A DNA stretch of 64,000 bases from an uncultured archaeon (lineage in GTDB: Archaea; Aenigmatarchaeota; Aenigmatarchaeia; PWEA01; JAGHBM01). The stretch's first letter is position 1, and every line of letters starts with the position of its first letter. The notes beneath the pieces are model-generated. The model saw nothing but the letters and a program-made list of their open reading frames with translations, did no database searches and was not told the DNA's origin. Location: positions 86,436-150,435 of the forward strand of contig CAZOZN010000003.1 in the NCBI GenBank assembly GCA_964584335.1, given 5' to 3'. A program made the position numbers and the translations under genes. Of this stretch, positions 1 to 64,000 are shown one piece after another.

Positions 1-1990
1 GCATGAATACTTCTTTTCTTCTTGATTCTATTTTTTCAACCATTTCAAGTATTGCATTTTTTTCCTTTATTATTTTTTCTGTCTTTTTGCTGAGGTCATC
101 ATAAAGCATTTTCATGCTTTCAAAATCTTCTATTGCTTTCATGTTTACCGGTCCTATTCTTCTTAGCTTTTCAAATATCTGAGTTTTCCTTTTTTGCATT
201 GCTTCAATTTCTTCATCAATAAAATTATCAATGTCTTTAAATTCCTCGAATTCTAGCTCAAGATTTTCTATTTGTGTTTCAAGCCTGGTTTTTTTTGTTC
301 TTAGGTCGCCTATCTTGACGCTGTATTTGGTTCTTTTTTCATACAGTTCTTTTCTCTTTAACCTCAAATCCTCTGCTTCTTTACCTATTTTGTCTATTTC
401 ACCCTCGTATTCAGAGGATTTTATTTCTTTCTCTTCTTCTTCTTTTAGTTTTCTTATTTTCTCTTCTACTATCGCTTTTTCGTCTTTTAGCCTTTCGTTT
501 TCTTCTTCAAGTTCCTTTACTCTTTCTCTGTATTTAGAAACTTCGTGCCTGCTTGATTTTTTTCTGAACCCTCCTGTCATCGCACCCGATTTTTGTATTA
601 ATTCTCCCTCCAGTGTAACCATTCTGTATTTTCCCATCAATTTCCTAGCAGTTTTCATATCTTCAACTACAAGAGTTCTTCCAAAAACATATTTCATTGC
701 AGGTCCGTATAATTTGTCATAATCTATAAGATTAATTGCAAAATCTATTACACCGGGTTCTTCTTTAAGTTTTTCTCCATGGGACCTTATTTTGTTAAGA
801 GGAAGGAAAGTCGCCCGGCCCATTTTCTTGTTTTTTAGGTAATTTATACACTCTTCTGCTATACCATCCGTTTGTACTATTATATCTTTTATGTGATTTC
901 CCGCTGTTACTTCTATTGCAGTCCTGTAAACATCTTCAGTTTTGAATAACTCCGCCACACTGCCGTAAACACCGGGTCTTTTTTTAAGCAAACTGCTTAT
1001 GTGATCATCATGTGAAAGATTCTTTATCATATCTTCCATGGTCTGTATTCGAGTTCTGTTACTTTCTATTTTGTTTGTATACTTGTCAATTTCCTTGTCA
1101 AACTTGTTGTATGCATCCGTATTTTTACTTTGCTTTAAAGCCTTAGAAGTCAGTTCTCTCATTTTACTTTGTTTTTCTTCCAGATTCGTGTCATAAGAAT
1201 CAAACTTTTTTTCTATTTCGTTAAAATTAGCTAATTTTTCATTCATTTCTTTTTCTATTTCATCCAGTTTATCTTTTGTTGTTTTTAATTTTTTGTTAAT
1301 TATTGAGCCTGATATGAGTCTTTTCTCTTCCTCTAGGTTTTTGTTTTCTCTTGCAAGTTTTTGTTCTCTTTCCAGTTTTTTTAGTGCGTTCTTCTTTTCA
1401 CTTAAACGTATTTCAGCCTCTTTTAATTTTGAATCAACTTTTGACAGTTCGTTTTCTGCTTTTGTTTTTTTGTCTTCGAACTCAGCTATTCCTGATATCT
1501 CGTCTATTATTCCTCTTCTTTGTAGTGGAGTCATGTCTATTAGGTTTGTAACATCTCCCTGCATTATTATGTTATGACCGTCTGCATGTATGCTTGCTCC
1601 ACTTAATACATCTATTATTTTTCTTCTGTTTACAGTAACACCATTTAGTTTGTAGTTACTGACCCCGTTTTTGTTGACCTTTCTTGTTATTTTTATAAGG
1701 TCTTCCTCACCCTTTATTTCTTTATCCTCGTTGTTAAGGTATAAGTTAACAACACCATAACTTGAACCTTGTCTTTTTTTGCCGCCGTTGAATATAAGCT
1801 GTTCAAGTTTTTTTGCTCTTATTGTTTTTGCTGACCTTATGCCAAGAACGAAACAAAGCGAGTCTACTATATTTGATTTTCCTGAGCCGTTCGCACCGCA
1901 TATAACATTGAATCCCGAGGGAAAGGGCAATGCAGTTTTGTTTGCAAAGGATTTGAATCCTTTCATTGAAAGCTTTTCTATTCTTACCAT
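1..1990 (-). CDS. smc: SMC-family chromosome segregation ATPase, N-terminal part; gene continues beyond window start
   Basis: Minus-strand translation from ATG at 1988-1990 reads MVRIEKLSMKGFKSFANKTALPFPSGFNVICGANGSGKSNIVDSLCFVLG (Walker A GANGSGKSN, SMC head), then a long K/E-rich coiled coil. The + strand ORFs listed at 231-2003 are low-complexity antisense artefacts. Confidence 0.7.
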   Translation of the reverse strand, partial: MVRIEKLSMKGFKSFANKTALPFPSGFNVICGANGSGKSNIVDSLCFVLGIRSAKTIRAKKLEQLIFNGGKKRQGSSYGVVNLYLNNEDKEIKGEEDLIKITRKVNKNGVSNYKLNGVTVNRRKIIDVLSGASIHADGHNIIMQGDVTNLIDMTPLQRRGIIDEISGIAEFEDKKTKAENELSKVDSKLKEAEIRLSEKKNALKKLEREQKLARENKNLEEEKRLISGSIINKKLKTTKDKLDEIEKEMNEKLANFNEIEKKFDSYDTNLEEKQSKMRELTSKALKQSKNTDAYNKFDKEIDKYTNKIESNRTRIQTMEDMIKNLSHDDHISSLLKKRPGVYGSVAELFKTEDVYRTAIEVTAGNHIKDIIVQTDGIAEECINYLKNKKMGRATFLPLNKIRSHGEKLKEEPGVIDFAINLIDYDKLYGPAMKYVFGRTLVVEDMKTARKLMGKYRMVTLEGELIQKSGAMTGGFRKKSSRHEVSKYRERVKELEEENERLKDEKAIVEEKIRKLKEEEEKEIKSSEYEGEIDKIGKEAEDLRLKRKELYEKRTKYSVKIGDLRTKKTRLETQIENLELEFEEFKDIDNFIDEEIEAMQKRKTQIFEKLRRIGPVNMKAIEDFESMKMLYDDLSKKTEKIIKEKNAILEMVEKIESRRKEVFM

Positions 1991-2028
1991 TGGAAAACCT
2001 TAATTGGGGGTTTTTTGATTAAAAATCT

Positions 2029-2634
2029 TTAACATTTCTCTAGGCTGTCTATTATTTTGTTTCTTATTTTTTCTTTCATTTTTTTTGCATTTGGTAAGTC
2101 GGGGGTGTGTTTTTTTCCATATGAGTTGTAATGAGTGAACTGTGAGATGTCGTCTCTAAATGGTGCTGAAGGTTCTTCCCTCGGATAACCTACTGTAATT
2201 AGCGCCACAGGCTTTATGTTTTCTATACAGTTTGCTATTTCTTTTACATCATTCTCCTCAAAAGCACTAACACAACAGGAACCAAGTCCCAGTGAATGTG
2301 ATGCCAGCATCATGTTTTGAATTGCCATTCCTATTGTTTCAAGTGAATACATTTCTCCTCTTTCTCCAAAAGTTCCCTTGGCTATTTTTTCATTTATGCA
2401 GACTACAAATATCAAAGGAGCAGTTGTTATCCACATCTGGTCTAATGAGGCCTTTGCCAATTTTTTTATTTTTTCTGAATCGTCTACTACTATTATCTCC
2501 CAAGGCTGTCTGTTTCCTGCTGATGGCGACCATCTACATGCTTCAAGAATAAAGCCTATCTTATCATTTTCAACTTTTAAGTCTTCGTAATTTCTTATGC
2601 TTCTTCTGTTTTGTATTGCCTCAAATAAGTCCAT
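2029..2634 (-). CDS. nitroreductase-family flavoprotein
   Basis: N-terminus AIQNRRSIRNY and the ACRWSPSAGNRQPW motif are typical of the NfnB/NADH oxidase nitroreductase fold; 201 aa. Confidence 0.7.
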   Translation of the reverse strand: MDLFEAIQNRRSIRNYEDLKVENDKIGFILEACRWSPSAGNRQPWEIIVVDDSEKIKKLAKASLDQMWITTAPLIFVVCINEKIAKGTFGERGEMYSLETIGMAIQNMMLASHSLGLGSCCVSAFEENDVKEIANCIENIKPVALITVGYPREEPSAPFRDDISQFTHYNSYGKKHTPDLPNAKKMKEKIRNKIIDSLEKC

Positions 2635-2741
2635 AAAATCTCCAATATAAACATTATGTTAATGTAAATTATAAATGTTTTATAATATTTTATAATGATT
2701 TTTGTAAGGTTTAAATAGTTTTTGTTACCAATTAGTGATTT

Positions 2742-3029
2742 ATGAAGTATAAAAAAGTAGATAACACGTGGGGGATGCCATGCCCAGAATCTGTTTATGA
2801 AGAAGTTTCATCTACTTACGGTGAGCTTCTTAGGGATGGTGGTTTTAGAGCATGGGAAGACGTTGACGTAAAAAGGCTTTCTTATCTTTTCATTGTTAAA
2901 GATTCTATAAGAAGGCTCGATAAAAAGGATGATGAGTGTTATAAAGCTCTTAATGAAATAGTTCCTTACATAGATAGTATATATGGGGATGTTTCTCACG
3001 AACTTGATGGTGTTGAAATAGATTTTTAA
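2742..3029 (+). CDS. hypothetical small protein
   Basis: 95-codon ORF in an intergenic position; no recognisable motif. Confidence 0.25.
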   Translation: MKYKKVDNTWGMPCPESVYEEVSSTYGELLRDGGFRAWEDVDVKRLSYLFIVKDSIRRLDKKDDECYKALNEIVPYIDSIYGDVSHELDGVEIDF

Positions 3030-3061
3030 ATTATTATATTTCTTTACCTCTTAATATTTTT

Positions 3062-4762
3062 ATGAGATATTCAGAACTTGCGAATGTTTATGAGACTCTT
3101 CAGAACACGCAATCAAAACTTGAGAAGGCCGATATACTTGCTGACCTTTTTTTAAAGGCAAACCCTTCTGAACTCTCTAAACTTGCTTATTTGGCTTCAG
3201 GGAGAGTTTTTTCATCTTATTCAAAGGAGGTCATAGGTATAGGTGCCCAGTTGATGATAAAAGCAATATCCAGGGCAACCGGGTTTTCAACGAAAGAGGT
3301 CGAGGATAAGTTTAGAGAAAAGGGGGATTTGGGGTTGGCTGCTTCTTTTTTTGTAGAATCAAGAAGACAAAGAACCTTAATGAGAAGGAAACTGACTGTT
3401 GATAAGGTTTTTAAAAACATAAGAGAACTCCCAAAAATAACAGGTTCTCGCTCCCAAGAAAAAAAAATGAACAATATATCAGAACTTTTTGCTTCCGCGG
3501 AACCCAAGGAGGCAATTTATATAACGCGTACTATACTCGAGGAGCTTCGTGTTGGTGTTGCTAGGGGGATGATAAGGGATGCTATAACTAAGGCTTTTCT
3601 CCACCCTAATAACATGGAAGAAAAAAAGGAATATACAAAAAAAGTTGATTATGCATATAACATACTATCGGACTTTAGCGAGGTTGCGAGGATAGCAAAG
3701 GAAGAAGGCATTGAGGGTCTTGAGAATGCTAGAGTTAAACTCGGTCAGCCCATGCATTTAATGCTTGGTGAGAAAGCCGAGTCTATAGAAGAGGTCATTG
3801 ACAAGTTTGGTAAAGTAGTTGTTGAATACAAATATGACGGCATGCGAGCCCAGATACACAAAAAAGGCAATAAAATATGGATTTTTACAAGAAGACTTGA
3901 TGACGTAACCAAACAATTTCCGGACCTGGCGGAGATGTGCAGGAATTGTCTTGTTCACGATGAATGTGTTGTTGAGGGAGAAGTTCTTGCAGTGGACCCC
4001 GAGACCGGTTATCCTAGGCCTTTTCAGAAACTTTCGCAGAGAATACAAAGGAAGTACAATATAAAGGAAATGTCTGAGAAGATACCCGTTGAAATAGACC
4101 TTTTCGATATTATGTATGTTGACGGTAAAATGCTATTCGGAGAGAGTTTTATAGAGAGAAGAAAAGTACTTGAAAATTCTGTTAAAGTAAAAAAAGGTAA
4201 GTTCCAGCTGGCAAATCAGATGGTTACTGACAGTCCCAAGGATGCCGAAAAATTTTACAAAGAAGCCCTTGAAGCCAGACAGGAAGGCATATTTATGAAA
4301 GTTCCTGATTCAAAGTATGTTTTCGGAAGACATGTCAATGGTTGGTACAAGATAAAACCTGTCATGGAGACTCTCGACCTTGTTATAGTTGCTGCCACTT
4401 GGGGTGAAGGGAGAAGGTCTAAGTGGATAAGTTCTTATGTTCTTGCATGCCGTGAAGAAGAAACTGGAAAATTCCTTCCTTGTGGAATGATGGGAACAGG
4501 GCTTACTGAGGAGATGTTTCAGAATATGACTGATAGATTGAAGCCTCTAATAAAGGAGGAAAAAGGGAAGGAAATTGAGGTCAGGGCTCAGATAGTTGTA
4601 GAGGCTGCTTATCAGGAGATACAAAAATCACCCACTTATGAAGCAGGGTATGCTCTTCGTTTCCCAAGACTGATAAAGATTAGAGAAGACAAGGGACCCG
4701 ATGAAGCTGATACAATAGAAAGGCTTATAAATCTTTACAAAAGCCAGGGAAGAAAAGGATAA
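3062..4762 (+). CDS. lig: ATP-dependent DNA ligase (archaeal/eukaryotic type)
   Basis: Adenylation motif EYKYDGMRAQIHK (KxDG); 566 aa; N-terminal DNA-binding domain and C-terminal OB domain layout. Confidence 0.9.
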   Translation: MRYSELANVYETLQNTQSKLEKADILADLFLKANPSELSKLAYLASGRVFSSYSKEVIGIGAQLMIKAISRATGFSTKEVEDKFREKGDLGLAASFFVESRRQRTLMRRKLTVDKVFKNIRELPKITGSRSQEKKMNNISELFASAEPKEAIYITRTILEELRVGVARGMIRDAITKAFLHPNNMEEKKEYTKKVDYAYNILSDFSEVARIAKEEGIEGLENARVKLGQPMHLMLGEKAESIEEVIDKFGKVVVEYKYDGMRAQIHKKGNKIWIFTRRLDDVTKQFPDLAEMCRNCLVHDECVVEGEVLAVDPETGYPRPFQKLSQRIQRKYNIKEMSEKIPVEIDLFDIMYVDGKMLFGESFIERRKVLENSVKVKKGKFQLANQMVTDSPKDAEKFYKEALEARQEGIFMKVPDSKYVFGRHVNGWYKIKPVMETLDLVIVAATWGEGRRSKWISSYVLACREEETGKFLPCGMMGTGLTEEMFQNMTDRLKPLIKEEKGKEIEVRAQIVVEAAYQEIQKSPTYEAGYALRFPRLIKIREDKGPDEADTIERLINLYKSQGRKG

Positions 4763-4868
4763 ATGGAAGGTTTAAATACTTAAGAGTGCTTATTTAACTA
4801 CATTTAGCACTTATAAGTGACACAAAACTATATAAATATAAAACATAAAATAATTTTAGGTAGATAGA

Positions 4869-5687
4869 ATGGTAGAATCAGTGGTAAGTCAGGATGTATT
4901 GGATACCCTAAAATCTTTGGGATTGAATTCATACGAGAGGAAACTTTATGTGACCTTGCTTTCAAAAGGAACTTCTAACGCAGGAACTTTGTCAGAGTTA
5001 TCTGGGGTACCGAGGTCTAGAACATATGACGTTCTTGAGAGCCTCGCAGATAAGGGCTTTGTTGTTATTCAGTCTAGCAAGCCTTTAAAGTATGTTGCAG
5101 TGGACCCAGAAGAAGCAATGGAAAGACTAAAATCGAAACACAGAAAAAACTACGATACAATGATAAAAAGAATCGAGAAAGTAAAGAAAGGAAAGACATT
5201 AAGCGAACTGCAAAAATTGTTTAAGAACGGGGTAAAGACAGTTGACCCAACTGAATTTACAGGTGCTTTAAAGGGCAGAAATTCAATGAATCAGCAGCTA
5301 CAAACTCTTATAAGAAAATCTAAAGAGAGCATATATTTGATGACTTCTCTTGAAGGGCTTCAGGAACTAAACGAAAATCATAATAATCTTTTGGAGGATG
5401 CAGCAGGAAGGGGGGTTAAGATAAAAATAGCCGCTCCTTTGAATGATTCGACAATAAATGCTTTAAAGAGCTTAAGGAGTTTTGCTGAATTGAGAGATAT
5501 AAAAGGAACAAACATATCTGGAAGATTCGCGATAGTGGACGGCAAGGAGTTAATATTTGCTCTAACTAAAGACAGTGAAACTCACCCAACCCAAGACTTG
5601 CATCTTTGGTCACAGAGCGACCATGCTGCAGGAGAAGTTTTAGAGCCTTTATTTAAGATGGTTTGGGACAGGTCCAATAAAATTTAA
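4869..5687 (+). CDS. TrmB-family HTH transcriptional regulator
   Basis: N-terminus LGLNSYERKLYVTLLSKGTSNAGTLSELSGVPRSRTYDVLESLADKGFV matches the TrmB winged-helix signature. Confidence 0.6.
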   Translation: MVESVVSQDVLDTLKSLGLNSYERKLYVTLLSKGTSNAGTLSELSGVPRSRTYDVLESLADKGFVVIQSSKPLKYVAVDPEEAMERLKSKHRKNYDTMIKRIEKVKKGKTLSELQKLFKNGVKTVDPTEFTGALKGRNSMNQQLQTLIRKSKESIYLMTSLEGLQELNENHNNLLEDAAGRGVKIKIAAPLNDSTINALKSLRSFAELRDIKGTNISGRFAIVDGKELIFALTKDSETHPTQDLHLWSQSDHAAGEVLEPLFKMVWDRSNKI

Positions 5688-5718
5688 AGTTTGATTTAAG
5701 CCTATTTTTTAGGCATTT

Positions 5719-6915
5719 TTATTTAATTTTGTGCTTTTTTATTAATTTTCCTAATCTTTCTATACCTTTTTCTATTTTATCTTCATCAGCATTGCTAAAG
5801 TTAAGTCTCATTGAATCATGACCAGAGCCGTCAACACAAAATGCAGCACCATGTATATAGGCAACTTTGTTCTTTATTGCTTCAGAAAATAATTTTTCAG
5901 TATCTATTTTTTTTGGTATTTTAACCCATAGAAACATACCACCGTCAGGTTTTTCACATCTACAACCTTCGGGAAAGTGTTTTTTTAATGAATACAACAT
6001 TATATCTCTTTTTTTCTTGTAATTTTTTCTTATTTTTTTAATTTGTTTGTCCATAAAACCCGAGGAAATGTACTCGTTTGACAAGTATTGAGAAAAGATG
6101 TTGGTACAGAGATCAGTGCCTTGTTTTATTATGTTTATTTTTCTTGCAAGTTCTTCTTCTGCAATCATCCATCCCATTCTAAATCCGGGCGCGAAGGTTT
6201 TTGAAAGTGTGCTCATGTATATAACAAGTCCGCTCTTATCCAGACTTTTTATGCTTGGTATTTGTTTACCGGAGAATCTCAATTCCACGTATGGGTCGTC
6301 CTCTATTATAGGTATGTCATACTTTTCGGATATTTCGATTAGATGTTTTCTTCTTTCATATGTCATGGTGACTCCTGCCGGATTATGAAAGTTTGGTATC
6401 GAGTATATCATCTTTACTTTGTTCCTTTCTTCTTTTTTCATTTTCTTTAACTTTTTTTCAAGTTCTTCCGTTTTCATTCCAAAGGAATCAATACCGACAG
6501 TCAAGAATTTCGACTGGTAAATCCTAAAGCTGCATATACCTCCCAGGTAAGTGGGTACTTCAAGGGCTACAAAATCTCCCGGATTTATGAATGTTTTTGT
6601 TACGAGGTCTATTGCCTCTTGGGTACCGTTTGTTATTAAAATATTTTTTTTATTGCATTTTATGCCGAATTTTTTCATTCTTTTAGACAGTGTTTCTCTT
6701 AATTCTACTATACCTTCTGTTATCCCGTATTGTAAGGGGCACGTACCGTATTTTTTTAGTATTTTTTTGCATAGCTTGTCTATTTTTTTTACCGGGAAAG
6801 AATCAGGACTTGGCAGACCACCACCGAAAGATATAATATCTTTCTTGTTGGCCAACTTTAAAAGTTCTCTTATTTCAGAAGCCTTTATCTCATTGGTTCT
6901 TTCAGCAAACCTCAT
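5719..6915 (-). CDS. PLP-dependent aminotransferase, class I/II
   Basis: PLP-lysine motif LSKTFAPGFRMGWM; N-terminal IISFGGGLPSP; 398 aa. Confidence 0.8.
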   Translation of the reverse strand: MRFAERTNEIKASEIRELLKLANKKDIISFGGGLPSPDSFPVKKIDKLCKKILKKYGTCPLQYGITEGIVELRETLSKRMKKFGIKCNKKNILITNGTQEAIDLVTKTFINPGDFVALEVPTYLGGICSFRIYQSKFLTVGIDSFGMKTEELEKKLKKMKKEERNKVKMIYSIPNFHNPAGVTMTYERRKHLIEISEKYDIPIIEDDPYVELRFSGKQIPSIKSLDKSGLVIYMSTLSKTFAPGFRMGWMIAEEELARKINIIKQGTDLCTNIFSQYLSNEYISSGFMDKQIKKIRKNYKKKRDIMLYSLKKHFPEGCRCEKPDGGMFLWVKIPKKIDTEKLFSEAIKNKVAYIHGAAFCVDGSGHDSMRLNFSNADEDKIEKGIERLGKLIKKHKIK

Positions 6916-6919
6916 TAAA

Positions 6920-7510
6920 TCACTTTTTTTCCCTGGCTATTTTCATACCTTTAGGAAGACTTAGTTCTATCTTCAAACCATCAGAGTCATTTTCTTGTAT
7001 TTTATTTTTTTTGTTTTCGCCAAATTCATTTTCAATTTCTCTTTCTACCTTTCCTATTTTTAGTATAAAGAAAGATATTATTGTCGTTATAAATGAAAGT
7101 ACGTAGTTTCCCATACCAACCATGAGACCTATAGCCGCCACAATCCATAAGCTGGCGGCGGTTGTTATTCCATGAACTTTTCCTTTTGTTGCTATTATGC
7201 TACCTCCTCCTATGAAACCTATGCCTGTTACTATTCCTGCTGCTATTCTTGAGTAGTCTGCATTTTGTACTGCTGTGTCCGGAGGTATCATATAGAAAGA
7301 TGCTATCGCAAAGAGGCATGCACCCATACAAACCAGGGCGTGAGTTCTTAATCCTGCAGGTTTTCTTGTTATTTCTCTTTCTAGTCCCACAAGTGCACCG
7401 AAACCAACCGATGCAAGAAGTCTTAGTACCAGTTCTATTGTCATAGAATCAAGGCCTATATTTACCATAATATTAATAGTCCAACTCAATTTAAAAAGAT
7501 TAGAAATCAA
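6920..7510 (-). CDS. MgtC/SapB-family membrane protein
   Basis: LRLLASVGFGALVGLEREITRKPAGLRTHALVCMGACLFA is the conserved MgtC N-terminal membrane domain. Confidence 0.65.
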   Translation of the reverse strand: MISNLFKLSWTINIMVNIGLDSMTIELVLRLLASVGFGALVGLEREITRKPAGLRTHALVCMGACLFAIASFYMIPPDTAVQNADYSRIAAGIVTGIGFIGGGSIIATKGKVHGITTAASLWIVAAIGLMVGMGNYVLSFITTIISFFILKIGKVEREIENEFGENKKNKIQENDSDGLKIELSLPKGMKIAREKK

Positions 7511-7696
7511 AGAAATTTACCACTTTTCAATTATTATATTTTGCTGTATACATTTCTTTATAAGTAACTTTTTTTAATTCTTTTATACAACTACAGTACC
7601 GCATTCAGTGATTTACATGACAGAAATTCTATATTCGTTTGGTAATATTCGGTAGGTTTCGTTATATTCTCGAATGCGCCTGTTGTATAAAGAGAT

Positions 7697-9727
7697 GTGT
7701 TATTAATGTTTGTTGGTATCAAAAAACGTGACGGCAGGATAGTAAAATTTAATTCTAAAAAAATAACAGATGCTATTGCAAAGGCCGGCGAAGCTACCGG
7801 AGAATTTGACAGAGAAGTCGCAGAAAAGCTTACAATGAAAGTGATGTCTCTTGTACAGCAAGTTTTTGATAATGAGATGCCCACGGTAGAGAAAATACAG
7901 GATTTGGTTGAAGAGGTTTTGCTTTCTTCCACATACAGAAAGACCGCAAAATCATATATAATTTACAGGGAACAGCATGCCAGAATGAGAGAGATAACCA
8001 ACAAGGCTCATGTTGAACTGATAGACCAGTATCTTAAAAAAATGGACTGGCAGGTAAACGAGAACAGTAACATGACTTTTTCTCTTCAGGGTCTTAACAA
8101 TTATATTTCTTCTGAGATAAGCAAAATTTATTGGCTTAATGAGATATATCCTGCTGAAATAAAGAATGCAGCACAACAGGAGGATTTTCATATACATGAC
8201 CTTAATCTGCTCTCAGTTTATTGTGTTGGATGGGATCTTTATGATTTGCTTGCCGAGGGATTTAGGGGAGTTAGTGGTAAAGTAGAAAGCAGCCCCGCTA
8301 AGCATTTTAGGAGTGCTTTGGGTCAGGTAGTAAACTTTTTTTACACTTTACAGGGCGAGGCAGCGGGTGCACAGGCATTTTCGAATTTTGATACACTTCT
8401 CGCACCTTTTATTAGATATGACGGTCTTGAGTATAAGCAAGTAAAGCAGGCTCTTCAGGAGTTTATATTTAACATAAACGTGCCTACCAGGGTAGGCTTT
8501 CAAACCCCATTTACTAACATAACACTGGACCTAAAACCTCCTAGCTATTATGCGGACCAAAGCGTCATAATAGGAGGCAAGCCAAAGGACAAAAATTATA
8601 GCGATTTTCAGGAAGAAATGAATATGCTAAACATGGCTTTGTTTGAAGTTATGAGCGAGGGTGACGCAAAGGGCAGGGTTTTTACTTTCCCCATACCCAC
8701 ATACAATATAACAAAAGATTTTAACTGGGATGATGAAAAGCTTGATGGTTTGTGGGAAATGTCGGCAAAGTACGGTATACCGTATTTTTCAAATTTTGTT
8801 AATTCGGACATGAGTCCTGAAGATGCCAGAAGCATGTGCTGCAGACTTCGTCTTGACAAGAGAGAACTTGAGAAGAGAGGAGGCGGACTCTTCGGCTCTA
8901 ATCCTCTGACAGGTTCTATAGGAGTTGTTACTATAAACATGCCCAGAATAGGGTATTTGTCTAAAAACGAGAAAGAATTTTTTGAAAGGCTTGAGAATCT
9001 AATGAAATTGGCTAAGAACAGCCTTGAGATAAAAAGAAAGGTTCTAGAGAACTTCACAGAAAAAAACCTTTATCCCTATTCAAGATTTTATCTCAGGAAC
9101 GTAAAGAAAAAATTTGGAGAATATTGGAAAAATCATTTCTCTACTATAGGTCTTGTTGGTGTTAACGAGGCTTGCCTAAATCTTTTAGGTGTTGGAATAT
9201 CTAAAGACAAGGGCAGGGATTTTGCATCTAGAGTTCTTGAGTTTATGAGGGAAGTTTTGGTAAAATTCCAGGAGGAAACTGGTAACAATTACAATCTAGA
9301 AGCTACTCCAGCAGAAGGTACTTCTTACAGGTTAGCAAGGGTTGACAAAGAGAAGTACCCCGATATAATATGTGCTAACGAAGAAGAATACAAAAAGGGC
9401 GGTGAACCATTTTATACGAACTCTACACAGTTACCTGTTAACTACACTGAAGACATATTTGAGGCACTCGATTTACAAGACAGTTTGCAGTCAAAATACA
9501 CCGGAGGCACAGTTCTTCATATATTTCTTGGTGAGAGAATAGACGAATCTAAAAATCTTAAGAACATGGTAAGAAAAATATGCGATAATTACCATCTACC
9601 GTATTTTACCTTCACACCAACTTTCAGCATATGTCCCATTCATGGTTATATAAAGGGAGAACATAAGTACTGTCCCAAATGTGACAAGGAAATTGGATAC
9701 GAAGTTGAAGAGATTAAAAATATTTAG
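7697..9727 (+). CDS. nrdD: anaerobic ribonucleoside-triphosphate reductase NrdD, body with ATP-cone, catalytic barrel and zinc ribbon; lacks the glycyl-radical domain in this frame
   Basis: N-terminal ATP-cone GIKKRDGRIVKFNSKKITDAIAKAG; C-terminal zinc ribbon CPIHGYIKGEHKYCPKC; ORF ends with TAG at 9725-9727. The track's GTG start at 7697 may instead be the ATG at 7706. Confidence 0.85.
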   Translation: MLLMFVGIKKRDGRIVKFNSKKITDAIAKAGEATGEFDREVAEKLTMKVMSLVQQVFDNEMPTVEKIQDLVEEVLLSSTYRKTAKSYIIYREQHARMREITNKAHVELIDQYLKKMDWQVNENSNMTFSLQGLNNYISSEISKIYWLNEIYPAEIKNAAQQEDFHIHDLNLLSVYCVGWDLYDLLAEGFRGVSGKVESSPAKHFRSALGQVVNFFYTLQGEAAGAQAFSNFDTLLAPFIRYDGLEYKQVKQALQEFIFNINVPTRVGFQTPFTNITLDLKPPSYYADQSVIIGGKPKDKNYSDFQEEMNMLNMALFEVMSEGDAKGRVFTFPIPTYNITKDFNWDDEKLDGLWEMSAKYGIPYFSNFVNSDMSPEDARSMCCRLRLDKRELEKRGGGLFGSNPLTGSIGVVTINMPRIGYLSKNEKEFFERLENLMKLAKNSLEIKRKVLENFTEKNLYPYSRFYLRNVKKKFGEYWKNHFSTIGLVGVNEACLNLLGVGISKDKGRDFASRVLEFMREVLVKFQEETGNNYNLEATPAEGTSYRLARVDKEKYPDIICANEEEYKKGGEPFYTNSTQLPVNYTEDIFEALDLQDSLQSKYTGGTVLHIFLGERIDESKNLKNMVRKICDNYHLPYFTFTPTFSICPIHGYIKGEHKYCPKCDKEIGYEVEEIKNI

Positions 9728-9737
9728 AGGTGAAAAA

Positions 9738-9875
9738 ATGAAAGAAGGAATAAAAAGAGGCAGGACAGAATGTGAAATATACTCGCGTTCTGTGGGATAC
9801 CTTCGTCCGGTGAACCAGTGGAACAAAGGAAAGAGAGAGGAGTTTAAAGAAAGAAAAAATTTCAGGGCGAGTTAA
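9738..9875 (+). CDS. 45-codon mini-ORF encoding the NrdD glycyl-radical motif (separate frame from nrdD body)
   Basis: Translation MKEGIKRGRTECEIYSRSVGYLRPVNQWNKGKREEFKERKNFRAS contains the class III RNR glycyl-radical signature (R-S/V-x-GY ... WNxGKxxE). Strong RBS GAGGTGA at 9727-9733 overlaps the nrdD TAG; ATG at 9738; stop overlaps the nrdG ATG (TAATG at 9873-9877). Confidence 0.5.
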   Translation: MKEGIKRGRTECEIYSRSVGYLRPVNQWNKGKREEFKERKNFRAS

Positions 9876-10561
9876 TGAAAGTAGGTGGTTTTCAAAAGTT
9901 CTCTTTGATAGACTACCCCGGAAAGATTTGCTGTATTGTTTTTACTCAGGGTTGCAACTTTCGTTGCCCCTATTGTCATAATCCAGAATTGATTAATTTT
10001 AAGGAAAAAAGTTTAATAGATGATAATAAAATATTTAGTTTTTTGGAAAAGAGAAAGGGAAAGCTTGATGCTGTATGTATAACCGGAGGTGAACCCACTT
10101 TACAACCCGATTTGATAAATTTCATCAATAAAATAAAGGATATGGGTTATCTTGTTAAAATTGATTCTAACGGAACATCTCCTAAAACTTTGGAAAAGAT
10201 TATTAATATGGGAATTGTTGATTATTTCGCAATGGATTTTAAGTCACCTATAAAAAAGTATCATAATGTTGTAAATTCTTCTGTTGACAAAGAGGATATA
10301 ATAAAAAGCATGAATGTTATAATGAGTTCTGGTGTTGACTATGAGTTCAGGACTACTGTAGTAAAATCTCAGCTTTCTAAGAAAGATTTGATTGAAATAT
10401 CGAAAACCATAAAAGGTGCAAAATTGTATGTTTTGCAGAAATTTGTTCCATCACAAACTCTTGACCCTTCTTTCTCAAAAAAGAAAACTTATACTGATTC
10501 TGAGTTTAAAGAATTGAGGAAAGAAATCAAAAATTACGTAGAAAGATGTATAGTTCGATGA
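9875..10561 (+). CDS. nrdG: anaerobic ribonucleotide reductase activating protein, radical SAM
   Basis: CNFRCPYCHN (CxxxCxxC) near the N-terminus and GGEP motif; translationally coupled to the upstream mini-ORF. Confidence 0.85.
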   Translation: MKVGGFQKFSLIDYPGKICCIVFTQGCNFRCPYCHNPELINFKEKSLIDDNKIFSFLEKRKGKLDAVCITGGEPTLQPDLINFINKIKDMGYLVKIDSNGTSPKTLEKIINMGIVDYFAMDFKSPIKKYHNVVNSSVDKEDIIKSMNVIMSSGVDYEFRTTVVKSQLSKKDLIEISKTIKGAKLYVLQKFVPSQTLDPSFSKKKTYTDSEFKELRKEIKNYVERCIVR

Positions 10562-10592
10562 TTTTACCGACCATTAGCTTTAAATAGTATTA

Positions 10593-10650
10593 TGAATATA
10601 TATTCAATACATGTAATGAATAAGTATTCATTAAACTTTTAGAAAAGTTT
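10593..10650. promoter_or_regulatory. three consecutive perfect palindromes upstream of the DUF5320 operon
   Basis: TGAATATATATTCA (10593-10606), AATGAATAAGTATTCATT (10615-10632) and AAACTTTTAGAAAAGTTT (10633-10650); the first two share half-sites TGAATA-N2-TATTCA with centres 24 bp apart. Confidence 0.45.
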
Positions 10651-10687
10651 AATCAAAATCTAAAAAACAAAAAAGAGGTGATTTTAT

Positions 10688-10972
10688 ATGCCAAGAGGAG
10701 ATGGAACAGGACCTAATGGAATGGGACCCAGGACCGGAAGAGGCCTTGGATACTGTAATGGATATGATAACCCTGGGTTTAATAAAGGAATGCCCAGAGG
10801 TGGTGCAGGATTTGGCAGAGGTTTCAGAGCAAGAAGATTCTGGAATGAGCCAACATATCCCCAGAGAATTACAAAAGAAGAAGAAAAAAGAATGCTAGAA
10901 GACGAGAAGAAATACATAGAAAATGAACTTAATGATATAAAGAAAAGACTTGATGAAATCAAAAAAGAATAA
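10688..10972 (+). CDS. DUF5320-family glycine-rich small protein with C-terminal coiled coil
   Basis: MPRGDGTGPNGMGPRTGRGLGYCNGY N-terminal signature, RGF/GRG repeats, K/E-rich helical tail; RBS GAGGTG. Confidence 0.6.
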   Translation: MPRGDGTGPNGMGPRTGRGLGYCNGYDNPGFNKGMPRGGAGFGRGFRARRFWNEPTYPQRITKEEEKRMLEDEKKYIENELNDIKKRLDEIKKE

Positions 10973-10989
10973 TTTGGAGGTGATTTTAT

Positions 10990-11223
10990 ATGCCAAGAGG
11001 AGATAGAAAAGGTCCTGATGGTTTGGGACCAAAAACAGGCAGGTCACTTGGTTTTTGCTCTGGTGAAGATACTCCAGGATACGTAAGCAATCTTCCCGGA
11101 ATGGGAATGGGAAGAGGACCAAGAGACGGAAGAGGCCGAGGAAGAGGTTTCGGCAATTCCGAGTACAATCCCAGAGGAGAAAGAAGACCAAGAGACGGAA
11201 GAGGCCGAGGATACAGGGATTAA
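10990..11223 (+). CDS. DUF5320-family paralog
   Basis: MPRGDRKGPDGLGPKTGRSLGFCSGE; the RBS and first ~25 nt are identical to the upstream paralog (GAGGTGATTTTATATGCCAAGAGGAGAT). Confidence 0.6.
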   Translation: MPRGDRKGPDGLGPKTGRSLGFCSGEDTPGYVSNLPGMGMGRGPRDGRGRGRGFGNSEYNPRGERRPRDGRGRGYRD

Positions 11224-11224
11224 A

Positions 11225-11647
11225 ATGGACGAAAAATTAAGAAAAAGCATAAAGAAATCAGCCAAGTCTCTTTGGAACACAATTCCAGTGTTGGCCGGAG
11301 TTGTTTTATTTGTTAGTCTGGCCAATGCTGTTATACCTAAATCATCATATTCAATAATATTCACGGGAAACATTATTTCAGATTCTTTCATTGGCGGAGC
11401 TCTGGGCAGCATACTTGCGGGCAACCCCGTTACGAGTTACGTTCTCGGAGGAGAATTCCTTAACCAGGGTGTCAGCCTGATTGCGGTAACAGCCTTTCTG
11501 GTTTCATGGGTTACTGTTGGTTTTGTCCAGCTTCCGGCGGAATCTCTTTTGCTTGGAAAAAAGTTTTCAATTCTAAGAAATTTGACAAGTTTCATATTTT
11601 CAATAATTGTCGCAATAATAACGGTTTTTGTGGTGGGGTTAATATGA
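11225..11647 (+). CDS. predicted permease, first half (4 TM)
   Basis: Hydrophobic 140-aa protein; stop overlaps the next ATG (ATGA at 11644-11647). Confidence 0.45.
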   Translation: MDEKLRKSIKKSAKSLWNTIPVLAGVVLFVSLANAVIPKSSYSIIFTGNIISDSFIGGALGSILAGNPVTSYVLGGEFLNQGVSLIAVTAFLVSWVTVGFVQLPAESLLLGKKFSILRNLTSFIFSIIVAIITVFVVGLI

Positions 11648-12153
11648 AAAAAGAAAAAAGTTACACGTCCTGGTGCTTTTTGGCAATTGTTTTAGTTTTG
11701 TATGCAGGATACTGGTTTTTCAGTCCTGCTAATGTCATGAGCGCATTGAATTTTGGTTTCGGTATATTGAAGAACATAATCCCCGTTTTTGTTTTGATAT
11801 TTGTTTTGATGGTTGCTATCAATTATTGGATGGACCCAAAAAAAGTAACTAAACATTTGGGGAGTTCTTCAGGATACAAAAGATGGTTTTTTGCTGTTTT
11901 AGGAGGAATACTTTCTACCGGACCCATATATATGTGGTATCCAATTCTGAAGGAACTCAAGAAGAAAGGAGTTAATTACGGTTTTGTTGCAACGTTCCTT
12001 TACAACCGGGCCATAAAACCGCCTCTCTTGCCTCTGATAATATATTACTTTGGTCTCAAGTTTACTATAGTTCTTACTGTTGTAATGATGATTTTCTCGG
12101 TTTTGCAGGGAATTATTTTTGAAAAAATTGATGAAAGGGGTGTTTTAAAATGA
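11644..12153 (+). CDS. predicted permease, second half (4-5 TM)
   Basis: Start chosen at the ATG at 11644 (MKKEKSYTSWCF...) rather than the track's upstream frame-overlapping start; multi-TM. Confidence 0.45.
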   Translation: MKKEKSYTSWCFLAIVLVLYAGYWFFSPANVMSALNFGFGILKNIIPVFVLIFVLMVAINYWMDPKKVTKHLGSSSGYKRWFFAVLGGILSTGPIYMWYPILKELKKKGVNYGFVATFLYNRAIKPPLLPLIIYYFGLKFTIVLTVVMMIFSVLQGIIFEKIDERGVLK

Positions 12154-12265
12154 AAAACAACAAAACAAGTTTTGAATTTTTCACTTTTTATGGAGGTGTT
12201 TTAAAATGAAAAACAACAAAACAAGTTTTGAATTTTTCAATTCTTATAGGGGTGTTTTAAAATGA
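12137..12265 (+). repeat. 56-bp tandem duplication (2.3 copies) of the permease 3' end plus the nifX-like RBS and start, creating two 19-codon coupled uORFs
   Basis: Units GGTGTTTTAAAATGAAAAACAACAAAACAAGTTTTGAATTTTTCA at 12138-12193 and 12194-12249, plus a partial third. uORFs at 12150-12209 and 12206-12265 (MKNNKTSFEFF...GVLK) each end in ATGA overlapping the next start. Confidence 0.7.
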
Positions 12266-12564
12266 AAATAGCAATTTCGTCTAAAGGCAAAGACGAGGAT
12301 TCTGAAGTAAGCAAGGTTAGCGGTAGAGCTCCTTATTACTTGATTTTTGAAGATTGTAATTTGGTGAAATCAATCAAAAATCCTTTCAGGATAGGCGGTG
12401 GCGGTGCTGGTTTTAGTGTTGTAGAAATGCTTGCAGAAGAAAACGTAGGTTTGGTTTTAAGTGGAAATTTTGGTCATAACATGAAAAAGGCTCTTGATGA
12501 TAAGGGAATATCTTATAAGGAGATTTCATGTATTAAAATAAGGGAAGCTTTAATGGAGGTTTAA
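12262..12564 (+). CDS. NifX/NifB-like dinitrogenase FeMo-cofactor-binding family protein
   Basis: MKIAISSKGKDEDSEVSKVSGRAPYYLIFE... fold signature; GGGGAG loop. Confidence 0.7.
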   Translation: MKIAISSKGKDEDSEVSKVSGRAPYYLIFEDCNLVKSIKNPFRIGGGGAGFSVVEMLAEENVGLVLSGNFGHNMKKALDDKGISYKEISCIKIREALMEV

Positions 12565-12566
12565 TA

Positions 12567-12926
12567 ATGAAAGTTGCGATTCCTACAAAGGGAGATGGCG
12601 GTTTGGATAGTGTTGTGGGTGAACATTTTGGCAGGGTACCAAATTACACTATAGTTGATATGGGAGAAAAAAAGATTTGCGTAGTTTCTAATACAAGTTC
12701 TCACAAAGGCGGTAAGGGATATCCTCCAGAGATAATGAAAGAAAATGATGTAGATGTTATGATATGTAGGGATATTGGCAGTCGTGCCGTATCTATTTTT
12801 AAAGAAATGGGTATAAAGGTTTTTATAGGAGCCAAAGGAACTGCAAAGAATGCTTTAGATGATTTTAAAGAAGGTAGATTAAAATCTGCAGACACAGAAC
12901 ATGTTTGCAGGGGACACATGAGTTGA
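12567..12926 (+). CDS. NifX/NifB-like family paralog
   Basis: MKVAIPTKGDGGLDSVVGEHFGRVPNYTIVD is the canonical motif of this family. Confidence 0.7.
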   Translation: MKVAIPTKGDGGLDSVVGEHFGRVPNYTIVDMGEKKICVVSNTSSHKGGKGYPPEIMKENDVDVMICRDIGSRAVSIFKEMGIKVFIGAKGTAKNALDDFKEGRLKSADTEHVCRGHMS

Positions 12927-12930
12927 TTAT

Positions 12931-13383
12931 ATGCCGAGACCTAAAAGGATGAGAAGAATAGCTGGTATGCCTGGATTCACGCATTTTGCTCCCCGTGGTT
13001 TTAGAGCAAAAGAGGAAGTGATTCTCACAGTTGGTGAGTACGAGGCAATAAGGCTCAAAGACCATGAAGGTTTGGGTCAGAAAGATGCTGCCAAAAAGAT
13101 GAGTGTTTCCCAACCTACTTTTAATCGCATACTTAAATCTGCCAGAGAGAAGCTTGCTGAGTTTCTTGTTGAAGGCAGGATTATAAGAATAGAAGGGGGT
13201 GATTATAAAATGATTAGGCCAAGAAGAGGTGCTGGTCCCGGTAGAGGAAGAATGGGTGGAATTGGTGCAGGACCTATTGGAGAATGTATATGTCCTAAAT
13301 GTGGTCATAAATCTCCTCATAGACCAGGTTTGCCGTGTTATGAACAAAAATGTCCAAAGTGCGGAGAAATGATGACAAGATAA
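12931..13383 (+). CDS. DUF134/UPF0251 predicted DNA-binding protein with C-terminal glycine-rich segment and zinc ribbon
   Basis: MPRPKRMRRIAGMPGFTHFAPRG...VILTVGEYEAIRLKDHEGLGQKDAAKKMSVSQPTFNRILKSAREK (sigma-70 r4-like HTH); C-terminus GAGPGRGRMGGIGAGP then CPKCGH...CPKCGE. Confidence 0.65.
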   Translation: MPRPKRMRRIAGMPGFTHFAPRGFRAKEEVILTVGEYEAIRLKDHEGLGQKDAAKKMSVSQPTFNRILKSAREKLAEFLVEGRIIRIEGGDYKMIRPRRGAGPGRGRMGGIGAGPIGECICPKCGHKSPHRPGLPCYEQKCPKCGEMMTR

Positions 13384-13410
13384 TAAGTTTTTAATTTAGG
13401 TGGTATCTTT

Positions 13411-13803
13411 ATGAAAGATAGTGTTATTGTTAAAAATTTTCTAAATAAGAAAAATATATTTGCTGTTGTGGGCGCATCCAGAAATAAGGATAAGTACGGC
13501 TATAAAGTTTACATAGACCTTAGGAATTCTGGATACAACGTTTACCCTGTTAACCCCAACACAGAGGAAGTTATTGGTGATAAATGTTATCCTTCTCTGG
13601 ACAGTCTTCCGGAAAAGCCCGATGTAGTTAGTTTTGTAGTACCTCCAAAAACTACTGAGAAAGTTCTTGTCGATTGCAAGAAACTTGGAATAAAAAAAGT
13701 TTGGTTACAGCCTGGCTCTGAATCAAAAAATGCAATAAATTTTTGCAGGCAAAATAATATAGAAATATTAAATAATTTATGTATAATGATAGAGAGTAAG
13801 TGA
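13411..13803 (+). CDS. CoA-binding domain protein (YccU-like)
   Basis: FAVVGASRNKDKYGYKVYIDLRNSGYNVYPVNP. Confidence 0.6.
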   Translation: MKDSVIVKNFLNKKNIFAVVGASRNKDKYGYKVYIDLRNSGYNVYPVNPNTEEVIGDKCYPSLDSLPEKPDVVSFVVPPKTTEKVLVDCKKLGIKKVWLQPGSESKNAINFCRQNNIEILNNLCIMIESK

Positions 13804-14381
13804 GTCTGATGGATAGGGATAAAAAAATTAAAAAACTTATTGAGGAGGTTGAAAACTGTAAAAAGTGCAATCTCCATAAAAACAGAAAAAATGCCATAAC
13901 TGGCGAGGGTTCTTTATCTGCTGATGTTCTTTTTATAGGGGAGGCTCCTGGTTATTGGGAAGATGTAAAAAAGAGACCTTTTGTTGGCAGGTCTGGAAAA
14001 GTTCTTGATAAATTGATTGAATCGGCTGGCCTAAAAAGAGAAGATGTTTACATAACAAACATACTGAAATGCAGGCCGCCTGAAAACAGAAACCCAAAAG
14101 AAACTGAAATAAAAGAATGTTCTTCCTATCTTGACAGGCAGATTGCGATAATTAGACCTAAAGTAATAGCCACTTTGGGTAGTTTTTCTACTAATCATAT
14201 TTTCGATAAGTTTTGTCTTAAAAAGGAAAGGATAAGCGATGTTCACGGCAAAGTATTTGAGGCAAATACCATATTTGGAAATATAAAAATAATACCTCTT
14301 TACCATCCTGCTGTTGCCGTATATAACTCAGTTAGTATAGAGGAGCTAAAGAAGGATTTTAAGTCTCTAAATAATATCTAG
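13800..14381 (+). CDS. udg: uracil-DNA glycosylase, family 4
   Basis: CKKCNLHKNR cysteines, GEAPGYWED and PFVGRSGKVLD motifs. Confidence 0.8.
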   Translation: MSLMDRDKKIKKLIEEVENCKKCNLHKNRKNAITGEGSLSADVLFIGEAPGYWEDVKKRPFVGRSGKVLDKLIESAGLKREDVYITNILKCRPPENRNPKETEIKECSSYLDRQIAIIRPKVIATLGSFSTNHIFDKFCLKKERISDVHGKVFEANTIFGNIKIIPLYHPAVAVYNSVSIEELKKDFKSLNNI

Positions 14382-14822
14382 TATCTCTTTTCTAAGTTTT
14401 ATGTTGTTTATTTTTCCTATTCTGTTCTTTTCGATTATGCCCCTTTCTTCAAATTTTTTTATTATTCTTGATACTTTTACCTTTGCAAGCCCGGTTTCTC
14501 TCACTATCTCTGCCTGTCCTAATTCCTTATTATCTATTAATTTTTTTAATACTTTCCTTTCATCACCTTCCACAAAATCAAGTAGAACGTTTTTATCTAT
14601 TTTTTTATTCTCGAATCTTGGGGAAAACATGTAATATATAAGAGTTCCTATAAAAAGTCCTATTGATGCTATAAATGGTATGAAAATTGGTATTGGTATG
14701 AAACATCCACAAGCATTTCCTGAGGATATTTCTGTCTGGACATAGAGTGAGCTTACCGCTACTACAAGTACGAATATGGATATAAGCATTATACCTAGTA
14801 CTATTTTTTTGGAATCATCCAT
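14367..14822 (-). CDS. membrane-anchored winged-helix transcriptional regulator
   Basis: Two N-terminal TM segments, then LGQAEIVRETGLAKVKVSRIIKKFEERGII (MarR/TrmB-like wHTH). Confidence 0.45.
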   Translation of the reverse strand: MDDSKKIVLGIMLISIFVLVVAVSSLYVQTEISSGNACGCFIPIPIFIPFIASIGLFIGTLIYYMFSPRFENKKIDKNVLLDFVEGDERKVLKKLIDNKELGQAEIVRETGLAKVKVSRIIKKFEERGIIEKNRIGKINNIKLRKEILDII

Positions 14823-14841
14823 AGTTTCATATTATGAAACT
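14823..14841. promoter_or_regulatory. 19-bp perfect palindrome AGTTTCATATTATGAAACT in a divergent promoter region
   Basis: Lies immediately 5' of the regulator ATG at 14820-14822 and 35 bp upstream of the dsbA-like start; an extra half-site AGTTTCAT sits at 14853-14860. Confidence 0.45.
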
Positions 14842-14875
14842 TAAATATATATATAGTTTCATTTAAAGTGGTAGT

Positions 14876-15679
14876 ATGAAAATAAAAATTTTAATAATAA
14901 TGGCTTTCTTAATAGCCTTTATTCCATACGTTTCCGCTAGTAGTGTCTGTACTGTATATTTTACAGGAGTTGGATGTCCTCATTGTGCAAATTCTGACCC
15001 ATTTTTGATGGAAGAGGTTACGAATTCGTATAAAGATTTTGTTATGATAGAATATGAGATATATCAACAAAGGGAAAATTCTGAAATACTTTTAAGTTAT
15101 GATAAGAAATATGGAACAGGAATGGGTGTACCATTGATAATTTTTGACAGCGATACTTCATTTATTGGAGACAAACCCATATTAGAGAATACTGAAGAAT
15201 CCATAAAATATACTAACGGTAGTGGTTGTCTGCTTCTAAACATTTCTTTACCTTTTGAAGAATTAAATCTAAATGAACTTCCAGGACTCCCTAAAATATG
15301 GTCTAACGGAAAGATTTTAATTAAGAAGTCAGAAGGTAAAATGGACGAAGAAAAAATGGAAATTGTAAAAGATTTAATGTTTTCTGATAATTTCCCGAGA
15401 GATATAGACAAATATTTGCTTAAAGAAGGCAGTTGTGATGAATATTTTGTAGATTCTTGCTTGGAAAAAGTTGAACCAGAAGCAGTTCCTCTTTCGGGCA
15501 AGTCAGTTTATTTTAGTGATGCTGTAAATATTGGAGGAAATTGGGTATTACAGTACAACACCGGAGAGTATAATCCTCCGGAAGAAGAGTCCTTCAATTA
15601 CATTTACGTTATAATACCGATTTTGGTTGGCTTGTTGATAGGATTCGGATTGCCATTTTTAAAGAGAGGTGGTAAATAA
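14876..15679 (+). CDS. exported DsbA-like thiol-disulfide oxidoreductase with C-terminal membrane anchor
   Basis: Signal peptide; VYFTGVGCPHCANSDPF (CPHC active site as in DsbA); C-terminal TM plus KRGGK. Confidence 0.5.
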   Translation: MKIKILIIMAFLIAFIPYVSASSVCTVYFTGVGCPHCANSDPFLMEEVTNSYKDFVMIEYEIYQQRENSEILLSYDKKYGTGMGVPLIIFDSDTSFIGDKPILENTEESIKYTNGSGCLLLNISLPFEELNLNELPGLPKIWSNGKILIKKSEGKMDEEKMEIVKDLMFSDNFPRDIDKYLLKEGSCDEYFVDSCLEKVEPEAVPLSGKSVYFSDAVNIGGNWVLQYNTGEYNPPEEESFNYIYVIIPILVGLLIGFGLPFLKRGGK

Positions 15680-16377
15680 TGGAAGAACTTACAATTGCAA
15701 AAATAATTTCTTTGGCGGCTGTTGATGCTGTAAATCCTTGTGCTCTTGCTGTCTTGAGTCTCATGCTGATAGCTATAATAACTTATAACCCAAAGAACAG
15801 AAAGAACATAATACTTGCGGGAACAGCTTTTAGCTTGTCTGTTTTTGTTATGTATTTCTTTTATGGTATTATTATAGTAAAATTTTTCCAGTTTGTTCAG
15901 GCTGTAACTTCCATAAGGATTATGCTTTACAATATACTTGGAGGAGTTGCTATAATTCTGGGAATATTGAATATCAAGGATTTCTTTTACTATAAGCCCG
16001 GTGGGCTTGGAACTGAGATGCCAATGTTCCTTAGGCCAAAGGTTAAAAAAATAATAAATGGCATAACGTCACCAAAAGGAGCTTTTCTTATAGGAGCTTT
16101 TGTTACCTTATTTTTGCTGCCTTGTACAATAGGTCCATATGTAATAGCAGGAGGAATACTTTCTGAATTTGAAATTTTTTCCATTGCTCCCTGGCTTATT
16201 TTGTATAACCTTATATTCATTATACCCATGTTTTTAATAACTTTAATTGTTTATGCAGGCATAACAAAGGTTGAAAATGTTTCTGAATGGAAAGATAAAA
16301 ACATAAAATATTTGCATTTAATATCCGGTTTAATAATATTTGTTTTAGGTGTTGCAATGGTTATGGGATGGGTTTAA
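15679..16377 (+). CDS. ccdA: CcdA/DsbD-family transmembrane thiol-disulfide electron transfer protein
   Basis: AVDAVNPCALAVLSLML and LLPCTIGPY (two conserved membrane cysteines); 6 TM. Confidence 0.7.
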   Translation: MEELTIAKIISLAAVDAVNPCALAVLSLMLIAIITYNPKNRKNIILAGTAFSLSVFVMYFFYGIIIVKFFQFVQAVTSIRIMLYNILGGVAIILGILNIKDFFYYKPGGLGTEMPMFLRPKVKKIINGITSPKGAFLIGAFVTLFLLPCTIGPYVIAGGILSEFEIFSIAPWLILYNLIFIIPMFLITLIVYAGITKVENVSEWKDKNIKYLHLISGLIIFVLGVAMVMGWV

Positions 16378-16418
16378 GACTTATTTAATATATAAAAAAC
16401 AATAATATATGTGGGGTT

Positions 16419-17162
16419 ATGGACGTATTAATTTGGATATTAGGCAGTACTTTTGCTATGAGTCTTATTGCCTGGATAGGTATATTTGCTCTTGCCTTTA
16501 ATGAAAAAACATTAAAAAAAATAATTCTTTTTTTAGTAGCGTTTTCAGCTGGTTCTCTTATAGGAGGGGCCTTTCTTCATCTTATACCGGAGTCAATAAA
16601 CAAGTCGGGCAATCAAATAGATATTTTCTTGTGGATTTTGTTTGGTTTTTCCATTTTTTTCTTGATGGAGCAGTTTCTTCAATGGCACCATTGCCACAAA
16701 GTACCTTCCGAGCACAAGAAACCTGTTACATATCTTATTTTAGTATCTGACGCTTTGCATAATTTTATAGGAGGGCTTGCAATAGCAGGTTCTTTTTTGG
16801 TTAATATTCAAACGGGAATAATAACTTGGATTGCGGCAGCCGCACACGAGATACCCCAGGAACTGGGCGACTTTGGGATACTTGTTCATGGAGGTTGGTC
16901 TAAAAATAAGGCATTACTTTTTAATTTCTTTTCAGCTCTTACAATAGTTCCTGCTGCTTTAATAGTTTACTTTGTTTCTTCTGGAATAGATACAACTTTC
17001 TTGTTGCCTTTTGCTGCTGGAAATTTTATTTACATAGCATCCTCTGATTTAATACCTGAGGTTAAAAGCGGTGAAAGTTTAAGTAAAGGTATTGCTTATT
17101 TTATTTTTTTCCTATTGGGACTTTCTCTGATGTTGTTGGTTAAATTTACTTTTGGTGGTTGA
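16419..17162 (+). CDS. zupT: ZIP-family divalent metal transporter (ZupT-like)
   Basis: HNFIGGLAIAGSF and AAAHEIPQELGDFGIL motifs; His-rich loop HHCHKVPSEHKK. Confidence 0.8.
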   Translation: MDVLIWILGSTFAMSLIAWIGIFALAFNEKTLKKIILFLVAFSAGSLIGGAFLHLIPESINKSGNQIDIFLWILFGFSIFFLMEQFLQWHHCHKVPSEHKKPVTYLILVSDALHNFIGGLAIAGSFLVNIQTGIITWIAAAAHEIPQELGDFGILVHGGWSKNKALLFNFFSALTIVPAALIVYFVSSGIDTTFLLPFAAGNFIYIASSDLIPEVKSGESLSKGIAYFIFFLLGLSLMLLVKFTFGG

Positions 17163-17555
17163 TTGAAAGGAACTTATATAATACTAATGATGAAGAAGGA
17201 CAATTCTGATATAGAGATAGGCAGCCTTGGTAAAATTGAGTTTTTGAGAGGTATTTATGCTTATGTCGGGTCTGCAATGAATGGTTTGGAGAATAGGGTA
17301 GGAAGACACTTAAACAAAAAAAATAAAAAGTTTTGGCATATAGACTATTTTTTGGGCTATCCCAAGGTTAGTATAGTTCAAATTTACTATAAGAAGTCAA
17401 TAAAAAAGGATGAGTGTAAAGTAGCTGAAAAGGTCTCAAAATATGGCGAACCTGTTAAAGGCTTTGGATGTTCGGACTGCAAATGCCAAAGCCATCTATT
17501 CAGAATAAACAAGAAATTCAATCCCAAGAAATGGCCTTACTGGAAAATATACTAG
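17163..17555 (+). CDS. DUF123 (GIY-YIG-like) domain protein
   Basis: GIYAYVGSAMNGLENRVGRH and HIDYFL motifs. Confidence 0.45.
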   Translation: MKGTYIILMMKKDNSDIEIGSLGKIEFLRGIYAYVGSAMNGLENRVGRHLNKKNKKFWHIDYFLGYPKVSIVQIYYKKSIKKDECKVAEKVSKYGEPVKGFGCSDCKCQSHLFRINKKFNPKKWPYWKIY

Positions 17556-19243
17556 GACCTTTCTTTTATTTCATTTTTAATATCTTTAATGAATTCGTCT
17601 TTATTAACTCCGTAGTCTATTTTACCGTTTCTTCTTACTGCTATTGTACCCTTTTCCTCTTCCTTGTCTCCTATAACTATTATATATGGTATCTTTTCCA
17701 GTTCTGCGTTTCTAATTCTTCCTTGCATTGGAGCACTTTCCAAGTCTATTTCTGCTCTAATACCTTCTTTTTCAAATTCTTTGTAGAGTTTTTTTGATGT
17801 TTCTTTGTTGCGGTCGGTAAAAGAAAGTATTTTTGCCTGCACCGGCGCTAGCCATATTGGAAGATGGCCATTTGTATGCTCTAAAAGTATTCCAATAAAT
17901 CTTTCCATGCTTCCGTAAACGGTTCTGTGTACCATTACAGGCTTGTGTTCTTTGTTATCCTTTCCCGTATATTTTAAGTCAAACCTTTCCGGCATTGCAA
18001 AATCTAATTGTATTGTTGCGCATTGCCAAGTCCTGTTTAGGCTATCTTTTACATGAAAGTCTATTTTGGGACCGTAGAATGCTCCGTCTCCCTCGTTTAT
18101 CTTGTGTTTTATTTTCTTTTTTTCAAGAACATTTTTTAGAATATCTTCTGCCCTGTCCCACATTTCATCGGTACCTATTCTTTTTTGCGGCCTTGTTGAA
18201 AGTTCAACAGAGTAGCTAAACCCGAATTTTTTATAGAACTTGTCGGTCAGCTCTATTATATTTATTATTTCACTTTCTAGTTGCTCTTCCATACAATATA
18301 TGTGAGCATCGTCTTGGGTAAATTTTATTACTCTAAAAAGCCCGCCCAAAACACCGGAAAGCTCTTGCCTGTAAACCACACCCAGCTCTCCTACTCTTAG
18401 TGGAAAGTCCTTGTAAGACTTTGGTGAGTTTTTAAAGATTAGTATACCTCCTGGACAGTTCATTGGTTTTACTGCAAATTTCCTTTCCTCGTAATCTGTA
18501 AGAAATATATTTTCCTTGTATTTGTTCCAGTGGCCTGATATACACCACAATTTTTTATCGAGAATTTGAGGAGTTGAAATTTCCTTGTATCCAGCTTTTC
18601 TGTGTTCCTCTCTCCAGTATTCTACCAGTTCCTTGTAAATTGTATAACCCTTATCATGCCAGAAAACCATTCCGGGGGCCATCTCGCTAAATGAGAAAAG
18701 ATCCATTTCCTGTCCCAGAATCCTATGGTCGTTTGGTTCCAGTTTATCTCTCATTATTTTGGTTTTTGATATTTCTCTGAGTAGTTTTTTATAGTCAAAA
18801 TCTTCTTCCTCTTCACTTTCACTTTCGGGTTTTATTTCCCTGCTTAGTTCCGAGAGAGGATGACCTTTTACTGAAATCTCAAATGCTTTATACCACCCGA
18901 AAGGCATTTTTTGTACTTCATATTTTTCTTTTTTAAAGTAATCAAACAATCCGTTTAAGACCTTTTGTGCAGTCGCAGGAGATGATGGTTTTTGGCTAAG
19001 ATGTACGTAAGGGTATATTACTATTTCTTTTGCTTTCACTTGTTCATAGACATTTTTTATTTCCTTTACCCCACTCTCCACCACTTCCTTGGTATTTTTT
19101 TCATCACCTTTCTCTACAGAAGTAAATATAACCAATGTTTCCTTTGAAACCATTTCCTTTTTTTCTATCTCATCGGCATTTTTAATAGCCCTTTTCGTAG
19201 GCCTTACTTTTATATAATCGGAATGCAAACACAAAATTTTCAT
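17552..19243 (-). CDS. thrS: threonyl-tRNA synthetase, archaeal type with N-terminal editing domain
   Basis: N-terminus MKILCLHSDYIKV (archaeal ThrRS editing domain); RVIKFTQDDAHIYC; class II motif 3; C-terminal anticodon-binding domain. Confidence 0.85.
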   Translation of the reverse strand: MKILCLHSDYIKVRPTKRAIKNADEIEKKEMVSKETLVIFTSVEKGDEKNTKEVVESGVKEIKNVYEQVKAKEIVIYPYVHLSQKPSSPATAQKVLNGLFDYFKKEKYEVQKMPFGWYKAFEISVKGHPLSELSREIKPESESEEEEDFDYKKLLREISKTKIMRDKLEPNDHRILGQEMDLFSFSEMAPGMVFWHDKGYTIYKELVEYWREEHRKAGYKEISTPQILDKKLWCISGHWNKYKENIFLTDYEERKFAVKPMNCPGGILIFKNSPKSYKDFPLRVGELGVVYRQELSGVLGGLFRVIKFTQDDAHIYCMEEQLESEIINIIELTDKFYKKFGFSYSVELSTRPQKRIGTDEMWDRAEDILKNVLEKKKIKHKINEGDGAFYGPKIDFHVKDSLNRTWQCATIQLDFAMPERFDLKYTGKDNKEHKPVMVHRTVYGSMERFIGILLEHTNGHLPIWLAPVQAKILSFTDRNKETSKKLYKEFEKEGIRAEIDLESAPMQGRIRNAELEKIPYIIVIGDKEEEKGTIAVRRNGKIDYGVNKDEFIKDIKNEIKERS

Positions 19244-19319
19244 TTTAATCCCTTATTTAATACTTAAGAATAAACTTAATAAATGTTTGGTATCAATAAA
19301 TAGTATCTAAATAGTCCCA

Positions 19320-19660
19320 GTACCCGTAGAAAACTTTTTAAAAAGTTTTATCAAAACTTCTACGGAAGAATTAATTAATATAGCCCCGTAGTCTAGAAAG
19401 TTTTTCTCTTTTACAAAAGAGAAACCCTTTAGGGAAAGAGAAAGCTCTTTGACTTGGATAATGGCCAAGGATTTCGGGCTTTGGACACGCTTCCAAAGCG
19501 TTGAGGCGAAAGCCTGTGAAAGGAAGAAACCCGGAGACAGCGGTTCGAAAACAAAACCTTTTTCATAAAAAGGCTTTGTATTCCCAAAAACTTGCAAATC
19601 CGAAGGATTTGTTAAGGGTTGGATAACGAAATTCCGCTCGGGGCTACCAAATTTAATTTT
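19320..19660 (+). ncRNA. GC-rich structured RNA candidate, class undetermined
   Basis: ~50% GC island in a ~30% GC genome with at least 7 local hairpins, including a GNRA tetraloop GGC-GAAA-GCC at 19505-19514, GCTTTGGA/TCCAAAGC at 19478-19499 and CCTTTTT/AAAAAGG at 19557-19573; not coding. Confidence 0.3.
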
Positions 19661-19686
19661 ATTAATAATATTTTTTTAATAATATT

Positions 19687-20763
19687 ATGTCTCTGAAGTA
19701 CAGTAGTCTGATTAGGCAGCATTTATCTATTCTTAAAAATCTTCAATACGAATCTGGTCTTTTTGCTGCATCGAAGAAAAGGTCAAGTACAGGATATAAC
19801 AAAAGCTGGTTACGTGACAATTTTTACGAGTGTTTGGCCTTCCAAGTATTGGATGATTGGGATACTGTTTTTAAGACTTACAAATCAATTTTAAGAATTT
19901 TTGAAAAACACGAATACAAGATAGACCGTGCAATTTCAAAAAAACCCGAACACAGGCACGAATATATTCATGCCCGTTATCACCCTCATACATTTGACGA
20001 ATTTTGGGACGACTGGGGCAATAAGCAGAACGACTCGATAGGAGCTATACTTTTTGCTATAGGAAGTCTGATGGAAAAAGGTAAACAAATTTTAACTAGA
20101 GATAAGGATTATGTCTTGGTTCAAAAACTGGTTGATTACTTGTCAACACTGGAGTACTGGCATGACGAGGATAGTGGTATGTGGGAAGAGGATGAGGAAG
20201 TTCATGCTTCTTCTATAGGCGCTTGTCTGGCTGGTCTTAATAAGGTCAGCAAGATAGATGGCATAAAAGTTGACAGGAAGTTAATAAAAAATGGAAAAAA
20301 AGCACTGCATAATATCTTGCCACGTGAATCAAAGAGTAAATTTGTTGATTTGGCTTTACTATCTCTGATTTGGCCTTACGAAGTTACTAGTAAGACCGAG
20401 ACAAGGGAAATATTAAACAATGTCAGGTATCATTTGGAAAGGAGTAGGGGCGTTATTCGTTACAAAAATGACCATTATTATAATAAGAACCCCGATGGTT
20501 ATTCTGAAGAAGCAGAATGGACTTTTGGTTTTAGTTGGTTGGCAATAATTTATAATAAACTAGGAATGTTAAGAGTAGCAAAAAAATATGAAAAACTTGC
20601 TGTTGAAACAACAACTGAAAGCGGGATACCAGAGCTTTACTTTTCACATACAGACAAATATAATCCAAACACACCGTTGGGTTGGTCAGAATCCCTTTTT
20701 ATAATTGCTCTTTATAATATCAATAAAAAACACAAAGGCAACAAAAATGCAGTTAAAAAATAA
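19687..20763 (+). CDS. glycoside hydrolase family 15-like (glucoamylase/glucodextranase-type (alpha/alpha)6 barrel)
   Basis: WLRDN and GMWEE catalytic motifs; 358 aa. Confidence 0.65.
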   Translation: MSLKYSSLIRQHLSILKNLQYESGLFAASKKRSSTGYNKSWLRDNFYECLAFQVLDDWDTVFKTYKSILRIFEKHEYKIDRAISKKPEHRHEYIHARYHPHTFDEFWDDWGNKQNDSIGAILFAIGSLMEKGKQILTRDKDYVLVQKLVDYLSTLEYWHDEDSGMWEEDEEVHASSIGACLAGLNKVSKIDGIKVDRKLIKNGKKALHNILPRESKSKFVDLALLSLIWPYEVTSKTETREILNNVRYHLERSRGVIRYKNDHYYNKNPDGYSEEAEWTFGFSWLAIIYNKLGMLRVAKKYEKLAVETTTESGIPELYFSHTDKYNPNTPLGWSESLFIIALYNINKKHKGNKNAVKK

Positions 20764-21061
20764 TGCAAGCATAAAAGAAGTGCAGGCATACGTTAAGCAT
20801 GTTCTCAGAGAGAGGGGATTTGAAGATGAGACTTTAATTGAAAAATGCCTTCTTTTAGGGGAAGAAATAGGAGAGCTCTATAAGGCAGTAAGAAAAGCCA
20901 ACGGAGTAAAATGCGATGAGAATTCTAAATTCAGCAATGTAGAACATGAGCTTGCTGATATATTAATGTACACGTTTGATATAGCAAATAAATTTGGAAT
21001 AGACCTGGAAGATGCTTTCCACAAAAAAGAAGAAATAAACAAAAACCGTTCTTGGGAGTAA
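20744..21061 (+). CDS. MazG-like nucleotide pyrophosphohydrolase
   Basis: EEIGELYKA...ELADILMY...GIDLEDAF; start taken at the internal ATG at 20744. Confidence 0.55.
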   Translation, partial: KMQLKNNASIKEVQAYVKHVLRERGFEDETLIEKCLLLGEEIGELYKAVRKANGVKCDENSKFSNVEHELADILMYTFDIANKFGIDLEDAFHKKEEINKNRSWE

Positions 21062-21074
21062 CTGGAGGATTTTT

Positions 21075-21584
21075 ATGATTAAAGTTCTTAGACTTGGTCA
21101 CAGGCTGGGCAGGGATGCTAGGATATCTACACATTGCGGCCTAGTTGCCCGTGCTTTTGGCGCCAAAGAGATAATGTTTTCGGGTGATACCGATAAAAAA
21201 ATGATAAAATCTATTGAAAATGTTACAGAGGAATGGGGAGGTCCTTTCTATGCCTCGTTCGTTGATTGGAAAAAAACCCTTAGAGATTTTAATGGAACAA
21301 AAGTACATCTTACCATGTACGGTTTGCCCTTGGATAAAAAGATTGGTGAGATTAGAAAAAGGGATAAATTAATGATTATAGTCGGCGGAGAAAAAGTTCC
21401 CGGTGAAATTTATAATATGGTTGATTACAATATAGGAGTTAGCAACCAGCCCCATTCAGAGATAGCTGCTCTTTCAGTGTTTTTAGACCGCTACTTTAAT
21501 GGAAAAGAACTAATTAAGGATTTCAAGAACGCTAAAACAAAAGTTGAACCATGCAAGAAAGGTAAAAAAATAGACAGACTTTGA
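21075..21584 (+). CDS. tRNA (cytidine56-2'-O)-methyltransferase aTrm56 (SPOUT)
   Basis: MIKVLRLGHRLGRDARISTHCGLVARAFGA is the aTrm56 N-terminal signature. Confidence 0.7.
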   Translation: MIKVLRLGHRLGRDARISTHCGLVARAFGAKEIMFSGDTDKKMIKSIENVTEEWGGPFYASFVDWKKTLRDFNGTKVHLTMYGLPLDKKIGEIRKRDKLMIIVGGEKVPGEIYNMVDYNIGVSNQPHSEIAALSVFLDRYFNGKELIKDFKNAKTKVEPCKKGKKIDRL

Positions 21585-23279
21585 TTATTTTATCTTGTAT
21601 AAAGTAAATTTTTTGTATCTTCCGGTAACATTTGAATATACTTCCATATCAAAATTATCGTGGAAATATTTGCATGGTCCGGATTTCCAAGGTTCGGAAC
21701 TGCACCAATATTCCTCATAAAACATAACACAATCTTCTTTCATTATATTTTCTCTTACTTCTTTATTCTGTGCATACCATGCCTGCAAAGAATTTTTACC
21801 GTTTACGAGAATTACGCTCGGTACGTGAGTAAATATCCAACACTCGTCATCAATTTCTTTCATTTCTTCTACTACGAAATCGTGAGCAAGCCTTGCATCC
21901 CAAGCCTTTTCCCCTAGTCCTGTAGAATATTCGTAGAATGGCACAAAAGATACTATTATTATTATTGAAATTATTGAAATTGAAATATATTCTTTTTTTA
22001 ATAATTTGTTTATATTCTTTGAAATAAGATATGCTCCACAGCCCCCAAGCAGAGCTAAAGGTATATAGAGATTTAGTGAGAATCTTACATCCACCCCATA
22101 ATCAAAACTGCCTGCATAAAAGAGTAGATATAGAACGAAAAAAATCAGAAACCAGACAATAAGTATTGACTTTGTTCTCATTCCTTTAAGAAAATTCTTC
22201 AGAGATATTTTTCCTTTGAAAGGGTATAATCCTATTATACCCAGTATTGTAAACAAAACAGGAAATCTAATATTCTTAAAGAAAAACATACCATTTACGT
22301 TTAGGTTATTTTCCACATATTCTAGGCCCAGTTTGTTCCCTGAAGCGCCCCATCCTTCTGATTTAACTGATGATGTATGAAGCATATGAGGCACTATGAG
22401 TATAAAAAATATTGTAAAAAATATTAGGAAATTTCTTTTTTCAAAGTCCTTGAAAGGTTCTTTGTTTAGCAAGAAGAATGAAATAAATATTACTATAAGG
22501 AACATTATACCTTCAGGTCTTACCTGTATTGCGTAAGCAAGCGTGGAAAATGACAGAAGAAGTATCGTTGTTTTTTTTGTCTTAAAATAACACAAGAAAG
22601 AAAATAAAGTCAAGGAAATAAAAAATATGGATACCGAACCTGCTGTAGTAGTCGGTGCCCATATTATTGTTATAGGTATTAGCGAAAAAATCAAGGAAGA
22701 TAGAATGCCTATTTTTTTGTTTTCAAATAAAAGATAACCTATTAGAAAAATCATCGGTATTGTTAGACTGCTTATAAATGCTGTAAGATAATGAGCAGCA
22801 CTTTCACTTGCGTTAAAAATAAATATAGGGCTCATTAGGAAGGAATAGCCGTTAGGCTGCTTGTTGTATATTCCTTCAAAACATTTTTCCTGATTGCCGT
22901 AGTTGCATAATATTACCCTGCCTTCTTTAGCAATATTTTGTCCTATATTTAGGTATATGTCTTCGTCGTAAAAAAGTCTGTGCGTATGAGGAGAGGCGAA
23001 AGTTCTCAGGGACATACCACATAAAAATATTATAATAACAACTATCCATGTTTTTTTATCTACATTTTTAAAAATTTTCTTTATATCTTTTATGCTCAAG
23101 AAAAATGATATTAATATTATACCTAGAGTTAATGCAAAGAATATTGGTGTTATCCACATTAGGTTTTGTTGTATTACATTTTTTTCTATTTTATTTTCTA
23201 TGTATAATGTAACGATTAAGAAAAATATGGATATTATTATCAGAGGCAGTGTATTTAGAAATTTTTCTTTTAATTTCAT
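21585..23279 (-). CDS. GT-C fold membrane glycosyltransferase (PMT/ArnT-like)
   Basis: ~13 TM; first extracytoplasmic loop motif LFYDEDIY (DE motif). Confidence 0.5.
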   Translation of the reverse strand: MKLKEKFLNTLPLIIISIFFLIVTLYIENKIEKNVIQQNLMWITPIFFALTLGIILISFFLSIKDIKKIFKNVDKKTWIVVIIIFLCGMSLRTFASPHTHRLFYDEDIYLNIGQNIAKEGRVILCNYGNQEKCFEGIYNKQPNGYSFLMSPIFIFNASESAAHYLTAFISSLTIPMIFLIGYLLFENKKIGILSSLIFSLIPITIIWAPTTTAGSVSIFFISLTLFSFLCYFKTKKTTILLLSFSTLAYAIQVRPEGIMFLIVIFISFFLLNKEPFKDFEKRNFLIFFTIFFILIVPHMLHTSSVKSEGWGASGNKLGLEYVENNLNVNGMFFFKNIRFPVLFTILGIIGLYPFKGKISLKNFLKGMRTKSILIVWFLIFFVLYLLFYAGSFDYGVDVRFSLNLYIPLALLGGCGAYLISKNINKLLKKEYISISIISIIIIVSFVPFYEYSTGLGEKAWDARLAHDFVVEEMKEIDDECWIFTHVPSVILVNGKNSLQAWYAQNKEVRENIMKEDCVMFYEEYWCSSEPWKSGPCKYFHDNFDMEVYSNVTGRYKKFTLYKIK

Positions 23280-24964
23280 TATTTTAACTCCACGAAATAA
23301 TTTCCCATAGCCATGAATTTGTTTTTTGTCCTAATCATAACATCGATAACATCTTTGGGTGTGTTAACTATAGGATAACCGTGCAAGTTTAGGCTTGTGT
23401 TTAGTATAGCACCAAGTCCTGTGTTTTTCTTTACATTCTCTATTATTTTTCTGTACATTTTGTTTTCATTTGTTACCATCTGTGGTCTCGCTGAACCATC
23501 AACATTTATTACAGAAGCCATTTTTTCCCTAAATTCTTCTTTTACCATAAATCCCATTGTCATAAATCTTTCTATATAATCATAGTCTTCAAATATTCTC
23601 TTGGATTCCTCTTCCAGTATTGATGGACAGAACGGTTGATACCATACTCTTTTCTTTATCTTTAGGTTTAGGTCGTCTTTTGACTCAAGAGATGATGCAG
23701 AAGCCATTATACTCCTGTTTCCCAATGCTCTCGGACCAAATTCCATTCTACCCTGATAGAGAAAAACTATTTTACCTACTGAAATCAAGTCTGCAACATT
23801 TTTTTCTATGTTTTTATCATAGTAGTAGCTTACTTTTTTGTTGTTTTTCAGTTCTGATTCTATGTCTTCTTCCTTGTAATCGGGTCCTAAATAGACGTTG
23901 TTAAAATTATATTTCCATTTGCCGTTTTTTTCGAAATTTAGATACAATGCTGCACCAAGTGCAAGACCGCCATCACCCATGTGTGGAAAAACGAACCATT
24001 TTTTTACTTCTGGTATGTGTCTTATTTCCATATTTGCTTTTATGTTTGATGCAACGCCTCCTGCCCATGCGATATTGTTTATTCCAGTCTCTTTTATTGA
24101 ATTTTCAAACAGTTCTACCATTTTTCTTTTTAAGGTTTCTTGTGCCATCCAAGCGAACTGTTCTGGAGGAGTATGCCATAATATTTTTCTTAGCTCCTTC
24201 CACATTCTCACAGAAGAATATTTCGCCTTTAAGTCCATTCCATCTACTTTAAAAAAATCTAGCATATGATTTTTTTTATCAGGTATTTCAAATGCGAAAT
24301 CAGACAAGGCCATGACCTTTCCCTCGTCCTCTAGTTCTCTCATTCCCATCAGATTTGTTACGTGTTCAAAGAATATTCCGAGGGAGTTTTTTGATGATAT
24401 TGAAGATATTCTTTCTATTTTTCCCTTATCAAATACATTTACGCTTCCCGAAAGACCGTCACCAACACCATCTATAGTCAATACAAGTGATTTGTCAATT
24501 CCCGAGCAAAAACCTGCTCCCGCAGCATGCGCCATGTGATGGTCTATTATATTTAGCTCAAAATCTTTAAACCCCATCTTCTTCAGATTTTTTCTTAAAA
24601 GTTTTTCGCTCATTTTTTTTGTCGGATAACTTGGTCCTATTTCTGTCAGCTTGTATTTCCAATCTTTTTTCCATCTGGCGAATTTGGGGTATACCTTTCT
24701 TCTTCTTAATAAGTAGTATTTGTCTTTTAGTGATGGAAAAGCTCTTGTTAATGTTTTAGAAAAGTCGCTCGTGCATGCAGCAACAGTTTTGATATCATCG
24801 GGTCTTAATTTAAGATAATTTAGGCAGCACTTTATTGATTCTGTTGGAAATCCCACGTCTAATTTTTTTCTTGTAATCCTTTCTTCGTTTACAGCTACTT
24901 TTATTTCGTTTCCGTCAACTATAGCAGCACCGGCATCGTGACCGTCCCATATACCTAGAATCAT
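23279..24964 (-). CDS. NodU/CmcH-family carbamoyltransferase
   Basis: MILGIWDGHDAGAAIVDGNEIKVAVNEERITRKK (Kae1-like ASKHA N-domain); HMGDGGLALGAALY. Confidence 0.8.
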   Translation of the reverse strand: MILGIWDGHDAGAAIVDGNEIKVAVNEERITRKKLDVGFPTESIKCCLNYLKLRPDDIKTVAACTSDFSKTLTRAFPSLKDKYYLLRRRKVYPKFARWKKDWKYKLTEIGPSYPTKKMSEKLLRKNLKKMGFKDFELNIIDHHMAHAAGAGFCSGIDKSLVLTIDGVGDGLSGSVNVFDKGKIERISSISSKNSLGIFFEHVTNLMGMRELEDEGKVMALSDFAFEIPDKKNHMLDFFKVDGMDLKAKYSSVRMWKELRKILWHTPPEQFAWMAQETLKRKMVELFENSIKETGINNIAWAGGVASNIKANMEIRHIPEVKKWFVFPHMGDGGLALGAALYLNFEKNGKWKYNFNNVYLGPDYKEEDIESELKNNKKVSYYYDKNIEKNVADLISVGKIVFLYQGRMEFGPRALGNRSIMASASSLESKDDLNLKIKKRVWYQPFCPSILEEESKRIFEDYDYIERFMTMGFMVKEEFREKMASVINVDGSARPQMVTNENKMYRKIIENVKKNTGLGAILNTSLNLHGYPIVNTPKDVIDVMIRTKNKFMAMGNYFVELK

Positions 24965-25004
24965 TTAATACACCCCTTTTAATTACTAAATACTCAAATA
25001 TATA

Positions 25005-26645
25005 TCAAACTTTTATGTTTTCTATAGTTTCATATATTGTTGCGTTGTAACCCCTGAAGTTGTTTTTCGTCGAATTAAATATTTTTACTATTTTTAGATT
25101 TAAATCCTTTGGCTCTATCTCTTTTTTTAATAATTTTTTATAATCTTGCGGCAATCTCCTGTAAGAATCTTCCCATATTATATCCAGGCTTCTGCCACCT
25201 CCTATTATTATATACGATCCCTTAGGAATTTCTTGTCCTTCATATAATATATTTATTTCTTTATTTAGTGAAAAGTAGTACTCTAGCATTGTTTTGGCTC
25301 CGTCATCTGTGTAAACTTCTTTTTCTGGGTAGTTTTTTATGAAATCGTAAACATTCTCTAGGTCTGATGTGCCACTTTTTAGAAATTTCGTACTTCTGTT
25401 TACAAAAAATATTGATGTAACAAAAAGGAAAAACAATAAGGACATAATAAATATATTGTTGTATTTTTTTGGTATCTTTAATTTTTTAAGTTTTATTTTA
25501 CTCAAGCTATATCCTAACATAATCAGTGCAGGAATTGTTAAGACACTCAGATATCTGGGTCTTTTATACATCATAAAGTATTCTATCCCGTTTTTACCCG
25601 TCTCGATAAATGTAAATCCAAACTCAAGAAACAAAAATAATATAACAAACCAAAGCATAAAGAAAATTCTTTTTTCTTTGCCTTTCTTTATAGTATTATA
25701 AGAGAAAAAAATTATTGACGGTATTATAAAATAATAAAAAAATCCAAAGTAGTTTATCATACTTTCAGGGTCTTCAACCGTATGCCATAAATTGAAAAAT
25801 GTTTTTGAATGCTCAAGAAACATATGGTTTACGTATTTGAATTTTATTATACCTCCATCTATTGTCTCTACTGGCCTTGAATGGTAGTTGTTGCTTATTG
25901 CATTAAATGCAGAATTCTTATGTAATAAAAAATCTGAATTATAATACTGATATAAACTACCTTCTATTGTAAATATCAAAAGGAATCCAACAAATAACAG
26001 AAGATGTTCTTTTTTAAATTTACCTTTAATATAGAGAAAAATCATGTAAATTATATATACCCCTATCAGAATCATGCCAACGATTTTTGTTAAGTAAACC
26101 AACCCTAGGAATACTCCCGAAAAGAAAATCAGTATCTTATCATTATTTTTTATCCCCTTCAGGAAAAAGAACACGGAAAGACCGGAAAAAAATGCCATAG
26201 GTATATCAGGCACTATTCTTGTCGAATAAATTATATTGAGTGGAAATATAGAGAATAAAAAAGCTCCTATAATACCGGTTTTTTCATTAAAGAATTCCTT
26301 TCCAAATAGGTATATCAATATTAAAGAACCAATTGAGCATAATAAAAGGTATATCGAAGTCGATAATTTATTTACACCAAAGATTTTATAAAAAAAGGCA
26401 ACAGGCAAATATGTCATCAATCTAAAGTTTCTTGGTCCCGAGTCACTTTCTGGTATTTCAAATCCCTTTTCCAGCGTATTTAATGAAAGTTTATAATATA
26501 TTATCTCATCCTGTGGTTGAGCGTCTATAAAACCAATATAAAAATATGACCTGATTAATATGGCTAGGATTATTATAAGAATCAGGATTTTAGTTTTGTC
26601 TTTTTTAAAAATTTTACTTATCATTATTTTACACGACTTTCTCAT
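25005..26645 (-). CDS. GT-C fold glycosyltransferase, PMT/ArnT family (paralog 1 of 3)
   Basis: QDEIIYY DE motif after TM1; FGKEFFNEKTGIIGAFLFSIFPLNIIYS is shared with the next paralog. Confidence 0.6.
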   Translation of the reverse strand: MRKSCKIMISKIFKKDKTKILILIIILAILIRSYFYIGFIDAQPQDEIIYYKLSLNTLEKGFEIPESDSGPRNFRLMTYLPVAFFYKIFGVNKLSTSIYLLLCSIGSLILIYLFGKEFFNEKTGIIGAFLFSIFPLNIIYSTRIVPDIPMAFFSGLSVFFFLKGIKNNDKILIFFSGVFLGLVYLTKIVGMILIGVYIIYMIFLYIKGKFKKEHLLLFVGFLLIFTIEGSLYQYYNSDFLLHKNSAFNAISNNYHSRPVETIDGGIIKFKYVNHMFLEHSKTFFNLWHTVEDPESMINYFGFFYYFIIPSIIFFSYNTIKKGKEKRIFFMLWFVILFLFLEFGFTFIETGKNGIEYFMMYKRPRYLSVLTIPALIMLGYSLSKIKLKKLKIPKKYNNIFIMSLLFFLFVTSIFFVNRSTKFLKSGTSDLENVYDFIKNYPEKEVYTDDGAKTMLEYYFSLNKEINILYEGQEIPKGSYIIIGGGRSLDIIWEDSYRRLPQDYKKLLKKEIEPKDLNLKIVKIFNSTKNNFRGYNATIYETIENIKV

Positions 26646-28296
26646 ATATTCTTAATTTATAGGACCTGTAACCTGCAATTCTGTTTTCAACTTCCTTTAA
26701 AAGTCTCAGTCCCAGTTCTTCGGGTTCTGTTTCTTTTCTTATTAACTTCTGGTATTTTTCGGGTAAATCTTTTATAGGGATAGCCCCGCTTATGTCTATA
26801 CTTCTAGACCCTCCCAATATTAACAAGGAACCATTTTTTATTTTGGTTTTATCATCTAGGACATATATGTTTTCTTTTTTATAACCAGATAGGTATTTCA
26901 TTATGTTTGCAGCTGCTGGGTCTGTATATACTTTCTTTTCTGAATTTTCAATGAATTTATATGCAATTTTCAAATCACTCATGCCATCTAGAATATATGA
27001 CCTGCTTCTTTGTGTAAAGTAGATTGAACTCAACAGTAAGAATGACAGCGCAATTAAAGTTATTATCTTGCTATTTTTTTTGAAATATACAGACAAGTTT
27101 TCAGGATTTATGAACCATGCAAGTATAAGCATTGAAGCTGGCGTCAGTAAGTTCAAAAATCTTGGTGCTTTGAAAAGCATGAAATATCTTATAAATCCGT
27201 TAGATTGGTCTATTTTTAAGAATCCAAAGTCAAAGTAGATTAACAATAAAATTATCCATATTAAAAAGAAATAATTTAAATATTTTTTGTTTTTTTCCTT
27301 GTAGATTTTATATGAAAAAAATATTACCGATGGGACTATTAAGAAGTAAAAGTATCCGAAATAATTTATTTGGGTTCTTTTTTCGTTAGGAGTCCAAAGA
27401 CCAAAAATAGTTTTTGTGTGTTGTAAAAATGTTCCCGGATCGTATATTATCTTAGCTCTGCCCACCTCTATTACAGAATTTAGTTCTTCTATGTCTCCGC
27501 CGTTAAAACTGTATTTACTGAACCAAGCTTCTGAGACTATCTCTTGCCTTAAAAAAGGATTGCCTGTAAATGCAAAAAGATATGAGCTTTCAAGAGCTAT
27601 TATCAATCCAAACCCTAGTATGAAAATAAAATAAAAATATTTCGTGTTCTTCTTAATTGATTCTAAAAGTAAAAATATGACGTATATTCCTATGAATAAT
27701 ACTGCTGTAAATTTTACTAGATATCCCAATCCCAATAAGATACCAGATAAAAATATATATGACTTGTTTTTTTCTTTTATTCCCTTCAAAAAAATAAAAG
27801 ATGAAAAAGTGCAGAAAAAGAGAAGAGGAACATCGGATATTATTCTTGTTGATGATATTATGTTTAGGGGAAATATTGAAACTAGGAAAGCTGCTATCAG
27901 GCCTGTTTTTTTACTGAAGAATTCCTTTCCCATGAAGTATACCAGCGTAATTGTCCCTATTGAGCAAAGAAAACACCAAAAAGATGTTGTTGTACCGTTT
28001 ACTCCAAAAATCTTGTATATTATGGAAGTCGGCAAGTATGAAAGTATCCTTAATGAGAAAGTGTCTTGTGGACCGAAATTGTAATTTTCTTCTAGATTTT
28101 TGTATTTACTCAATTCAAGTGAGTTTATCGATGCTTTGTATGCCAGCTTATTGTATATAGAATCGTCTTGGGGTAATGCATTTGTAAGTCCCGTAAAGAA
28201 GAAAATCCTCAAGAAAATAGCTATTATTAGTATAATTATAATTATTTTATTTTCTTTAATTATTTTTATTATGTCCATTTTATTTTGCCCCTTCAA
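26629..28296 (-). CDS. GT-C fold glycosyltransferase, PMT/ArnT family (paralog 2)
   Basis: QDDSIY motif; MGKEFFSKKTGLIAAFLVSIFPLNIISS. Confidence 0.6.
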   Translation of the reverse strand: MKGQNKMDIIKIIKENKIIIIILIIAIFLRIFFFTGLTNALPQDDSIYNKLAYKASINSLELSKYKNLEENYNFGPQDTFSLRILSYLPTSIIYKIFGVNGTTTSFWCFLCSIGTITLVYFMGKEFFSKKTGLIAAFLVSIFPLNIISSTRIISDVPLLFFCTFSSFIFLKGIKEKNKSYIFLSGILLGLGYLVKFTAVLFIGIYVIFLLLESIKKNTKYFYFIFILGFGLIIALESSYLFAFTGNPFLRQEIVSEAWFSKYSFNGGDIEELNSVIEVGRAKIIYDPGTFLQHTKTIFGLWTPNEKRTQINYFGYFYFLIVPSVIFFSYKIYKEKNKKYLNYFFLIWIILLLIYFDFGFLKIDQSNGFIRYFMLFKAPRFLNLLTPASMLILAWFINPENLSVYFKKNSKIITLIALSFLLLSSIYFTQRSRSYILDGMSDLKIAYKFIENSEKKVYTDPAAANIMKYLSGYKKENIYVLDDKTKIKNGSLLILGGSRSIDISGAIPIKDLPEKYQKLIRKETEPEELGLRLLKEVENRIAGYRSYKLRIYEKVV

Positions 28297-29984
28297 GGCG
28301 CATAATAAAGTTCCGTTGTATACCTGTTAAAAACGCCGTAGTTTTTTAGATTTACTCTTTTCAGAAGTTCCCAGTTATCTGGAGTTTTGTTCATAAAATC
28401 AGGGAACTTCCTTGACTTCAAAAGCACGTATGGGGAACCGTTTGTTATTACATAAGAATTTTTTATATAATCCCCAGAACTGTAATATTCATCATCACAA
28501 TCTATATTATCACACCCGTAAAGTGTCAATCTATTTCTATAAGTCTGATTATATTTGAAGTAGAAGCTCATCTTTCCAATAAGCCAGTGGTCAGATATGT
28601 ATATTTTTTTATCTCCAATACCCCTTTCTTTTATGATATTAGAGACCTCCCTTACTTCTCCCATACCATTTCTTAAAAAAGTATGTGACTTGCTTGCGTA
28701 AAATACAGATGTAGATAAAAGAAAAGTTATTATCAGGATTCCCATAATTTTTTTATATTTGCCTCTTAGCGGGTTTTCAAATAAAAGCAATGAAACTATA
28801 ATCATTGACGGTATATTCATACATATTAGAAATCTGGGTACTCTTGCCGCCACGCAATAATCCATTATTTCTGTACAAAAGAACTGAAGAAAATATTCAA
28901 AAAACAAAAACATTGTTAATATCCATACTATTAAAAATATCTTGTATTTGTCTTTTTCTTTTCTGTACCTTACAAATCTGTATAAAAAATAAATTATGCC
29001 TATCGTAACGAAGTAGTATAAGAAACCAAACAAAGGCGGGTCGTGTATCCATTCAAAGAAACCGATTTTGTTTTCATAGTTAACGTCTTCCATTATCGGG
29101 GGTGTTAATAGATTCTTTATTACCCACCCTGTAAAATTTGGAATTCCTATCATGTTGAAGCTTTCTGATTCTAGGTTAAACATTTCCTGATAATACCACA
29201 TATAATCTGTGTTATCGTTGCCTCCTGTTTTGAAAGCACTTACTCTGCCTTTCATAGAGTGGAACCATTGACCGGTCGAATTATAAAAATATAAGTTCTG
29301 TAAACCAAACATAAGAAGAAATCCTATAACAAAAACTGAGAAAATCTTAAGATAATCTTTGGATAAATATTCCTTTTTTGTTTTTTTGTCTATAAGAAGA
29401 TAAAAAATCAAAACCGGTACAATAAGAAATATGTAACCTTTTGTTAAGTATCCTATAACCAGAAAAATTCCAGAAAAAAATGCGTAAATTTTTGATTTTC
29501 TTCTTTTTGCTCTAACAGAAAATAGTATGAATAGAGAAGAAAAAAGCATAAACGGTATGTCGGGTCCTATCTGAGTTGCATATATAACATCCAAAGGAAA
29601 AAAAGATAAAAGGAAAGCCGATACTAGTCCTATTTTTTCTGAAAATAATTCTTTGCCCAACAGGTAAGAAACAAAAACACAACCCAGTGAACATATGATA
29701 AAATAAACTGAAGTCGATATTTCATTTATACCAAAGACTTCCCAAAAAAATACTATCGGAAGATATACTGCTATTCTGTTGCTCCAAAAAACTTCATTTG
29801 GCGCCCAATCATCTCCTTTGAATATATGTGAAGCGTATTCAAGATAGGCAAAATCGTCATAGAAACCCATACCTACAAAGAAGAAAAGTCTCAGAAAGAG
29901 TGCTAAAAGTAATATTAGAGTAAGTATTATTTTGGGGTCTGATAATTGTTTTTTTATTTTTTCATTAATTTTTTTATGTTTCAA
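28293..29984 (-). CDS. GT-C fold glycosyltransferase, PMT/ArnT family (paralog 3)
   Basis: YDDFAY motif; same topology; 4-nt overlaps with its neighbours indicate an operon. Confidence 0.6.
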   Translation of the reverse strand: MKHKKINEKIKKQLSDPKIILTLILLLALFLRLFFFVGMGFYDDFAYLEYASHIFKGDDWAPNEVFWSNRIAVYLPIVFFWEVFGINEISTSVYFIICSLGCVFVSYLLGKELFSEKIGLVSAFLLSFFPLDVIYATQIGPDIPFMLFSSLFILFSVRAKRRKSKIYAFFSGIFLVIGYLTKGYIFLIVPVLIFYLLIDKKTKKEYLSKDYLKIFSVFVIGFLLMFGLQNLYFYNSTGQWFHSMKGRVSAFKTGGNDNTDYMWYYQEMFNLESESFNMIGIPNFTGWVIKNLLTPPIMEDVNYENKIGFFEWIHDPPLFGFLYYFVTIGIIYFLYRFVRYRKEKDKYKIFLIVWILTMFLFFEYFLQFFCTEIMDYCVAARVPRFLICMNIPSMIIVSLLLFENPLRGKYKKIMGILIITFLLSTSVFYASKSHTFLRNGMGEVREVSNIIKERGIGDKKIYISDHWLIGKMSFYFKYNQTYRNRLTLYGCDNIDCDDEYYSSGDYIKNSYVITNGSPYVLLKSRKFPDFMNKTPDNWELLKRVNLKNYGVFNRYTTELYYAP

Positions 29985-31612
29985 ATATAACCCAGCCCCC
30001 TTAATCTTTCTTTTATTTTTTCTTTGTCTATGTCTTCTTTGTCTTTATCTTTTTTGGTTAAAGGGTTTTTTATTTTTTTATGTTTTATTTGGTTTTCTCT
30101 AAGATAATCTTCTTGAATTATTTCTTTCATTATATTTCCGTCAATTTTTTCAGGAATTCCTTCGTTTAGGAGGTACAATATTGTCGGCATTATGTCTGTT
30201 ATATTCCTTTCTCTTAATTGTGAATTTTTTATTGATTTACCACACGCGAAAAATATCCCATTGATTTTATGTCCACCTGTTCTGCCAACTGCCTGTGGTG
30301 TTATTAGTTTTTGTGAACCGAATTCAAACATCTTTACCGGAAGATAGTTCATTTTTTTATCGAAAAAAACCATGTCAGGTGCCAATTCATCTTTGCATTT
30401 ACCGTATAACTCTTTTTTTGTATATATACAGTCAAACATACTTTCTCCGGACGGTTTTTTAATTTCCTTTAACTCTTTTTTTATTTTCTCTGTAAATTTA
30501 TCGTAGTCTCCTATGTTTTCTTTCTTGAAGTAAAATTGACCGAATTCTCCCAGTGAAAAAACTTTACTTTTTTTAAGGTCTATATCATCAGTAGAAAGGA
30601 ATAATTTTTTTGCAATTGACTCTAAAATAGATTTTGATTCAGACGTAAAAGTTTTTTTGTAGCTAATATTAAGCGGATTTAATCTCATTTTTCTCAATAA
30701 ACTTAAAACGTTGTACTGAGTGAATCCTGAATTATGTAATATTTTTTTTATTTTTGTTTTTCTTTCTTTCTTTAGTTCTAGAAAACCTTTTTTTATTAGC
30801 CAGTTGTTTATGTAAGTTGTTTTATAAACTGGACCAAAGCCATGGTCCGATAAAACAAAAAGAGTTGTATCTTCGTCCATTTCATCTATTATCTTAGATA
30901 TAAAACTGTCCGCTTTCTCGTAGAATTTGAACAAGTATTTTCCGAATTCATTTTTTTTGTATTTTGGATGTTTCTTATCTATATATCCCCACAATTCATG
31001 AGAAAGCTCATCCAAAACGTGGAAAACACATATAATCAAATCCCATTCCTTGTTCTCTTTTAAATAATAGAATATTTTTTCTGTATTGTCCCAGCATCTA
31101 TACTGGTCTTTTATAAACGCTTCTTCGTTGTTTTCTGAGTAGTATATTTCCGGCTGAATTTTAAATGAATTTAAATTTTTTTTAAGTTCTTCATGTATTT
31201 CTTTTGGATAACAGTAGTTTGAATTGTTTTCTGGAGCAGGTAGTCCTGAAATCATTATACCGTTTAATTTTTCTGGAGGATATGTGAGAGGTACATTTAT
31301 AGAAATGACTTTTTTGTCTTCCATGTAGTTCCATACACATGGGCATTTTCTGTCTTTTGAAGTTGTCAAATCTTTTTTATATTCTTTTGTAATTTTTAGA
31401 AAATCATATACCCCGTGTTTACCCGGGCCATTTCCTGTTAAAAAAGAAGTCCAAGCAGGCGGTGAGGATGTCGGTATTGTTGACTTCAATTTTCCGAAAG
31501 AATTACTTTCTTTTATATTTTTCAGTGCAGGCAGTTTACCTTTTTTCATCAGAAAATTTATTATTTTCCAGTCAGCACCATCTAAACCAACAACTATAAA
31601 CCTTTTAGGCAT
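29981..31612 (-). CDS. alkaline-phosphatase-superfamily enzyme, type I phosphodiesterase/nucleotide pyrophosphatase-like
   Basis: FIVVGLDGADW, then STIPTSSPPAWTSFLTGNGPGKHGV (Thr/Ser nucleophile region, NPP-like). Confidence 0.6.
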   Translation of the reverse strand: MPKRFIVVGLDGADWKIINFLMKKGKLPALKNIKESNSFGKLKSTIPTSSPPAWTSFLTGNGPGKHGVYDFLKITKEYKKDLTTSKDRKCPCVWNYMEDKKVISINVPLTYPPEKLNGIMISGLPAPENNSNYCYPKEIHEELKKNLNSFKIQPEIYYSENNEEAFIKDQYRCWDNTEKIFYYLKENKEWDLIICVFHVLDELSHELWGYIDKKHPKYKKNEFGKYLFKFYEKADSFISKIIDEMDEDTTLFVLSDHGFGPVYKTTYINNWLIKKGFLELKKERKTKIKKILHNSGFTQYNVLSLLRKMRLNPLNISYKKTFTSESKSILESIAKKLFLSTDDIDLKKSKVFSLGEFGQFYFKKENIGDYDKFTEKIKKELKEIKKPSGESMFDCIYTKKELYGKCKDELAPDMVFFDKKMNYLPVKMFEFGSQKLITPQAVGRTGGHKINGIFFACGKSIKNSQLRERNITDIMPTILYLLNEGIPEKIDGNIMKEIIQEDYLRENQIKHKKIKNPLTKKDKDKEDIDKEKIKERLRGLGYI

Positions 31613-31641
31613 ATTAATATATTTTTTCTGTTATATTATAT

Positions 31642-32340
31642 ATGCATAGAGTTTCGGTAGTTTTGCCTGTTTATAATGAGGCCTCTGTTCTAAAAGATTC
31701 TGTCAAGAAAGTTTTAAAATATATGAATGGCCTGGGTTTTTCTTATGAAATAATAATAGCTGCTGATGGTTCCACCGACGGTACTTCCGAGATAGCAGAT
31801 GAACTTTCTTCTAATTACAGCCAGATAATTGTTTCCAATTCTAGAAACAGGCTTGGTAGAGGCAGGGCTCTTAAAAAATCTTTCAGGATGGCAAAATCGA
31901 AATATATGATTTATTTTGATATAGATTTGTCGACTTCTTTGGATTCTATAAAGGATGCAATTGATTGTCTGGATAAGGGATTTGATATATGTATTGGTAG
32001 TAGATTGCTTCCCGCATCTAAAACCAAAAGGTGTTTGAAGAGAGAAATGTCTTCAAGAGGTTACAATATGCTTGGAAGGTTCTTATTTAATTCTAAAATA
32101 ACTGATTTTCAGTGCGGTTTCAAGGCATTTAGTAAAGATACACTGCCTATAATATTGGAGTCGAAGAACAATCATTGGTTTTGGGATACTGAAGTTCTTA
32201 TAAGAGCCGAGAAAAGAGGAAAGAAAATATGCCAGATACCTGTAGAATGGGTTGAAGACAGAAAAACTAAGGTAAATATTTTTAGGTGCATTCTGGGCAT
32301 GGGAAGCAGGATGTTGAAATTAAGGTTCAGTTTACTTTAA
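31642..32340 (+). CDS. GT2 glycosyltransferase (dolichyl-phosphate sugar synthase-like)
   Basis: VVLPVYNEA, DGSTDGT, DIDLS motifs. Confidence 0.75.
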   Translation: MHRVSVVLPVYNEASVLKDSVKKVLKYMNGLGFSYEIIIAADGSTDGTSEIADELSSNYSQIIVSNSRNRLGRGRALKKSFRMAKSKYMIYFDIDLSTSLDSIKDAIDCLDKGFDICIGSRLLPASKTKRCLKREMSSRGYNMLGRFLFNSKITDFQCGFKAFSKDTLPIILESKNNHWFWDTEVLIRAEKRGKKICQIPVEWVEDRKTKVNIFRCILGMGSRMLKLRFSLL

Positions 32341-33663
32341 AAAATTTATGAATAATCTTATTTTGTCCGACAGGGAACCTATCTTAAATAATCTGAAAAT
32401 CATTTTTGGTCTCATATAAAAATTCTTGTACGCCTTTCTTACTTTTTTCTTTAGGAATTCTTTTTTGAATTCTCCTGATTCTTCTGGAAAGAATATTCTA
32501 TTCTTAAATGAATTCTCATAGAAAGAAGTTCCCGGATAAGGAGTTGCTATATGAAATGATGCATATGTTGGGTCAATTTCTTTGGAGAATTTTATAGTTT
32601 CTTCCATATCCTTTTCTGTTTCTCCTTTTAGACCAAAAAGGAAGAAAGCGACCGTATCTATTCCAACTTTTTTTACCAACTTCATTTTTTTCCTTATTTC
32701 ATTTTTTGATATTCCTTTTTTTGTTTCTTTTAGTACTTTTTGTGAACCGCTCTCGACTCCAAAATGAATTATCTTACATCCGCTTTTTTTCATTTTTTTA
32801 AGTAATTCTTCTTCTATTGTGTCGAATCTTGTCTGACAAGTCCAGTTTATTTTATATCCTTCTTTTGTAATAAAGTCACAGATTTCTTCTACTAATTTCT
32901 TATTTAATGTAAATTCCAAGTCAAAGAAATATAAGTTCTTTATATTGAATTTTTCAATAAGATTTTTTATCTCTTTTTTAATTTTTTCTGGGCTTTTTGT
33001 TCTGTATTTTCCGTACATTTTTTTAAGACAGAAAATACAAGAATAAGGACATCCTCTAGAAGCTTCAAGAAGAGCGAATCTCTTTCCCATTATTTCATAT
33101 TCATAATTGTCCATTTCGAGCAGGTGATATGCTGGAAAAGGCAAATCATCCATTTTTAAATTTTTTCTTTCTCCGGTGAAAAATACTTCTCCTTTTTTCT
33201 TTATGAAAATTCCCCGTACTTTTGATATATCTTTTTCTTTGCATAAATCAAGTATTGTTTTTTCCGGCTCGCCTTTTATTATACCATCCAATTCAACGTT
33301 TTCGAATATTTTATCGGGCATTACTGAACCATGTACCCCCAGAAGATATAGTTCCGATTTAAAATTTTCTTTTATTTTTTTAATAATCTCGTAAACTGGT
33401 TCCAAGTTAAGATGAGGACATTGCCATCTGTCGATACTTGAACTTGTTACAAATATTTTGTCCGGTTTTTTAATCTTTTTTAAAATTTGTTCTGGTCCTA
33501 TTCTTTCAGCGTTTGCATCTATTATATTAACATCAATTTTATTATTTTCTAGCATGGCTGCCGAAATTGCAAGTGACATTGGAGGCCATATCCTATTGAA
33601 TATAAGACCCTTCTTTTTCTCTACTGGATAATCGAATGACGGATTTATCAAGTAGACCTTCAT
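32332..33663 (-). CDS. B12-binding radical SAM protein (class B)
   Basis: Start taken at MKVYLINPSF; Rossmann-like B12 domain, then ASRGCPYSCIFC (CxxxCxxC). Confidence 0.65.
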   Translation of the reverse strand: MKVYLINPSFDYPVEKKKGLIFNRIWPPMSLAISAAMLENNKIDVNIIDANAERIGPEQILKKIKKPDKIFVTSSSIDRWQCPHLNLEPVYEIIKKIKENFKSELYLLGVHGSVMPDKIFENVELDGIIKGEPEKTILDLCKEKDISKVRGIFIKKKGEVFFTGERKNLKMDDLPFPAYHLLEMDNYEYEIMGKRFALLEASRGCPYSCIFCLKKMYGKYRTKSPEKIKKEIKNLIEKFNIKNLYFFDLEFTLNKKLVEEICDFITKEGYKINWTCQTRFDTIEEELLKKMKKSGCKIIHFGVESGSQKVLKETKKGISKNEIRKKMKLVKKVGIDTVAFFLFGLKGETEKDMEETIKFSKEIDPTYASFHIATPYPGTSFYENSFKNRIFFPEESGEFKKEFLKKKVRKAYKNFYMRPKMIFRLFKIGSLSDKIRLFINFLK

Positions 33664-33668
33664 TTTAA

Positions 33669-34703
33669 TCACAAAATATTTCCCATTATTGTCTGATATG
33701 CTTCGCAGGGTGTCCAGCAACCTGGACATTTGCCTTCTTTTATTTCTTTTCTTGTTTCTTTTGATTTTTTTGAGTTCCAAATCTTATTCAAATCGTATTC
33801 AGTTTCTCTTATGTTACCTATTTTCTTGTTAAATATTGTACAAGGATAAACATTTCCTTTAGGGTCTATGAAGCAAGAAGAATTTAGGGATTTGCACTTG
33901 AGCGGACAATTTCCCGTTTTTATATAGTTTCCTGAGAGTTTCAGAAATTTTCTCTCAATAAAAGAGACTGGGTTTAGACCTTTTTTTATCTTTATAAAAT
34001 CCAAAAGTTTTTTTTCGAGTTTTTTTTCATATTTTTTGTTTTTGTTTGTTTCACCTTTGTTATTAAAGTATAAGTCAGATTCATGGTAGAAATTTATATG
34101 GAAATCCTCCATTTTTAGTTCTGGTATTTCTTTTTTGATTTCATTAAAAGTATTTTTTATTTCGTCTATATTATATTTGGAAATTGTGTATCCTATATAA
34201 CATTCAATTTTGTTTTCCCTTAGCTTCTTATAAGTTTCCACTGCATTTTTCCAGCAGTTTACACCTCTTAATTCGTTATGAAGCTCTCTTGGACCATCTA
34301 TACTTACTGTTACTATGAATTTTGGAACCAGATTTTTAATTTTTTTACAATTTCTGTTTATCTTTTCTGTCAATATACCGTTTGTTGTCAAGTTTAGAAG
34401 GTAAGTTCCTTTCATAGAGCTTACTATATCTACTATATCTTCCCTTAGAAAAACTTCCCCTCCTGTTAAATTTACCCAAGGAATCTTGTTTTTTTTAAAG
34501 AATTTTTTTATTTCTTCCTTTTTCAGTTCATTTTTAGATTCTCTTTTCCATATACCACAAATCTTGCATCTGGAGTTGCAACTATATGTTACTGCAAAAG
34601 TTATCTTGTACGGCTTACTTAATGTTTTTATGTTTGATAGAAAAACATTCCATCCCAGGTTTATTAATTCGAGAATTCTAACACCCTCTTTTAATGAATT
34701 CAT
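33669..34703 (-). CDS. radical SAM protein with C-terminal SPASM domain
   Basis: TYSCNSRCKICGIW (CxxxCxxC); C-terminal Cys cluster CPLKC...C...C...CPGCWTPC. Confidence 0.65.
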   Translation of the reverse strand: MNSLKEGVRILELINLGWNVFLSNIKTLSKPYKITFAVTYSCNSRCKICGIWKRESKNELKKEEIKKFFKKNKIPWVNLTGGEVFLREDIVDIVSSMKGTYLLNLTTNGILTEKINRNCKKIKNLVPKFIVTVSIDGPRELHNELRGVNCWKNAVETYKKLRENKIECYIGYTISKYNIDEIKNTFNEIKKEIPELKMEDFHINFYHESDLYFNNKGETNKNKKYEKKLEKKLLDFIKIKKGLNPVSFIERKFLKLSGNYIKTGNCPLKCKSLNSSCFIDPKGNVYPCTIFNKKIGNIRETEYDLNKIWNSKKSKETRKEIKEGKCPGCWTPCEAYQTIMGNIL

Positions 34704-35349
34704 ACATTATTGTCTTGAGTATATTCCAACCATCCGTAAATGTTCTTAGGTTACCTTTTCCATATTTGCGTGCTTTTTCAAAGCTAGGTACCTCCAGAAC
34801 TCTTAGCCTCTTTTTAGCTGATTTTATTGACATTTCTGTTTCTATACCGAAACCATTCCTTCTTAAACCCAATTTTTTAATTGTAGATTTTCTAAAGGCC
34901 CTGTAACCGTAGCATAAATCAGAGTATTTCATACCCCAGATTAAGTTAACCAAAGAAACAAAGAATTTATTTCCTATTTTTCTGTGAAAAGACATGTCTT
35001 CTGTTCCACCGCCTTGTATAAATCTTGAACCCATACATACATCATATCCCGCTTCTATACCGGCCTTTAATAATATTATCTCTTTTGGTATCATTGAACA
35101 GTCTGCGTCTATATTTATGACAATACCTCCTGTTGCTTTTTCCATACCCAGCCTTAGCGCGGATCCCTTGCCTTTATCATCGTATACTATCCTACACCCG
35201 AACTTTTTTGCTATATCAACGGTCTTATCCTTTGAGTGACCATCTACTATAATTATTTCATCCACACAGTCAAGCTCTTCCATTTCCTTTAATACTATTG
35301 GTAAATTTCTCTCTTCGTTTAGTGTTGGTATTACCACTGAAACTTTCAT
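34678..35349 (-). CDS. GT2 glycosyltransferase
   Basis: VVIPTLNEE, DGHSKDKT, DADCS motifs. Confidence 0.75.
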   Translation of the reverse strand: MKVSVVIPTLNEERNLPIVLKEMEELDCVDEIIIVDGHSKDKTVDIAKKFGCRIVYDDKGKGSALRLGMEKATGGIVINIDADCSMIPKEIILLKAGIEAGYDVCMGSRFIQGGGTEDMSFHRKIGNKFFVSLVNLIWGMKYSDLCYGYRAFRKSTIKKLGLRRNGFGIETEMSIKSAKKRLRVLEVPSFEKARKYGKGNLRTFTDGWNILKTIMYEFIKRGC

Positions 35350-36149
35350 TTTTTCCTACCCCCAAACTTGAAATAAAGAAAAATAGCGAAAAGAACAAAG
35401 AATATGGAAGCAAGGATTAATATTAGATTATTTTGTTCCTTTTTTTCTACTATACTTACAACACCGCTACCGAATGAAGTATAGTGGTAACCGCTCTTTT
35501 CATATTCAAGAGAGGTTATTATGACGTATGAACTCCCCGGAAGGGCACCAAAAGACTCTATTTCATATTCAATTTCTTTTTCCTCTTTAGGCCCTAGAGT
35601 AACGTATTTTTCTGATTCATCTCCCTTTATTTCTCTGGGCAAGTATAGTTTTATTTTTATTTCTTTTTGGTCATTTTCAAAGTTCCTTATTTTAAGACTT
35701 GTTTTCTCTGAATCATCTTTAGATACTTCAATTTTCTCAAAGGTACCGTGTATTGAGGATTCGTAACCTTTTCTGTATGTTATTGTATGTGGAGATATAA
35801 CGGAGAATGGATACATGTTTGCGTCATGGTATATCGTCTTTATTAAAAATGGGTAATTGCCTTCTGTTATATTATTTTTTAGTGAAACAGATAAACTACC
35901 GTTTATTTTATCTCCTGGATTAATCGAATCTTTTTTTATTTCTCCATTTATTTCAAAGTATTCAGAGCTGAAGGGTTCTATTTCTACTTTATACGCTGAT
36001 TCATCACCCATTTGCTCAATATTTACAATAATCTCTGTCGAATTTTTGTGAATTATACTTGATTTTAGCTGAGTTCCTATGCTTATATAACTACCGTAAG
36101 CAGTTGAAGCAAATAGAATTAATATTAGCAATATTATGATTTTTTTCAT
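35346..36149 (-). CDS. exported protein with signal peptide and C-terminal TM anchor (surface protein)
   Basis: N-terminus MKKIIILLILILFASTAYG; C-terminus LILILASIFFVLFAIFLYFKFGGRKK; 4-nt overlap with the downstream GT2. Confidence 0.4.
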   Translation of the reverse strand: MKKIIILLILILFASTAYGSYISIGTQLKSSIIHKNSTEIIVNIEQMGDESAYKVEIEPFSSEYFEINGEIKKDSINPGDKINGSLSVSLKNNITEGNYPFLIKTIYHDANMYPFSVISPHTITYRKGYESSIHGTFEKIEVSKDDSEKTSLKIRNFENDQKEIKIKLYLPREIKGDESEKYVTLGPKEEKEIEYEIESFGALPGSSYVIITSLEYEKSGYHYTSFGSGVVSIVEKKEQNNLILILASIFFVLFAIFLYFKFGGRKK

Positions 36150-36179
36150 AAGAATTTTTTAATTTCCTACAAATATAAA

Positions 36180-37091
36180 TTATTTCCTCATTAGCACGAT
36201 TCTGCTCCATTTACTTTCGTCTTTTTTATTGTAGCTGCAGTTTTCTTCTATTTTTTTGGCGAATTCTTTTATTTCTTCATGTAGCGGCATTTCATTATAT
36301 TTCAGCCTTTTTCTTGAAAACCCCACTGACATAAAACTCTTTACTTCTAGAAAGTCAGGTTTGTTTTTTTCTATTATTTTTGCGTATAATTCCGGTTTAA
36401 CGAAATTCAGGTTTTTTACAAGGGTTAGTCTTACTACAGTATTGCAGGAATAATTATCCAGTAGGGATAAAGATTCCATTATTTTTTCCCAGTGGTTTCC
36501 TATAGGCAGGCATGTTTTTTTGTATATTTCTTCATTTGGAGCGGGTAATGTTACATAAAGATTGGTAGGTTCCTCCATGTCTTTTAATACATTCGGGTTT
36601 GTACCGTTTGTCACTATAAAGACAGAGAATTTTCTTTTTTTAAATTCTTTAATGAGTTCTGATATTTCAGGATATTCTGTGGGCTCCCCTGCCAAGGATA
36701 TTGCTACCTGATTTGGATTCATTGCTTCATTTACCGTTTTTTTATCTGCTTTTTCATTCCCCTTGAATCCTGATAAAAGTTCCCTTTGGGCTTCTATGCA
36801 GCCTTCTACTATTTCTTCAGGTTCGTCAATTTCTCCCTTCCATTCGGGGTTTGTTATTGATGTGTCTCTCCAACAAAATCTGCATCTATGTTTGCAGAAA
36901 GGCACAGCGGGACTCATCTGTATACATCTGTGCGTGCTTATACCATAAAATTGTTGTTTGTAACAAAAGCCTTCCCCCGCTATTGCTTTTCTGGTCCAAG
37001 AACATGTTTTGACTGCAGTATGCTTGTTTTTTCCTACAAAACGGTAGCCCATTTTTTCCATTCTTTTTATGTCTTTTTCCGGTATAATCAT
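36180..37091 (-). CDS. radical SAM tRNA 4-demethylwyosine synthase Taw1/TYW1-like
   Basis: Auxiliary-cluster cysteines (KTCSW, GFCYK, HRCIQ), radical SAM CKHRCRFCWRD, and GEPTEYPEI. Confidence 0.55.
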   Translation of the reverse strand: MIIPEKDIKRMEKMGYRFVGKNKHTAVKTCSWTRKAIAGEGFCYKQQFYGISTHRCIQMSPAVPFCKHRCRFCWRDTSITNPEWKGEIDEPEEIVEGCIEAQRELLSGFKGNEKADKKTVNEAMNPNQVAISLAGEPTEYPEISELIKEFKKRKFSVFIVTNGTNPNVLKDMEEPTNLYVTLPAPNEEIYKKTCLPIGNHWEKIMESLSLLDNYSCNTVVRLTLVKNLNFVKPELYAKIIEKNKPDFLEVKSFMSVGFSRKRLKYNEMPLHEEIKEFAKKIEENCSYNKKDESKWSRIVLMRK

Positions 37092-38002
37092 TTTACCACT
37101 ATTTCCTTTAAATCTTCAGCTATTTCAGTGTTCGGGAAAATCTTCTTTGCTTTCTCTAAAAGTTTTTCTGTTTCTTTATATCTTCTTGAGAAGTGCGTCA
37201 AGACCAGTTTTTTTACTTTTGCATCTTTTGCTATTTTTGCCGCATTTACAACGCTTGTGTGTCTTTCTAAGTGATGTTTTTTACCGTGTTCATCCAAAAA
37301 AGTACCTTCGTGTATAAGCAAATCAGAGTTTTTTGCCATGTTCGAGAGATTTTTGCAGGGCGCTGTATCACCGGAGTATACTATTTTTTTGCCCTTGGTT
37401 TTTTTTGCTATATCTTCAAGTTTTATTTTTTTATCGTTAAGGATTATCTCTCCCTTTTGCTTTATTTCTTCCAGTATTTTTCCCTCCTCCAAACCTCTTT
37501 TCTTAGCTTTTTTTAAATCAATATTCCACCTATCTTTTTCCTCAAAACAGTAGGCTACAGCGGGAACCGAGTGCTTTACCGGAACAGAAAGTATTCTGTA
37601 ATGCTCGTTTTCAAAGATTTTTGATATGTCATTTCCCTCGAAGCCTACATCTTTTGTTTTCAATTCAAACCCGAAGTCCCAGTAACTAAGTTCTGAAAAG
37701 GCGTCTATGAATCTTGAAGCTTCTGGACCATATATTGTTAGAGGTTTTTCTCTCTGTTCCAGGTTGAAGGTTTCTATGAGTCCTATCAATCCTGCGAAAT
37801 GGTCTGCATGCCAATGGGTTATAAACACCCTCCTTATTTTCATAAAATGAAGGTTGGCTTTCATCATTTGAAGTTGTGAAGATTCCCCGCAATCCCAAAG
37901 CATTAAATCGCCCTGATAATCTATGAAAATACCAGGATGATGCCTTTCCGGGGTTGGTATTGAGGAACCCGAACCGAGAAAAACAACTTTTATTTTGGTC
38001 AT
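37088..38002 (-). CDS. rnz: ribonuclease Z (tRNA 3' endonuclease)
   Basis: VVFLGSGSSIPTPERHHPGIF, LWDCGESSQLQ, HWHADHFAGL metallo-beta-lactamase motifs. Confidence 0.8.
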   Translation of the reverse strand: MTKIKVVFLGSGSSIPTPERHHPGIFIDYQGDLMLWDCGESSQLQMMKANLHFMKIRRVFITHWHADHFAGLIGLIETFNLEQREKPLTIYGPEASRFIDAFSELSYWDFGFELKTKDVGFEGNDISKIFENEHYRILSVPVKHSVPAVAYCFEEKDRWNIDLKKAKKRGLEEGKILEEIKQKGEIILNDKKIKLEDIAKKTKGKKIVYSGDTAPCKNLSNMAKNSDLLIHEGTFLDEHGKKHHLERHTSVVNAAKIAKDAKVKKLVLTHFSRRYKETEKLLEKAKKIFPNTEIAEDLKEIVVK

Positions 38003-38063
38003 AAGACTATTTAAGATGCAGTAATATTTAATAATAAAACGGTTTATCTTTAATTGTGTTTTT

Positions 38064-38660
38064 ATGATAAAATCAATAATATTTGATTGGGGTGGTGTAA
38101 TATCTAAAAAAGGTAGTTACACAGAATTTTCGGAAATTCATTCAAAAGAATTCAATAAAACACCGGAAGAAATTCATTTTATAATAAAGAAATACTGGAA
38201 TATTGCAAGGATAAACAAAATAAAATCGTATGATTTCTGGAAATTCGTATCAAGAGACCTGAACTGCGGTGAGGAATATTTCAGGAATTTATTGAAAGAT
38301 TATGTTTCTATAAACTACGATGTTTTGAAATTTATAAAAAAAATCAAAAAAAATTACAAACTTGCCTTACTTTCTAATCAGATAGAGGATTGGCTTGAGG
38401 AGATTATTAGAAAGCATAATTTTAATGATATTTTTGATGTTATTGTAACATCTTATAATATAGGAGTGGAAAAACCTAAAAAGGAAATATACATGAAAAC
38501 TCTTTCAGAATTGGGCTTTGAGCCCTTTGAATGTGTTTTCATAGACGATAAAGAGAAAAATGTATTATCAGCAAAAGAAATCGGGATTAAAACAATTCTT
38601 TTTAAAAATTTTATTCAGATGAAAAAAGAACTCGAATCTTTTGGTGTTAAAGTCGGGTGA
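38064..38660 (+). CDS. HAD-superfamily hydrolase (YihX-like)
   Basis: IIFDWGGVI motif I variant; FIDDKEKN motif IV. Confidence 0.55.
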   Translation: MIKSIIFDWGGVISKKGSYTEFSEIHSKEFNKTPEEIHFIIKKYWNIARINKIKSYDFWKFVSRDLNCGEEYFRNLLKDYVSINYDVLKFIKKIKKNYKLALLSNQIEDWLEEIIRKHNFNDIFDVIVTSYNIGVEKPKKEIYMKTLSELGFEPFECVFIDDKEKNVLSAKEIGIKTILFKNFIQMKKELESFGVKVG

Positions 38661-38671
38661 GTTGATTTTGT

Positions 38672-39211
38672 ATGATTCTTACTAAAAATGAAAGAGATAA
38701 AATAAAAAGACTTATTTTAGAGGGCAAAGTCTTTGTTTATCCTACAGACACTGTTTATGGTATGGGTTGCGATGCAAAAAACGAAAAATCTGTGAAAAGG
38801 ATAAGGGATATCAAAAAAAGAAGAGATAAGCCTTTTTCTGTAATAGCACCATCGAAAGATTGGATTATCAGAAACTGCAAGGTTAAAATGAAGGATTTGG
38901 ATATTTTACCGGGACCTTATACAATAATAGCTAAGCTAAAGAAAGATGCTGTTTGTAGCGATGTTAATCTTGGAATGGATACCATAGGGTTGAGGATACC
39001 AAAACATTGGTTTTCCGGCCTGATTGGTGAGCTAGGTATTCCTGTGGTAACGACTTCTGTGAACGTTTCCGGTAAAAAATACATGACATCAATTGACAAC
39101 ATTGATATCAAGATAAAAGAAAAGGTGGATTTTTTGGTTTACGAAGGAAAATTAGATGGAAGACCATCAAATATTGTTAATTTAGTTACAGGAGAAGAGA
39201 AAAATCGCTAG
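38672..39211 (+). CDS. sua5: L-threonylcarbamoyladenylate synthase, Sua5/YrdC family
   Basis: VFVYPTDTVYGMGCDAKNEKSVKRIRDIKKR and PGPYTII. Confidence 0.8.
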   Translation: MILTKNERDKIKRLILEGKVFVYPTDTVYGMGCDAKNEKSVKRIRDIKKRRDKPFSVIAPSKDWIIRNCKVKMKDLDILPGPYTIIAKLKKDAVCSDVNLGMDTIGLRIPKHWFSGLIGELGIPVVTTSVNVSGKKYMTSIDNIDIKIKEKVDFLVYEGKLDGRPSNIVNLVTGEEKNR

Positions 39212-40494
39212 GGTTTTATTCTTTTCATTGTCCTTGGAAAAGGTATTACATCTTGTATCGATTCTGCACCGCATATCCATTGTACTACTCTCTCTGTTCC
39301 CATTCCGAAGCCGGAGTGTGGAACACTACCATAACGTCTTGTGTCAAGGTAGAATTCATAATCTTTTAGGTTTTCGCCTTCTTTTTTGAGACTTTTTTTA
39401 ATTTCCTTTATATCAGGCTCCCTGACTGCCGCATCTACTATTTCTCCGACTCCTGGAGCAATAAGGTTGAAATTTAATGTATAGTTAGGATTTTTTGGGT
39501 CTTTCTTTTTGTAGAAAGCCATAATCTCCTTGGGGTAATGAGTTATCAGTATAGGCTTCCCGCCAAGTATGTCGGCTATGCTTGTTTCTTCCTTTGCCCC
39601 CAAATCTTTACCGTGTTTTACTTTCATCCCGTTTTCATTGAGTTTTTTGAGAACTTCATCATAGGTTATCCTCTTGAAAGGAGTCTTTAACTTTAACTCT
39701 TTTGGGTCTCTACCCAGTATCTTTAAGTCTTCCATGTTTTTTTCCAGTACCTTATTGCATATGAAAACTAAGAGTTTTTCCGCAAACTCCTCAAGCTCGT
39801 CAAATCCCATCCAGGCCGCTTCCATTTCCGTCATCCAGAATTCTGTAACATGCCTGTTTGTCTTTGATTTTTCAGCTCGGAAAGTTGGTGATATTGTATA
39901 AATTCTTTCTAGGCAGAATATCATCATTTCGGCGTACAACTGCCAGCTCTGTGACAAATATACCTTTTTTCCGAAATATTTTAACTCAAACAAAGTGGAG
40001 CCCCCTTCAGAGCCTGCTGTTGTAAATATCGGAGGCTGCATATGATAACAGTCCATTTTTTTGTGAAATTCGTTTATTGCGTCTATAACAGTTGACCTTA
40101 TTTTCATTATTGACATCATTTTTCTTGACCTTAGCCACAAATGCCTGACGTCTCTTAAAAATTCAGTGCTCTGGTCTTTTGTAATAGGGAATCTTTCAGC
40201 AAGGTGAACTACATCGAGCTCTTTTCCTCTTATCTCATATCCTCCTGGAGCTCTTTCATCTTTTTTTACAGTACCTTTTATTTTTACTGATGATTCAATC
40301 ATAAGATTTTCTGCCTTTTCAAAGACATCTTCCGATACTTCTCCCTTCTTGAATGTGCACTGTATTATGCCGGAAGAATCTCTAATCATTACAAAAATTA
40401 CTTTTTTTGAGGCTCTATGCCTGTATACCCAGCCTCTTATTTGAGCTTCTTCTGGCCCGTTCTTAAATATTTCATTAATTTTGGAAAACACCAT
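39208..40494 (-). CDS. asnS: asparaginyl-tRNA synthetase
   Basis: FRAEKSKTNRHVTEFWMTEME and GSVPHSGFGMGTERV (AsnRS-type class IIb motifs). Confidence 0.75.
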   Translation of the reverse strand: MVFSKINEIFKNGPEEAQIRGWVYRHRASKKVIFVMIRDSSGIIQCTFKKGEVSEDVFEKAENLMIESSVKIKGTVKKDERAPGGYEIRGKELDVVHLAERFPITKDQSTEFLRDVRHLWLRSRKMMSIMKIRSTVIDAINEFHKKMDCYHMQPPIFTTAGSEGGSTLFELKYFGKKVYLSQSWQLYAEMMIFCLERIYTISPTFRAEKSKTNRHVTEFWMTEMEAAWMGFDELEEFAEKLLVFICNKVLEKNMEDLKILGRDPKELKLKTPFKRITYDEVLKKLNENGMKVKHGKDLGAKEETSIADILGGKPILITHYPKEIMAFYKKKDPKNPNYTLNFNLIAPGVGEIVDAAVREPDIKEIKKSLKKEGENLKDYEFYLDTRRYGSVPHSGFGMGTERVVQWICGAESIQDVIPFPRTMKRIKP

Positions 40495-40526
40495 ATTTTA
40501 TATTTAAGGCAAATAAATAAAAAACT

Positions 40527-41798
40527 ATGCCGAAGCTCAAAAGAACTCTTGGCCTGTTTGAATCAAGCGTTTACGGTATTGGTCTTATTCTAGGTGCTGG
40601 AATTTATGTTCTTATAGGAAAGTCCGCAGCCATAACTGGAAACTCTCTTTGGTTTTCTTTCCTCTTGACAGCAATTATAGCATCTTTTACAGGGCTTAGT
40701 TATGCAGAACTTTCTTCCATGTTTCCGAAATCTGCTGCTGCATATTTTTATGTTAAAAATGCTTTCAAAGAAAATTATCTTCCTTTTGTGGTCTCTTGGT
40801 TGATAATATTTACTCAGGTTTTTACTGGATCCGCAGTAGCTCTTGGTTTTTCTGAATATTTTCAGGGTTTTGTTGGTATAGAATCTCCTATATTATGGGC
40901 AATTCTTCTGATAGTAGGCCTTTCATTGCTGAATTTTTATGGTATAAAGGAATCAGCAAAATTAAACGTTATTTTTACCCTGATAGAAGCATTGGGTCTA
41001 GTTTTTATAATTTATCTGGGTTTGGGATACATAGGCTCTGTAAATTATTTTGAAATGCCTAATGGAATAGGGGGAGTTTTTACAGGGGCCGGTCTCATAT
41101 TTTTTGCCTATCTGGGATTTCAGGAAATTGCCAACATTACAGAGGAAACCAAAGATGCAACCAAGAACATACCCATTGCCATAATAATTTCCATTATTGT
41201 AACAACAGTACTATACGTTCTGGTAGCTATTTCTGTTGTCAGCATAGTTCCATGGCAGACGCTTGGTGAGGCAGAAGCACCGCTTACATTTGTCGCGGAA
41301 TCAGCAATGCCCAATTCTTCATTACTTTTGACAATAATAGCGCTTTTTGCTACTCTTAATACAGTTTTGATTACGTTAATAGTGGCTTCAAGGATGATTT
41401 ATGGAGTTTCCAGAGACACTAAAATTTTCAAGACACTTTCAAAAGTTCATAAAAAGAGAAGAACACCGTGGGTTGCCGTATTAGTAACGATGTTTCTTGT
41501 TTCGGGATTCACCCTTCTAGGAGAAATAAAACTGGTAGCATTGATAGCGGATGTTGGTTCCTTTATGATATTCATGGTTGTAAATATTTCTCTAATAGTT
41601 CTTAGGTACAAGAAACCCAACCTCAAAAGACCTTTTAAGGTACCTCTTTCAATAGGACGCATGCCTATTATTCCTCTTCTTGGTTTAGTTTCATGCTTCC
41701 TAATGATTCTACATTTTGAATTTTACATAATATTGTCAGGTATTTTAATAGTTGGCACAGGTTTTCTTGTTTTTTATCTTAAAGATAAGTTCACGTGA
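40527..41798 (+). CDS. APC-family amino acid permease
   Basis: 12 TM; typical N-terminus LGLFESSVYGIGLILGAGIYVLIG. Confidence 0.75.
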   Translation: MPKLKRTLGLFESSVYGIGLILGAGIYVLIGKSAAITGNSLWFSFLLTAIIASFTGLSYAELSSMFPKSAAAYFYVKNAFKENYLPFVVSWLIIFTQVFTGSAVALGFSEYFQGFVGIESPILWAILLIVGLSLLNFYGIKESAKLNVIFTLIEALGLVFIIYLGLGYIGSVNYFEMPNGIGGVFTGAGLIFFAYLGFQEIANITEETKDATKNIPIAIIISIIVTTVLYVLVAISVVSIVPWQTLGEAEAPLTFVAESAMPNSSLLLTIIALFATLNTVLITLIVASRMIYGVSRDTKIFKTLSKVHKKRRTPWVAVLVTMFLVSGFTLLGEIKLVALIADVGSFMIFMVVNISLIVLRYKKPNLKRPFKVPLSIGRMPIIPLLGLVSCFLMILHFEFYIILSGILIVGTGFLVFYLKDKFT

Positions 41799-41886
41799 TT
41801 CACGCAGAGAGACAAAAAGAGTGACATTTGTATTCTTAAGTAACGAAAACTTTATAAATAGGGAACTACAAAAAAATATTACAATC

Positions 41887-41979
41887 AGGTAATTTGGGCA
41901 TTACCTTCACGTCTTCACTTCAAATTTTGGGCAATTTGAAGTTGAGTGACACACACTAATTTTTGGGCGTTATTAGTGT
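41887..41979 (+). promoter_or_regulatory. three consecutive hairpins with a conserved TTGGGC loop in the ftsZ upstream region
   Basis: AGGTAAT-ttgggc-ATTACCT (41887-41906), CTTCAAATT-ttgggc-AATTTGAAG (41918-41941), ACACTAAT-ttttgggcgtt-ATTAGTGT (41953-41979); TATA-like TTTATAAATA at 41851-41860. Confidence 0.45.
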
Positions 41980-42082
41980 TAGATATTTTTAGGCTTCTAA
42001 ACAGAGATAGTTTTTACTATCTAAAAAACATTTGGATATAAAAAAATATATGTTGTAGTATATAAATTGAGGTGGATTATAT

Positions 42083-43207
42083 ATGGATTCTATGATTCAA
42101 AAAGCATTTGAAAAAACTTTTAATCAGGGAGATGAAAGTCAAAAAAGTCTTAATCAAGGGTTTGACACGAGAAAAATTGGTGAGGAATTCGACATAGATT
42201 TTCATCAAGCAAGAATTTGTGTTATAGGAGCAGGGGGCGGAGGAAACAATACTGTTACTGCTCTTACTGAAATGGGTATAGAAGGAGCACAAACTATTGC
42301 TGTAAATACTGATGCAAAGCATCTAAGCGTGACAAAAGCTGATAAAAAGCTTTTGATAGGAAGAGATACTACTAGAGGTTTGGGTGCAGGCGGTTATCCC
42401 GGAATAGGTAAAAAAGCAACCGAGGAATCAAAAAAAGAATTAAAAGAGTTGCTTGACGGTGTGGATATGATTTTTATTACCTGTGGTCTGGGCGGCGGAA
42501 CTGGAACCGGATCCGCTCCAGTAATAGCTGAAATAGCTAAGAGCATGGGTGCGATAGTAATAGGAACTGTTACAATGCCTTTTAAAATGGAAGGTACCAG
42601 AATTCATAAAGCTGAAGAAGGTCTTACGGAACTTAGAAGAGTGACAGACACTGTTATAGTAATAGAAAACCAGAAGTTGTTGAAGTACGCAGGAGACCTT
42701 CCTCTAAAACAGGCTTTTGCAGTAGCAGATGAATTAATATCGACTATGATAAAAGGAATCACCGAAACTATAACACAACCTTCGTTGGTTAACTTAGATT
42801 ATGCAGACGTAAAGGCGATAATGCATAGCGGAGGAGTTGCTGCAATAGGAGTCGGTCAAGCAGATTCTTCCGAGAGAGCTAAAGAAGCAATAGAGAGTGC
42901 TCTAAAACACCCTCTACTTGAGATGGAAGTTAGCGGTGCAAACGGCGCCATAGTCCAGATAATAGGAGGAGACGACTTGAAGCTGGATGAAATAAACACC
43001 ATAGGAGAAACGGTTTATAAGAGAATGAATCCTGAAGCACAGGTTATATGGGGTGCTCGTGTTCTTCCTGAATATGCGGGAAAGATACATGTAATAACCA
43101 TAATAACTGGTGTAAAGAGCCCTTACATACTAGGACCGGTTCAGAAAGAAAATTTGGGAAGCGAAGAAAATGCAACACACCAACTCGGAATACCTATGGT
43201 AAAATGA
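42083..43207 (+). CDS. ftsZ: cell division protein FtsZ
   Basis: GAGGGGNN and GLGGGTGTG tubulin/FtsZ signatures. Confidence 0.9.
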   Translation: MDSMIQKAFEKTFNQGDESQKSLNQGFDTRKIGEEFDIDFHQARICVIGAGGGGNNTVTALTEMGIEGAQTIAVNTDAKHLSVTKADKKLLIGRDTTRGLGAGGYPGIGKKATEESKKELKELLDGVDMIFITCGLGGGTGTGSAPVIAEIAKSMGAIVIGTVTMPFKMEGTRIHKAEEGLTELRRVTDTVIVIENQKLLKYAGDLPLKQAFAVADELISTMIKGITETITQPSLVNLDYADVKAIMHSGGVAAIGVGQADSSERAKEAIESALKHPLLEMEVSGANGAIVQIIGGDDLKLDEINTIGETVYKRMNPEAQVIWGARVLPEYAGKIHVITIITGVKSPYILGPVQKENLGSEENATHQLGIPMVK

Positions 43208-43223
43208 GATATTGTTTAATAAA

Positions 43224-43358
43224 TACACCCCCACACTGGGAAGGACGGTAGGGATTTTCTCACCGTCCAACCCACACCCCCCACATTACGGTCATTCGAT
43301 GACACACCCCCACACACTGGGAAGGGCGGGCAACGGTAATTATTTTTCCGCCCTTTCC
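43224..43358. repeat. C-rich direct repeat plus GC-rich hairpin module between convergent genes
   Basis: ACACCCCCACAC(AC)TGGGAAGGRCGG at 43225-43248 and 43304-43329, each running into a hairpin (GGACGGT/ACCGTCC at 43243-43268; 11-bp stem at 43319-43358). Confidence 0.5.
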
Positions 43359-43489
43359 TAATTCCCCCAAAGGCTAAAACATGTACAATAAAATATCAAA
43401 ATTAAAAAGAAAGGTATCCGAGAGAGTTATGGTTGTAGCAGGAGCTTTATCTATATTTATTGCCATAGTGCTTTGAATTAATATGCTGC

Positions 43490-44131
43490 TCAGTAAATGA
43501 CTACGAAGTTATTAAATACTTCTCCTTTTTTACCAATCTGTTCTTTAACTTCTCTTAGGTCTCTGTTGTATGTCTCTTTTCTTCCTCTCTTTAAGAAAGA
43601 TTTAATCCTGTCTCCTATAAGATAAATTATTCCTATGATGATTAGAATTACCACCAGAGATGCTATCAGAGCCGTCATAAAAGGTCCTGCTGAAGTTATT
43701 TTTCCCGTCCATTTTTCTATTCTTATTGGTTGGGCCTGGTATACTCCATTCTCTCTGCCCCATTCATTCTCATATTCATACAACAATACTGGTCTTTCTC
43801 CGTCGTTCTGCTCATACAAATCCCAGGTTTTACATTTTATGTATCTGTAATTAATTGGCTCGATTGATTTACATAACCCCTTATCTGACCTGCATACTAT
43901 TTTATTTTCACTGTAATAGTCATTTATAACCCAACATTCCTTAACTACATCTGATACTATTGTAAAGTTGTATTTCTCATCGAAATTTTGGTATAGTTCT
44001 ATATTTACACTCTCTCCTTCTCTGAAATTATTTTTTTCCCATCTAAAAACAACTTCTTGTGCGGCATTTACCTCGCTTATAGAAATAATTAAAAAAGATA
44101 GAATAAAAAAAGTTAAGAATATTTTTTTCAT
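43490..44131 (-). CDS. exported protein with signal peptide and C-terminal TM anchor
   Basis: N-terminus MKKIFLTFFILSFLIISISEVNA; C-terminal TM ALIASLVVILIIIGIIYLIG. Confidence 0.3.
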   Translation of the reverse strand: MKKIFLTFFILSFLIISISEVNAAQEVVFRWEKNNFREGESVNIELYQNFDEKYNFTIVSDVVKECWVINDYYSENKIVCRSDKGLCKSIEPINYRYIKCKTWDLYEQNDGERPVLLYEYENEWGRENGVYQAQPIRIEKWTGKITSAGPFMTALIASLVVILIIIGIIYLIGDRIKSFLKRGRKETYNRDLREVKEQIGKKGEVFNNFVVIY

Positions 44132-45033
44132 TTTTACACCCCTATAACGTAATTATTCAAGAAATTTATACTATTGTATCATCACTTCTGGATAAATAAA
44201 ACTATTTTAGCCTTACCTCTCTTGAAAACTTATATCCACAGTCTATGCAAACATAGTCATTTCTTTCTATTTTTAGGTCCTTTGTTAGGTCGTATAAAGC
44301 AGAGTTGAATCTATAAAGGATTTCGTGTTTGCATTCTTCTTCTTTCATATTATTTAATTGATTTTGTTTTATTATATTTTTTTGGGAAAAAGAACTTTGC
44401 GTATGTTTTTCCGCCCGTTTTAACGACAACCAACATTAGATATTTTAACAAGAAAGGACAATCTAATGATTTGCTTTCTGTTGTTGTTTCCTTTGTTTCA
44501 ATTCTGAAAAGACTCAGCAAATTAAAAATTATCACTTTAACTTTATCTTTGGTATCAAAAAATACTACCTTATCTTTATAATTAATCTCAACTTTTCTTT
44601 TTCCCATAATTTCATCAAGGAAAGACAAAAAGGTGTAGTAATTTGCGTAAAACCAGGGCAAATAACCATTTTTCATAAATATCCTGAAAAATAACCAAAA
44701 CTAACTGTGCTTATTTTTTGAATTTTTTTAACTTGCTGAGAATTTTTTAATGTGGTCGTTGAATTCCTTGAGTTGCTTGTTTATTGATTTTTTTAAATCA
44801 GAATCTATTTTTGTAATTTTGCTTATTACTTTTTTTGCATATTCTATTTTTGCTCTTGCATCCTCGTTTCTGCCTTCGTTTATATTATCTATAGCTCCTG
44901 AAAGTTCGTTGTCTACTATGTTTATCATCGTAGTTACTTTGCTATTTTTTGAGCCTATCATAATCTTATTTTAATGAAATTAATATATAAAGTTAAATGC
45001 TTTTAAGTACAAACTCAATAAGGGTGTTAAAAT

Positions 45034-45429
45034 ATGCATGAGTGGGCCCTTGCGGAATCTGTTTTGTTTTCTGTTATGGACATATCAAAGAAAGAGGGTA
45101 TTTCTAAGGTTAAGGAGATTACTATTTCTCTTGGTGAACTTCAGCAGATAGATAGGGAAGTTTTTAGGCTTGCTCTTAAAGATATTATGAAGAATAAAAA
45201 AGTTGATTTTGATATAAAAATTGAAGTTGATAAAAGCCTTTTGAGTTGTAGAAGCTGCGGAGAAAAATGGGTTTTTGATTTAAAGGACTTGAGTGAAAAG
45301 TACAGGGAACCTGTACACTTCATACCGGAAGTTTCTCACAGTTATATAAGATGCCCCAGTTGCGGAAGCCCTGATTTTAAAATTTTAAGGGGAAGGGGAG
45401 TATGGTTAAAATCTATAAAGGGTGATTGA
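45034..45429 (+). CDS. hypA: hydrogenase/urease nickel incorporation protein HypA
   Basis: N-terminus MHEWALAESV; C-terminal CxxC...CxxC (CRSCGEKW...CPSCGSPD). Confidence 0.8.
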   Translation: MHEWALAESVLFSVMDISKKEGISKVKEITISLGELQQIDREVFRLALKDIMKNKKVDFDIKIEVDKSLLSCRSCGEKWVFDLKDLSEKYREPVHFIPEVSHSYIRCPSCGSPDFKILRGRGVWLKSIKGD

Positions 45430-46134
45430 GTGGACCCAAGAACTAGTGTCATAGATAAAAGAATTGAAGGAAAGAGAATCATAGCGGTATCTGGAGCAAA
45501 AGGTGGTATAGGAAAAAGCCTTGTTTCATGTCTTACGGCCTTAAATTTAACAAACATGGGCTACAGGGTAGGTCTGCTTGACCTTGATTTTTCAAGCCCG
45601 TCAGACCATACAATAATAGGTGTTAATGATATACAACCTGATGAAAAGAACGGAATTATACCTCCAAAAGTTTATGGTATTAGATTTATGTCCATATTTT
45701 TTTATTCAGGCAACAAACCTTCTCCTTTGAGGGGTCTTGATGTAACAAACATCATAAGGGAGATTTTTTGTATAACCAAATGGGAAGATGTCGATGTTAT
45801 TATTATTGATATGCCTCCTGGGATGGGAGAGCCCGTCTTGGATATGATAAACACAATAAAAAATATGGAATTTGTTGTATTGACAACGCCTTCAAAACTG
45901 AGCATAAATACTGTAAATAAGTTTATATCTCTTTTAGATGACTTCAGGGTACCGATTCTGGGTGTGATAGAAAATATGAGATTAAAAAAGTCTTCTGAGT
46001 GTTTTTTTGGAGAAAGGTTTTTAGGCAGCATAAAGTTTGACTTGGATTTAGAAGAAAGTATAGGAAATCCAGAAGCACTTTCAAAGACTAATTTTTCTAG
46101 AGAATTAAGAGAGATATTAGAAAAAATATTTTAG
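45430..46134 (+). CDS. Mrp/MinD-family P-loop ATPase (ATPase-type HypB candidate)
   Basis: Deviant Walker A AVSGAKGGIGKS; GTG start immediately after the hypA stop. Confidence 0.6.
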   Translation: MDPRTSVIDKRIEGKRIIAVSGAKGGIGKSLVSCLTALNLTNMGYRVGLLDLDFSSPSDHTIIGVNDIQPDEKNGIIPPKVYGIRFMSIFFYSGNKPSPLRGLDVTNIIREIFCITKWEDVDVIIIDMPPGMGEPVLDMINTIKNMEFVVLTTPSKLSINTVNKFISLLDDFRVPILGVIENMRLKKSSECFFGERFLGSIKFDLDLEESIGNPEALSKTNFSRELREILEKIF

Positions 46135-47072
46135 GTTCTTTCAGCTACGCTTTTTATTATGAAGGGAAGTATTGCTGTAACGTCTCCCTCTATTGTAACC
46201 ATTTTGGCATCTTCTCTTATTTTGCCCCATGAAATCGCTTCTCTCAATCTTGCTCCTGACAGGGATCCGTCCCATTCAGGCGCTGTTGTTATATAAACAG
46301 CGTAATCAAGACCTTCTCTGAATTGGTTCCACCATATTGTATGATGCTTTGAAATTCCTCCCCCGAGCATCAGGGAGCCTGTTTTCTTTGAGTCGTATAT
46401 TATTCTTGACATCTCTTGCTCGTCTCTCATAAGGTTTATATTAAAGTCCTTGTGACCGTCCTGCCAAAATAACCATAATTGATAACCCCAAGCACCGTCA
46501 GTAGGTCCCGGTATGAATACAGGTATTTTATTTTTCCATGCCCAATAGGTTATGGAATCTTCTGCATTTTTTTCTTTTTCTATAGCTTCGCCAAATTTCC
46601 ATACCAGCTCCGGAGTAGACCAGTCTTTTTTTTCTTTGTATATTCTTTCCAATATTGGTTTCATTTTTTCTTCTAGAATTAAACCATAACTTTCGTTTGG
46701 TATGAATATGTTACCTTCCCTGTTTATTCCCTTTTGGTGTAATTTTTTATCATCCGCCTCAAATTTTCCATGATAATAATTCGACCACACACGAGCCAAA
46801 TCGTGGTCCAAAGTACCACAAGTTGTAACCAATACATCAACCATTTTGTTTTTTAACATATATTTCAGTATACCCCTACATCCAGTAGATACTAAACATG
46901 CTGGAAATGACAAGAATTTTGTACAATCCTCGTCCTTAATCATTTTTTCTAGTATATCAACACCGGTTCCTATTTTCTTGGCAACAAAGCCTCCCGATTC
47001 TTTCATTTCCTTAGCCATTTCTTTCCAATTATTTTCAATTTTGATGTCTTTTATCTTCTCCATAATTAACAC
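46131..47072 (-). CDS. dys: deoxyhypusine synthase
   Basis: MLGGGISKHHT and DYAVYITTAPEWDGSLSGARLREAISWGKIR. Confidence 0.85.
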   Translation of the reverse strand: MLIMEKIKDIKIENNWKEMAKEMKESGGFVAKKIGTGVDILEKMIKDEDCTKFLSFPACLVSTGCRGILKYMLKNKMVDVLVTTCGTLDHDLARVWSNYYHGKFEADDKKLHQKGINREGNIFIPNESYGLILEEKMKPILERIYKEKKDWSTPELVWKFGEAIEKEKNAEDSITYWAWKNKIPVFIPGPTDGAWGYQLWLFWQDGHKDFNINLMRDEQEMSRIIYDSKKTGSLMLGGGISKHHTIWWNQFREGLDYAVYITTAPEWDGSLSGARLREAISWGKIREDAKMVTIEGDVTAILPFIIKSVAERT

Positions 47073-47102
47073 ACTAGAACTGTTTTATTAATAAACTTAT
47101 TT

Positions 47103-47720
47103 TCAGATTTTATTTATTGATTCTCTTTGCTTTTTTCTCTTTTTTATTCTTTCTATTATCAAATCATCCCATTCTGAAGCTATTTTGTATTTTTTCTTTG
47201 AACCAATTAACCCGGAAACGTAATCTATTATTTCACTTGCGTATTCTCTTATCTTTGGCTTTTCCGTGTTGTAAAAATTTTCAAGTCCCTGAACTAAGGT
47301 ATCATAACCTTTTTTATATTCTCCAAAATCGTCTCTCCTAACTAAAAAATCTCCTTTAGGGTTTGCATATTCCATTGTTATGTAAAAATTTCCATCGAAT
47401 TCCTTTCTTTTTATTAAAACCGGACACCTTTCAGATATTTTTTTTAGTCCCAGCTTGACTTCTGTGAAGTTAAAAATATTTTTTTTATCCCCTTTTATTT
47501 CTCTTAGCTGGCTGCCTTTTGATATTCTTGCTATTACGTCCCTTTTAAATGATTTATTTAATTTTTCTATTTCTTTTTTTGAGGACTTTGGTTCAGTTTT
47601 TTTAACTAATCCTTTCCAGTCAACGAATACTTCATCGTATTTTTTTATATCTTCCTCTGTGTCTGGAAAAAAACCGTATAAGTGTGTGTTTATTTTTGTT
47701 AGATTTTTTTTATTAAACAT
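47103..47720 (-). CDS. hypothetical protein
   Basis: 205-aa K-rich ORF with no recognisable motif. Confidence 0.3.
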   Translation of the reverse strand: MFNKKNLTKINTHLYGFFPDTEEDIKKYDEVFVDWKGLVKKTEPKSSKKEIEKLNKSFKRDVIARISKGSQLREIKGDKKNIFNFTEVKLGLKKISERCPVLIKRKEFDGNFYITMEYANPKGDFLVRRDDFGEYKKGYDTLVQGLENFYNTEKPKIREYASEIIDYVSGLIGSKKKYKIASEWDDLIIERIKKRKKQRESINKI

Positions 47721-47850
47721 TTTTACACCATGTAACTACTCATTAGTTACTATATTAGTATTAACTTCTATTTAAGTGTTAATTTTTAGAAAAAAAGTCT
47801 TCTGGGATTAAAATATTAAGTTTTATATAAAACGAGCTGAAAATTAGTTT

Positions 47851-48081
47851 ATGTTCCCCAATTTTTTGGTATCTTTTTGGGTTATGATATTTTTTCTACT
47901 TTTTGTAATATGTGAACTTTTCTGGTTCTGGACTCTTGTGGATGTTTTGCAGAGAAAAAAATTTGAGGACAAACTTGTATGGGTTATAATGCTCATTGTT
48001 TTTAATGTGTTTGCTTCTGTAATGTATTACTTTATGGTTTACAAAGAGCTGGAGAAGAAAACAAAAAGAAAAAACAAGTAA
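47851..48081 (+). CDS. PLD-nuclease N-terminal (PLDc_N) domain small membrane protein
   Basis: WTLVDVLQRKKFEDKLVWVIMLIVFNVFASVMYYF pattern. Confidence 0.45.
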   Translation: MFPNFLVSFWVMIFFLLFVICELFWFWTLVDVLQRKKFEDKLVWVIMLIVFNVFASVMYYFMVYKELEKKTKRKNK

Positions 48082-48502
48082 TAATTATATCTTTCTTCTT
48101 AGGTCTCTTTCTTCAGGTATCCTATTTTTCCAGAGCTCTTCCTTTTTTTTAAATTTATTGTACTTACTGCAACTCTCATAGTTTCTTGGGTCCCCGACAT
48201 CACAATCCTCTATACTTATACAGTTCTTAAAGAGATATTCGCAGTATTCACTGAAAAGGTCTTCTTTTTCGTCGGCATACATAAGATCATGGCCCCATTA
48301 AATTTCAATACTACTTATTTTATTTGATAGATATAAATATCAATAACAAGAATTAATCCCAAAAACTAATTAATCTGTTCGTTTTTTTTAATTTTGTATT
48401 TTCAGGGCTTATATTGTCCGAATATAGAAGGGAAAGATTTAAATTTGTTTCTTTATTAAATCATGAATTGTTTTTATAAAAAATAACTGGAGGTCGGTTT
48501 AG

Positions 48503-51130
48503 ATGGCTGATGAAAAATATGTTTACTTTTTTGATGAAGGAAATAGAAAAATGAAAAAACTTTTGGGAGGTAAGGGAGCTAACTTGGCTGAGATGACAAA
48601 GCTCGGGATACCCGTACCGCCCGGATTTACAGTTACCACTGAAGTTTGTGAGTTATTTTACGAGAACAATAAAAATTACCCCAATGGCACGGAAGAACAG
48701 GTAAAAGAAAACCTAAAGAAATTAGAGAAAGAGATGGGTTCTGAATTGGGAAGTTCTGATAACCCTTTACTTCTGAGTGTAAGAAGCGGTGCTGCAATCA
48801 GCATGCCGGGAATGATGGATACTGTTCTAAATTTAGGTCTAAATGAAAAAACTTTAAACGGTTTAATAAAAAAGACAGATAACGAAAGATTTTGTTGGGA
48901 CTGTTACAGGCGTTTTATACAAATGTTTGGAAATGTCGTTATGGGTATAGAGCACTCCAAATTCGAGCATATACTCGATTCAGTTAAAAAAGATAAAGGA
49001 GTTGAATACGACAAAGATTTGGGAGTAGAATATTTAAAGAATATTGTTTGTTCTTACAAGGAACTATACAAAGATGAAACCGGAGAAGATTTCCCTGAAG
49101 ACCCCGAGTTACAGCTTAAAAAATCTATAGATGCTGTTTTTGGAAGCTGGAACAACGAAAGGGCTATAACTTACAGGAGGCTGAACAAAATAACAGGTTT
49201 AAGGGGCACTGCTGTAAACGTGCAAGCTATGGTATTCGGTAACATGGGAGAAGAGAGCGGAACAGGTGTATGTTTCAGTAGAAATCCCGGGGACGGTAAA
49301 AAGGAGTTCTATGGTGAATATTTAATGAATGCTCAGGGAGAGGATGTGGTTGCTGGTATAAGGACACCGAAACCTATAAAAACTTTAGAGAACCAGAACC
49401 CTTCGATTTACAAAGAGCTTGTTGGTATAAAAAACAAGCTGGAAAATCACTATAAGGATATGCAGGACATGGAGTTTACAATACAGGAAGGAAAGTTGTA
49501 CATACTCCAGACAAGGAACGGAAAAAGAACAGCGAAGGCTGCAGTTAAGATTGCAGTTGACATGGTCGAAGAAAATTTGATAGAAGAAAAAGACGCAATT
49601 CTTAGAGTTGATCCTGAACAATTAGGGCAGCTTTTACACAAGACAATAGATCCAGTAGCTAAAAAAGAGTCAAAAATTCTTGAGAGAGGCATACCCGCAT
49701 CTCCTGGTGCTGCTGTAGGCAGAGTTTTTTTCAGTGCAAACAAATCCAGCGAAATGTCTAAGGAAGGAGAAAAGGTAGTTTTGGTAAGGACCGAGACAAG
49801 CCCGGAGGATATAGAGGGAATGGACTCCTCAGAAGGAGTGCTTACTTCTAGAGGAGGAATGACTAGTCATGCTGCTGTTGTTGCTCGTGGCATGGGAAAA
49901 TGTTGTGTTGCCGGTTGCGGAGGAATAGAAGTTAATGAAAATGACGGATATTTTATCACCAAGGAAGGTGTAAAAGTAAATGAAGGGGATTGGATAACTC
50001 TTGATGGAAACACAGGTGAAGTCTTTGAGGGCAAAGTAAGAGTTGTAGAACCTAAAATAGATGATTATTTCTCGAGACTTATGATGTGGGCTGATAAATA
50101 CAGAAAGCTTGGGGTAAGAACCAACGCAGACACGCCCAGTGATAGCTCCGTTGCTGTCAAGTTTGGAGCAGAAGGTATAGGCCTTTGTAGAACTGAACAT
50201 ATGTTCTTTGAAGGAGACAGAATAAAAGCTGTAAGAGAAATGATATTAGCTTGTGACAAAGAGGGTAGAAAGAAGGCTCTCTCAAAACTATTGCCTATAC
50301 AAAAATCAGACTTCAAGGCCATGTTCAGGGTTATGAACGGTAAGCCTTTTACAATAAGGCTGATAGACCCTCCTTTACATGAATTTCTTCCTAAGGAGGA
50401 GAAAGAAATAGAATCTCTTGCAAAAGATATGGGTCTTAGCATAGAGAGGGTAAAGTCTAAGATAGAGGAACTGCATGAATTTAATCCTATGCTTGGTCAT
50501 AGAGGCTGCAGGCTTGCTATAAGCTACCCTGAAATTGCCGAGATGCAAACAAAGGCTATAATATCGGCTGCTATAGAGACTGCTGATGAAGGAATTGAAG
50601 TAATACCAGAAATAATGATTCCTTTGATAGGTGGGCCAAGCGAGTTGAAGTTTGTAAAGAAGATTGTAAATAATACCGCAGAAAGAGTTATTAAGGAATC
50701 TGGAAAAGAAGTGAAGTACAGTGTTGGTGCAATGATTGAAGTTCCCAGAGGTGCTTTGATTGCGGACAGACTGACCAAAGAATCTGATTTCTTTAGCTTC
50801 GGTACAAATGACTTGACTCAGATGACTTGTGGCTTTAGCAGGGACGATGCCACAGTTTTTCTTAAAGAATATATGAAAAAAGGAATTACAAAGAAGGACC
50901 CGTTTCAGTCAATAGACCAAGACGGTGTGGGAATGCTAATAAAAATAGCATGCGAAAAGAGCAGAGGCGTGAAAAGAGACATAAAGCTTGGAGTCTGTGG
51001 CGAACATGGAGGAGAACCAACAAGTATAGAGTTTTTCCATAATAATGGGCTTGATTATGTCAGCTGCAGTCCGTATAGAATTCCTATAGCAAGACTTGCT
51101 GCTGCTCAAGTAGCAATAAAAAACCCCTAG
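48503..51130 (+). CDS. ppdK: pyruvate, phosphate dikinase
   Basis: GGKGANLAEMTKLGIPVPPGF, catalytic-His region GGMTSHAAVVARGMGKCCVAGC, and TIM-barrel PEP domain; 875 aa. Confidence 0.9.
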   Translation: MADEKYVYFFDEGNRKMKKLLGGKGANLAEMTKLGIPVPPGFTVTTEVCELFYENNKNYPNGTEEQVKENLKKLEKEMGSELGSSDNPLLLSVRSGAAISMPGMMDTVLNLGLNEKTLNGLIKKTDNERFCWDCYRRFIQMFGNVVMGIEHSKFEHILDSVKKDKGVEYDKDLGVEYLKNIVCSYKELYKDETGEDFPEDPELQLKKSIDAVFGSWNNERAITYRRLNKITGLRGTAVNVQAMVFGNMGEESGTGVCFSRNPGDGKKEFYGEYLMNAQGEDVVAGIRTPKPIKTLENQNPSIYKELVGIKNKLENHYKDMQDMEFTIQEGKLYILQTRNGKRTAKAAVKIAVDMVEENLIEEKDAILRVDPEQLGQLLHKTIDPVAKKESKILERGIPASPGAAVGRVFFSANKSSEMSKEGEKVVLVRTETSPEDIEGMDSSEGVLTSRGGMTSHAAVVARGMGKCCVAGCGGIEVNENDGYFITKEGVKVNEGDWITLDGNTGEVFEGKVRVVEPKIDDYFSRLMMWADKYRKLGVRTNADTPSDSSVAVKFGAEGIGLCRTEHMFFEGDRIKAVREMILACDKEGRKKALSKLLPIQKSDFKAMFRVMNGKPFTIRLIDPPLHEFLPKEEKEIESLAKDMGLSIERVKSKIEELHEFNPMLGHRGCRLAISYPEIAEMQTKAIISAAIETADEGIEVIPEIMIPLIGGPSELKFVKKIVNNTAERVIKESGKEVKYSVGAMIEVPRGALIADRLTKESDFFSFGTNDLTQMTCGFSRDDATVFLKEYMKKGITKKDPFQSIDQDGVGMLIKIACEKSRGVKRDIKLGVCGEHGGEPTSIEFFHNNGLDYVSCSPYRIPIARLAAAQVAIKNP

Positions 51131-51169
51131 AAAAGCCATTATTTATCCTTTTGTCCTTTTATTTTATTT

Positions 51170-51826
51170 ATGGTAGATTTAGGACTGGGTGTTGAGAATC
51201 TTGAAAGGAATTTTTTTAAACCTTTGGCTGGGTTTACCACATCAAAGAATTTTGAGTATAAGCCCAGTTCAAGAGGGATGAATGTAAAGGGTAAAACAGA
51301 ATACAAGGATGTATTGTATAAAACACAGATAAAAAGAAATATTTCGGTGGGAGACGGTTACAATATTTCTGGCAAGGAATCTTACGTAGAACATGTCATT
51401 TTTTTAAAAGACAAGAAGCAGCCTTTCGTTAAGATAAAATTCGAAGTCTATAATGATGAGATGAAAAAAAGCGGTGCTAACCTTGTATATGATTTTATAA
51501 ACGATTTTGATGATTTTGTTGACTCGGGAAAATCACCGGAAAGAAATTTCACCGAGTATTACTTTTACAAAGACGGTGAATCGTTCAATTGCAACGGAAT
51601 ATTTGACAGGAAGCTAGTAGAATACAATTCTAATAAAGGTGTGTTGCACTTGGATAAGTCTGAAAGAAAGAAATCAGAGAAAATACTTAGATTAACTACA
51701 AGCCCTAAAGACAAATCTTTTTTATTAACGACTTGCGATGTCGTCGCCAGTAAAAAATCTGATTATTCTCTTGACCTGAAAAAAATATTAGAACCTTTTA
51801 TTGATGATTTAAGGGATGTTATTTAA
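51170..51826 (+). CDS. hypothetical protein
   Basis: 218-aa ORF with no motif recognised. Confidence 0.3.
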   Translation: MVDLGLGVENLERNFFKPLAGFTTSKNFEYKPSSRGMNVKGKTEYKDVLYKTQIKRNISVGDGYNISGKESYVEHVIFLKDKKQPFVKIKFEVYNDEMKKSGANLVYDFINDFDDFVDSGKSPERNFTEYYFYKDGESFNCNGIFDRKLVEYNSNKGVLHLDKSERKKSEKILRLTTSPKDKSFLLTTCDVVASKKSDYSLDLKKILEPFIDDLRDVI

Positions 51827-51842
51827 TTAATTTTAGAGCATT

Positions 51843-52643
51843 TCATATGTTGCTCAAAGCTCTAAGTATAGTCCTTGCTGCAAGACTTGCAGTAGGGTTG
51901 TTTATTTTCCTTGAAGAAATCTCCATTATATCCATTCCTATAACTTTTTTCTTAAATACACTATCTATTATCTTGAAGACTTCCTCCGGCTTCATTCCCT
52001 TTGGTTCCCTATAACCAGTGTCCGGTGCGTATGCTGGGTCAAAAACATCCATATCTATTGTTATGTATACAGGCCCTTCGAGATTTTTTAGGTCATTTTT
52101 TATATTAAGTTTTTTATGCATTTTTTCTTCTTGTTCATCCCAGCATCTTATTCCCATCTGGACTATTTTAAAACCTTTGTTTGATGCGTAGTAAGCCCAT
52201 GTATTATGTGCATATTTTTCTTTATCCCCTCTTACTAAGTCCATATGAGCATCAAGCTGTATTATTGTCTTTGGTTTTAAGTATTCTACTATGGGTAGTG
52301 TAGTTAGATGTTCTCCGCCCACAAATACTGGGAATATATTTTTGTTTTTTTTCTTTATAGAATCCAGAGTGTCTTTTATCCTGAAGGAAGTTTCTTCGTA
52401 GTCTCCAAGAACGACATCTATATCTCCAATATCACATATTTTTAGTTCTTTGAATGGGTTTTTTCTTTTTTCTGGAATGTATGTTACTATGTTTTTTAAT
52501 GCTTCTCTTACGAGAACAGGACCAAATCTTTGATTGCTTACAGCACCTGCTGTAGAGTCAAATGGTATTCCAATAAAACATACATCCGCATCCTTTAACG
52601 GATATTCGGGGACAAAACTTTTGCTAGTATATAATAAATCCAT
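51843..52643 (-). CDS. speB: agmatinase (ureohydrolase family)
   Basis: DAHMDL and DMDVFDPAYAPDTGY metal-binding motifs; start moved to the internal Met (MDLLYTSKS...) to remove the overlap with aIF5A. Confidence 0.75.
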   Translation of the reverse strand: MDLLYTSKSFVPEYPLKDADVCFIGIPFDSTAGAVSNQRFGPVLVREALKNIVTYIPEKRKNPFKELKICDIGDIDVVLGDYEETSFRIKDTLDSIKKKNKNIFPVFVGGEHLTTLPIVEYLKPKTIIQLDAHMDLVRGDKEKYAHNTWAYYASNKGFKIVQMGIRCWDEQEEKMHKKLNIKNDLKNLEGPVYITIDMDVFDPAYAPDTGYREPKGMKPEEVFKIIDSVFKKKVIGMDIMEISSRKINNPTASLAARTILRALSNI

Positions 52644-52684
52644 AAGAAAAAGTAATAATGTTAAAAATAAAAAGTTTTGTGGGA

Positions 52685-53065
52685 TTAACCCACCAAAATC
52701 TTCTTTCCCATAACTTTCCAATATACAATTTCTTTACCTTCTTCTAGATTTCCTTCAAGTTCTTCGGGAACAGTACATTCAAATGTATCATAATCTTCCA
52801 TGTCCATCAACTGAACTGAGTTTCCTGAAAGCGATAGAACTTGAGCTCTTTGTTTTTCTATTATTGGAACATCTACAGTAGAGCCACCGGGTTTTACTAT
52901 TTCTCTTCTCTTGTTATCTATGAGCCCAACAGCTTCAACTCTTGCCTTGGCACCCCCGTGCTTTCCTGGCTTTGAAGTTGATATCTTTAATACTTTGCAG
53001 GGTTCGTTGTCAATTATAACATATTTCCCAGGTTTTAAACTTTTTATTCCAGCTTGTGTCTTCAA
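52685..53065 (-). CDS. eif5a: translation initiation factor 5A (aIF5A)
   Basis: Hypusine loop TSKPGKHGGAKARV; SH3-like plus OB fold length (126 aa). Confidence 0.8.
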   Translation of the reverse strand: MKTQAGIKSLKPGKYVIIDNEPCKVLKISTSKPGKHGGAKARVEAVGLIDNKRREIVKPGGSTVDVPIIEKQRAQVLSLSGNSVQLMDMEDYDTFECTVPEELEGNLEEGKEIVYWKVMGKKILVG

Positions 53066-53075
53066 AATTAATCAC

Positions 53076-53279
53076 CTATTTGCTAACAAGTTTTATATCC
53101 CTTGCTTTTACAGTTTTTCTGCCGGCATGCCTGGTTGCTACAACAGCATCTTTAGCTAAGTCATCGGCTATATCTTCTACTATTTCTCTTAGCTCCTCGA
53201 CCGCTTTATCAGACATCCTTTCAACTCCTGCTTTTTTTGCAATTCTTTTTAAAGGAGCCAAAGGTAAATTAGCCATCAT
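53076..53279 (-). CDS. archaeal histone (HMf-like)
   Basis: [64 protein letters not shown] histone fold. Confidence 0.8.
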
Positions 53280-53312
53280 ATCACCTCTAAGTTTCTTATA
53301 TTTTATTAATAT

Positions 53313-54497
53313 TTAAAACAGTTTTTTTGCAATCTTCAATAATCTCGGTTTTTTAATAAGTATCCTTCCAAGTTTTAAAAGTTTTTTCCCTCTTGTAAAT
53401 TCTACTATATCCTCCCCGTCAAGCACTTTTGATAAGTAGTTAAAGTCATCATCAGATAGCTTTTCAACAACTTCTCTAAGTCTCTGAACTTTTTCAAGTG
53501 CTAGACCCCTTTTCGACCACCAAATATTATTATATTCTGATAGGTTATCTTTTGAGAAGTCGTTGTCCTTTAAAGCTTTTATTATAACATCTCCTGCTAT
53601 TTGGCCTGCAATCGTTGCTTCTTTCAATCCGCCACCGTGTATTGGATTTACTTGATGTGCAGCGTCTCCCACAGCAATGAATCCGTTCAGTACCATATTA
53701 TTCAGGAAGCCTCCTACAGGTATACCACCAGAATTAACTTCTATTATGCTTGAATTCTTGAATATCTTTGGGTTTTTTTCTATGAACTTATCAAGATAGT
53801 ATTTTGCAGTTTTGTTTGCCATTCCTATTCCAATACCAACATTTGCTATATGGTCTCCTTTAGGGAATATCCAAACGTAACCTCTTGGAGCTATCTCATT
53901 GCCCATGTATATTTCAATATTTTCATTATTGTTTAGTTTGAGATTGGACATCTCATATTGAAATCCAGAATCAACATTAATTAGTTGGTTTGTGGTATCT
54001 AATCCTGCTTTTCTGGATATTATTGATTCTACTCCGTCAGCAGCAACGACTATCTTTGATTTTACTTCCTTTTCCTCTCCTTCAAATTCGACAACAACAC
54101 CTTTTATGTAATCATTTTTCTTTATTACATCTTTTACTTCTGTTTTTGCCTGAACGTATACACCCGCTTTCGATGCTCTGTAAGCTAACCATTTATCAAA
54201 TACCTTTCTCTCAAGAACATATCCTCCATGGTCTCCAAAATCTATATCAACCGCATTCCCGTTCGGTGCGTAAACTACAGCTCCTTTTATGGTCTGTGCC
54301 ACGCACCTTTTATCTATTTCTCCCAACAATTTTTCTGTTGAGAATGTCAGTCCTTCTGCGCACCTTTTTGGTGAACCTATCTCTTGTTTTTTCTCTAACA
54401 TCAATACTTTAAAACCTGACTCTGCACATTTTTTTGCAACTGCGGAACCTCCGGGACCTGCGCCTACTACAACAACATCGTAACTACTATCCATCAT
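53313..54497 (-). CDS. geranylgeranyl reductase (digeranylgeranylglycerophospholipid reductase), FAD-dependent
   Basis: YDVVVVGAGPGGSAVAKKCAESGFKVLMLEKK and the PxGxxG region. Confidence 0.8.
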   Translation of the reverse strand: MMDSSYDVVVVGAGPGGSAVAKKCAESGFKVLMLEKKQEIGSPKRCAEGLTFSTEKLLGEIDKRCVAQTIKGAVVYAPNGNAVDIDFGDHGGYVLERKVFDKWLAYRASKAGVYVQAKTEVKDVIKKNDYIKGVVVEFEGEEKEVKSKIVVAADGVESIISRKAGLDTTNQLINVDSGFQYEMSNLKLNNNENIEIYMGNEIAPRGYVWIFPKGDHIANVGIGIGMANKTAKYYLDKFIEKNPKIFKNSSIIEVNSGGIPVGGFLNNMVLNGFIAVGDAAHQVNPIHGGGLKEATIAGQIAGDVIIKALKDNDFSKDNLSEYNNIWWSKRGLALEKVQRLREVVEKLSDDDFNYLSKVLDGEDIVEFTRGKKLLKLGRILIKKPRLLKIAKKLF

Positions 54498-54503
54498 TAT
54501 AAA

Positions 54504-54686
54504 TCACTTTTTAACTTTTATGGCGCCAACCGGGCATACTTTTTCACAAAGTCCACATTCTATGCAAAGTTTCTTGTCATGCGATAAACCTGACTCTTTT
54601 AATTCTAATGCTCTTTTTGGACAAACACCGACACATGCCCCGCATCTCAGACACTTACTTCTGTCTATTTCCCACATACCTATCAA
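54504..54686 (-). CDS. fdx: 2x[4Fe-4S] ferredoxin
   Basis: CLRCGACVGVCP and CIECGLCEKVCP. Confidence 0.75.
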   Translation of the reverse strand: MIGMWEIDRSKCLRCGACVGVCPKRALELKESGLSHDKKLCIECGLCEKVCPVGAIKVKK

Positions 54687-54734
54687 CCATATTTTTTTAT
54701 TAATTTATTTAAATTTAAATTGATTTCTAAACTT

Positions 54735-56042
54735 TTAAGGAGTTAATCTTTCTGTATCTCTTGGAAATAGAACAGCTTCTCTTATGTTCTTTAAATCTAA
54801 AATATACATAACAAATCTATCAATTCCAAGGCCGAATCCACCATGAGGAGGAGCACCGAATCTGAAAGGGTATGTATAATATTCAAAATCCTTCACATTC
54901 AGATTTTTTTCTTTTATTTGTTTTATTAGCTCTTTGTACCTATGTTCCCTTTGACTCCCGCTTGTCAATTCCTGTCCCTTATATTCTAAGTCGGCGCCTC
55001 TTCCACATTTCCCATCTCTCATCCAATAGAATTTGCATACTTCAAGATTCCATGGAAATTTTGTAATAAAATAGAAATCGGAACTGTATTTTTCTTTTAT
55101 TATTTTACCCAATTTCTTTTCCTCTTTTATTCCTATGTCTTCACCTTCTTTTACATCTTCACCTGCTTCCTTTAAAAATTCCAAGGCTTCTTCATAACTT
55201 ACTCTTGGAAAGGGTGTTTTTGGAGTCTCAATTTTTATATCTAATTTTTCTAGTTCTTTTTTGCAATTTTTGTTTATTTCTTTTATAACATGACTTACAA
55301 GATTCTCCTGTACTTCTAGAATATCTCCTTCGTCTTCTATAAAGGCTAATTCTACATCAAGCTGTGTAAATTCTGATATATGCCTTCTTGTATGTGACTT
55401 TTCTGCCCTGAAACTCGGACCAATTTCATATACCCTATCAAATCCTGCTATTAACATTGTTTGTTTGTAAAGCTGTTGGCTTTGTGATAGGTATGCCTTT
55501 TTACCAAAATAATCAAGATTAAAAAGACTTGAACCCCCTTCTGCTCCCGCACCCACAATTTTAGGTGTTTGCATTTCGATAAAATTGTTTTTTTCTAAAT
55601 ATTCTCTGATAGCTGTGCATATTTTGTCCCTTATTTTGAAAATTGCGGCAATCTTGGGATTCCTCAAATCAATGAATCTATTGTCCAGTCTTTTGTCAAG
55701 GTTAGTTTCTATTTTACCGGAGAAATCTATTGGAAGTGGAGTTTCTGCTTCTGAGAGCACCTTGAGTTTTTTTGGTATTATTTCTATCCCGCCTGGAGCT
55801 TCCTTGTTTGTTTTCACTTCTCCACATATTTCTAAAACACTTTCTCTGTTTATGTTTTCTATTTTTTCCAGTATCTCTTTTTTAACTTCTCCTTTTTTGA
55901 TTATTACCTGGGCTTCTCCGGACACGTCTCTAATTATTAGAAAGTTTAGCTTCCCAAATTTTCTTATTTCTCTTACCCATCCTGATATCTTTACTTCTGT
56001 TTTATTCTTTTTGGGAATATCCCCGTTAAGAATTCTTCTCAA
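54735..56042 (-). CDS. aspS: aspartyl-tRNA synthetase
   Basis: FRAEKSHTRRHISEFTQLDVE and GAPPHGGFGLGIDRFVMY. Confidence 0.85.
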   Translation of the reverse strand: MRRILNGDIPKKNKTEVKISGWVREIRKFGKLNFLIIRDVSGEAQVIIKKGEVKKEILEKIENINRESVLEICGEVKTNKEAPGGIEIIPKKLKVLSEAETPLPIDFSGKIETNLDKRLDNRFIDLRNPKIAAIFKIRDKICTAIREYLEKNNFIEMQTPKIVGAGAEGGSSLFNLDYFGKKAYLSQSQQLYKQTMLIAGFDRVYEIGPSFRAEKSHTRRHISEFTQLDVELAFIEDEGDILEVQENLVSHVIKEINKNCKKELEKLDIKIETPKTPFPRVSYEEALEFLKEAGEDVKEGEDIGIKEEKKLGKIIKEKYSSDFYFITKFPWNLEVCKFYWMRDGKCGRGADLEYKGQELTSGSQREHRYKELIKQIKEKNLNVKDFEYYTYPFRFGAPPHGGFGLGIDRFVMYILDLKNIREAVLFPRDTERLTP

Positions 56043-56044
56043 GT

Positions 56045-56293
56045 TTACACCCCTAAATTATATAAAATAGTCCAAGAAACTACCCATATTATTATGTATA
56101 CAAAGCCTCCGTTTCCAAACCACCATTTGGCTTTTTCTTCTCCCCACATCTTGCCTAGTATTTTTGGAAGGATAAATAATATCAATATTGCTATGGCCAG
56201 TCCAATTCTACTGTCTTTTATAATTGATGATAATACCCCTGTGAAAATTCCTGCTACAATATAGGTTGAAAATGACTTATTTTCCTTTTTCAT
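56045..56293 (-). CDS. small membrane protein
   Basis: 82 aa with 2-3 TM. Confidence 0.3.
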   Translation of the reverse strand: MKKENKSFSTYIVAGIFTGVLSSIIKDSRIGLAIAILILFILPKILGKMWGEEKAKWWFGNGGFVYIIIWVVSWTILYNLGV

Positions 56294-56325
56294 AAGACAA
56301 TTTATTTAAATAATCATTTAAATAT

Positions 56326-56892
56326 ATGACTTGCATGAATGGTAAAAAACTGGTTTTTGTTTGTGTATTTTTTGTAATGTTCTTTGTTTTTTCATATTCA
56401 GCGGAAGCTTCATATGACGATATAGTTACTTTGACTGTTGGTGAAATGGGTGGTACATGGATTGAGGTTGATAGTGACAGCAATAAAATGGACGTTTTAG
56501 AATTGGAGGGTTCTGTTCGCGGAGTTCCGTATTACGAGGACTGGACAAAGTTCTCTTTTACTTGTACAGAGAGCGTGGGTTTCTGTGATGACATGCTAGA
56601 TAGCAGGAGAAAGTATATCAGGGAGATACAATTAACCCCTGACGTGAATAAAACAAGGTTTTATGTTAATATAGTTGGTTACAAGTTGTCTCCGCTTGGT
56701 TTTACAAATATAACCATAGATAAATATTCCGTTGTTAATGAAAGCAGGCCCGTAGAAACCATAAACATAGGTTTAGTTGTTAACTCTTCACCAGGTTCTT
56801 TTGAGCCCTCAGAACTTGCTGGAATAGAAATATATTATTTACCCATTATGTTATTTTTTTCATTACTGTTTTTTTACAGAAAACTGGCTTAA
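56326..56892 (+). CDS. exported protein with signal peptide and C-terminal anchor
   Basis: N-terminus MTCMNGKKLVFVCVFFVMFFVFSYSAEA; C-terminal TM. Confidence 0.3.
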   Translation: MTCMNGKKLVFVCVFFVMFFVFSYSAEASYDDIVTLTVGEMGGTWIEVDSDSNKMDVLELEGSVRGVPYYEDWTKFSFTCTESVGFCDDMLDSRRKYIREIQLTPDVNKTRFYVNIVGYKLSPLGFTNITIDKYSVVNESRPVETINIGLVVNSSPGSFEPSELAGIEIYYLPIMLFFSLLFFYRKLA

Positions 56893-57549
56893 ACTGCTTT
56901 GATTTTTTTCTCCTTTAACTCTTTTTGAAGTTGACCAGCTCTTTCTTACAAATTCCGGGTACTCACCGAATTTTTTGAGTATTCTCTTTAGAAAATCTAT
57001 TGTTCTATCGTCTGAAGGATAACCCGCTCCTATCTCCTCTCCGAGCTTTTTTTCCAGATTTTTTATTGAAAGGTCTCTAACTACTTTAGCTAGAATGCTG
57101 GCAGAAGAAACAGTCGGGTATTTACTATCAGCATAATTCTCTGATATAATTTCTATTTTCAAATCCCCTATTTTGCCCATGATTTCGTTCTTTATTTTTT
57201 TGGTGTTCGCCTCGGGAGAATCCACAATAACCTTGTCGGGTTTCATAGTTTTTATGATAGAAGACATGTGGTCTATCTCAAGCCTGTTTAAGTTTGTTCC
57301 CTGTGCCCTTGATTCGTCTATTTTTTTTGCTGGTATTTTTATTACTACAAAATCTAAAGCAAGCTCCTTTATCTTCTTTTCCAGTTCCTCTCTTCTAGCA
57401 GGTGAAAGCTCTTTGCTGTCTCTGACTTCAAGTGCCTTGAGCTTCGGAATATCGTGCTCGTTAAACATCGCACCTGCTATTACAAGAGGGCCCACTACTG
57501 CTCCTCTTCCAGCTTCATCTATACCGAGTATTTTTTTCATTTTTATCAA
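56863..57549 (-). CDS. rnhB: ribonuclease HII
   Basis: ILGIDEAGRGAVVGPLVIAG. Confidence 0.85.
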   Translation of the reverse strand: MIKMKKILGIDEAGRGAVVGPLVIAGAMFNEHDIPKLKALEVRDSKELSPARREELEKKIKELALDFVVIKIPAKKIDESRAQGTNLNRLEIDHMSSIIKTMKPDKVIVDSPEANTKKIKNEIMGKIGDLKIEIISENYADSKYPTVSSASILAKVVRDLSIKNLEKKLGEEIGAGYPSDDRTIDFLKRILKKFGEYPEFVRKSWSTSKRVKGEKNQSSLSQFSVKKQ

Positions 57550-57658
57550 TTATATATTATTATTCTGTTTATTCATAAGTTTAGAAATACCATAAAAACC
57601 AATTTCCGTATTTTTTTATTTTTTTGTGTAAAAATTATGCTTGTCAAATAATATATAA

Positions 57659-57889
57659 TTGAGGTTTCTTTATTCTTACATGAAGGAAAAATACCTAGAG
57701 GAATTGGGTTTTTGCATGAAGCTCTGGGAAGAGAAAGGTGGTTGTGAATTCGGTGGAGGGACTAAGTGCGAGAAATGTGCGGTTCCCTATCTCCTGCTTA
57801 AATTAATTTCAGGAGAAATTTTGCACGGCGACATGAAAAGGCTCACTCTGGAAGACTGGAAAGAAAAAATCAGTTCTTTAAAAGATTAA
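57659..57889 (+). CDS. small Cys-containing hypothetical protein
   Basis: 76 aa with CxxxxxxC...CxxC. Confidence 0.25.
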   Translation: MRFLYSYMKEKYLEELGFCMKLWEEKGGCEFGGGTKCEKCAVPYLLLKLISGEILHGDMKRLTLEDWKEKISSLKD

Positions 57890-57894
57890 ATTTT

Positions 57895-58077
57895 TTATTT
57901 TATTCTGTAAAATATTATTATAAAAGATATTGTTCCAATCAGAAGGCCCGCTGGAATACCAACAAAAACAGAGAAACCCACATCGTTTCTTAGCATTTCC
58001 GTTACTGATATCATAGTGATTAGAAATATTAAAACCGGAATGATTATCAATAATAATATTTTTTTCATTTTTATCAC
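57895..58077 (-). CDS. small 2-TM membrane protein
   Basis: 60 aa, hydrophobic. Confidence 0.25.
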   Translation of the reverse strand: MIKMKKILLLIIIPVLIFLITMISVTEMLRNDVGFSVFVGIPAGLLIGTISFIIIFYRIK

Positions 58078-58880
58078 TTTTTTGCAACAGCGTAGGAGTC
58101 CCTGACTTGACGTTCAATTTCAGAGAATCCTGCCTTTTTAATCCTCTTTATGACTTCTGCTCCAAAATCTCTCCCTCTTTTTATGTGATGTTTAGGAAGG
58201 TAATGGTATATTTTGCCTCCTTTTCTTATAATCCTAAAGGCCTCTTTATAATTTCTGAGCGAAAAAAATTCACCGGAAGACTTTGGTGTGCCCGGGTCGA
58301 ATATTGCGTAGTCAAATTCATCTTTTCTCATTTTTTTCATTTCCTTTGTTATGTCCCCTATTTTTAGTTTAATATTTTTTTTACGGAACAACTTCTTTGA
58401 GTATGGATTTAACTTTGCTATTTCTATTACGTTTTTATCAATTTCAAATGTAAAGACTTCTTTGGCTGTTCTTGATGCTGCTATGGCAGTATAACCCAGT
58501 CCAGTTCCAGAATCAATAACCTTCCCTCTTAGTTTTTCTTTTTCAATTCTTTCTACAAAGGCTTTTTTGTGCATTGATGTGCCAGATATTTGTAGTATTG
58601 GTCTGTAACTTGTAGGCACCAACTTGTAAAGGGATTTAGTATCGTCTGAGAAGTACTGTACTTTTTCTATCTTTCCGTTTACAGGAATATAACAACTCTT
58701 GTCATCTTTTCTTATTTTCTTGGTCTTTATTTTATTTTCCCCTATTATGAACCCTTCTTTTAATAAACTAATTCTTGTCTTGGTTTTACCTAAATCGAGT
58801 GAGACTTCTAAACTATTATATTCCTTTTTAATGTTTTCGTTTATCTTTCTGATTGTCTTTGAACTCAAAATTGGTATCAT
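58074..58880 (-). CDS. class I SAM-dependent methyltransferase (PIMT-like core with ~100-aa N-terminal extension)
   Basis: Motif I VIDSGTGLGYTAIAAS; DYAIFDPGTPKSS; RKGGKIY. Confidence 0.5.
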   Translation of the reverse strand: MIPILSSKTIRKINENIKKEYNSLEVSLDLGKTKTRISLLKEGFIIGENKIKTKKIRKDDKSCYIPVNGKIEKVQYFSDDTKSLYKLVPTSYRPILQISGTSMHKKAFVERIEKEKLRGKVIDSGTGLGYTAIAASRTAKEVFTFEIDKNVIEIAKLNPYSKKLFRKKNIKLKIGDITKEMKKMRKDEFDYAIFDPGTPKSSGEFFSLRNYKEAFRIIRKGGKIYHYLPKHHIKRGRDFGAEVIKRIKKAGFSEIERQVRDSYAVAKK

Positions 58881-58901
58881 AAAAATCTCTTTATAGTTAT
58901 C

Positions 58902-59132
58902 CTAGTAAATTAAGGCACCTAAAATTACAAATGTATATGAAAATACCCAGGCCATGTTACAAACTACTATCAGTTTATCCTTGTGGGATAGGCCATACAA
59001 AACCCATAATATAGCAGGGAAGAGGAATAGAAACCAAGATGATAAGGCTATTGATGAAGCGTTTTTTTCTAGATATATTTTCAATATTTGAGGTATCATC
59101 ATAAAAGGCCCCAACAATGCTACAGGGTACAT
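58902..59132 (-). CDS. PQ-loop / SemiSWEET-like 3-TM transporter
   Basis: MYPVALLGPFMMIPQILKIYLEKNASSIALSSW (PQ motif); start taken at the internal Met. Confidence 0.45.
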   Translation of the reverse strand: MYPVALLGPFMMIPQILKIYLEKNASSIALSSWFLFLFPAILWVLYGLSHKDKLIVVCNMAWVFSYTFVILGALIY

Positions 59133-59294
59133 TATTTTATCGAGAAAACATTTCCACTTATCGGGATGGGGATATTTTTCGTGTTTTAAATGTATTCTTT
59201 TTCTTTTATGAAGATGATGATTTCCGTCGTTAAAGTGAACCATAATTAAACTCTTTTTGTTTTGTTTATAATACTAACGTTTTTTTATATCAGT

Positions 59295-60911
59295 CTATTT
59301 TTCTAATTTTTCAACTATTTCATCCAGGTCTTTTTCTCTAATAGTATTTTCATCTGATATTTCTTCTATCATTTCTCTTAGCTTGGTGTCGTTTATTATT
59401 TTTTTGTAAGGCATTCTAACTTCTCTATGAACTAGTACGGGAAGACAGTACTCATTGCTTCTAAATTCAGTCAAACCGAAACCCTCTGCCTCGACCTTGG
59501 GCATCTTATCATAAGAGACTTCCAATTCAACAGGTTTATAACCAGCGTTGATGTAAGCTATTTGTTTTGAACCGTTTGTAGTTCTTTGTATAGGAACAAA
59601 TATTGATACGTTTCTTTTTAAGTCAGGGTCTTCTTCGGAATTTTTTATCCATCTTTTTGCATTTTTTATAGGTTCCTGCACATCCTCCTCTTCATATTCC
59701 AAGTGTATAGAATCTTTTGAGATTAGTGAAAGACCTTTAAGTATTGATTTAATTTCTTTGAAATCTTCTTTTATTTTATTTTTGGATTTTTTTTCTCTGC
59801 TAATCATTCTCTTTCTTTCCATTACTTCTGGTACATAATTCTCTATTGTTTTTTCTATAAAGTTTATGTTTTTCTCCATTCTCTCATAGGATGTTGATAA
59901 AGGTTCTACTTCTAGTTCAGGCCTTATTATTATTTTTGGTGTGTAGTTTGACATACTGCAACCTATAAGTGCTGTTCTAAAGTTGCTGTGGCCAACATGC
60001 GTATGTCTTGTTCCAGCCCACTGAGAAGTAAATTCGTTTTCTAACATATCTGAATATTTTTCGTTTACTATGTATTTTTCGTATTCTTCGCTATCTTTTT
60101 TTATTAGAGGAATTATTTCATTCATCTGCCTTACGTAAAGACCGGATTTTTCATTAGGAGTAAAATCTACTTTTCCTTCTTTTATACCTTTTACGAGAGC
60201 TTTGCCCAATCCTTCCGGAATGTCACTTTGAGATTTGTCTGAAAGTTCCATAAAGAATTCTTCGTCAGGAAGCTTTGAAGACGGGAATAGGCAGTCTTCT
60301 TCTTTAATTTCGCCTGTCATTTTAGAGTAAATTCCCTTTAAAGAATAATAAGTGTGTTTTAATTCCGGCGAAGAATCTATTTTCCGATGTAGATCATGTA
60401 TTATTTTTTTGTTTATTCTTTCATCTAAGTTTTCAACAACAAAGCTAGGTTCGCTACCAAGAATTTTTATCTGCTTGTATGCTGATTTCAATTCTTCAGT
60501 CCAGTCATAGAATGCCTGTGGGACCGACCAACTGGGTTCTCTTCTGGCTTTATGATGAATCAATGATGTATTTATATAATCTTTTGAATAACCATCCGAA
60601 ACTTTTTCTAATTTTGTTAAAAAATCCGGCCTTGATAAGTCATGTCCGTTTTCATTTATTCTTTCTTCAACTGCGGCATAAATACCATCGATGAAATTTT
60701 TTACTTTTGCATATCTTATCAGTGAAAGAGAAGGAATAACTTCGTCATATTTCATCATATCTGACGGATTTGTGTAAATCAATTCATCATTTTCATAGTA
60801 ACCGCTGTGATTGATTTCTTCCGGTACCTCTGCAAGTATGGTTGCATTTCTTCCGTCAATTTTAATTTTTGTGCCATCAATTTTCCTTTCTACTATTCCC
60901 TTACCTCTCAT
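59295..60911 (-). CDS. large uncharacterised protein
   Basis: 538-aa soluble protein with no recognisable motif; begins 37 nt downstream of the tRNA-Met 3' end on the same strand. Confidence 0.4.
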   Translation of the reverse strand: MRGKGIVERKIDGTKIKIDGRNATILAEVPEEINHSGYYENDELIYTNPSDMMKYDEVIPSLSLIRYAKVKNFIDGIYAAVEERINENGHDLSRPDFLTKLEKVSDGYSKDYINTSLIHHKARREPSWSVPQAFYDWTEELKSAYKQIKILGSEPSFVVENLDERINKKIIHDLHRKIDSSPELKHTYYSLKGIYSKMTGEIKEEDCLFPSSKLPDEEFFMELSDKSQSDIPEGLGKALVKGIKEGKVDFTPNEKSGLYVRQMNEIIPLIKKDSEEYEKYIVNEKYSDMLENEFTSQWAGTRHTHVGHSNFRTALIGCSMSNYTPKIIIRPELEVEPLSTSYERMEKNINFIEKTIENYVPEVMERKRMISREKKSKNKIKEDFKEIKSILKGLSLISKDSIHLEYEEEDVQEPIKNAKRWIKNSEEDPDLKRNVSIFVPIQRTTNGSKQIAYINAGYKPVELEVSYDKMPKVEAEGFGLTEFRSNEYCLPVLVHREVRMPYKKIINDTKLREMIEEISDENTIREKDLDEIVEKLEK

Positions 60912-60947
60912 AAATAGTAATTGATTGTAAAATTATTTAACTATAAA

Positions 60948-61072
60948 ATGGTAGCGGGGGGTGGATTTGAACCACCGACCTCAGGGTTATGAGCCCTGCG
61001 AGCATTCTGTTTACACCCAGGTTTTATGAACCAAGGAAGTCTCCAGGCTGCTCCACCCCGCTATTTAGATAT
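60948..61072 (-). tRNA. tRNA-Met: tRNA-Met (CAU), initiator-like, with a ~37-nt non-canonical intron in the D-loop
   Basis: Exons read AGCGGGGUGGAGCAGCCUGG ... GCUCG CAGGG CUCAUAA CCCUG AGGUC GGUGG UUCAAAU CCACC (C) CCCCGCU A CCA. A1:U72 and three G:C pairs at 29-31/39-41 mark it as an initiator. The insert AGACTTCCTTGGTTCATAAAACCTGGGTGTAAACAG lies between G19 and the 3' D-stem strand. A 7-C run gives one extra C at the T-stem/acceptor junction. Confidence 0.75.
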
Positions 61073-61118
61073 ACTGGGTACCCAATTAGAATATATAACA
61101 TATGAGCTTATTTATATC

Positions 61119-61652
61119 TTAATTAATCTCTTTAAGAATATATTTTTCTATGAATGTCTTGTTGGAAGGAGTCAATTTGTAAGGATTTTTTAGTAAAGTT
61201 TCTACCTCTTCAAGGTCAAAATACTTTATTTTTTCTATCTCTCCTTTGTCTATATTGAATTTTTCGATTGGCACGTCTTTCCTCAAAATGAAAATTTTGC
61301 TGAACTTGTAGTTTTTTATATTATCTTCTAAATCAACTTTTAGTTTTTCATAACCAACTTCTTGGAATTCGTTTTTTTCTACTTTTAATCCTAATTCTTC
61401 TTCTGTTTCCCTTTTTATCGCTTCTTTGTAATTCTGATTCTTTGGAAAGTGTCCTGCTGCTGATGAGTCCCAAATATGCCTGTCGGATCTTTTTTGTAGA
61501 AGCACTTCTTTTGATGAATTTATCAAGTAAACACAAGCTTCCCTATGAAGAAGGCCTTTCTTGTGGACTTCTTTTCTTGTTGCTCCTTTAACTATGTTAT
61601 CTTTTTCATCGACGACTGCAATGATTTCTGATGGGTCATGAGGTATCTTCAT
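61119..61652 (-). CDS. Nudix hydrolase
   Basis: Nudix box GHFPKNQNYKEAIKRETEEELGL. Confidence 0.7.
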   Translation of the reverse strand: MKIPHDPSEIIAVVDEKDNIVKGATRKEVHKKGLLHREACVYLINSSKEVLLQKRSDRHIWDSSAAGHFPKNQNYKEAIKRETEEELGLKVEKNEFQEVGYEKLKVDLEDNIKNYKFSKIFILRKDVPIEKFNIDKGEIEKIKYFDLEEVETLLKNPYKLTPSNKTFIEKYILKEIN

Positions 61653-61703
61653 GTTATTAATTAAAAATAAATAATATTTAAGCTCTAAATTAAATGTGTT
61701 TAA

Positions 61704-62303
61704 ATGAGAGTTCTTATTTTTTGTGGCAGTCCCAGAAAAGGCAATTCAGAATCTCTGTCTAAAAATATGAAAGACCTTCTTGATGAAAAAGGAGTCAAGA
61801 CTGAGGTTATCATTCTCAGGAAAAAAGATATAAGAAGATGTAATGGTTGTGTAGAGTATTGCAATAAAAATCTTAAATGCTGTCAAGATGATGATATGGG
61901 TCAAATAATGGAAATGATGAAGAAATCAGACGGCTATGTTTTTGTAGTACCGACTTATTTTTCAATGCCCCCTGGAATTTTCAAGGATTTTATAGACAAG
62001 TGCAGCATATTATTCACATCCGGCTACGATTTATCATCAAAGAAATCTGTAATAGTTTCTGTTGGTACTGAAATTAATAATGTAGACGAGAATATAAGAA
62101 ATATTTCTGAAAATTTCTGCAAAGCTCTTGGAATAAATGTCATAGCCAAAAAAGGATTCATTTCTAAAAGTGAATTGAATGATAATTATGATGATATTTT
62201 TGAAAACGGAATAAATCCGGGAATAGAAGATGAGCTAGAGAAGTTATCTTCTAAAATATACAGAAGCCTAAAATATGAAAGCGGTGAACTTATAACATGT
62301 TAG
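61704..62303 (+). CDS. iron-sulfur flavoprotein (NADPH-dependent FMN reductase fold, Isf-like)
   Basis: MRVLIFCGSPRKGNSE flavodoxin-like N-terminus and a compact Cys cluster CNGCVEYCNKNLKCC. Confidence 0.6.
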   Translation: MRVLIFCGSPRKGNSESLSKNMKDLLDEKGVKTEVIILRKKDIRRCNGCVEYCNKNLKCCQDDDMGQIMEMMKKSDGYVFVVPTYFSMPPGIFKDFIDKCSILFTSGYDLSSKKSVIVSVGTEINNVDENIRNISENFCKALGINVIAKKGFISKSELNDNYDDIFENGINPGIEDELEKLSSKIYRSLKYESGELITC

Positions 62304-62701
62304 ACAAGGGAATGATATTTTACATTGGATGTGCGCTGATACCTACACCGCCCTCCCCCTGTTATGATTTTGGATTACAGTTTGTCTTTGTTATAGTAGT
62401 TGCATTAATATCTCCGAAGTTTGTTATAAAACCAATAAACATATTTTTGGTTTACCTTGGCAGGTTATGTAAAAAGATATTCGGCAGGATACCTGTAATA
62501 AAGATAGTAGTGGAAAAAACAGAACAGGGTATAAGGCTCTGGGAAAGATTGATGAAAAAGGGCACAAAACCCAAAAACAAACACCTGAGAAAATTGTTTA
62601 ATCTAATAATTAAAAAGGATTTTATACAAAGACTTATAGCGGGTTATTTCATAACCATAGGTTTGGGAATACTTTTGATGTCTATAAGTTTTATTATGTG
62701 A
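62297..62701 (+). CDS. hypothetical membrane protein
   Basis: 134 aa with 3 TM. Confidence 0.25.
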   Translation: MLDKGMIFYIGCALIPTPPSPCYDFGLQFVFVIVVALISPKFVIKPINIFLVYLGRLCKKIFGRIPVIKIVVEKTEQGIRLWERLMKKGTKPKNKHLRKLFNLIIKKDFIQRLIAGYFITIGLGILLMSISFIM

Positions 62702-62705
62702 TTTT

Positions 62706-63275
62706 ATGATAGAAAAAGAGCATGGAAATTTTCTGCTTGAATTTGCAAGAGATACAATTGAAAATTTTGTAAAAGGAAACGAAACCATATTGCCCGATAA
62801 ATACCCAAAAGAGTTAGACCAGCTTAGGGGTGTTTTTGTTACTCTTGAAAAGTACCCATCAGGAGAGCTTCGGGGTTGTATAGGAATACCATATCCAGAA
62901 AAACCATTAATAGATGCAGTGAGAGACGCTGCTTGTTCTGCTGCGAAGGACCCAAGATTCTCTCCTTTAAAAAAAGAAGAACTAGACAAGATTACCATAG
63001 AAGTTTCTATTCTTACTGAGCCAGAAAAAATTGATTTTTCTTCTCCGAGAGATTTGTTAGAGAAAATAAAACCCAATGTAGACGGAATGATAATAGAAAA
63101 AGGATGGAACAGCGGGCTTTTTCTTCCACAAGTTTGGGAAAAAATACCTGATAAGAAACAGTTTATGGAAAATTTAAGTTACAAGGCATATTTACCTCCT
63201 GATGCCTGGAAAGATTCCAGTATTTACAGATTTAGGGTGAAATCTTTCAAGGAAAAAGAACCAGGTAAAAATTAA
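62706..63275 (+). CDS. AMMECR1-domain protein
   Basis: GELRGCIGIPYPEKPL (RGCIG motif). Confidence 0.75.
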   Translation: MIEKEHGNFLLEFARDTIENFVKGNETILPDKYPKELDQLRGVFVTLEKYPSGELRGCIGIPYPEKPLIDAVRDAACSAAKDPRFSPLKKEELDKITIEVSILTEPEKIDFSSPRDLLEKIKPNVDGMIIEKGWNSGLFLPQVWEKIPDKKQFMENLSYKAYLPPDAWKDSSIYRFRVKSFKEKEPGKN

Positions 63276-63298
63276 TATAGACATATAGAAAAAATATT

Positions 63299-64000
63299 AT
63301 GGACCAAGGTATAACAAAAAAAGAGGCAAGTGAAAGACTTTCAAAGTACGGAAAAAATGAAATAAGAAGAAAAAAGAAGATAAGCCCTCTAAAAATGTTG
63401 GTTGCTCAGTTTTCATCACCTTTAATTTTGATTCTTATTGCTGCTGTATTTATTTCTTTTGGGATGGGGTTTCTTCCTGGTGCAGAATCAAATTCAATTG
63501 ATGCTTTTTTGATATTAATAATTGTATTTTTTTCAGCTTTTTCCGGTTTCTTTCAGGAGTATAAAGCGGAGAAGACTATAGAAGCACTTCAAAAAATGTC
63601 TACCCCAAAAGCAAAGGTTTTGCGGGATGGCAGAGAGGAGATTATACCTGCAAATGAAATTGTACCGGGTGACTTGGTCCTTTTGGAGGCCGGTGATGTT
63701 GTGCCTGCGGATGCTGAGTTACTTGTTTCCAACAACCTAAAGACAGACGAGTCAATAATAACGGGAGAATCTGTGGATGTAGTCAAGGAAGTTTCAGATA
63801 AAATATTTATGAATACTTTTGTGACTACTGGAAACGGAAGTGCGAGAGTTATCGATACTGGAATGGAAACCAGGATAGGTAAAATAGCAGATAAGCTACA
63901 AGGCATGGAAGAGAAAAAGACTTCTTTTCAAAAGGAGCTTTCTGTGCTAAGCAAGAAGATATTTTGGATGGTTATAGCGCTTATAGTTGTTATAGCATCC
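63299..64000 (+). CDS. P-type cation-transporting ATPase, N-terminal part; continues beyond window end
   Basis: N-terminal cation_ATPase_N LSKYGKNEI; TM1-2; actuator domain motif TGES (ITGESVDV). Confidence 0.8.
   Translation, partial: MDQGITKKEASERLSKYGKNEIRRKKKISPLKMLVAQFSSPLILILIAAVFISFGMGFLPGAESNSIDAFLILIIVFFSAFSGFFQEYKAEKTIEALQKMSTPKAKVLRDGREEIIPANEIVPGDLVLLEAGDVVPADAELLVSNNLKTDESIITGESVDVVKEVSDKIFMNTFVTTGNGSARVIDTGMETRIGKIADKLQGMEEKKTSFQKELSVLSKKIFWMVIALIVVIAS

Follow-up and report, generated by a model that had tools for sequence, protein, structure and literature searches.

A seven-gene DUF5320, half-transporter, NifX-like and DUF134 operon from a DPANN archaeon as a candidate ORP/IssA-type metal-sulfide module

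What is the function of an archaeal operon that combines, by Pfam, pairs of genes for DUF5320 proteins, half-size ArsP-family permeases and NifX-like proteins with a single DUF134 gene? The seven genes lie in the same direction directly behind nrdD and nrdG in the window, the 64-kb stretch of DNA analysed here as a whole (Table 1). The initial annotation had described this arrangement, which is confirmed in part, and had proposed a module for the trafficking and uptake of a metal or Fe-S cofactor, with its own regulator. That proposal is supported for trafficking and for transport in either direction, as it fits the domain fusions, the published ORP/IssA biochemistry and the conserved operator described below. 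The operon belongs to an already described kind of system, the ORP/IssA kind, which the initial annotation had missed. DUF5320, DUF134 and Nitro_FeMo-Co were all matched above the Pfam cutoff, and the motif MPRGDxxGPxGxGPxTGRxLGxC was found in both DUF5320 proteins.

Table 1. Features of the operon and its upstream region (positions within the window).
Feature	Position	Strand	Remarks
Archaeal TATA-like box TTTAAATA	10579..10586	+	Putative operon promoter
Operator palindrome O1, TGAATA-TA-TATTCA	10593..10606	.	Between TATA box and expected transcription start; putative DUF134 site
Operator palindrome O2, ATGAATA-AG-TATTCAT	10616..10631	.	24 bp after O1
Third inverted repeat TTCATTAAACTTTT/AAAAGTTTAATCAA	10627..10656	.	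93% complementary
Seven-gene operon	10688-13383	+	Directly 3' of nrdD/nrdG
DUF5320a, 94 aa	10688..10972	+	PF17253, 99.9 bits (cutoff 27)
DUF5320b, 77 aa	10990..11223	+	PF17253, 52.6 bits (cutoff 27)
PermA, 140 aa	11225..11647	+	ArsP_1, 20.6 bits, below the 32.3 cutoff; profile 12-131 of 294
PermB, 169 aa	11644..12153	+	ArsP_1, 43.2 bits (cutoff 32.3); profile 3-136 of 294
56-bp tandem repeat, 2.3 copies	12139..12268	+	Duplicates the PermB-end/NifX-start junction
NifX-like 1, 100 aa	12262..12564	+	PF02579, 40.4 bits (cutoff 26.3)
NifX-like 2, 119 aa	12567..12926	+	PF02579, 71.1 bits (cutoff 26.3)
DUF134 domain, residues 1-94	12931..13212	+	PF02001, 97.2 bits (cutoff 27); covers residues 3-94 only
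DUF134 C-terminal part, up to stop codon	13213..13383	+	Arg/Gly linker, then Cys6-His module

The genes had been thought to be chained by ATGA overlaps. This holds for PermA and PermB (11644-11647), the only overlap between real genes; the ATGA overlaps at 12150, 12206, and 12262 are products of the 56-bp tandem repeat, and the remaining genes are separated by 1-17 nt. The repeat yields two 19-codon ORFs (12150-12209 and 12206-12265) with ATGA overlaps to both neighbours. Relatives lack the repeat, and in them the NifX gene is located directly behind PermB. The repeat is also where two Logan contigs from this organism break off.

About 160 related loci were used for comparison. The synteny is found again in archaea, among them DPANN and Asgard, and in many anaerobic bacterial phyla, and the order DUF5320-PermA-PermB-NifX-DUF134 is repeated in Woesearchaeota, Aenigmatarchaeota, and other archaeal MAGs; the nrdDG neighbourhood was not found in the related loci. 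Of the PermB-anchored loci, 26 extend for at least 2.5 kb to either side; NifX is present in 24 of these, DUF134 in 18, and DUF5320 in 16. With DUF5320 as the anchor, the counts for 80 species are 56 for NifX, 43 for MinD-Fer4, 48 for DUF134 or Cys6, and 69 for any of them. Two loci, L028 and L053, encode a true MrpORP (524 and 516 bits, respectively; cutoff 450); here the DUF5320 and Cys6 protein genes come first, followed by two MinD-ferredoxin ATPases. The same domains are also found fused: DUF134 to Cys6 (14 cases), DUF134 to NifX (L053), CDF to NifX (L003, L035, L064, L070, L080), CDF to Cys6 (L029, L066), and NifX to DUF5320, in many cases with ferredoxin, besides MrpORP itself (P-loop and NifX). 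A trafficking and transport module with a regulator fits these fusions.

NifX-like 1 is the canonical cassette member behind PermB; a NifX-like gene of about 100 aa is located directly downstream of PermB in 54 of 70 loci. This protein is MTH1175-like, with MTH1175 (1eo1, E 2e-11) as its closest solved structure. NifX-like 2 is an extra, TM1290-like paralogue with an HFGR motif and a C-terminus containing Cys and His. At 50 bits it resembles the MrpORP C-terminal domain (NF041136 positions 265-360), and its matches in the PDB include 1t3v/1o13 (E 1e-17) and ORP (2wfb, E 3e-5). The closest solved homologues, MTH1175, TM1290 (1o13/1t3v), TM1816 (1rdu), and PH0822 (2yx6), are single-domain NifX/NifB-like proteins, about 100-125 aa long, whose contexts are non-diazotrophic. 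These structural-genomics entries are of unknown function and come without a functional or genomic-context reading, whereas here the transporter, the regulator, and the DUF5320 proteins define a context.

DUF5320a consists of the invariant N-terminal motif, a cationic region rich in Gly, Arg, and aromatic residues with one Cys, and a C-terminal heptad-like segment that is probably helical; the pI of residues 1-60 is 11.2. DUF5320b lacks the C-terminal segment, is 58% identical to DUF5320a over residues 1-36, and contains 27% Gly, 19% Arg, and one Cys (pI 11.0). Tandem DUF5320 pairs are frequent among the other loci. In all 120 best matches to the fusion protein of locus L035, NifX is followed by DUF5320, and most of these matches also carry a 2x[4Fe-4S] domain. 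This is an IssA-like architecture, and it suggests that NifX-like proteins have in DUF5320 a Gly/Arg-rich tail that can be detached, which is a new proposal.

The permease had been called split. It is indeed in two pieces, both of them matched by ArsP_1 (PermA below the cutoff), but no gene is broken; the pieces are two paralogous single-repeat half-transporters. Hydropathy and alignment identify PermA as a half-size membrane protein of the ArsP/PF03773 superfamily with about four TMS, forming one repeat unit. PermA and PermB align across 126 collinear columns (hhalign E 2e-4), and PermB, the paralogue, is also the presumed partner of PermA in a heterodimer. Metagenome contigs contain at least 536 PermB relatives. 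In 68 of 68 loci PermA is directly upstream of PermB, always as two genes.

The DUF134 domain is predicted to be a helix-turn-helix of the sigma-70-region-4/DeoR type: the AF2 model (pLDDT ~91 across residues 31-80) was matched by Foldseek to sigma region 4 and to the DeoR DNA-binding domain with an rmsd of 0.6-0.9 A over 40-50 residues. The Arg/Gly linker (residues ~95-115) is disordered, with pLDDT <50, and the Cys6-His module behind it has a pLDDT of ~80-86. In the initial annotation this C-terminus repeated the DUF5320 segment and added a CxxC...CxxC ribbon. It is Gly/Arg-rich and Cys-rich, but homology to DUF5320 was undetectable using BLASTP, Pfam at E<=10, and hhalign; the Cys ribbon is present as part of a fuller set of six Cys (C119, C121, C124, C136, C141, C144), invariant in the alignments, and a nearly invariant His (H130). 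Free-standing copies of the module and fusions with CDF transporters exist as well. At E<=1e-3 its homologues fall into 3251 clusters, and hardly any of these has a Pfam domain; we infer that it is a large family lacking a Pfam model, which had not been proposed before. A true DUF5320 N-motif is found on 32 of 120 free-standing homologues, and on this evidence the link between the DUF134 C-terminus and DUF5320 is indirect, via the Cys module carrying this motif. The two CPxCG knuckles of the module could merely hold structural zinc.

The palindromes that the initial annotation had placed upstream of the operon exist. The same palindrome is found upstream of DUF5320 genes in 34 loci; at least 17 related loci have a TTTAWATA box 4-6 nt ahead of it. 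Altogether, 46 of 56 sites fall within 2.4% of 1.39 Mb (binomial P ~8e-65); in the window, O1-type palindromes have only two matches with at most one mismatch. A second copy at similar spacing is present in L091, L109, and L116, and imperfect second copies in L005, L016, and L037. The third inverted repeat, which resembles CTTTTT-AG(A)-AAAAAG palindromes in L091, L093, and L103, may form a hairpin in the 5'-UTR or be a further site. From its observed conservation and position, ATGAATA-N2-TATTCAT is probably the DUF134 operator; DUF134 is the candidate binder because it is the sole DNA-binding protein common to the cassettes. The protein, probably as a dimer, would bind both palindromes and, as they follow the TATA box immediately, would keep RNA polymerase from being recruited. 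The regulator is likely self-repressing and the operon autoregulated, and the Cys6-His module would bind a metal or Fe-S cluster and in this way report cellular status. Fe-S-sensing transcription factors such as IscR offer a functional analogy only: IscR also combines a helix-turn-helix with a Cys/His-rich ligand site and regulates cluster-handling genes, probably including its own. However, IscR has the Rrf2 fold, which is unrelated to the sigma-70 region 4-like DUF134, and the putative sensor of DUF134 is a separate ribbon-like module behind the disordered RG linker.

Taken together, we consider it slightly more probable than an even chance that the operon is a DPANN-archaeal, ATPase-less, transporter-linked variant of anaerobe-specific ORP/IssA-type iron-sulfur or metal-sulfide handling, with its own repressor. 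The orp operons of Desulfovibrio vulgaris and D. alaskensis encode Orp3, Orp4, Orp5, Orp8 (ORP), and Orp9 (MrpORP). They share with the cassette the NifX-like (PF02579) cluster-binding proteins, a small Cys-rich module, and the restriction to anaerobes, and DUF5320 and Cys6 genes head operons with MrpORP and the two MinD-ferredoxin ATPases. The cassette lacks these ATPases and MrpORP and has a two-piece permease instead; its Cys6 module is fused to the regulator; and control by sigma54, OrpR, and IHF is replaced by DUF134 at a putative TATA-proximal operator. MrpORP carries Fe-S clusters on both domains, and for Orp5 (DVU2105/Dde_3197) homology to a protein that binds [2Fe-2S] is reported (PMC6345978). 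In D. alaskensis G20, Dde_3197-3199 co-vary with feoA and flavodoxin (PMC10533852).

Related systems are IssA, in which Pyrococcus furiosus stores iron-sulfur as thioferrate, and the proposed IssX relatives of this protein. IssA, which binds thioferrate, joins a NifX-type domain to a cationic tail that is rich in Gly, Arg, and aromatic residues and has one Cys (PMC5524996); proteins of its clade are more abundant in Methanococcus voltae grown on pyrite (PMC9431491). The cassette has the same two elements, the second one likewise largely disordered, and many homologues carry both on one chain. In the cassette, in contrast, the tail is encoded apart, in two genes, and has an N-terminal motif of its own that is invariant; DUF5320a adds the heptad-like segment. 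The NifX-like proteins in the window fall outside the published IssA-clade criteria (pI 6.6 and 8.4; 10-12% Gly, last 40 residues).

Plain divalent-metal homeostasis, in which PermA/PermB would move free Zn2+, Fe2+, Co2+, or Ni2+ in or out, the NifX-like proteins would be metallochaperones, and the Cys6 module a metal sensor, with no inorganic cluster, seems unlikely. CDF cation-efflux proteins (PF01545 and PF16916) fused to NifX or Cys6 do hold the transporter slot elsewhere, the CPxCG knuckles resemble a zinc ribbon, a ZIP transporter is located 3 kb downstream, and the ArsP family is reported to be related to NiCoT Ni/Co transporters (PMC7176098). However, the ligand of every characterised NifX-like family member is a multi-metal sulfide cluster or polymer (PMC5524996, PMC6345978), ferredoxin domains are present in many NifX-DUF5320 fusions, and Fe-S ATPases and MrpORP are encoded in most sister clusters. 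We regard as quite improbable that the NifX-like proteins hold a Mo(W)-S-Cu type cluster, as in the Desulfovibrio orange protein, and that the permease moves molybdate, tungstate, or a thiometalate. Homology to ORP (2wfb) can be detected, but of all solved homologues ORP is the most distant (E 3e-5 and 2.6e-3, versus 1e-17 for TM1290 and 2e-11 for MTH1175). Among those ORFs of the window that were annotated, none stood out as a gene for Mo/W transport or a Mo/W cofactor, and DPANN archaea are generally poor in molybdoenzymes. In favour of such a cluster, Orp8 is homologous to proteins with a [S2MoS2CuS2MoS2] cluster (PMC6345978).

A role in nucleic-acid or cell biology is, in our estimate, very unlikely. 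DUF5320 and the RG-rich linker of DUF134 would then be RGG-type binders, for example of G-quadruplexes, and the cluster would serve cell division or chromosome-related functions. One DUF134 protein and one DUF5320 protein of Methanosarcina mazei were flagged as possible quadruplex binders in a motif scan (PMC7565180), and the C-terminus of the L005 DUF5320 homologue has weak, sub-threshold matches to coiled-coil families such as bZIP_1 and TPR_MLP1_2. Cell-division phenotypes have been linked to the ORP complex and a role in division proposed for it (PMC3897727, PMC8359166), which also counts against ORP/IssA-type handling. The DPANN cassette, however, keeps DUF5320, NifX, and DUF134 while losing the MinD-like ATPases that underlie the division idea, it has integral transporter genes, and DUF5320 is fused to NifX and ferredoxin domains rather than to nucleic-acid enzymes. 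Resistance to arsenicals or metalloids, with PermA/PermB exporting an arsenical and the other genes as accessories, is disfavoured as extremely unlikely: the invariant partners are non-ars genes, ArsR, ArsC, ArsB, ArsA, and ArsM genes are absent in and near the cassette, and NCBIfam profiles match neither PermA nor PermB. A vicinal Cys pair is needed for arsenical transport in the ArsP family; PermA has no Cys and PermB one. ArsP_1 is nevertheless the sole Pfam match of the permease halves. The founding member of this organoarsenical exporter family (TC 2.A.119, PF03773), part of the TOG superfamily, exports organoarsenicals, and half-size members have been reported, a likeness to PermA/PermB (PMC7176098). 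The cassette differs in its two invariably paired, paralogous half-size genes. That ArsP-family transporters of known function export organoarsenicals and not iron also counts against an iron-sulfur substrate.

Under the favoured ORP/IssA-type reading, the two NifX-like proteins would bind a cytoplasmic inorganic cluster or polymer, like ORP, the C-terminal domain of MrpORP, and IssA. The two DUF5320 proteins would provide in trans the cationic tail that IssA and many NifX-DUF5320 fusions carry in cis, neutralising and stabilising anionic metal-sulfide species; a tail that is detached needs a docking peptide, and the invariant motif at the N-terminus would serve as one. The Cys6-His module of DUF134 would be the same as that of the free-standing small Cys-rich proteins in true ORP operons. 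PermA and PermB, as a 4+4-TMS heterodimer, would carry the metal species across the membrane and stand where other clusters have a CDF transporter with a fused NifX or Cys6 domain. The ligand could be other than Fe-S, since ORP itself binds a Mo-Cu-S cluster. As judged from its genes, the module would bind, buffer, and transport an iron-sulfur or another metal-sulfide species, with Fe-S as the most likely substrate.

The seven genes of the cassette were compared with Pfam and NCBIfam models, and the results are summarized in the table together with the coordinates of the other features of the window. Both DUF5320 proteins, the DUF134 (UPF0251) protein and the two Nitro_FeMo-Co (NifX-like) proteins scored above the Pfam gathering thresholds (27 bits for PF17253 and for PF02001, 26.3 bits for PF02579, IPR003731). 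Pfam thus confirmed every family named in the initial annotation; of the two half-size permease genes, PermB exceeded the ArsP_1 (PF03773) cutoff of 32.3 bits and PermA fell below it. In NCBIfam, the DUF134 protein did not reach the PRK04217 equivalog (71 bits vs. 115), and no family was found for DUF5320, PermA, PermB, NifX-like 1, or the Cys6 protein. The DUF134 protein has its closest homologues in MAGs of Aenigmarchaeota, Woesearchaeota, Diapherotrites, Nanoarchaeota, and Pacearchaeota, and the flanks of the cassette are archaeal in type (e.g., a ThrRS with an archaeal editing domain). Both observations assign the window, with a GC content of ~34%, to a DPANN archaeon.

Coordinates and family matches of the cassette and of other features of the window
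Feature	Coordinates	Strand	Length	Match or remark
nrdD	7697-9727	+		upstream of cassette
ORF for nrdD C-terminus	9738-9875		45 codons	Pfam NRDD positions 531-562, 36 bits
nrdG	9875-10561	+		126 nt of intergenic sequence separate it from the cassette
Palindrome TGAATATATATTCA	10593-10606			upstream of DUF5320a
Palindrome TGAATAAGTATTCA	10617-10630			upstream of DUF5320a
Third inverted repeat TTCATTAAACTTTT/AAAAGTTTAATCAA	10627-10656			between putative operators and start codon
DUF5320a	10688-10972	+	94 aa	PF17253, 99.9 bits
DUF5320b	10990-11223	+	77 aa	PF17253, 52.6 bits
PermA	11225-11647	+	140 aa	ArsP_1, 20.6 bits
PermB	11644-12153	+	169 aa	ArsP_1, 43.2 bits
Tandem repeat of 56 bp	12139-12268			2.3 copies, 94% identical
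NifX-like 1	12262-12564	+	100 aa	PF02579, 40.4 bits
NifX-like 2	12567-12926	+	119 aa	PF02579, 71.1 bits
DUF134 protein	12931-13383	+	150 aa	PF02001, 97.2 bits, residues 3-94 only
CoA-binding-domain protein and family-4 uracil-DNA glycosylase	13411-14381			downstream of cassette
Possible second metal-related gene group	14367-17162			ZIP metal transporter, 139 bits
hypA-like gene and P-loop ATPase	45034-46134			hypA-like, 73 bits; NUBPL/Mrp-type, PF10609, 163 bits
MinD/Mrp-type match	45430-46134			next to hypA
tRNA match	60952-61022	-		Rfam, 32.6 bits

The description of the genes as chained by ATGA overlaps held in part: PermA and PermB truly overlap, but three more overlaps, between PermB and NifX-like 1, are the product of the 56-bp repeat, and the remaining junctions are gaps of 1-17 nt. 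This repeat duplicates the junction between the PermB stop and the NifX start, creating two 19-codon ORFs (MKNNKTSFEFF..GVLK) joined by ATGA overlaps, and it is absent from relatives. Inside it, at 52 nt before NifX-like 1, two independent Logan contigs from the same organism begin, and an assembly break is suggested by this.

The synteny recurs strongly in other genomes, in two layers: the exact cassette and a wider DUF5320 neighbourhood. The exact order DUF5320-PermA-PermB-NifX-DUF134 was found in Woesearchaeota (L005, L011, L022), Aenigmatarchaeota (L006, L010, L069, L083), and other archaeal MAGs (L016, L019, L029). In a second survey, anchored on PermB in metagenome contigs and with at least 536 PermB relatives, PermA was directly upstream of PermB in all 68 testable loci, and a NifX-like gene of ~100 aa was directly downstream in 54 of 70. 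In the 26 PermB loci flanked by 2.5 kb or more on each side, NifX was present in 24, DUF134 in 18, DUF5320 in 16, and all three in 16, with a MinD-type ATPase in only 4. DUF5320 itself was found in anaerobes of both domains, in no fewer than 456 species-level genomes. The bacterial hosts include Cloacimonadota, Bacillota, Bacteroidales, Lentisphaerota, and Syntrophorhabdus; the archaeal ones include Thermoplasmatota, Methanosarcinales, and Asgard archaea with Promethearchaeum syntrophicum. Of 80 such loci, 56 have a NifX-like gene within 5 kb of DUF5320, 43 have MinD-ferredoxin ATPases there, and 48 have DUF134 or its C-terminal module; 69 have one or more of these, or the split permease, near DUF5320. 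Lactamase_B, radical-SAM, and CDF-transporter genes are recurrent extras. A functional linkage between the cassette and nrdDG was rejected because the adjacency was not seen in other loci.

PermA and PermB both match the first half of the ArsP_1 model (profile positions ~3-136 of 294), equivalent to one repeat, and they align with each other over 126 collinear columns (hhalign E 2e-4). About four hydrophobic segments are present in each. The ArsP family (TC 2.A.119) is built on a duplicated 4-TMS unit, and half-size or single-repeat members are known (PMC7176098). Whereas the typical member carries 4+4 (or 4+N+4) TMS on one polypeptide, PermA and PermB have one repeat each. The possibility that the split permease is a frameshifted pseudogene was rejected, since the permease is encoded by two genes in every testable locus and the two pieces correspond to one and the same half of the model. 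Together with the homology between the two proteins and the known half-size members, this argues against a broken gene, and PermA/PermB is best read as a predicted heterodimer of two single-repeat proteins. An arsenic-resistance role was rejected on context and Cys content: in contrast to ArsP, the pair has no ars context, NifX-like, DUF5320, and DUF134 neighbours are present in nearly all of the 80 loci, and PermA has no Cys and PermB one. CDF transporters fused to NifX fill the transporter slot in L003, L035, L064, L070, and L080, and CDF-Cys6 fusions do so in L029 and L066. These fusions are the main argument that the cargo would be the species that the NifX and Cys6 domains bind or sense.

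The bacterial and many of the archaeal DUF5320 clusters are the gene set published as orp operons, which in Desulfovibrio encode two MinD-like ATPases with ferredoxin inserts (Orp3/4), the small Fe-S protein Orp5, the NifX-like orange protein Orp8, and MrpORP (Orp9) (PMC6345978). We used the MrpORP equivalog NF041136 (cutoff 450 bits) with L028 and L053 as positive controls; a 429-aa protein of L028 scored 524 bits and a 425-aa protein of L053 scored 516 bits. In both operons the leading genes code for a DUF5320 protein and a small protein rich in Cys, and the two ATPases come next; the two leading proteins are thus components of genuine ORP operons. The cassette shares with these operons the ORP-type NifX-like proteins (two PF02579 proteins, matching ORP, 2wfb, with E 3e-5 and 2.6e-3). 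However, it is without Orp3/Orp4-type MinD ATPases carrying an inserted 2x[4Fe-4S] ferredoxin domain, and the only MinD/Mrp-type match within the window lies outside the cassette. MrpORP is also absent from the cassette, its C-terminal domain alone being matched by NifX-like 2 (50 bits, NF041136). The sigma54/OrpR control is likewise absent: the cassette has no EBP gene, and its promoter consists of a TATA box and palindromes. Archaea are known to have no sigma54. The cassette keeps the NifX-like, DUF5320, and DUF134/Cys parts, with the permease pair instead of the ATPases. Nitrogenase genes (nifHDK), nifEN, and nifB radical-SAM genes were found neither in the cassette nor among the annotated flanking genes of the window, and the closest solved relatives of NifX-like 1 and 2 are non-nif proteins. 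These two paralogues were not told apart by their scores against the NifX domains of fusion proteins.

DUF5320a and DUF5320b are strongly cationic and rich in Gly, Arg, and aromatic residues, with one Cys each; the C-terminus of DUF5320a is a heptad-like segment that is probably helical. In the literature searched, two papers only name DUF5320, and neither deals with its function. In a Zixibacteria locus (L035:8663-9334), a NifX-like domain is fused to DUF5320, and with this fusion as query, NifX was followed by DUF5320 in all of the best 120 matches. Precomputed annotation gave PF17253 for 85 of these 120 and a 2x[4Fe-4S] ferredoxin domain for most; Pfam confirmed the NifX/DUF5320/ferredoxin architecture for P0257. 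A large set of mostly metagenomic proteins of ~300 aa (P0248-P0360) combines the NifX-like domain, the DUF5320 region, and the 2x[4Fe-4S] ferredoxin in one chain, and no discussion of this architecture was found in the literature searched. Asgard, Aenigmatarchaeota, and other loci likewise have NifX domains with a short RG-rich tail behind them.

The thioferrate storage protein IssA of Pyrococcus furiosus has a NifX-type domain and a cationic Gly/Arg/aromatic tail with a single Cys, which has been proposed to wrap anionic thioferrate (PMC5524996); the NifX-DUF5320 fusion proteins have this architecture. The invariant N-terminal motif of free-standing DUF5320 is missing from the fused tails, which fits a docking peptide that would be required only where the tail is a separate polypeptide. 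Members of the IssA clade are defined by IPR003731, a pI of at least 9, fewer than 5 Cys, and at least 20% Gly in the C-terminal 40 residues (Vaccaro et al. 2017, PMC5524996 supplement). NifX-like 1 (pI 6.6, 10% Gly) and NifX-like 2 (pI 8.4, 12% Gly) lie outside this definition; DUF5320b, as a separate protein, has a pI of 11.0, one Cys, and 30% Gly. A further trait of the clade is the formation of thioferrate-protein nanoparticles and Fe-S donation to apo-ferredoxin. Because both NifX-like proteins fall outside the clade, we describe the system as one that may work like a two-piece IssA and not as a clade member. DUF5320 emerges as the putative detachable equivalent of the Gly/Arg-rich tail found on NifX-type proteins.

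The C-terminal module of the DUF134 protein (residues ~116-150), preceded by a disordered Arg/Gly linker, contains six invariant Cys and a nearly invariant His (C-x-C-P-x-C-G ... H ... P-C ... C-P-K-C-G). Among the 86 loci first collected, this Cys6 module was fused to DUF134 in 14 cases, all archaeal, and occurred without the DUF134 domain in 28, mostly as free-standing proteins of 53-105 aa. Two of the 28 are the C-terminus of a CDF transporter (L029:458-1510, L066:3400-4455), and one (L010:1770-2033), which also matches part of the DUF134 HTH, probably stems from a fused protein whose ORF was called too short. A Cys6 profile search retrieved 3251 protein clusters at E<=1e-3, mostly of 50-80 aa, with a Pfam domain in almost none and with 'hypothetical protein' as the only source name. 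The C-terminus of the DUF134 protein had been thought to repeat the Gly-rich DUF5320 segment; BLASTP, Pfam at E<=10, and hhalign returned nothing meaningful, and direct homology was rejected. Only an indirect link through the free-standing Cys6 proteins holds: the DUF5320 N-terminal motif MPRGDGTGPxGxGPGTGRG starts 32 of the best 120 free-standing Cys6 homologues, and a mobile N-terminal peptide is common to both families. In MrpORP-containing operons the free-standing Cys6 gene adjoins the two ATPases, whereas in the window Cys6 is fused to DUF134. For Orp5, homology with a [2Fe-2S]-binding protein has been reported (PMC6345978); the best candidate for Orp5, judged by position and character, is the free-standing Cys6 module. 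The Cys6-His family, a large family of small proteins without a Pfam model, likely provides sensors or carriers.

The AF2 model of the DUF134 protein (pLDDT 79.8) contains a confident helix-turn-helix, which Foldseek superposed on sigma-70 region 4 and the DeoR DNA-binding domain (0.6-0.9 A, 40-50 residues); only the HTH was matched, with no match for the Cys6 module. A sequence search of DUF134 against the PDB gave nothing significant, and nothing functional was found in the literature searched, where the name is confounded with DUF134x names. The two palindromes upstream of DUF5320a are the only sites in the 64 kb that match TGAATANNTATTCA with at most one mismatch. In 34 independent loci the first cassette gene is preceded by the palindrome (A)TGAATA-N2-TATTCA(T). 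Asgard archaea (L027, L052, L084), Iainarchaeum (L037), and Syntrophorhabdus, a bacterium (L053), are among the palindrome loci; in Syntrophorhabdus it precedes a DUF134-NifX fusion gene. Of 56 distinct sites, 46 fall in the 2.4% of the 1.39 Mb of collected sequence just upstream of DUF5320 ORFs (binomial P ~8e-65), and several of the remaining ones are upstream of DUF134, NifX-like, or PermA genes. At least 17 loci have a TTTAWATA box at 4-6 nt on the upstream side of the palindrome, and this spacing is the classic geometry of an archaeal repressor blocking polymerase recruitment. As the only DNA-binding protein common to the palindrome cassettes, DUF134 is the likely binder of the palindrome and would probably be autoregulatory.

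The Syntrophorhabdus locus contains two paralogous fusions of a DUF134 HTH to a NifX-like domain (L053:3984-4748, with Pfam scores of 76.9 and 58.8 bits, and L053:7219-7980, with an archaeal-type palindrome 39 nt upstream), which indicates that this regulator family uses either NifX or Cys6 as its C-terminal domain. The third inverted repeat of the window may form a hairpin in the 5' UTR or serve as a second protein site; in the close relatives L091, L093, and L103, related palindromes (CTTTTT-AG(A)-AAAAAG) are found at this position.

Several neighbouring genes were recorded as well. The nrdD gene is apparently naturally split: the main ORF stops behind the Cys-rich region, and the glycyl-radical C-terminus (…YSRSVGYLRPVNQWNKGK…) is a separate ORF that has a Shine-Dalgarno-like sequence (AGGTGA) to itself. 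The split may reflect a class III ribonucleotide reductase that genuinely consists of two pieces, or else an error of sequencing or assembly. Family-4 uracil-DNA glycosylases are [4Fe-4S] enzymes, and several divergent archaeal loci (L006, L093, L126, L149, L158, L003) also have a UDG gene near the cassette, among them a Diapherotrites locus with an ATPase-type cluster; the proximity may be a matter of lineage synteny or mark UDG as a functionally linked Fe-S client. The group that follows may be a second metal-related one. It comprises a DUF7343/MarR-like HTH membrane protein (minus strand), a secreted CxxC protein without a Pfam match, a DsbD/SfLAP-like membrane protein, and the ZIP transporter, and part of it is also next to the cassette in L006. 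The hypA-like gene, directly followed by the NUBPL/Mrp-type ATPase, may form another metal-insertion pair; no hydrogenase was noticed within the window. The Rfam tRNA match is just above the gathering score, and ARAGORN found no tRNA in the whole 64-kb window.

The domain fusions and architectures (DUF134-Cys6, DUF134-NifX, CDF-NifX, CDF-Cys6, NifX-DUF5320 with or without ferredoxin, DUF5320 N-motif-Cys6, and P-loop-NifX in MrpORP) form a network that ties all parts to the binding, sensing, and movement of inorganic metal(-sulfide) species. This network supports the initial annotation's interpretation as a metal or Fe-S module, and the observation itself was largely correct. The mechanistic reading of the cassette proteins is comparative throughout. 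For the handled species, published biochemistry points to Fe-S as the probable one: Fe-S clusters are bound by each of the two domains of MrpORP (PMC6345978), IssA is a store of thioferrate that can reconstitute ferredoxin (PMC5524996), Methanococcus voltae grown on pyrite has more of its IssA-clade proteins (PMC9431491), and ORP-region genes co-vary with feoA and flavodoxin in Desulfovibrio alaskensis G20 (PMC10533852). A Mo- or W-sulfide ligand, as in ORP itself, is a possible alternative, and plain cation homeostasis is another. Septum placement is disfavored as the core function, since the DPANN core (NifX-like, DUF5320, DUF134/Cys6) occurs without MinD-like ATPases and with a transporter, which argues for metal-cluster handling.

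Taken jointly, PermA/PermB would be a dedicated carrier of iron-sulfur species (e.g., aqueous FeS clusters), its cargo would pass to a two-piece IssA-like store (NifX-like protein plus detachable DUF5320 tail), and DUF134-Cys6 would be an archaeal repressor of a new class, one that senses Fe-S and acts on a defined operator shared by DPANN archaea, Asgard archaea, and at least one bacterium. We consider it rather improbable that this combination is correct in full. We know of no transporter for iron-sulfur species, such as aqueous FeS clusters, identified in anaerobes. Systems of the ORP/IssA kind are known but poorly understood, and the cassette is a DPANN variant that is ATPase-less and transporter-linked.

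The acquisition, buffering, and delivery of iron and sulfur in strict anaerobes are poorly understood, and the same holds for genome-reduced DPANN archaea; this locus with its ~160 relatives connects both. DUF134 gains a concrete putative operator and a repressor geometry, and PermA/PermB is singled out as a specific membrane protein pair for a transport role. The predictions offered are the operator, the Cys6 sensor, the detachable DUF5320 tail, and the heterodimeric half-transporter. If the substrate is indeed an Fe-S species, the system would be relevant to the assimilation of mineral-derived iron sulfide by anaerobes.

Follow-up and report, generated by a model that had tools for sequence, protein, structure and literature searches.

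A lineage-specific 112-bp tandem insertion that keeps stop-start overlaps between permease and NifX-like genes in an uncultured archaeon

The window, a 64,000-nt stretch of DNA from an uncultured archaeon (GCA_964584335.1, CAZOZN010000003.1:86436-150435), holds a short tandem array that the ORF list places among co-directional, tightly packed genes. On its upstream side lie a split gene for NrdD (7697-9875), the NrdG gene (9875-10561) and two DUF5320 genes (10688-10972 and 10990-11223), followed on the plus strand by two half-size permease genes. The first of these (11225-11647, 140 aa) is ArsP_1-like, matching Pfam family PF03773 below the gathering score (E = 2.8e-4), and the second (11644-12153, 169 aa, with the C-terminus ...IFEKIDERGVLK before its stop) matches the same family above the cut-off (E = 3.7e-11); the stop of gene 1 overlaps the start of gene 2 in an ATGA. 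On its downstream side, two NifX/NifB-like (Nitro_FeMo-Co) genes of family PF02579 (12262-12564, 100 aa, E = 3.8e-10; 12567-12926, 119 aa, E = 1e-19) are followed by a plus-strand DUF134 gene encoding a predicted HTH protein (12931-13383; PF02001, E = 8.5e-28), which is the last conserved member of the cluster, and by a co-directional gene for a CoA-binding protein (13411-13803). From this layout, the genes around the array are predicted to form an operon. The gene content of the host is archaeal, including a ThrRS with the archaeal editing domain, TrmB, DUF7343, a histone and aIF5A, and its nearest relatives are metagenome-assembled genomes labelled Nanoarchaeota, Aenigmatarchaeota or Woesearchaeota, that is, DPANN.

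The array occupies positions 12139-12268. Tandem Repeats Finder assigns it a period of 56, 2.3 copies, 94% matches and no indels (score 232), bearing out the period and copy number proposed in an earlier inspection of this DNA (the sequence-only reading). It is the sole sizeable tandem repeat in the window, the remaining ones scoring 56 or less. Alignment of the copies resolves its structure as A-B-A-B'-A. Element A is an 18-bp core, GGTGTTTTAAAATGAAAA, with exactly three plus-strand occurrences at 12139-12156 (A1), 12195-12212 (A2) and 12251-12268 (A3), against 0.03 expected at up to two mismatches. A1 is the native junction core, consisting of the SD motif GGTG, a 7-nt spacer and the ATGA overlap, and is preceded by AGG; A2 and A3 match it exactly, and A3 is the copy now used by NifX-like gene 1. 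Element B is a 38-bp body present at 12157-12194 (B1) and 12213-12250 (B2), with a 27-nt core that is exact in both (two seen versus none expected). The 33-nt core of the unit is TGAAAAACAACAAAACAAGTTTTGAATTTTTCA.

Native junction sequence accounts for only 18 bp of each repeat unit, or 21 bp (AGGGGTG...) for the two outer copies, the middle A copy reading GGAGGTG... instead. This difference comes from the tails of the bodies: B1 ends in ...TATGGA, which yields the strong SD GGAGGTG of uORF2 (described below), and B2 ends in ...TATAGG, which restores AGGGGTG as at the permease end. The units are AT-rich, in a window genome of 34% GC, and they contain a 33-nt quasi-palindrome (TGAAAAA-CAA-CAAAAC-AA-GTTTTG-AA-TTTTTCA) at 12151-12183 that is repeated at 12207-12239. 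They differ from each other at 4 of 56 positions, namely body positions 28, 31, 36 and 38, all within the last 11 nt (clustering p = 0.016). The units share their first 45 nt without a difference, no base varies among the three 18-bp cores, and exact repeats in the array reach at most 45 bp. The four nucleotide differences change three codons and three amino acids, with no synonymous change.

Each unit brings an SD and an ATGA of its own, and 56 equals 3n-1, so that the plus strand of the insert can be read as two ORFs of 19 codons: uORF1 at 12150-12209, encoding MKNNKTSFEFFTFYGGVLK before its stop, and uORF2 at 12206-12265, encoding MKNNKTSFEFFNSYRGVLK. The ATG of uORF1 overlaps the permease stop TGA (12151-12153), its TGA overlaps the ATG of uORF2, and the TGA of uORF2 overlaps the NifX-like ATG at 12262, giving three consecutive ATGA (-4) overlaps at 12150-12153, 12206-12209 and 12262-12265. 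Coordinates and translations here agree with the sequence-only reading, which had described two uORFs of equal length chained by ATGA to the NifX-like start. The NifX-like start at 12262 is also the one indicated by its homologues (MKIAISS...). The motifs AGGGGTG, GGAGGTG and AGGGGTG sit 7 nt 5' of the respective ATGs, their complementarity to the 3' end of 16S rRNA being assumed, and SD-like 4-mers are enriched 5' of ORF starts (21 of 66, versus a background of 13%). Leading genes of the window likewise carry GGTG 5-8 nt before the ATG, for example at 10688 and 13411, and de novo initiation on the SD is therefore probable here as well.

The 112-bp insert, made of two 56-bp units, is real and lineage-specific. 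First, it is present in independent assemblies of the reads. Logan contigs from runs SRR15425351 and SRR15425353 contain the NifX-like and permease proteins with exactly the same sequence, and the unitigs of both runs match the window at 100% identity across 17 kb, thus representing the same population assembled by another method. One unitig (L003) ends at window position 12168, where the next 31-mer (12139-12169) is common to copy 2 and therefore has two predecessors; two others (L001 and L002) begin at 12210, with the first 31-mer that includes a base separating copy 2 from copy 1. Since these ends are branch points at k = 31, the reads hold both B variants and the B-A-B junction, and since L003 continues beyond 12157, any empty-site allele must be too rare to produce a branch at that point. 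The sequence-only reading would have been undone by reads supporting a single copy, as expected of an assembly artefact; at the unitig level, the ends at 12168 and 12210 in the two runs instead indicate both copies. With a longest exact repeat of 45 bp, the array should be resolved by assemblers using k above 45, and with the units differing at four positions, the path from the permease through B1 and B2 to nifX should be uniquely resolvable with k of at least 55.

Second, the junction is empty in relatives. When the permease was used to scan the GTDB species representatives, 15 loci came up, in which relatives' permeases are 39-61% identical and none exceeds 61%. Among them, six DPANN loci (L004-L009) have the permease stop overlapping the NifX-like start in a shared ATGA, as illustrated by the junctions ...GGAGGTGGGATAATATGAAAATTGCC... 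and ...GGGGGTGAAATCATGAAGATTGCT.... A search of 5.8 billion proteins with the product of NifX-like gene 1 gave 769 homologues, the nearest non-self protein being 71% identical and none lying between 71% and 100% identity. The two closest (P0002 and P0003, 70-71% identity) are encoded on contigs L022 and L021, which carry the same operon with a direct overlap (permease end 1504, nifX start 1501) and keep both the two-permease-gene arrangement and the gene order through DUF134. The direct ATGA overlap of permease and nifX is thus found in all eight DPANN relatives (L004-L009, L021 and L022), with no intervening small ORF at this junction in any of them, and a GGTG SD lies 5-7 nt before the ATGA in seven, L005 being the one without it. 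Removing 12139-12250 from the window recreates exactly the junction form of the relatives. The empty junction in all eight identifies the array as a lineage-specific insertion of 112 bp, absent even from the nearest of them, at 70-71% NifX identity.

The 38 bp of each unit outside the core are neither permease nor nifX sequence. Local alignment of B with the permease 3' end, the 5' ends of nifX and nifX2 and the reverse complements of the flanks gave scores at chance level, and blastn-short and tblastn searches for its source in the window and 22 loci returned only low-complexity chance matches. A viral scan for B gave no match, and an exact 23-mer scan of JGI metagenomes hit one unrelated sequence in two samples, an opposite-strand signal-peptide N-terminus with dissimilar flanks. 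The sequence-only reading had taken the repeat for a duplicated stretch of permease 3' end, RBS and start region; this holds for the junction of 18-21 bp, but the 38-bp body matches neither flank beyond chance. As the body is foreign to both flanks, at least two events are needed, and a plain 56-bp duplication is insufficient.

In the ancestral state, the stop of permease 2 and the NifX-like start would have shared an ATGA, with the GGTG SD inside the permease coding sequence. In a first event, the 38-bp B would have been inserted, flanked by the duplicated junction of 18-21 bp, to give A-B-A; the route may have been a template switch or filler-DNA repair, a speculation suggested by the quasi-palindrome. 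In a second event, slippage or unequal recombination between the A copies would have doubled the 56-bp unit to give A-B-A-B'-A. The second step resembles the origin of short tandem duplications and VNTRs, in that the second unit is most simply explained by slippage or unequal exchange between 18-bp cores, whereas plain duplication of native sequence, as in those repeats, leaves the 38-bp body unaccounted for. A recent slippage duplication had been among the suggestions of the sequence-only reading: slippage is indeed the simplest origin of the second unit, but "recent" is doubtful with 4 of 56 positions differing.

Termination-reinitiation at -4 overlaps with an intragenic SD has been established experimentally in Haloferax volcanii and E. 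coli (PMC6728339; review PMC12548453). [quoted passage not shown] By analogy with this established biology (PMC6728339), translation of the uORFs is plausible: ribosomes finishing the permease would pass to uORF1, then to uORF2 and then to nifX, in three termination-reinitiation steps, and each SD probably also loads ribosomes de novo. [quoted passage not shown] 2019, PMC6728339; PMC10666635), and the window re-creates this junction three times. By contrast with the known cases, which join two real genes, two of the three junctions here involve 19-codon ORFs made by the insertion. Preservation of both the coupling geometry and the ribosome-binding site of nifX would explain why the insert was tolerated.

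Other short coupled ORFs offer partial parallels. Ribosome-delivering short uORFs coupled to a downstream gene are known from mycobacteria (Wade, Gray and co-authors, 2015; ref 75 in PMC12548453) and from synthetic coupling cassettes (ref 78 in PMC12548453). They are like the uORFs of the array in that their only plausible role is to pass a ribosome on to the next start. They stand at transcript 5' ends and are initiated de novo, whereas the uORFs of the array are intercistronic and would be fed by the upstream gene.

We consider it reasonably probable that the array as a whole is a lineage-specific, coupling-preserving and near-neutral insertion, 112 bp long after slippage duplication, and not a selected regulator. 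The order of the events, the translation of the uORFs and the neutrality of the insert are parts of this reading that we infer from the structure of the array and its comparison with relatives. When 38-nt filler from the organism's own genome is placed between A copies, the frame from ATG to TGA is open with P = 0.54, and across filler lengths of 20-80 nt a stop-on-start chain arises with P = 0.17; given these probabilities, and a second uORF that inherits its frame from the first, the relay is not statistically surprising. The uORF peptides themselves are probably functionless.

A dedicated regulatory device is not supported by conservation, by the peptide, by the sense-strand RNA or by the statistics of the chain. 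RNA of the plus strand folds no better than shuffles (z = +1.09, -0.01 and -0.17), and an Rfam search of the array gave no match. At the DNA level, the fold of the array is better than that of shuffles (z = -2.3). Minus-strand RNA exceeds its shuffles by a wide margin (z = -4.8), an effect of the quasi-palindrome and G-U pairs; no minus-strand gene lies near the array. The attenuation device contemplated in the sequence-only reading finds no support in these results, the array being absent from eight of eight relatives and unstructured on the sense strand, the codon differences all being non-synonymous and the open chain unsurprising.

Some features nevertheless leave room for an influence of the insert. 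On its sense strand, T5 runs occur three times (12177-12181, 12185-12189 and 12233-12237), whereas the density in the surrounding genes predicts 0.42 and the window-wide density about 1. Together with the identity of the first 45 nt, the T5 excess hints at constraint, conversion or a side effect. The clustered differences between units are at odds with uniform neutral decay and could reflect selection, gene conversion or the insertion of two variant units. The T5 runs or the quasi-palindrome could also have an effect of their own.

Such features are the basis on which a selected expression-tuning device might be proposed, an explanation that we judge unlikely. The two extra reinitiation steps, oligo-T runs serving as archaeal intrinsic terminators, or both would tune the output of the NifX-like and DUF134 genes, lowering or conditioning it relative to the permease genes, or the TTTTAAAA in each A core would act as the TATA box of an internal promoter, about 25 nt 5' of a usable SD/ATG. 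Reinitiation efficiency depends on the gene pair and is often below 100% (PMC6728339), and three serial steps would be expected to attenuate. The three T5 runs, counted against the sense-strand density of the surrounding genes, point the same way, as do the tail of copy 1, which raises the SD to GGAGGTG, and the identical cores with clustered differences, which hint at constraint on the first 45 nt. Against this, the element is absent from all eight relatives with the same operon, the sense-strand RNA holds no alternative or SD-sequestering structure, and peptide conservation between the copies is lacking. In a genome of 34% GC, moreover, T5 runs and TATA-like octamers are common: the window's plus strand has 9.1 and 0.7 of them per kb, respectively.

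A specific form of regulation, leader-peptide attenuation as at bacterial pheL and trpL, shares with the array a short ORF before a gene and, in the array, a Phe/Tyr-rich peptide. The array differs in having no sense-strand terminator or antiterminator hairpins and in preceding genes unrelated to aromatic amino acids, which also counts against tuning by this route. A Phe-leader attenuator was therefore rejected as a candidate, on the alternative-RNA-structure test (the plus-strand z scores and the Rfam search above) and on the conservation test (0 of 8 relatives). Phe/Trp-type leader attenuation is, to our knowledge, bacterial, and we know of no case in archaea.

[quoted passage not shown] 1997, as presented in PMC12548453 and PMC3184786). 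According to these two papers, MIRUs are units of 40-100 bp, often in tandem, in polycistronic operons; their sites are filled in some species and empty in others, and they have short direct repeats at their flanks and inverted repeats inside. By the same accounts, the array is alike in its 56-bp unit, its tandem arrangement inside a predicted operon and its small ORF per unit, which forms -4 overlaps with the neighbouring stop and start and preserves downstream coupling. It is alike, too, in being filled here and empty in eight relatives, in its internal inverted repeats and in the unit variants within one array. The differences, on those accounts, are that MIRUs are dispersed over about 40-50 loci per genome, whereas the array is found at one locus in the 73 kb searched; that MIRUs are bacterial and GC-rich (PMC3184786), whereas the array is archaeal and AT-rich, the two being set apart by composition; and that MIRUs are flanked by tetranucleotide repeats, whereas the array is flanked by the target's own SD/start of 18-21 bp. 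The array works like a MIRU but is not classed as one.

Taken further, this likeness would make the array a MIRU-like small mobile or minisatellite element, belonging to a dispersed family that inserts at starts or -4 overlaps in operons and whose ORF maintains the coupling of the flanking genes; among archaea it would be the first of this kind. We think this quite unlikely. In its favour are a unit size within 40-100 bp, the tandem arrangement and the site inside a polycistron, as MIRUs are described in PMC12548453 and PMC3184786, together with the -4 overlaps of the ORFs with the flanking stop and start, a site filled here and empty in relatives, flanking direct and internal inverted repeats, and units that are variant and not identical. 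Against it, further copies of A, of B or of the palindromic core are absent from 73.3 kb of the organism (the window and a 9.3-kb rightward extension, L023), a second B locus is absent from the same 73.3 kb even when 9 of 38 positions may mismatch, and copies of the unit are absent from 147 kb of relatives. The metagenome scan yielded only the one unrelated chance 23-mer, and the viral scan nothing. The flanking repeat is the target's SD/start of 18-21 bp and not 4 nt, which resembles local duplication more than transposition, and MIRUs are GC-rich (PMC3184786) whereas the unit is AT-rich, likeness to MIRU sequence being judged here from composition.

Relay ORFs elsewhere were likewise not found: 211 kb of the window and relatives contain no other ATG-initiated relay ORF. 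A scan for relay sORFs with overlaps at both ends yielded nothing but TTG/GTG frame artefacts, and a 72-bp tandem repeat in the relative L010 was set aside as irrelevant, since it lies within an opposite-strand gene for a beta-helix repeat protein of 849 aa. In our view it is very unlikely that DPANN archaea harbour a dispersed, MIRU-like family of mini-insertions that preserve coupling and that the 56-bp unit is one of its members. Were it so, units would spread to -4 overlaps in operons by copying the target's SD/ATGA and would survive by relaying ribosomes; the family would be the first of its kind outside mycobacteria and in the archaeal domain, and unit number might act as a dial on downstream expression.

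A further alternative, which we regard as highly doubtful, concerns the source of the body and makes B the decayed remnant of a duplicated gene. Permease 2 would have been tandemly duplicated via recombination between ATGAAAA at 11644 and 12262, and an internal deletion would then have left only the first and last codons of the duplicate. Split into two pieces, the unit aligns colinearly with the permease-1/permease-2 junction plus the 60 nt that open permease 2, the local score reaches p = 0.012-0.031 against shuffles, and uORF and permease 2 both end in GVLK before the stop. These p values are nominal, however, and not significant once corrected for 12 comparisons; the permease-2 start ranks only second among the 164 ATGAAA sites of the window, behind a chance site in a lysine-rich ORF, and the 5' end of permease 2 was accordingly rejected as an unproven source of B. 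The GVLK ending merely belongs to the duplicated core A.

Finally, it is extremely improbable that the array is an assembly or collapse artefact or that its copy number is mis-called, with 0, 1 or more than 2 units in the true genome: the array is short and repetitive, its source is a metagenome-assembled genome and all assemblies come from one population (100% identical over 17 kb), but the Logan unitigs of the two runs, which come from another assembler, end exactly at those k-mers where a graph holding both B variants and the passage B to A to B is predicted to break, and they show no branch where an empty-site allele would diverge.

Read as a near-neutral insertion, the array is a clean natural example of an operon junction that absorbs an insertion without loss of translational coupling. 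It is a coupling-preserving intercistronic repeat in an archaeon; by itself, the array reveals no new regulatory principle and is confined to one uncultured lineage, and no sign of selection for it was found. Its value is that of an illustration, and possibly of an archaeal parallel to mycobacterial MIRUs, and it would serve well as a natural template on which serial termination-reinitiation could be studied with 0, 1 or 2 relay ORFs.

The peptides encoded by the uORFs have two further properties that follow from their DNA. They are rich in Phe and Tyr (FEFFTFY), the richness in Phe arising because the sequence is T-rich, and their last residues, GVLK before the stop, are also those of permease 2, because this ending falls within the duplicated core A.

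The permease and NifX-like genes that flank the array belong to a cluster (10688-13383) in which paralogues come in pairs. DUF5320, the half-size ArsP_1 permease and the NifX-like gene are each present twice, in this order, and DUF134 comes after them; both permeases match the Pfam profile over its N-terminal half. The gene order is kept in the DPANN relatives L021 and L022, each of which shows only one gene at the DUF5320 position; L022 also shows only one NifX-like gene. In bacterial relatives (Caldithrix and Caldisericaceae), a different gene follows the permease.

Upstream of the first DUF5320 gene (10562-10690), we found a TTTAAATA box and, after it, the palindrome ATGAATA-NN-TATTCAT in two copies; AGTTTCATATTATGAAACT, a hairpin that resembles them, is located upstream of 14876. 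At the locus of another DPANN relative, L004, a 25-bp tandem repeat containing ATGAATAAATATTCAT (3132-3186) is located upstream of the permease genes. The palindromes upstream of the first DUF5320 gene and the L004 repeat are a candidate conserved operator of the DUF5320/permease/NifX-like/DUF134 operon, which itself encodes a predicted helix-turn-helix (HTH) protein, DUF134.

For the antisense RNA of the array (12130-12275, minus strand), the predicted fold is a long hairpin of −27.9 kcal/mol (z = −4.8), a stability reached by none of 200 shuffled sequences, because the unit is quasi-palindromic and G-U pairs add to the fold; the fold of the sense RNA is unremarkable. Near the array (12130-12275), neither a minus-strand gene nor an Rfam family was found. 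The sense strand of the 112-bp insert between permease gene 2 and NifX-like gene 1 carries three T5 runs (12177-12181, 12185-12189 and 12233-12237), compared with 0.42 expected from the rate in the surrounding co-directional genes. Oligo-T tracts act as signals for intrinsic termination in archaea, and the insert might therefore cause some transcriptional polarity.

Two look-alikes of the 56-bp unit were set aside. One is a 72-bp tandem repeat of 2.3 copies in the DPANN relative L010 (1439-1596), a superficial likeness, which lies on the minus strand inside a gene for an 849-aa beta-helix repeat protein. The other is an exact 23-mer match to the core of the unit's 38-bp body in two JGI metagenome contigs that share one sequence (L019, 1327-1349, minus strand; L020, 1630-1652, plus strand). 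We judged this match to be due to chance, as the similarity is confined to the 23-mer; the opposite strand codes for the N terminus (MKNSKLVLLAFVLL...) of a putative secreted protein.

Elsewhere in the 64 kb, the sole tRNA-like match is a weak one to Rfam RF00005 on the minus strand (60952-61022), which scores 32.6 bits where the gathering score is 29. It may represent an archaeal tRNA that is atypical or contains an intron; ARAGORN called no tRNA in the window.

Finally, the class III ribonucleotide reductase NrdD (7697-9875) appears to be split into a main open reading frame (ORF) of 676 aa with ATP-cone and NRDD domains (7697-9727) and, ten nucleotides downstream, a 45-aa ORF with the glycyl-radical motif (...EIYSRSVGYLRPV...; 9738-9875). 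The latter could be a truly separate glycyl-radical peptide, or the split could reflect recoding or a sequencing issue. The small ORF has its own GGTG Shine–Dalgarno sequence at 9729, its stop codon is overlapped by the start of nrdG, and the identical split is called in L003, a Logan contig from the same population.

Follow-up and report, generated by a model that had tools for sequence, protein, structure and literature searches.

What is encoded in the hairpin-dense stretch between thrS and a gene for a GH15-family protein is the question raised by this archaeal locus, which lies in the 64-kb stretch of DNA analysed here (64,000 nt; hereafter the window). The earlier note had described positions 19320-19660 as a non-coding island of ~340 nt with ~50% GC in a ~30% GC background, and had proposed a structured RNA of unknown class. 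Pfam domains were found in both flanking genes, in agreement with the names given to them in that note. thrS is located on the minus strand, divergent from the gene described below, and encodes an archaeal-type enzyme with an editing domain (PF00587/PF03129/PF08915). The other flank is occupied by the GH15 gene (PF00723, E = 6e-18; start codon at 19687), and MazG-like and aTrm56 genes are found farther along past it. The best named relatives of the ThrRS are encoded in MAGs of Aenigmarchaeota, Nanoarchaeota, and Woesearchaeota (57-71% identity), which indicates that the host is a DPANN archaeon. Neither of the two GC values was reproduced. The GC content was 34% over the whole window, 38.7% over 19320-19660, and 43.7% over 19381-19648, and it was ~50% only in the central 110 nt (19440-19550).

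The minimum free energy (MFE) fold of 19380-19650 had an energy of -92.3 kcal/mol (z = -5.1 relative to dinucleotide shuffles). The 96-aa open reading frame on the minus strand (19307-19597) does exist, and its lack of a Pfam match supports the earlier opinion that it is not credible as a coding sequence. Together with the fold, this is consistent with the description of the interval as non-coding and hairpin-dense. The reverse strand of 19380-19650 folded as well (z = -5.0). Since both strands are equally stable, the strand is not identifiable from folding energy. The MFE fold is closed by a terminal helix, UAGCCCCG/CGGGGCUA, with the acceptor stem AGCCCCG/CGGGGCU.

Rfam at gathering thresholds detected one tRNA elsewhere in the 64-kb window (60952-61022) and no match at the locus. 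A scan of 19150-19800 at E <= 10 returned only sub-threshold noise (BTnc231, lncRNA fragments) and no RNase P, SRP, or riboswitch, and ARAGORN found no tRNA anywhere in the whole unspliced window. These searches agree with the earlier note, in which no SRP RNA or RNase P RNA consensus could be matched by eye, and the element is neither of these RNAs. The Rfam comparison, which had been suggested as a check, gave no match to these families, and the class was found through the comparison with relatives described below.

No match was obtained when the locus was compared by nhmmer with 31 thrS loci of species-representative genomes, these relatives being too distant. Closer relatives were found via the protein database, from which the contigs encoding ThrRS homologues with 69-77% identity were identified. 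In L033/L034, L036, and L032, the region upstream of thrS has two blocks in common with the window, a 5' block, TAGCCCCGTAGTCTAG(TGGCCAAGGAT.YCGGGCTTTGG), and a 3' block, GGTTCGAA...CCGCTCGGGGCTACCA, the latter being unseen in L032, whose contig ends within the gene. It was revealed that the shared blocks represent the acceptor stem, D-arm, anticodon arm (CUUUGGA loop), and T-arm of an archaeal tRNA-Gln(UUG), with unrelated sequence between them. Because the conserved 5' and 3' blocks are tRNA exons, RNase P RNA and SRP RNA were dropped as candidates. A novel or strongly diverged class of long structured RNA, whether a reduced RNase P RNA, an SRP RNA, or another RNA, would account for the length of ~270 nt, the terminal helix, the stable fold (z = -5), and a GNRA hairpin, and DPANN RNAs can escape Rfam models. 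However, neither RNase P nor SRP gave an Rfam match even at E <= 10, the conserved blocks coincide exactly with the four segments of a tRNA, the remaining sequence being variable in length and missing from relatives, and the terminal helix corresponds to the acceptor stem of a tRNA, with ACCA after it. We consider such an RNA very improbable.

When four segments of the plus strand (19382-19396, 19462-19484, 19529-19549, and 19633-19649) were joined, they yielded a 76-nt sequence that ARAGORN identified as tRNA-Gln(ttg) with a flawless cloverleaf (7/4/5/5-bp stems and the T-loop UUCGAAU), and nothing was identified in the unspliced sequence. The gene is composed of the following parts.

19382-19396, plus strand: exon 1, tRNA positions 1-15 (acceptor 5' strand, U8 A9, D-stem 5' strand, A14 G15)
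19397-19461, plus strand: intron 1, 65 nt, D-loop 15/16, relaxed BHB of the HBh' type
19462-19484, plus strand: exon 2, positions 16-37 (rest of the D-arm, anticodon stem 5' strand, and loop, with UUG at 19481-19483)
19485-19528, plus strand: intron 2, 44 nt, canonical 37/38
19529-19549, plus strand: exon 3, positions 38-59 (anticodon stem 3' strand, variable loop AGAC, T-stem AGCGG, T-loop UUCGAA)
19550-19632, plus strand: intron 3, 83 nt, T-loop 59/60, relaxed BHB of the hBH type
19633-19649, plus strand: exon 4, positions 60-76 (U60, T-stem CCGCU, acceptor CGGGGCU, discriminator A, CCA)

With its four exons, three introns, and CCA encoded at 19647-19649, the interval 19382-19649 (+) is very likely a functional-looking tRNA-Gln(UUG) gene of a DPANN archaeon, with three introns of the bulge-helix-bulge (BHB) type, next to thrS. 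The earlier proposal of a structured non-coding RNA on the plus strand therefore holds, since the spliced exons form tRNA-Gln, and the locus is neither a protein gene nor merely the leader of the GH15 mRNA. Its class, on the other hand, is not unknown. The GNRA hairpin GGC-GAAA-GCC that had been pointed out is present at 19505-19514, within the canonical intron. The pair AUUUCGGGCU ... AACCCGGAGA, which had been regarded as weakly P4-like, is also real, but it is the anticodon stem of the tRNA (27-31/39-43) split by the 37/38 intron and not P4. The GC content was 61.8% in the joined exons, 50% in intron 2, 32% in intron 1, and about 32-33% in intron 3, indicating that the GC signal of the island comes from the four tRNA exons and intron 2. 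Since the three introns cut the gene into four pieces, standard tRNA and RNA-family finders miss it.

Archaeal introns are cut at the BHB motif, in which a 4-bp central helix (H) lies between two 3-nt bulges, after the second bulge nucleotide, and some enzymes also accept the relaxed hBH and HBh' forms (PMC4090602). The junctions were set by exon homology alone and then tested for BHB geometry, and the background rate of this geometry was measured. A loose BHB scan was not used because it gave many chance matches in AT-rich sequence. At intron 1, H is formed by GUCU (19391-19394) and GGAU (19456-19459), the bulges are AG^A and AA^U, h' is a 5-bp helix of AAGUU (19398-19402) and GACUU (19451-19455), and h has no pairs. 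At intron 2, h has 7 bp (the 5-bp anticodon stem plus two pairs), H is formed by CUUU (19479-19482) and GAAG (19523-19526), the bulges are GG^A and AA^A, and h' has just 1 bp. At intron 3, h is the 5-bp T-stem, H is formed by UUCG (tRNA positions 54-57) and CGAA (19627-19630), the bulges are AA^A and AU^U, and h' has no pairs. Thus, at each of the three junction pairs, a central helix of 4 bp is combined with two bulges of 3 nt and with 5 bp or more of flanking helix, and five junction pairs of L011, L033, and L036 also fit the BHB geometry. Equally good geometry was found for 0.02-0.09% of the position pairs in the examined precursors (0.09% in the window precursor). A strict hBHBh' motif with a strong h' was present at none of the three sites of the window. 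The D-loop and T-loop sites are relaxed half-motifs, which would require an enzyme of broad specificity.

On the basis of these features, a splicing pathway can be proposed. Transcription of the plus strand would produce a precursor of ~270-290 nt, whose 3' end may be set by a T-run.

19671-19677, plus strand: run of seven T, read from the sequence, 22 nt past the CCA and shortly ahead of the GH15 start codon (19687)

This run is likely the archaeal oligo-T terminator of the tRNA transcript. EndA would then remove the three introns, with a BHB forming at each exon-intron pair and the cut falling after nucleotide 2 of each 3-nt bulge, and an RNA ligase of the RtcB type would join the four exons into the 76-nt tRNA, in which CCA is already encoded. 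The genome would be expected to encode an EndA that accepts relaxed motifs, namely HBh' only at the D-loop site and hBH only at the T-loop site. A motif search for RtcB within the 64-kb window found none.

The tRNA-Gln gene adjoins thrS also in L011, L033/L034, L036, and L069, and the number of introns differs among these loci. The gene of L011, a Nanoarchaeota MAG, has the 37/38 intron only, those of L033/L034 and L036 are interrupted at both 37/38 and 59/60, and that of L069 has two introns at another pair of sites. In L037, an Aenigmarchaeota MAG, a tRNA-Gln(CUG) gene upstream of thrS (2690-2780 (-)) has a D-loop insertion of ~35 nt and no 37/38 intron. The anticodon loop of this tRNA is CCCUGGA, with C instead of U at position 33. 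The number of introns at fixed sites ranges from one to three among relatives that share the thrS neighbour, a stepwise record of intron gain or loss that is rare outside Thermoproteales.

To widen the comparison, metagenome contigs were scanned with an exact pattern of exon 1 followed by two purines, which yielded 54 stretches; the 15-mer of exon 1 is identical in these and in L032, L033, and L036. Twenty-eight of the 54 stretches, the window, and three thrS-linked loci made up a set of 32 precursors. With a spliced aligner and ARAGORN, 26 of the 28 metagenome loci were spliced in silico to tRNA-Gln. Among the 32 aligned loci, 18 were assigned an intron at 15/16 and 11 an intron at 59/60, and further introns were called at 37/38, 53/54, 25/26, and 21/22. 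Three introns were called in four loci besides the window (L066, L078, L079, and L095); the spliced alignment was imprecise for L058, L061, L082, and the second intron of L095, which were left out of the conclusions. Each of the three introns of the window has homologous counterparts. The 70-nt D-loop intron of L069 is homologous to intron 1, and its h' covaries with that of the window (AAGCCU/AGGCUU vs AAGUU/GACUU). The 37/38 introns of L011, L033, L036, L069, and L078 are homologous to intron 2, and the 59/60 introns of L033 (111 nt), L036 (47 nt), L078 (33 nt), and L090 (162 nt) to intron 3.

Covariation with homologous regions had been another check proposed in the earlier note. In the alignment of 25 spliced homologues, 99.4% of the cells in cloverleaf stems were paired, whereas slid-register controls were merely 26-54% paired. 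Cells in which both sides had changed numbered 76, as compared to 20.4 in shuffles, and none of 500 shuffles reached 76. This strong compensatory change comes from the stems of the anticodon and T arms. No variation was seen in the acceptor stem, in part an effect of the search pattern, in which its 5' strand was fixed. The persistence of the same insertion sites and of homologous introns in diverged relatives, together with the covarying stems, indicates selection on the spliced product.

These results bear on two other explanations of the locus. The first is that it represents a decaying tRNA-Gln pseudogene broken by three AT-rich, MITE-like hairpin insertions that are not removed. The introns are indeed AT-rich and full of hairpins, similar hairpins (CYTTTCTYTT..AARAGAAAG) occur at different insertion sites in different loci, and the partial copies of exon 1 upstream of the gene, described below, show that the locus is prone to rearrangement. 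A pseudogene is nevertheless unlikely, because no damaging change is found in the exons, which fold perfectly, BHB geometry flanks every insertion, and the insertion sites and homologous introns persist in diverged relatives whose stems covary. The second is that the region codes for the 96-aa product of the minus strand. Although this reading frame is present in the sequence, it has no match in Pfam, the relatives show indels and differences in intron length that are not multiples of three, as well as large differences in presence and absence, and the conserved blocks are tRNA exons on the opposite strand. Coding by this frame has a negligible probability in our estimation.

The retained reading, a tRNA-Gln gene with three introns, leads to a second question, which concerns the inside of the canonical intron. 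Intron 2 contains an ordered module around the GNRA hairpin.

19492-19522, plus strand: intron 2 module, consisting of an antisense stretch, a D'-like box, a C-stem hairpin, a bulge, GA, and AAG

The antisense stretch UCCAAAGC (19492-19499) is complementary without mismatch (8 bp) to tRNA positions 31-37 and the first nucleotide of the intron. Next come UUGA (19501-19504), the hairpin GGC-GAAA-GCC (19505-19514), UGU (19515-19517), GA (19518-19519), and AAG (19520-19522). This order has the layout of a K-turn, in which GA abuts the C-stem on one strand and a 3-nt bulge followed by GA is located on the other. It also agrees with an internal box D'/C' motif of archaeal C/D guide RNAs, and at the sequence level the module is a K-turn of the box C'/D' type.

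To evaluate the conservation of this arrangement, the complement to positions 32-37 was located in 16 canonical tRNA-Gln introns, and the four bases starting 5 nt past the base pairing with nucleotide 34 were read. A complete complement (6/6) was present in 11 of the 16 introns, and the box was positioned exactly at N+5 from nucleotide 34 in 11/11, these introns being homologous and hence not independent observations. The box was UUGA in seven of them, CUGA in two, UUUA in one, and UUCA in one, and in the same 11 introns it was followed by a stem or loop and then by NNN-GA. The C-stem differs with the lineage (GGC/GCC, GCC/GGC, AGGC/GCCU, AAACUCC/GGAGUUU, and UGACC/GGUCA). Position 6 of C' covaries with position 1 of D', with A:U in 7/9 YUGA introns, G:C in two CUGA introns, and G:U once. 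In L092, whose anticodon is CUG, the guide base opposite nucleotide 34 is G. These three patterns of covariation speak for the fold.

Inspection of the introns of the window, L011, L033, and L036 revealed neither a terminal C box ~12 nt upstream of the D'-like box nor a conserved D box ~12 nt downstream of the C'-like box. Within the 64-kb window, which is only part of the genome, no fibrillarin or L7Ae was detected by motif searches and no canonical C/D sRNA by a regex search. Since the anticodon-loop bases engaged in the guide pairing are also those needed for the BHB central helix, only one of the two folds can form at a time. The MFE fold, in which the anticodon loop is paired with the 5' part of intron 2 and the BHB central helix is not formed, counts against the three-intron reading. 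As one possibility, to which we attach rather less than even weight, intron 2 may be a minimal intron-borne box C'/D' guide, with an L7Ae-binding K-turn and an 8-bp antisense arm, which would direct the 2'-O-methylation of wobble nucleotide 34 of its own tRNA. In that case, nucleotide 34 would be methylated first, and the precursor would then refold into the BHB and be spliced. In a weaker version, the K-turn may merely recruit L7Ae to chaperone the folding of the precursor. Taking the two together, a function of the module in guiding or in L7Ae binding is a tentative proposal, which we hold to be possible and not yet probable.

A precedent exists in the euryarchaeal pre-tRNA-Trp, whose intron carries a box C/D guide for Cm34 and Um39 (PMC11408192, PMC7714728), and for tRNA-Gln, Pyrobaculum sR27 is predicted to target U34 in trans (PMC6009581). 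Both the tRNA-Trp and the tRNA-Gln introns have a sequence antisense to the anticodon loop beside a K-turn box, with nucleotide 34 at N+5, and in both the guide pairing and the BHB exclude each other. Unlike the pre-tRNA-Trp guide, the tRNA-Gln intron has a D'/C'-type motif only, without the terminal C and D boxes, and its D'-like box is mostly UUGA and not CUGA. If the guide reading is true, the pre-tRNA-Trp mechanism would have a second and independent example, in DPANN and with half the usual C/D architecture. A functional module would also provide a reason for retaining the intron and would be a compact natural half box C/D guide.

The island had been treated as a single RNA element. It actually merges the tRNA gene (19382-19649) with a separate DNA palindrome and hairpin upstream (19324-19365). 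As had been noticed, a hairpin of ~43 nt (19324-19343/19346-19365) and a perfect 20-nt palindrome (19330-19349) are both present. The upstream region contains the following features.

19311-19329, plus strand: degenerate copy of exon 1, ATAGTCCC..CCCGTAG vs ATAGCCCCGTAG, from the spacer alignment
19324-19365, plus strand: hairpin CCGTAG...CTACGG around the 20-nt palindrome AAAACTTTTTAAAAAGTTTT, outside the mature RNA

The palindrome CTTTTTAAAAAG belongs to a 26-nt motif, AAACTTTT(N1-2)AAAAGTTTNATCAAAA, which occurs twice in the window, at 19331-19356 (+) and 10633-10658 (+). One copy is located 26 nt before tRNA-Gln and the other 30 nt before the ATG (10688) of an unrelated small ORF (MPRGDGTGPNG...). 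According to the aligned thrS-tRNA spacers, the motif is kept upstream of tRNA-Gln in L036 and L069. It is probably a BRE/TATA-like promoter element with a lineage-specific consensus.

The degenerate copy of exon 1 in the window sits at the place of the true tRNA 5' end in L032 and L033, the closest relatives. L036 (3262-3276 (-)) and L069 (about 6617-6628) each have at the same place one perfect extra ATAGCCCCGTAGTC, the first 12 nt of exon 1, and L046 has two tandem extra copies (966-980 and 1072-1086) that run in full to position 15. In these loci, the functional exon 1 is found 45-130 nt downstream of the extra copies. Splicing of an upstream copy as a real exon to the gene body was considered and rejected, as there was no BHB at the equivalent positions in L036, L069, and L046. 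Since no BHB links the copies to the gene body, they are relics and not spliced exons. The 3' boundaries of the copies are at or close to the 15/16 site (position 15 in L046, and divergence after position 12 in L036 and L069), and downstream of each copy is a hairpin similar to the beginning of certain D-loop introns (L053 and L054). The copies may have originated by tandem duplication or by integration at the 15/16 site or close to it. Leftovers of exon 1 that end at or near this site hint at how such rearrangements arise.

Archaeal tRNAs with multiple introns are already known, and the present gene is a further example, in a DPANN archaeon. In Thermoproteales, up to three introns per tRNA have been found, which is the reported maximum (PMC4033280, PMC4090602), and tRNA-Pro(UGG) of Pyrobaculum islandicum has introns at 25/26, 37/38, and 56/57 (PMC4090602, PMC4033280). 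The tRNA-Gln gene likewise combines one canonical with two non-canonical introns at BHB, hBH, or HBh' sites, and similar intron sequences recur at different sites, as they do in Thermoproteales. It differs from the P. islandicum tRNA-Pro in that the host belongs to DPANN and is not a crenarchaeote, the tRNA is specific for Gln, the non-canonical sites are 15/16 and 59/60, and the introns are fairly long and AT-rich (65, 44, and 83 nt). Hairpins of the type CYTTTCTYTT-loop-AARAGAAAG recur in introns of L061, L069, L073, L090, and L093 (at 40/41, 15/16, and 59/60) on different contigs. The recurrence of these hairpins at different sites is reminiscent of intron transposition in Thermoproteales.

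Ultrasmall archaea are known to have disrupted tRNA genes and EndA enzymes of broad specificity, the epsilon2 type of ARMAN (PMC3239211) and L3-loop alpha4 types (PMC5829648), and the latter study reported more tRNA disruption and incomplete tRNA sets in new DPANN genomes and expected that disrupted genes had gone undetected. The present gene resembles the disrupted tRNAs of ARMAN/DPANN in having non-canonical introns in an ultrasmall archaeon, whereas the tRNA-Gln family and its three-intron forms were not taken from these EndA papers (PMC3239211, PMC5829648). The same isoacceptor is interrupted in Haloferax volcanii, where tRNA-Gln(UUG) has a 31-nt canonical intron (PMC7714728), and the 37/38 intron would be removed by EndA in the DPANN gene as it is in Haloferax. 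In contrast, the Haloferax tRNA-Gln has one intron only and its enzyme is a strict hBHBh' type, and the available portion of that report does not mention a K-turn module.

The tRNA detected by Rfam elsewhere in the window (60952-61022 (-), 32.6 bits) was the 3' two-thirds of tRNA-Met(CAU), whose gene spans 60952-61062 with an A1-U72 pair. Its 5' end, AGCGGGGTGGAGCAGCCTGG, is at 61062, and the D-loop has an insertion of ~37 nt; ARAGORN sees the gene only when the insertion is removed. No clean BHB was found at this D-loop insertion, and ARAGORN accepts many junction variants. Judging from tRNA-Gln and tRNA-Met in the window, disrupted tRNAs seem to be common in the host genome. An essential tRNA-Gln is thus invisible to ARAGORN and Rfam, and tRNA-Met is only partly recognised. 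Since the former was missed and the latter was detected in part, the tRNA sets of DPANN genomes of this kind will look incomplete unless split-aware tools are used.

Several repeats were observed elsewhere in the window. The intergenic region 43208-43360 contains two direct copies of a C-rich unit (ACACCCCCACAC..TGGGAAGGRCGG plus a hairpin), with a local GC content of up to 62% and no Rfam match. Near-identical direct repeats of gene-start regions were found at 12154-12265 and at 10676-10705/10975-11005, where AAAACAACAAAACAAGTTTTGAATTTTTCA..GGTGTTTTAAAATGAAAA is present twice and GGAGGTGATTTTATATGCCAAGAGGAGAT is also present twice. These gene-start repeats suggest tandem paralogous small genes.
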